From Paramoeba atlantica (lineage: Eukaryota; Protista; Discosea): a DNA stretch of 15,131 nucleotides. The notes beneath the pieces are model-generated. The model did no database searches and was not told where the DNA came from. It saw nothing but the letters and a program-made list of their open reading frames with translations. The position numbers and the translations under genes were made by a program. The stretch spans positions 1 through 15,131 of the forward strand of contig CDRNVI010000129.1 in assembly GCA_977017575.1 (NCBI GenBank). Reading direction: 5' to 3'. Below, one piece after another: positions 1 to 15,131 of this stretch (positions are counted from its first letter, which is position 1; each line of letters begins with the position of its first letter).

Positions 1-372
1 AAACGTTTTGAAATTGATTATAATTTATTAAGTATAGATTATAATTCTAGATTAATTATTTCTGTATCTTGTGATAAATTAGATGTTATAAGATCTATTA
101 CTGATATTTATTTAGGTGCCGATTGGTTAGAACGTGAAGTTTGAGATATGTATGGTATTTTTTTCATGGGTCATAAAGATTTAAGACGTATATTAACCGA
201 TTATGGTTTTGAAGGTTATCCGTTTCGTAAAGATTTTCCTTTAAATGGTTATTTAGAAATAAGGTATGATGAAGATAAACAATATTTGATTTATGAGCCT
301 ATTGAATTAATGCAAAATATGAGATCATATAGTTTTACTAATCCTTTATTAAATAAAAAATATATACTTTAA
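1..372 (+). CDS. nad9: NADH dehydrogenase subunit 9, 5'-partial (starts upstream of the window)
   Basis: Frame 1 is open from base 1 and reads ...ADWLEREV(TGA 142-144=W)[30 protein letters not shown], the Nad9/NuoC signature. TAA at 370-372. Confidence 0.97.
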
Positions 373-376
373 AAAC

Positions 377-1561
377 GTGAATAAAATATTTAAAAAAATA
401 AAAACTTTTACAATTAATTTTGGACCACAGCATCCAGCAGCTCATGGAGTTTTAAGATTAATATTAGAATTAAATGGTGAAATTATAGAAAGAGCTGATC
501 CTCATATAGGATTATTACATAGAGGTACTGAAAAATTAATAGAATATAAGACTTTTATACAAGCTTTACCTTATTTTGATAGATTAGATTATGTATCTAT
601 GATGGCTCAAGAACATTGTTATTCATTAGCTGTAGAAACTTTAAGTTCTACTAATGTACCTATAAGAGCAAAGATGATACGTATGATTTTTGGTGAAATA
701 ACTAGAATATTAAATCATATTTTAGGGTTAACTACACATGCGTTAGATGTTGGAGCGATGACACCTTTTTTATGACTTTTTGAAGAACGTGAAAAATTAA
801 TGGAATTTTACGAAAGGGTATCAGGTGCTAGAATGCATGCAGCATATATAAGACCAGGAGGTATTAGTCAAGATATACCTATGTCTTTTTGTGATGATTT
901 ATATAAATTTACACAAAATTTTATTAACTCTTTAATGGAAATGGAAGAATTATTAAATAGAAATAGAATATGAAAGCAACGTTTAGTTGATGTAGGTATA
1001 TTAGATTATAATCAAGCACAAACTTGAGGTTGTAGTGGAGTTATTTTAAGAGGATCTGGTATTCCTTGAGATATTAGAAAAAGTGAACCTTATGAATTAT
1101 ATAATGAAGTTGATTTTAAATCTTATATAGGAAATAAAGGTGATTGTTTTGATAGATTTTTAATTAGATTAAAAGAAATGCATGAGAGTTTAAAAATAAT
1201 TTTACAACTTTTAAATAATTTAAAAGAAGGTCCTATTTCAAATTACAATAATAAATTAACTATACCTTCAAGATCATTAATGAAGTTTTCTATGGAATCT
1301 TTAATACATCATTTTAAATTATTTACAGAAGGTGTTAATATACCTTTTAATGATGTTTATAGATCTATAGAAGCTCCTAAAGGGGAATTTGGTGTTTTTT
1401 TAGTTTCGGGAGGATTAAATAGACCGGTAAGATGTAAGATAAAAGCACCAGGGTTTAATCATTTACAATTATTAGATACATTATCAAAAGGACATATGAT
1501 AGCCGACGTTGTTACTATTATAGGTACTTTAGATATAGTTTTTGGGGAGGTTGATCGTTAA
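377..1561 (+). CDS. nad7: NADH dehydrogenase subunit 7 (394 aa, probable GTG start)
   Basis: [45 protein letters not shown] and C-terminal DIVFGEVDR are present. One continuous frame when TGA 773, 971, 1025 and others are read as W (TPFLW, NRIWKQR, IPWDIRK). TAA at 1559-1561. Confidence 0.98.
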
Positions 1562-1594
1562 TCAAATATTAATATAATATTAAATATTATATAT

Positions 1595-2050
1595 ATGCAA
1601 AAAAAATTAAATCGATTTTTTAATTTAAGAATTAATTCTAGAGGTGCCGCTTTTGAAAATTTAAATATAGGACCTAATTTAAGTCCTTATATGAATAGAG
1701 AGAAAATCAAAGAATTTTGTAATGAATTTAATAAACAAACTTTTATATATAGATCGGAAGATTTATTAATATATGTTAGATTATTTTTATATACTGATAA
1801 ATCATTTGTTTTTTTAATAAAAGGACCTTCTTTTAGTACTTTATTAAAATTGGTTTGAAATATTATGAGTTTAACTAATAAAAATATTATGGAAAATTCA
1901 ATTACATTAAGAAGTCTATATGATATTGTTATATTGCGTAATTATTATTGATTTAAATTATATAATAATTTAAATCAAAATTGAATAAAATTGCGATTTA
2001 AAAATAGTTTTTTTTCTATATCAAATTTACAAATTAATAAAATTATATAA
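1595..2050 (+). CDS. rpl11: Ribosomal protein L11 (151 aa)
   Basis: IGPNLSPY..N...FCNEFNKQT, and YTDKSFVFLIKGPS matching the L11 Y.D.SF.F..K.PP pattern. Reads through TGA 1856, 1949 and 1982 to TAA 2048-2050. Located upstream of the rps12 cluster. Confidence 0.85.
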
Positions 2051-2056
2051 AAAAAT

Positions 2057-2437
2057 ATGAATAATAATATTATAGCTTTTTTTTATGTAAATCAATATAA
2101 ATCGTTTAATAATTTTGAACAAATTTATTTAAACATAATGAATTTATCTAATATTAATTTATTATATAAAATTTTTGTTAATATTAAATATTTTCTAATT
2201 ATTAATAAGAAATATTTTAAAGATTATTTTACTAATCTTTTAAATAATGATGAATTATTATTTTTATGATATAAAAATAAATTATATAGTAAAGGAACTT
2301 TAGAACAAATAAATAATAGTTTGTTATTAAATTTAAATAAAAAGTATTATTTATTTAATGAATTAATGAAATTCAATTATGAAAAAAAAATTATTAATAC
2401 GTTAATAATATTTAAATATAAATTATGGCTTCGTTAA
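2057..2437 (+). CDS. orf126, unassigned; candidate divergent ribosomal protein L10
   Basis: ATG 2057, open through TGA 2267 (W) to TAA 2435-2437. It exactly fills the rpl11-rps12 gap and overlaps rps12 by 13 nt. The identity rests on synteny and a weak motif only. Confidence 0.6.
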
Positions 2438-2835
2438 ATCAATTAATAAGAAATAAAGGCAGAGTAAAAAAAAAAAGACGTACAAAAGTTCTTTTGTTAG
2501 ATTCTTGTCCACAAAAAAGAGGTGTTTGTATTGAAATTAGAAATAGTGTTAGTCCAAAGAAACCAAATTCCGCTAAAAGAAAAGTAGCAAAAATAAGGTT
2601 ATCAACAGGTAAAAAATTAATAGCAGTTATACCAGGTCAAGGTCATAATTTACAAAAATATTCAGTTGTTATGATTAGAGGAGGACGTGCTAGAGATATT
2701 CCAGGTGTACGTTATAAATTGATAAAAGGAAAATATGATTTTAGTAATTGAGAACGTGAAGAACGAAATAAAAGTCGTTCTAAATATGGTTTGAAAAAAA
2801 AAAAGAAGGAAGGAAAGATTTTAAAAGATGAATAA
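2425..2835 (+). CDS. rps12: Ribosomal protein S12 (136 aa)
   Basis: [45 protein letters not shown], then W (TGA 2749) and [12 protein letters not shown] at 2833-2835. Confidence 0.97.
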
Positions 2836-3247
2836 TTGAATAAAATATTTAATACAATTATTAATAAGAAAAGGAAAAAAACAACGAATTATATTAAGTT
2901 TAGAGAAAATTTTTATTAATATAAAAAAAATATATGGTTGTTTAAATACTTTTTTTAAACAAATAGAAACTAATATATTCATTAGAATGTTTTGTTATAT
3001 TAAAAAAGTAGGAGGTAAAAAATTATTAATACCACATATTTTAAAATCAAAAGATTCTATACCATATTCTGTTAAATTAATAGTTAGATCTATTAATTCT
3101 AGAACTGAGCGAAAATTTCAAGAACGTATTCAAAATGAATTAATAGATGTATATAATAATAAAGGTTTATCTATAAAAAAAAAAAATGATATGTATAGAT
3201 TAATAGAAGCAAATTATACTAATATTAGATTTAAAAGAAAAAAATAA
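2828..3247 (+). CDS. rps7: Ribosomal protein S7 (139 aa)
   Basis: ATG 2828 overlaps the rps12 stop and reads MNNW(TGA)IKYLIQLLIRKGKK. The C-terminus IQNELIDVYNNKGLSIKKKNDMYRLIEAN matches the S7 ELIDA....G.A.KKK...H..AEAN pattern. Follows rps12. Confidence 0.9.
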
Positions 3248-3250
3248 TAT

Positions 3251-3994
3251 ATGTTAAAAAGGAAAAAACAGTCAAAAACAATAAAATATTTAACATTTGG
3301 TTTAAAAAATTATGCAGGAGTTAATAATATGGGTCATAAAACAGTTAAATCAAAGGGAACTAGAGTTAAAAAGAAATATAGATTAATTGATTTTTTTAGA
3401 ACTTACGTTGATATACCTGCAATGGTATTAAGAATTGAGTATGATCCTAATAGATCTGCAAATATAGCTTTAATATGTTATAAAAATGGATTTTTATCTT
3501 ATATTTTAGCAGCCGAAGGTTTGAAAGAAGGTATGGTTTTAAATTCAGTAGATAAAATTGTTGGTTCTACATATCCTTTAGTAAATATAAAATTTGGTTC
3601 TTTTATATCTTGTATGGAATTAAAAAAAAAAAAAGGAAGTAAAGTAGCTAGATCTGCAGGTTCTTTTTGTTTATTAATATCACAAATAAATGAAAATTAT
3701 TATTTAATAAGATTTCCTTCTGGTTTAGAAAAATTAATTTTTAAATATAATAAAGCTATGATAGGTATTGTATCAAATAGAGGGCATAATTTAATAAAAA
3801 AAGGTAAAGCGGGTGTTAATATAAGATTAGGTAAAAAATCAACAGTTAGAGGTGTAGCAAAAAATTGTGTAGATCACCCTAATGGTGGTGGTAGAGGTAA
3901 AACTTCTCCATGAGTCGATTGTCCAAATTTTACAAGACGTGTATTAAAATTTGTACCTACAACTAAGAAAAAAAAAAAAAATGAATTTAAATAA
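3251..3994 (+). CDS. rpl2: Ribosomal protein L2 (247 aa)
   Basis: YRLIDF, IEYDPNRSANIAL, ARSAG, VRGVAKN.VDHPNGGGRGKTSPW (TGA 3911). TAA at 3992-3994. Confidence 0.96.
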
Positions 3995-4259
3995 TATTAA
4001 AAATATTAAAAATATTATTTATTTTTTAAATTTTTCAAAAATAGATAAATTTATTTGATTAAAGTTAAAAGTAAAAGGTTTTAAAATAAAAAATTATATG
4101 ATTAATAAAAGATTAACTGTATATAATGGTCGTTATTTTATTCCAATTAAAATTATAGATAGTATGGTTAATTATATGATTAATTATTTTTTTTTTTCAA
4201 AAAATATATTAATAAAAGATAAAAAGAAAAAGAAACGTATAAAGAAAAAGAAAAAATAA
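3981..4259 (+). CDS. rps19: Ribosomal protein S19 (92 aa; missing from the ORF track)
   Basis: ATG 3981, one TGA (4056). IKNYMINKRLTVYNGRYFIPIKIIDSMVNYMINYF resembles the S19 I.P.M.G.TI.VHNG....V.I...MVGHKLGEF pattern. Canonical position between rpl2 and rps3. TAA at 4257-4259. Confidence 0.85.
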
Positions 4260-4261
4260 TT

Positions 4262-5452
4262 ATGGGACATTTAGTTAATCCAATAACATATAGATTATCA
4301 AAAAGTAAATATTGAATTTCGTCTTGAAATAATATTACAAAAAAAAATTATAAATTATTTTTTTTAGAAGATTATAATATTATTAAATTTTATAATTGAA
4401 TTAAAGTTATAATTAATTGAAACAAGTTAAATTTAGAAATATTACCGTTAAATATAATTAAAACATATAAAATGATGATAATAAATTTAAATTTATTAAA
4501 TGATGATAATAAATTTTTAATTAATGATATTAAGTCAAAAAAATATAAATTAAAAAAATATTATAATCAGTCAAAAAAATATATATTTAAATCTTTTTTA
4601 AAGTATAAACAGTCAAAAAGAAAAAAAAAATATAATTTTTTAAAAGAAAAAAAAAAAAAAAAATATATATTAAATTTTTTACGTAAATTTTTTTATAGTA
4701 AAAGAAAAAATTTTTATAAAAATAAAAAATATGTTTGATTTAATTATTTTTTTTGAGACATGCATAATAATAAATATTATTTATTTTATAATAAGTCTTG
4801 TAGAGGGTTTTATAGAAAGAAAATATTTAAAAATATATGAAAAAAAAAATCAATAAATAATTTTAATAATTTTAAATATTTTTATAAATATAAAAATATT
4901 TATATTTATAAAAATAATAAAAGATTAAACAATTTTATTTTTAAATATAAATGATTTAATTTATTAAGAATTCCAACTAATCGTTGATTAAATAGATTAA
5001 AATATATTAAAAATACTAATTATTTAACTTTAGATAAAAAATTTATTTTTATATTAAAAAATTTTTTATCGTTTTTTATAAAAAAAATTTTTAAAGTTAA
5101 TAATCCTATAATTAATTTTATAGATAAAAAAGAAGTAAATTATTCTACTTATTCTTTATATAAGCTAATTTTATGAAGATTGCGTGTAGGTTATAAAATA
5201 GAGCATTATGCTTATTTATTACATAATAAATTAAAAAATGAAAGAGGTATTATAGGTTTTAAAATAGGTTATGCAGGGAGATATAAAAAAAAGTTAAGAA
5301 ATAAAAAGTTTATTAAACAATTTGGTGCTATTTCACCAAGTAATATAAATTCTCCTTTAAGTTATAATCAGTTTATTTTAATTATGCGGTATGGTGTTTG
5401 TGGTGTAAAAATGAGTTATGTTAGAAAAGTGTATTTATCTTCTATAATATAA
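4262..5452 (+). CDS. rps3: Ribosomal protein S3 with a large low-complexity central expansion (396 aa)
   Basis: N-terminus MGHLVNPITYRLSKSKYW (S3 MGQK.NP..FRL....W). C-terminus GIIGFKIGYAGR...GAISPSNINSPLSY......RYGVCGVKM. Single open frame with about 10 TGA=W codons. TAA at 5450-5452. Confidence 0.9.
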
Positions 5453-5500
5453 AAAGAAAGAAAAGAGAAAAAAAGTTGATTTATTAAGAAATAAATAGAA

Positions 5501-5950
5501 ATGAAAAAAATTTTTGTCAAAAAACATTTAATATTAAATTATTCTAATACTAAAAATTCGATAGAAAAAATATATAATGGTCAATTTGCTATATATTTTT
5601 TAGAAGGTGGTATACTATATAATAATGAATTTAAGGCTTTATTATTTTTTTTAAAAAAAAGATTAAAATTTTTTACTAAATTATTTATACGTTTTCATCC
5701 AAGTTTTAAAAATACATCAAAACCTATAGGTGTTAGAATGGGTAAAGGTAAGGGTGCATTAAATGAATATTATTTTAATATATCAAAAGGTCAAATATTT
5801 ATTGAATTTGGTTTTTCTAATAAATTATTTATATTAAATGATAATGATAAAAAAAAATTATTAGAATATATTAAAGGAATTGTTAAATTAGCCTCATTAA
5901 AATCAAATATTAAATTTAAATTAGTTTATAATAAAGAAAAATGATTTTAG
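5501..5950 (+). CDS. rpl16: Ribosomal protein L16 (149 aa if TGA 5942 is W; TAG stop at 5948-5950)
   Basis: FIRFHP....TSKPIGVRMGKGKG signature. Canonical position after rps3. Confidence 0.93.
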
Positions 5951-6297
5951 TAGGTAGTTATTTAAATTGTAGTGATAATTCTGGTGCACGTATTGTAAAA
6001 TGTATAAGAATTTATAAAAGAAAAAAATATGGATCTATTGGTGATGAAATATTAATAACTGTTAAAACAAATAATCCTAAAAAAAGAATAAAAAAAGGAG
6101 AATTATATAAGGCTTTAATTATTAGAACTAAATATAATTTAAAAAAAAATATAAATTATTATAAATTTAGTGATAATGCTGTTGTTTTGATAAATAAAAA
6201 AAAATTACCTTTAGGTACAAAATTATTTGGTATTAGTTTAAAATTTTTAAGATTTATAAACCGTAAAGTTTTCTTATTGATGCAAAGTATAATATAA
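5941..6297 (+). CDS. rpl14: Ribosomal protein L14 (118 aa)
   Basis: MILVGSYLNCSDNSGARIVKCI, IGD.I.ITVK, KALIIRTK, FSDNAVVLIN, PLGTKLFG. Confidence 0.96.
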   Translation: MILVGSYLNCSDNSGARIVKCIRIYKRKKYGSIGDEILITVKTNNPKKRIKKGELYKALIIRTKYNLKKNINYYKFSDNAVVLINKKKLPLGTKLFGISLKFLRFINRKVFLLMQSII

Positions 6298-6301
6298 AAA
6301 T

Positions 6302-6859
6302 ATGAAAAGTATAGATTTCAAAAGTAATTTAAATATAATACAAAAGGATAACATTAGTAAATTGAATATAATGAGTTTTAATCAATTATCAAAAATTGAT
6401 AAAGTTGATGTAAAAGTTAAATTATATTCTTCAGATGGTAATATAGTTAGAAGGTATCTTATTTTAAATAAATTATTTAAAAAATTATTTAATCAAAGAG
6501 TTTCTATTATAAAAATACAAAAAGAGACATTACGTAATTTTTCTGTTAGATCAAGACGTAATAATTTATCTTATTATATAGTTTTAGGATTAAGTTTAAG
6601 AAAAAATAATATTTATTCTAATTTAAATTATTTATATAATATTATTTTTAATTTATTAGATAAAAATAATGAAAGTAGTTTAATTTATAGAAAAGAAAAT
6701 AAATATATAATAGAATTAAAAAATTTTAATTTTTTATTAGGATTAAATAGTGATGAAGATATATTGGTAAATAATTTAATTTTTAAATTAAATTTTATTA
6801 TAAATTTTAATAATAATAATAATAAATTACATGAAAAAATATTTTTTAAAAAATTATAA
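6302..6859 (+). CDS. rpl5: Ribosomal protein L5, divergent (185 aa)
   Basis: Lies between rpl14 and rps14. LSKIDKVDV resembles L5 P(K)IEKI.(L/V)N, and LGLSLRKNNIYSNLNYL resembles ..VTLR...MY.FL..L. Confidence 0.75.
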   Translation: MKSIDFKSNLNIIQKDNISKLNIMSFNQLSKIDKVDVKVKLYSSDGNIVRRYLILNKLFKKLFNQRVSIIKIQKETLRNFSVRSRRNNLSYYIVLGLSLRKNNIYSNLNYLYNIIFNLLDKNNESSLIYRKENKYIIELKNFNFLLGLNSDEDILVNNLIFKLNFIINFNNNNNKLHEKIFFKKL

Positions 6860-7100
6860 AAATGAAAGAATATATAATAATAATAATACATTAGTATTAT
6901 TATTAAAAATTTTAAAAATATATAGGAAAAAGAAAATATTTTTTTTGAATTTTCCTATACAGAATATTTTAAGAAAGAATTTTTGTATAGAAACTGGTTT
7001 AAAGAGATCTGTTTTTCGAGATTTTTCTTTATCTAGAATGAATATAAAAGAATCTCTTAATATGAAACAAATTAATGGTTTAAAAAAAATATCTTGATAA
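6831..7100 (+). CDS. rps14: Ribosomal protein S14 (89 aa)
   Basis: RKNFCIETGLKRSVFRDFSLSRMNIKE matches S14 NRC..TGR.R...R.FGLSR. It ends GLKKISW with the terminal Trp encoded by TGA 7095-7097, followed by TAA. Overlaps rpl5 by 29 nt. Confidence 0.9.
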
Positions 7101-7103
7101 GTT

Positions 7104-7496
7104 ATGAATTTTTTTTGTAGTCAAATTAATAATGGGTATATAGCTAATTTAAAAAGTTTATATATACCATTAAAAAAAAAGTATTTACCTATATTATCAC
7201 GTTTATACGAATTAAATTTGATAAATAGTTTTATAATATGTAATAAATACCAAATAAAAATAACATTAAAATATTATAATAATAAGCCTTTAATTTTTTT
7301 AGAACAATTATCTTCAGGAGGTAATAAACAATATTTAAAATTTAAAACTTTTAATAAAAATTTTTCTAAATTTTATTTTAATCCTTGTTTTTATAGTAGT
7401 AATAAAGGTTTGTTAACACACGATGAAGCTTATATTATAAAAAGTGGTGGTAAAGCCTTATTAAAAGTACATCTATTATATAAAAATATATTATAA
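7104..7496 (+). CDS. rps8: Ribosomal protein S8 (130 aa)
   Basis: FCSQINNGY, LKYYNNKP, SSNKGLLTHDEAYIIKSGGK matching S8 STSKG.MT..EA....GGE. Positioned after rps14. Confidence 0.88.
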   Translation: MNFFCSQINNGYIANLKSLYIPLKKKYLPILSRLYELNLINSFIICNKYQIKITLKYYNNKPLIFLEQLSSGGNKQYLKFKTFNKNFSKFYFNPCFYSSNKGLLTHDEAYIIKSGGKALLKVHLLYKNIL

Positions 7497-7499
7497 TAA

Positions 7500-8039
7500 A
7501 TGAAAAAAAAATTATATTTAGGAAAAAGTTCTTTATTAAATATTATACATAATAATAATAATATTTTTATGGAAAATATAATAAGTAATTATAAAAAAAA
7601 TATAGATTTAACTATCTTAACTTTATTTAATCAAAAAAATATATTTATATTAAATAATAAAACATTAATTATTAAAAGAAAGAAATATTATAGTTTATTT
7701 CAAAGATATATAAAAAAAAATTTAATTGATTTGATAAGAGGTTATTGCCTAATTTTAAATGTTATAGGTTTAGGTTTTACTATGACTATTTGAAAAGATA
7801 ATGAATTAAGATTTAATATAGGTTATAATCATTTGATTTATTATAATATACCTAAAGGTATTTTAGTTAAATCTAGATCTAGAAGAAATCTTTTTTTATT
7901 TAGTAATTCTTATTTTTTGTTAAAAAAAGTATCTGTGGAAATAAAACAATTTAGAAAATTAAATGCATATAAATTGAAAGGAATAAAAGAAAAAAATGAA
8001 TTATATATTAAAAAAAATTGAAAAAAAGGAACTTATTAA
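7500..8039 (+). CDS. rpl6: Ribosomal protein L6, full two-domain length (179 aa)
   Basis: RGY...LNVIGLGF, W (TGA 7791), LRFNIGYNH, EIKQFRKLNAYKLKGI (L6 .IR..R.P..YKGKGI). TGA 8019 read as W, TAA at 8037-8039. Confidence 0.9.
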
Positions 8040-8184
8040 TTCAGCAATAAGTTTTAAGGTATTATTAAATTATAATTATAATTTAATTTATATACATAAT
8101 TATAATTTAAAATTAATTTTCGATAATAATTGACTTCAAGTTAAAAATTATTTATATGAAATGGGTATTATAAATAAACAATAA
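7996..8184 (+). CDS. orf62, unassigned small ORF between rpl6 and rps13
   Basis: ATG 7996 gives MNYILKKIEKKELINSAISFKVLLNYNYNLIYIHNYNLKLIFDNNW(TGA)LQVKNYLYEMGIINKQ, TAA 8182-8184, ending 5 nt before the rps13 ATG. No recognised motif. Confidence 0.45.
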
Positions 8185-8189
8185 AAAAT

Positions 8190-8504
8190 ATGAATATAAA
8201 ACGTTATATAATTAATAATTATAATATTGGTTTATCTTTATTATCTATAATATTATTTAAATTTGGTTTATTATATAATAAATCTTATAAAAATATTAAT
8301 AATAAAGGTTTATTAAAACAGTTAGAAAAAAATTTGTTATATTTTTTTAAAAGGAAGGAACAAATTAAACATATTAGATATAATAATATTATGAAAAAAA
8401 TAGTTAATGGTTCTTATTTTGGTTATAAACGTATTAGAGGGTTACCTATGTATAATCAACGATCAAAGACTAATAATAGATCATCGAGAAAAAAAATAAT
8501 ATAA
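8190..8504 (+). CDS. rps13: Ribosomal protein S13 (104 aa)
   Basis: GSYFGYKRIRGLPMYNQRSKTNNRSSRK matches S13 G.YRG.RH..GLPVRGQRTKTNAR. Confidence 0.92.
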   Translation: MNIKRYIINNYNIGLSLLSIILFKFGLLYNKSYKNINNKGLLKQLEKNLLYFFKRKEQIKHIRYNNIMKKIVNGSYFGYKRIRGLPMYNQRSKTNNRSSRKKII

Positions 8505-8507
8505 GTG

Positions 8508-11500
8508 ATGAAAACTACATGATATAATAATATAATAAAACATAATATAAAAAATAATAAAATAGTTTTATTTGATAATAAAACAGATTATAATGAGTTA
8601 TCTTTATATAATTTAAATTATAAGAGTAAAAATTTTTTATTATTAAATAATGTTATTGATGTTATTAGTGATAATATTTATTCAGAAATAAAAAATTTCA
8701 ATCTTAATTTAATAATAAATATTTATTATTTAATGAATAAATTTTTTAAATTTAATATTAATAAAAAATTTTATAAATTAGAGTATTTAAATAATAAATA
8801 TTTATTATTGAATTTAAATAATTCTAAATCGTTTTTTGTTATAAAAGATAATTATAAAAATTTTTATAATAATTTTTTTCAAAATTCTTTTATGAATTTT
8901 TTAGATTGTAATAAAAAATTTATATATAATAGAAAGTTAAGGTATAAAAATTATAATTTTTTATTATCATATAAAAATAAATTAAGAAAAAAATTGTTTT
9001 TAAAGCAAACTCGTTTTAATAATATAGATAATGAAGATTTTTTAAATTTTGGACCAGAAAATGGTTTATATTTTCAAACTATAAGTAATAGTTTTAGAAA
9101 GAAAAGAGAAGAAAAGAGAAGAAGAAAACAACAATTATTTCATTATAATAATAATATAATAAAAAAAACTATTTTTTTAAAAAAAGGTCAAGTATTTTTA
9201 GGTTATAATTTTAAGTCTTTATCAAAATTAAATTTATTTAATTTAGATTATATAAAATTTAATAATAATTTTTATATAAGAAAAAAATATTGTCTTGAAA
9301 AGAATAAAAAAAATTTATTTTTATTATTTAGAAAAGAAAATTTATTAAAATATTATAATAAAAAATATTTAAAATATAAAAAATTTAATATAAAAAATTT
9401 TTATAATAATTATTATTTTTTATTTAAAAAATTATTGTATAAAAAAAATAAAAATAAATTATATAGAAAGAGAAAAATTTTAATTAAAAAAAAATTTAAA
9501 AATAAATTATATAATTATAATTTATTTTTAAATAAACTAAATTTATTTAAAAATAAAAAAGAAAAGAGAAATTTATTTAATATTAGATATAATTTTTTTT
9601 ATAAAATATATAATATTAATTTATGAAAAAAATATAAAAGAAAAGAGAAATTTTTAGATTATATAAAAAGAATAAAAAATAACTTTTATTCTTTAAAATT
9701 ATATAAAAGAAAAGAAAAAAGAATAAAATTATATAATTATTCATATTTAATTAAAAGAAAAAAATTATTAAATTATAATTTTTTATATTTTATAAAAAAT
9801 TTATATATTAATAGTATTTATAATAATATTAAAAATAAATTTTTATATAAAAATTATAAAAAATTTTATATAATGAATAAATTTTTATATACTATTAATT
9901 CGAATATTGATTATAAAATATTAAAAATATTTTTAATAATATTAAATAATATTAAATTATTAAATAATTATAAAATTTCTAAAAATGTTAAAAATTTCTT
10001 TTTTAAGAATAGTTTTAATAACATATTAAAAAAAAGAAATTGAAAACAAATAAATAAATATTTATATTTTCGTATTTTTAATAAATATAATTATAATAAA
10101 ATTAATAATTATAAATATAAAAAGAAAAAAATTAAAAAATTTATAAATATAAAAAGAAAAAATTCAAAATTTTTTATTATTAAAAAATCAACAACAAAAG
10201 AAAAAAAAATATATAAATTTGATAAATTTTTTTATAATATTTCTTTAAATTTAATTAAATTAAATAAATTACATAAAAAAAAGGGAATAAAGAAAAAAAA
10301 TTATTTTAATAATAATAAAAATATGAAATCTTTAATAAATTATTATATTTACAATTATAATAATAAAGATTTATTGAATTTTAATATTTATAATTATAAT
10401 TGTAAATATAATAAATTTAATAAAGATTATTGTTCTCATAAATATAAAAATTTTAAAGTTTATAAATATAAAAATTTTATATTTAATAGTTATGAATTAG
10501 ATTATTACAATATAATAAATAAATTTCATAAAAAAAAATGAAATTTTTATATTATAAATGAAAAAGAAAAGAATGATTTATATTATAAATGAAAATCTAT
10601 AAAGATACCTTATAATAATTTTTTAGTATTTTCTTGTAATATTAATTGTGAAAATTATTTAATAAAAGTTTTAACTAAGATTAAAAAGAATTATATTTTT
10701 TATTCAAAAAATTTATTAAATAATAATTCAATTATATCTAAAAGAAAAGAGAATAAAAGTTTAAAAAAGAGAAATTTTATATCTTATAATTGTAATTTAA
10801 TTGATAATTTAAAATTAAATAAAAGAAAAGAGAAAAATTTAAAATCTTGAACTTATTATTTATTTATAAATAATAATTTAATAAAAGAAAAGAGAAAAAT
10901 AATTTTAAAACCAATAAAAGAAAAAAAAAATATTAAAAACTCAATTTGTTTATGAAAAAAAAGAAATTGATTTATAAATAAATCTTTTACTCAGAAGAGT
11001 TCATATTTAAAATTTTATAATAGAAAGAAGAAAGTATTTATATTAATTCAAAAAAATAATTTAAAGAAAAGAGAAAAAAAATTATTAAATTTATATTTAA
11101 CAGGAAAAAAGAGAAGATTCTATAGGTATAATAATATTACATCTTTTTTTTTAAATTATAAGTTTATTAATAATAATAAAACATTATTATTTAAACAAAT
11201 GAAAAAAAAATTAAAAATTTTATTTAAAAAAGGTTTATTTAAAAAAAGTAGTATGTATTTTTTTAGAAGAACATTATTAGTAGAATATCCTAAATGATCA
11301 TTAATAAAAGAAAATTATTTTAAACGTAATGAAGATAATATAATGTCGTATTTATCAAAATATATACATTTTAAAATTTATAATATATATAGAAAAATAT
11401 ATAATATTGATTTATTATTTTTAAAACGAATTAATCAATATAAAAATTTTAGTAAACTAAATTATTCAAAAATTTTAATTAATATTAGAAGTAATTTGTT

Positions 11501-11987
11501 ACAATATTTTTATAACAAAAATAAGACTTTCAAAAGTTTTATTAAAAATAAAGTTTACTATAATAAATTTTTAGTAAAAAATGTATCAATAAAAAATTAT
11601 ATATTATTTAATAATATTAATGATTATACTAATAATTATAAAAATATAAATAATTTGAAATATAATAATTCTATATATAGTTATTATAAATATTTTTTAA
11701 AATTAGTATTATTTAATAATTTGATTTTAAAAAATAATTATACTAAAAAAATAAATTGTGATATTAGTTTATTTATTACTAAATTTATGAAAAATTTAAA
11801 TATAATATATAAGTATATATATAGTATTAAGTATTCAAATAAAAAAAATTTAAATTATTATTCAAAATTAAATGAAATAAATTTTTTTAATAATATTTAT
11901 GACTATGATTATAGTTTATTAAATAATAATAGCTTAATAAATTATAAATTAAATACTGTTACTTTATTAAATTCTAAAAAATATTAA
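8508..11987 (+). CDS. orf1159, giant K/N/Y/F/I/L-rich orphan ORF
   Basis: ATG 8508, 3 nt after the rps13 stop. No TAA or TAG in frame until 11985-11987. Nine in-frame TGA (8520, 9624, 10041, 10539, 10590, 10848, 10953, 10968, 11295) join the ORF-track pieces 8733-9626, 10323-10541 and 11343-11987, which all share one frame. Confidence 0.85.
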
Positions 11988-12225
11988 TTAAATAATATTT
12001 AATTAATAAATTTAAAAAGAAATTTTTAAATTTGAATATTATTATTAATTTGAATAATAATAATATTTTTAAAATAAGGTAAAAAGAAAAAAATATTTTT
12101 ATCTTATATATGTTTGCACCTTCAAGATGTTGTATAGAAAAAGAAAGAAAAGAATAAACGTGAAAAAATGATTAAGAAAATTATTTAGTAATTAAATTAT
12201 AGTAATAAAAAAAAAAATTATTATT

Positions 12226-12606
12226 ATGCCACAATTAGATTTAGGAATTTTATTTTTAGAATTAGTTTTAAATTTTATATTTTTTTGATTAATTTATATT
12301 TATTATGCAAGATATATATTCCCTTTAATAAATAAAACTATTAAATTAAGAAAATATAAATTAAAATCTATAATAAAAAGATTATTATTATTAGAATCAA
12401 ATATTTTATTTATTATAAAATTAAATTTAAGTATTTTATTAAATAATAATTTTTTATTAAATAAATTTGTTGTTTTATTAAAATCTAAAATTAATAATAT
12501 TAAAATTATTATTTTTAGTAAATTATATATATTAGGTTTAAATTTCTTAAAAAAAGAATCTTTATTAAATAAAAAATATTTTATAATAAAAACAATATAT
12601 AAATAA
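12226..12606 (+). CDS. atp8: ATP synthase subunit 8 (orfB/ymf19 type, 126 aa; missing from the ORF track)
   Basis: N-terminal MPQLD signature, then hydrophobic LGILFLELVLNFIFFW(TGA 12286)LIYIYY, then IFPLINKTIKLRK. TAA 12604-12606 overlaps the cob ATG (TAATG). Confidence 0.9.
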
Positions 12607-13388
12607 TGAGATTAGTTAAAAAAGATATTTTTGTAAATGCATTTTATAATGCTTTAGTAGTTTATCCAGCTCCTGCTAATATAACTTATGCTTGAAATTT
12701 AGGAGTTAGTGCTGGTTTGTTTTTAATTATTCAGATTTTAACAGGTGTTATTTTAGCTATGTATTATACACCTAATGCTGATTTAGCTTTTGCTAGTGTT
12801 AGACATATAGTTAATGATGTACATTTTGGTGATATGCTAAGAATGTACCATGCTAGTGGATCATCAGTTTTTTTTTTTGTAATATATTTACATGTATTTA
12901 GAGGTTTATATTATGGTTCATATACTTATCCTAGACAATTTGTATGAGTATCTGGTGTTATAATATTATTAATTATGATTATAACAGCTTTTGTAGGTTA
13001 TGTTTTACCTTGGGGTCAAATGAGTTTTTGAGCAGCAACTGTTATTACTAATTTAGTGTCAGTTATACCTTTTGTAGGTAATGATATATTATTATGATTA
13101 TGAGGTGGATTTTCTGTTGATGAAGCTACATTACATCGTTTTTTTAGTTTACATTATTTATTACCTTTTGTTATAGCAGCTTTAGCTGGAGTTCATATTA
13201 TATTATTACATGAAGTTGGTTCTAATAATATATTAGGTATTAATCATAAGGTAGATCAAATACCATTTCATCCTTATTTTGTTTTTAAAGATTTATTTAG
13301 TTCATTATTATTATTATTTGGTTTTAATATGTATGCTATAAAACATACTCCAAGTATAATAGACGCAGATAATTTTATTCCAACATAA
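12606..13388 (+). CDS. cob: Apocytochrome b, 3'-truncated (homology ends at about 13382, codon 259; TAA follows at 13386)
   Basis: [12 protein letters not shown], all four heme His ligands (MYHASG, YLHVFRG, SLHYLL, VHIILLH), [23 protein letters not shown] and DNFIP are present. The PEWY motif and helices F-H are absent. Confidence 0.95.
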
Positions 13389-13475
13389 ATTTGTTGGAAA
13401 AGTAACAGTAAAAAGTTGTTAATGAAAAAAAATAAATTCATTAACAACAACGTTGATGAAAAATATCAATCAACG
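13378..13475. repeat. Three consecutive perfect inverted repeats (hairpins) at the cob breakpoint
   Basis: TTCCAACA/TGTTGGAA (13378-85/13392-99), GTTGTTAATGAA/TTCATTAACAAC (13415-26/13437-48) and CGTTGAT/ATCAACG (13451-57/13469-75). Confidence 0.9.
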
Positions 13476-15131
13476 CTGTTAAATTTCCAACAAAATAATG
13501 TCAGAAAAAAATTTCTGCCGAAATAATTTAGCTGATTAAATTTTTATCACGACAAAAATATTTTTTTGTGGATCAATTAAATCGTTATTAACAAAAAAGT
13601 TATAACGCTGTTAATTTTCCAACCTAAAAATTTTTTATCTCTCAAAAAATATTTTTTGATGTTCAAAGTTATCGTTTGATAACAAAAAAGTTATAACGCT
13701 GTAACTTTTCCAACAAAAAAAATTTTTTTTCGTGTTAAAAATTATTTTTGATCAATAAAAATTATTTTCGATGTTCAAATTCATCGTTTGATAACAAAAA
13801 AGTTATAACGCTGTTAATTTTCCATCAAAAATTATTTTTTTTTGCTTCAAAAATTTTTTTTAACATAAAAATTTATAATGATGATTACAAAATAAGTGTT
13901 GCAACTCAAAAAAGTTGTTTAACACTGTTAATTTTCCATCAACATCATAATTTTTATTTAAAAATTTTAATCAAGATCAATTTTATAAACATTTTTTGTA
14001 AAAAAATTAAAATTTTTACTGGAAAATTACGGTGAGATGCATAAAAATTAGATTTAAACATAAATTTATGCAAACTACCGTTTAATTTCCAACAAAATTT
14101 AAATTTTTTTCATTCAAAAATAGATTTTTTTAATTTTTCGCCGACAAAATTGAAAAAAAATTGAATTTTCATTCAAAAAGTTGTAAAATTGAGTCTCAGG
14201 ATGAAAAAGTGGAAAAAGACCACATTTTATCAATTCGACGCTAAATTAGCAAAAAATTTCAATTTCTACACCTAAATGACTGTAGAAATTGGTGTTTTCC
14301 TACAATTTTGTGGAAATCCCTGACAAACACTGCTAAATTTCCAACAAAAAGTCAATTTGCAGGTGCTGCCCGTGGATTTTCCAACAAAATACTAGCAAAA
14401 CTACTCAAAATGCTATTTTTCCGGCAGAAAACCGTCAAAATCTGCTTTTTCTGGGCAGGAATGACAAAAACGGCCCAAAAAAGGCCCTGTCATTTTGCCC
14501 AAAAACGCAGTATTTTTTCCTGTTCTGGCCTGCAAATTAGCGGATGTCCAAAGCCCCCAAAAAAAGTGACTTGGACTCCGAGCCGACTCGAAAAGTCGTA
14601 TTTTCCGGCAGAAACGAAAAAATATGCCACATTTTGTCCGACGATTATTTACAACTTTTTCTCGCATCCCATCATGGCGATTTTGCGGATCTGCAGGTTG
14701 GGAGGGAGCCAACTGCATTTTTTGGCCGTTTTGAACCCGTTTTGTAAAAAATCGCATATATAAACTCCATAATTTCCCCTCAGAAATCTGCCACTTTTGG
14801 AGGCCAAAAAGTGTTTTGCAGAATCTCGAGGGCAAAATAGGAGTTTTTTGACCCGATTTTGTGAACAAAACTGGCATCAAAAACTATTCCAAATGCTCCA
14901 ATCCGAATTTCAGCTATTGAACACTAAAAATGCTGAAAATCGCTATTTCGCACTGGAATTCCGCCAAAACTCCTTTTCAATGCGTATTTTGGGCGAGAAA
15001 ACCGTCGATTTTATAATTTTTAAACTTTTTTTTGTATAATTTATCATTTTTAGCGCGGATTTCTATAATTTCTCGCATAATTTATTAGTTTTATAGCGTT
15101 GTAGTTAAAATTTTCATAATTTTATCATCAA
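13383..15131. other. Non-mitochondrial-like, non-coding DNA (nuclear-type repeat and periodic A/T-tract sequence)
   Basis: The codon-like structure of the upstream genes is lost. GC and CG dinucleotides rise visibly, especially at 14300-14950. A4-6/T4-6 tracts occur about every 10 bp, and no recognisable protein motifs are present. Confidence 0.75.
13471..13940 (+). repeat. Degenerate tandem repeat of ~90-130 bp units, core (ATCGTTTGAT)AACAAAAAAGTTATAACGCTGTTAATTTTCCAWC
   Basis: The anchor AACRCTG occurs at 13472, 13604, 13695, 13807 and 13921. The near-identical ~43-nt core is at 13581-13623, 13671-13714 and 13783-13826. Decayed TTTCCAACAAAA cores recur near 14086, 14338 and 14378. Confidence 0.85.

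Follow-up and report, generated by a model that had tools for sequence, protein, structure and literature searches.

A giant, strongly basic reading frame behind rps13 in the mitochondrial genome of Paramoeba atlantica is a genuine gene other than rps4 or rps11

Introduction

The giant open reading frames rps3.2 and rps11.2 of the dictyostelids are cases comparable to the mitochondrial frame described here, ORF1159. The Dictyostelium discoideum counterpart of rps11.2 is orf796, as Iwamoto et al. reportedly stated in 1998. The dictyostelid gene order is rps13, rps11.1, rps11.2, and rps11.2 reaches 4311 nt in Cavenderia pseudoaureostipes (PMC13583974). Among the Ymf ORFs of ciliates, nine from Tetrahymena were reannotated as mitoribosomal proteins by means of cryo-EM (PMC7326499), and some are reported to be subunits of respiratory complexes (PMC10060162). 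The mtDNA of Acanthamoeba castellanii encodes divergent mitoribosomal proteins, such as orf99, a homologue of MRPL19; ORFs of this kind were missed by standard annotation and were tied to the mitoribosome by proteomics or complexome profiling (PMC4500093, PMC13632651).

The window analysed here is a stretch of 15,131 nt from Paramoeba atlantica. Like dictyostelid rps11.2, ORF1159 is giant and lies directly downstream of the rps13/rps11 position in an amoebozoan ribosomal cluster of an AT-rich mtDNA; both lack a recognisable domain over most of their length, and neither is uniformly present or detectable across relatives (PMC13583974). Unlike rps11.2, ORF1159 coexists with a complete rps11 of 193 aa encoded far off, and nothing ties it to S11; the two are likened by position and size, and the C-terminal search of protein sequences was limited to word matches. 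ORF1159 also resembles the Tetrahymena Ymf proteins (up to 1344 aa) in being long, fast-evolving, soluble, mtDNA-encoded and resistant to annotation by sequence, but they belong to a different supergroup and show no sequence relation to it, and their role was demonstrated experimentally, whereas ORF1159 is known from its sequence alone. The orf99-type proteins of Acanthamoeba are likewise encoded by amoebozoan mtDNA; they are small and have a detectable remote homologue, but ORF1159, at ten times their length, lacks one. Finally, the position after rps13, as in the ancestral alpha operon, and the basic composition are shared with uS4 and uS11, but both of these are encoded elsewhere in the genome and ORF1159 has no significant similarity to them.

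Results

An open frame of 1159 codons behind rps13

The frame and its neighbours are located as follows:

8190..8504, + strand: rps13, 104 codons, directly upstream of ORF1159; matches E. coli S13 at Smith-Waterman Z 10.9 and hhalign 69%
8508..11987, + strand: ORF1159, 1159 codons plus TAA, code 4, with nine TGA as Trp
12226..12606, + strand: atp8-like gene, 126 codons, beginning MPQLD, downstream of ORF1159

A sequence-only reading of this DNA had reported a 3,480-nt frame free of TAA and TAG that begins 3 nt past rps13. Both observations were confirmed: the stop codon of rps13 (TAA, 8502-8504) is followed by GTG and then by the ATG of ORF1159 at 8508, from which 1159 sense codons with a G+C content of 9.1% extend to a TAA at 11985-11987. 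Nine stops of table 11 lie inside the frame (codons 5, 373, 512, 678, 695, 781, 816, 821 and 930); since every one of them is TGA, and no TGG codon occurs in the whole 1159-codon frame, TGA is read as Trp. Each of the remaining five frames contains 74-233 TAA or TAG codons, and only frame 0 is open. The uninterrupted frame was present in three independent contigs of the window species, and its product of 1159 aa is found in a public protein collection (P0001) with a single difference, N668D. Its GC3 and codon-position pattern agree with those of the other genes of this mitochondrial genome.

The predicted product had also been described as rich in K, N, Y, F, L and I, strongly basic, poor in G and P, and devoid of an obvious long transmembrane stretch, all of which holds. 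About 80% of its residues are K (233), N (210), L (134), Y (126), I (116) or F (102), there are just 7 G and 4 P, and the net charge is +223 (K+R 23%, D+E 4%) in a mass of about 145 kDa. No transmembrane segment was predicted, the highest 19-residue Kyte-Doolittle mean being 1.33. ORF1159 would encode a soluble, extremely basic protein of a Paramoeba-type (Perkinsela-bearing) amoeba.

The mitochondrial genome is a circular contig of 39.4 kb, almost 9% of which is occupied by ORF1159. The frame lies within a single-strand gene array, right behind the ribosomal-protein cluster; because all genes here are on one strand, its adjacency to rps13 is weakly informative. A spacer of 238 nt separates it from the atp8-like gene, after which cob comes next. 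An Rfam search of positions 9556-12700 gave no match, and no terminator-like sites were found.

The frame is maintained by selection

A related contig (L001) carries a homologue that is collinear over the whole length, in a syntenic position and with no notable flanking repeats in either lineage. When the divergence observed between the window species and L001 was simulated neutrally in 500 runs, the frame stayed open in none of them (0/500); a mean of 40 new stops per lineage was expected and 0 were seen. The two sequences differ by 29 indels, 24 of which are multiples of three, and seven of the nine TGA-encoded Trp residues are kept in the relative, Trp being the best-kept residue type. These comparisons indicate that ORF1159 is a genuine protein-coding gene, the whole frame of which is kept open by selection, and they bear out the earlier claim that this is a real mitochondrial gene, orphan and strongly basic. 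Mutation should soon destroy such a frame; since ORF1159 nevertheless stays open, it must do something important.

For L001, in which the frame shifts near codon 297, the gene caller gave two proteins, P0002 and P0004 (306 and 911 aa). The change coincides exactly with a run of 20 A, and the contig is labelled 2x; frames 0 and 2 are both open over the last 20 codons before frame 0 ends, and right past the A run frame 2 is homologous to the frame of the window. Such a pattern is the mark of an error in homopolymer length.

Two constrained modules are joined by a freely drifting linker

Comparison with the relative divided ORF1159 into segments of different constraint:

8508..8678, + strand: N-terminal 57 codons; the start MK(TT)WYNNIIK is common to the relative, the remainder is weakly conserved (53% identity)
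8679..9128, + strand: N core, codons 58-207; 71% identity to the relative, pN/pS 0.70, falling to 0.40 around the island
9009-9080, + strand: FGPENGLY island, residues 168-191, inside the N core and conserved in the relative
9129..11084, + strand: low-complexity K/N/Y/L linker, codons 208-859; 50% identity, pN/pS 0.99, stop-free
11085..11537, + strand: C core, codons 860-1010; 77% identity, pN/pS 0.38 (bootstrap 0.22-0.61), the most constrained part
11538..11984, + strand: C tail, codons 1011-1159; 66% identity, pN/pS 0.70

The island at about 9010-9085 had been proposed as the best candidate for a conserved core; it is indeed part of a conserved block, but the strongest constraint falls on codons 860-1010. 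The C tail includes the invariant NYYSKLNEIN...NNIYDYDYSLLNNN, and a small conserved patch is present in the linker near codons 412-470. The dN/dS comparison with a relative suggested by the same reading was run as pN/pS, which was 0.38 in the C core, 0.99 in the linker and 0.84 over the frame as a whole; the values for rpl16, rpl14, rps14, rps8, rpl6, rps13 and cob were 0.07-0.24.

From these data, the protein consists of two constrained modules (residues ~58-207 and ~860-1159) joined by a linker of low complexity, some 650 residues long, the sequence of which drifts neutrally. The linker frame may be kept open since a stop or frameshift within it would remove the constrained C-terminal module. 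ORF1159 is in this respect a clean natural case of selection acting on the integrity of a frame, not on its sequence, across 650 codons.

Purine-only tracts recur in the linker

One 13-mer is repeated exactly along the frame:

9098..9110, + strand: 13-mer AAAGAAAAGAGAA, the first of seven exact copies in ORF1159
starts at 9558, 9637, 10741, 10822, 10884 and 11063, + strand: further copies of AAAGAAAAGAGAA in ORF1159

The copies occupy all three codon phases, encode runs of K, E and R, and lie, six of them, within the linker. Purine-only (GAAAA-like) tracts, in which no stop is possible in any phase, are concentrated in ORF1159, which holds 13 of the 25 in the genome, and the L001 homologue contains an in-frame duplication of 348 nt. 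The length of the linker would change by in-frame tandem duplication together with such tracts, a process shown here in part; in this way ORF1159 illustrates how a protein may grow in DNA of 90% A+T.

Searches for homologues and folds

Linker positions 9467-9555 were excluded from the later searches. Pfam and NCBIfam, searched with six TGA-free pieces and with long parts of the product, returned nothing but weak matches to DUF6509 and MuF_C far below the cut-offs, and PDB sequence searches with pieces and two-sequence profiles yielded chance matches only. When residues 6-372 were searched exhaustively with phmmer (E <=0.001), the matches were the protein itself, its relative and P0003, a coiled-coil repeat protein judged to be spurious; no homologue outside the Paramoeba-type group, and hence no dictyostelid protein, was found at this threshold. 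In word-index protein searches the C-terminal 229 aa gave no match, and residues 830-1159 recovered only the protein itself and its relative. Scans of JGI metagenomes and of viral contigs revealed no relatives, and the ESM Atlas gave no usable match. Overall, no homologue beyond this group of amoebae was found in Pfam, NCBIfam, PDB, 1.84 billion representatives, JGI metagenomes or the ESM Atlas. The orphan status assigned earlier is consistent with this outcome, no full-length match to a known gene having emerged from the profile, PDB or metagenome searches.

Compared with all other mitochondrial proteins, ORF1159 showed only low-complexity matches to the Asn-rich insert of nad11. AlphaFold2 runs on two-row alignments reached a pLDDT of 36 for the C-terminal 340 aa and 38.5 for the N core, and these models were unusable.

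rps4, rps11 and a probable rps2 are encoded elsewhere

A separate rps4 is present on the same 39.4-kb circular contig (L010:2340-3053); it encodes 237 aa with a Pfam S4 match, contains ESRLDVLVYRL...ARQWI, and is matched to E. coli S4 with Z 13.7 and an hhalign value of 85%. A separate rps11 of 193 aa (KNTYLNFSHINGN ... AHNGIRKKKRRRK; L003:354-935) lies upstream of nad9, far from ORF1159; both S11 signatures, NNT..ITD..G in the N-terminal strand and PHNGCR..KRR at the C-terminus, are visible in it by eye, and its length is like that of Acanthamoeba Rps11 (173 aa). An rps2-like gene elsewhere on the circular contig is probably rps2.

The two cores of ORF1159 were compared with S4, S11, RpoA, L17 and 22 other proteins of the E. 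coli ribosomal clusters (reference proteins from the E. coli K-12 operon), and no similarity was found. Against S4 and S11, hhalign probabilities did not exceed 0.8% and Smith-Waterman Z values did not exceed 2.5. S4 domains (PF01479 and the S4 N-terminal domain) were not detected in ORF1159 by Pfam/NCBIfam at E <=10; the C core gave an hhalign value of 0.1% with S4, which was not among its top Smith-Waterman matches. The N core matched S11 at 0.8% over 8 columns of the basic tail only, and Z values of the cores were below 1.1 against E. coli S11 and 1.7 against the rps11 of this genome, in a test of low power, given that the true rps11 itself scores just Z 4.4 and hhalign 1.1%. Two resemblances noticed by eye, the S4-like EKQK/RLD motifs at residues ~850-900 and a likeness of the island plus RKKREEKRRR to the S11 C-terminus PHNGCR..KRR, were rejected in view of the separate rps4 and rps11 genes and of these statistics.

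The profile searches agree with the earlier statement that no S11, S4, RpoA, endonuclease, RT or polymerase domain is recognisable. The suggestion that ORF1159 stands in for missing alpha-operon proteins finds no support, given the separate rps4, rps11 and probable rps2 and the lack of similarity in the cores. Judged on these comparisons, ORF1159 is an extra gene, not the rps4, rps11 or rps2 of this genome.

Discussion

The reading that we consider the most likely, with about an even chance of being right, is that ORF1159 is a genuine mitochondrial gene for a very basic RNA-binding protein, a lineage-specific or unrecognisably diverged component of the mitoribosome or a partner in its assembly. 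The protein would bind mitochondrial RNA. What points to mitoribosomal membership is composition and precedent: with K+R of 0.23 and D+E of 0.04, ORF1159 is like the ribosomal proteins of this genome (0.15-0.30) and unlike the respiratory ones (0.03-0.14), a weak piece of evidence because a Lys-rich basic composition is expected of any unconstrained soluble ORF at 9% G+C. The lack of a predicted transmembrane segment and the location next to the ribosomal-protein cluster are likewise in keeping with a ribosomal protein. The overall pN/pS of 0.84 is high for a structural ribosomal protein and counts against the mitoribosome, and no sequence similarity to ribosomal or RNA-binding families was detected by Pfam, NCBIfam, PDB, hhalign or Smith-Waterman comparison. 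Should the protein be mitoribosomal, the ciliate and dictyostelid pattern of giant unassignable mtDNA ORFs as ribosome parts would extend to Discosea. More tentatively, and with a lower chance of being correct, ORF1159 might represent a new family confined to Paramoeba-type amoebae, a 145-kDa RNA-binding scaffold with two novel domains and a free, self-expanding linker, placed in the mitoribosome or replacing a role of reduced rRNA; in that case no larger ribosome component encoded by mtDNA would be known among Amoebozoa, the dictyostelids excepted.

A basic mitochondrial protein with a non-ribosomal task, in mtDNA nucleoid packaging, in RNA processing or as a peripheral subunit of a respiratory complex, is an unlikely alternative. 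A protein of this composition and charge could bind DNA just as well, and hhalign and Smith-Waterman comparisons detected no ribosomal-protein homology; against it, no transmembrane segment is predicted, and we know of no precedent for a nucleoid protein encoded by mtDNA. Some ciliate Ymf ORFs are reported to belong to a respiratory supercomplex (PMC10060162), but the formerly unassigned soluble mtDNA ORFs of Amoebozoa and ciliates that have been resolved are mostly mitoribosomal.

It is rather improbable that ORF1159 joins two or more former genes, an N-core and a C-core gene, through a translated ex-spacer, or that it still yields two proteins. Such an origin would fit two separate constrained modules with a neutrally evolving segment in between, as well as the two proteins called in L001 on either side of the frame change near codon 297. 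However, that change falls on a 20-A run of a 2x contig, as a homopolymer error would, the frame is unbroken in three independent contigs of the window species, and the 650-codon linker is stop-free in both lineages, which argues for its translation.

We regard it as very unlikely that ORF1159 comes from a selfish element, as a domesticated or a decaying gene, whether for a reverse transcriptase, an endonuclease or a DNA or RNA polymerase of the plasmid type. Points in favour are that plasmid dpo and rpo genes typically have this size (~1100 aa), that pN/pS is high overall, and that the gene was found in two lineages only across the databases searched. No polymerase, RT or endonuclease match appeared in Pfam/NCBIfam at E <=10, acidic residues are few, and no catalytic motif is conserved in the two-species alignment; moreover, the codon-position composition is native, the position is syntenic in both lineages without notable flanking repeats, and a decaying gene would have gained ~40 stops.

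That ORF1159 could be rps4 or rps11 in hyper-extended form, or the two fused, at the ancestral position after rps13 is hardly credible. The position directly past rps13 is right, the motifs seen by eye recall S4 and S11, and the dictyostelid giant ORF at the same position is annotated as rps11.2 (PMC13583974), but a canonical rps4 and a 193-aa rps11 are present elsewhere, the scores of the cores against S4 and S11 are low, including that against the genome's own rps11, and its rps4 is not among their top matches. ORF1159 should not be labelled rps4 or rps11 in annotations.

A chance or composition-driven open frame that is no gene, for which nothing but the extreme base composition speaks, can be dismissed, given that none of the 500 simulated frames remained open, that Trp codons are conserved and indels are in frame, and that the other frames are full of stops.

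ORF1159 is a gene maintained by selection

ORF1159, the orphan frame at 8508–11987 (+), contains nine internal stops under the bacterial table, all of them TGA, and no TGG; under code 4 it comprises 1159 sense codons, the terminal TAA being the sole TAA or TAG in the frame. The stretch has 9.1% G+C, and each of the other five frames carries 74–233 TAA or TAG codons. K, N, L, Y, I and F make up about 80% of the product, which includes seven Gly and four Pro residues, has a net charge of +223 and shows no transmembrane-quality hydrophobic stretch. Three bases (GTG) separate the frame from the end of rps13 at 8504. These checks confirmed the open frame, the composition and the adjacency to rps13 described in the sequence-only reading.

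An exhaustive phmmer search with residues 6–372 as the query returned P0001, a full copy of 1159 aa in public ENA assemblies, and P0002, a 306 aa protein call in a relative (58% identity). In the related contig L001 (13.8% G+C), the homologue is collinear end to end. When the observed substitution spectrum was imposed on ORF1159 of the window in a neutral simulation (n = 500), a mean of 40 stops arose per lineage and 71 across the full divergence, and none of the 500 runs stayed open. Most alignment gaps between the homologues (24 of 29) were multiples of three, and TGA-encoded Trp was kept at seven of nine positions, the highest conservation among residue types. We consider it practically certain that ORF1159 is a real gene whose frame is kept open by selection. 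The stretch is present in sequencing runs of five studies under several organism labels, and none of these runs is recorded as RNA.

Constraint and repeats along ORF1159

Nei–Gojobori counting under code 4 between the window and L001 gave pN/pS values of 0.07–0.24 for rpl16, rpl14, rps14, rps8, rpl6, rps13, the atp8-like gene and cob, 0.65 for rpl5 and 0.84 for the whole of ORF1159; A+T pressure biases these values, although genes can still be compared. Within ORF1159 constraint was patchy.

Blocks of ORF1159 compared with the homologue in L001
N core, codons 58–207: identity 71%, pN/pS 0.70 (0.40 around the island at 9009–9080)
Linker, codons 208–859: identity 50%, pN/pS 0.99
C core, codons 860–1010: identity 77%, pN/pS 0.38 (bootstrap 0.22–0.61)
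C tail, codons 1011–1159: identity 66%, pN/pS 0.70

The island containing FGPENGLY, previously proposed as the best candidate for a conserved core, is indeed conserved in the relative, but the C core is better kept. The simplest reading of the block values would be two functional modules tied by a linker that would remain open solely so that the C-terminal module gets made. The ORF in L001 also carries an in-frame tandem duplication of 348 nt (116 codons; L001:6065–6793; 2.1 copies, 95% identity) without counterpart in the window; this may reflect genuine growth of the gene or an error of assembly.

The mitochondrial genome as a whole holds eight exact copies of the 13-mer AAAGAAAAGAGAA, all of them on the + strand, against a chance expectation of about 0.4. 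The 13-mer may have arisen by slippage, or it may be a small spreading element or an RNA signal.

Copies of the 13-mer
Starts 9098, 9558, 9637, 10741, 10822, 10884 and 11063 (+): seven copies within ORF1159, in all three codon phases
5457–5469 (+): one copy in the rps3/rpl16 spacer, 44 nt 5' of rpl16

ORF1159 also holds 13 of the 25 G-containing purine runs of the genome. Since TAA and TAG are impossible in purine-only tracts in any phase, such tracts are frame-safe building material.

ORF1159 is an additional gene and not rps4 or rps11

The window carries nad9-nad7-rpl11-orf-rps12-rps7-rpl2-rps19-rps3-rpl16-rpl14-rpl5-rps14-rps8-rpl6-rps13-ORF1159-atp8-like-cob, which is the amoebozoan order. 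Two ENA contigs, L002 and L003, one of which has 39,429 nt and is marked circular, match the window over 13.3 kb except at one base, which results in N668D in ORF1159. Walking the circular contig stepwise recovered 97% of it, including the following genes.

Ribosomal-protein genes elsewhere in the mitochondrial genome
rps4, L010:2340–3053: 237 aa, Pfam S4 match, ESRLDVLVYRL...ARQWI present, separate from ORF1159
rps11, L003:354–935 region, 5' of nad9: 193 aa, contains KNTYLNFSHINGN ... AHNGIRKKKRRRK; comparable in size to the 173 aa Rps11 of Acanthamoeba
orf201, same circular genome: rps2-like

The usual amoebozoan set of 16 ribosomal-protein genes is thus covered without ORF1159, making it an additional gene.

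We compared the products with those encoded by the S10, spc and alpha operons in E. coli K-12. Smith–Waterman Z was 10–58 for the true rps4, rps13, rpl6, rps8, rps14, rpl14, rpl16, rps19 and rpl2, and weaker for rps11 (4.4), rps3 (3.4) and rpl5 (0.7). The top value for ORF1159 segments was 4.1, against S8, one match in about 150 comparisons; neither the C core against S4 nor the N core against S11 stood out in this set. With hhalign, every ORF1159 pairing gave at most 0.8%, versus 85% for rps4 and 69% for rps13. Together with the gene content, these low scores led us to reject the reading of ORF1159 as an extended S4 or S11; it is very probably neither gene. S4-like and S11-like motifs noticed by eye were ruled out by the statistics and the separate rps4 and rps11. 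The top low-complexity Smith–Waterman scores against ORF1159 (Z 4.6–4.8) came from nad11 (L003:19870–21900; 16% Asn), whose sequence suggests a conserved respiratory gene carrying an A+T-driven insert.

Possible function of ORF1159

No family was found for ORF1159 in Pfam or NCBIfam and no homologue among PDB sequences or in the ESM Atlas; a word-index protein search found none beyond the amoeba group, and two scans of JGI metagenomes and one of viral contigs turned up no relatives. Later queries were residues 1–319 and 351–1159, or the window from 9556 onward. These negatives are weak here, since Pfam also misses rps11, rps13, rps3, rpl5 and rpl6 of the same genome, and phmmer with its rps11 found no link to PDB uS11 chains. 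AlphaFold2 models of parts of ORF1159 from two-row alignments had pLDDT of 36 and 38.5, too low for a meaningful fold search.

We hold with about even confidence that ORF1159 encodes a basic, RNA-binding, mitoribosome-associated protein in which two modules would be joined by a neutral, expandable linker, judging from its sequence and from analogous systems. Its charge fractions (K+R 0.23, D+E 0.04) are like those of ribosomal and unlike those of respiratory proteins of the same genome; A+T pressure alone would also yield such a profile. A non-ribosomal role, as a nucleic-acid-binding protein or a complex subunit, is rather unlikely. That ORF1159 represents two genes or a recent fusion is unlikely: the gene caller split the L001 homologue into 306 and 911 aa, but the frame change coincides exactly with an A20 run (L001:5079–5098), and the contig bears the label 2x. 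The second frame is already open before the first closes, and homology resumes immediately past the run, which makes a homopolymer length error the likeliest cause, although real slippage may occur there. A selfish-element relic is improbable, and a degenerate S4/S11 paralogue hardly credible; comparison of ORF1159 with rps4 and rps11 of this genome revealed no paralogy. The sequence-only interpretation is partly supported: it stands as regards a real orphan basic gene, and not as regards a stand-in for the missing alpha-operon proteins.

Dictyostelid mitogenomes carry rps13, rps11.1 (363 nt) and rps11.2 (4311 nt) in succession, and a giant split rps3 (PMC13583974); rps11.2 is an analogue of ORF1159 by position and phenomenology. 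Tetrahymena mtDNA encodes 43 proteins of up to 1344 aa, with 22 ORFs (Ymf genes) without known function, and cryo-EM located nine Ymf ORFs in the mitoribosome (PMC7326499). In Acanthamoeba, divergent mtDNA-encoded ribosomal proteins were revealed by proteomics only (PMC4500093, PMC13632651). ORF1159, previously unannotated, adds to the known giant, fast-evolving mitochondrial ORFs that resist assignment.

Other features of the mitochondrial genome

The rps11 stretch (L003:354–1262, identical to L010:15597–16505) places this gene 5' of nad9 and not behind rps13; two tRNA-like genes, recognised by eye within the initial 350 nt of L003, precede it, and the unassigned orf107 comes next. ARAGORN found no tRNA genes in the window (1–15131); they cluster outside it, near the rRNA region and 5' of rps11. 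Between rpl6, whose end it overlaps, and rps13 lies a 62-codon ORF (7833–8021; L003:9489–9677) that takes up the gap, an interval occupied in bacteria by rpl18 and rps5; similarity to E. coli ribosomal-operon proteins was not found. The window equals the circular ENA contig as far as 13374, inside cob, and continues from 13375 with unrelated DNA of 20–41% G+C; because cob is whole (382 aa) in the ENA contig, the window contig looks like a chimeric join. At L010:4674–8235, cox2, cox3 and cox1 follow in this order as separate genes, whereas cox1/2 is fused in Acanthamoeba and dictyostelids. P. pemaquidensis, which its mtDNA (48.5 kb, 22% G+C) marks as another species, has a cob/orf171/nad3 region that resembles the cob-orf167-nad3 arrangement here.
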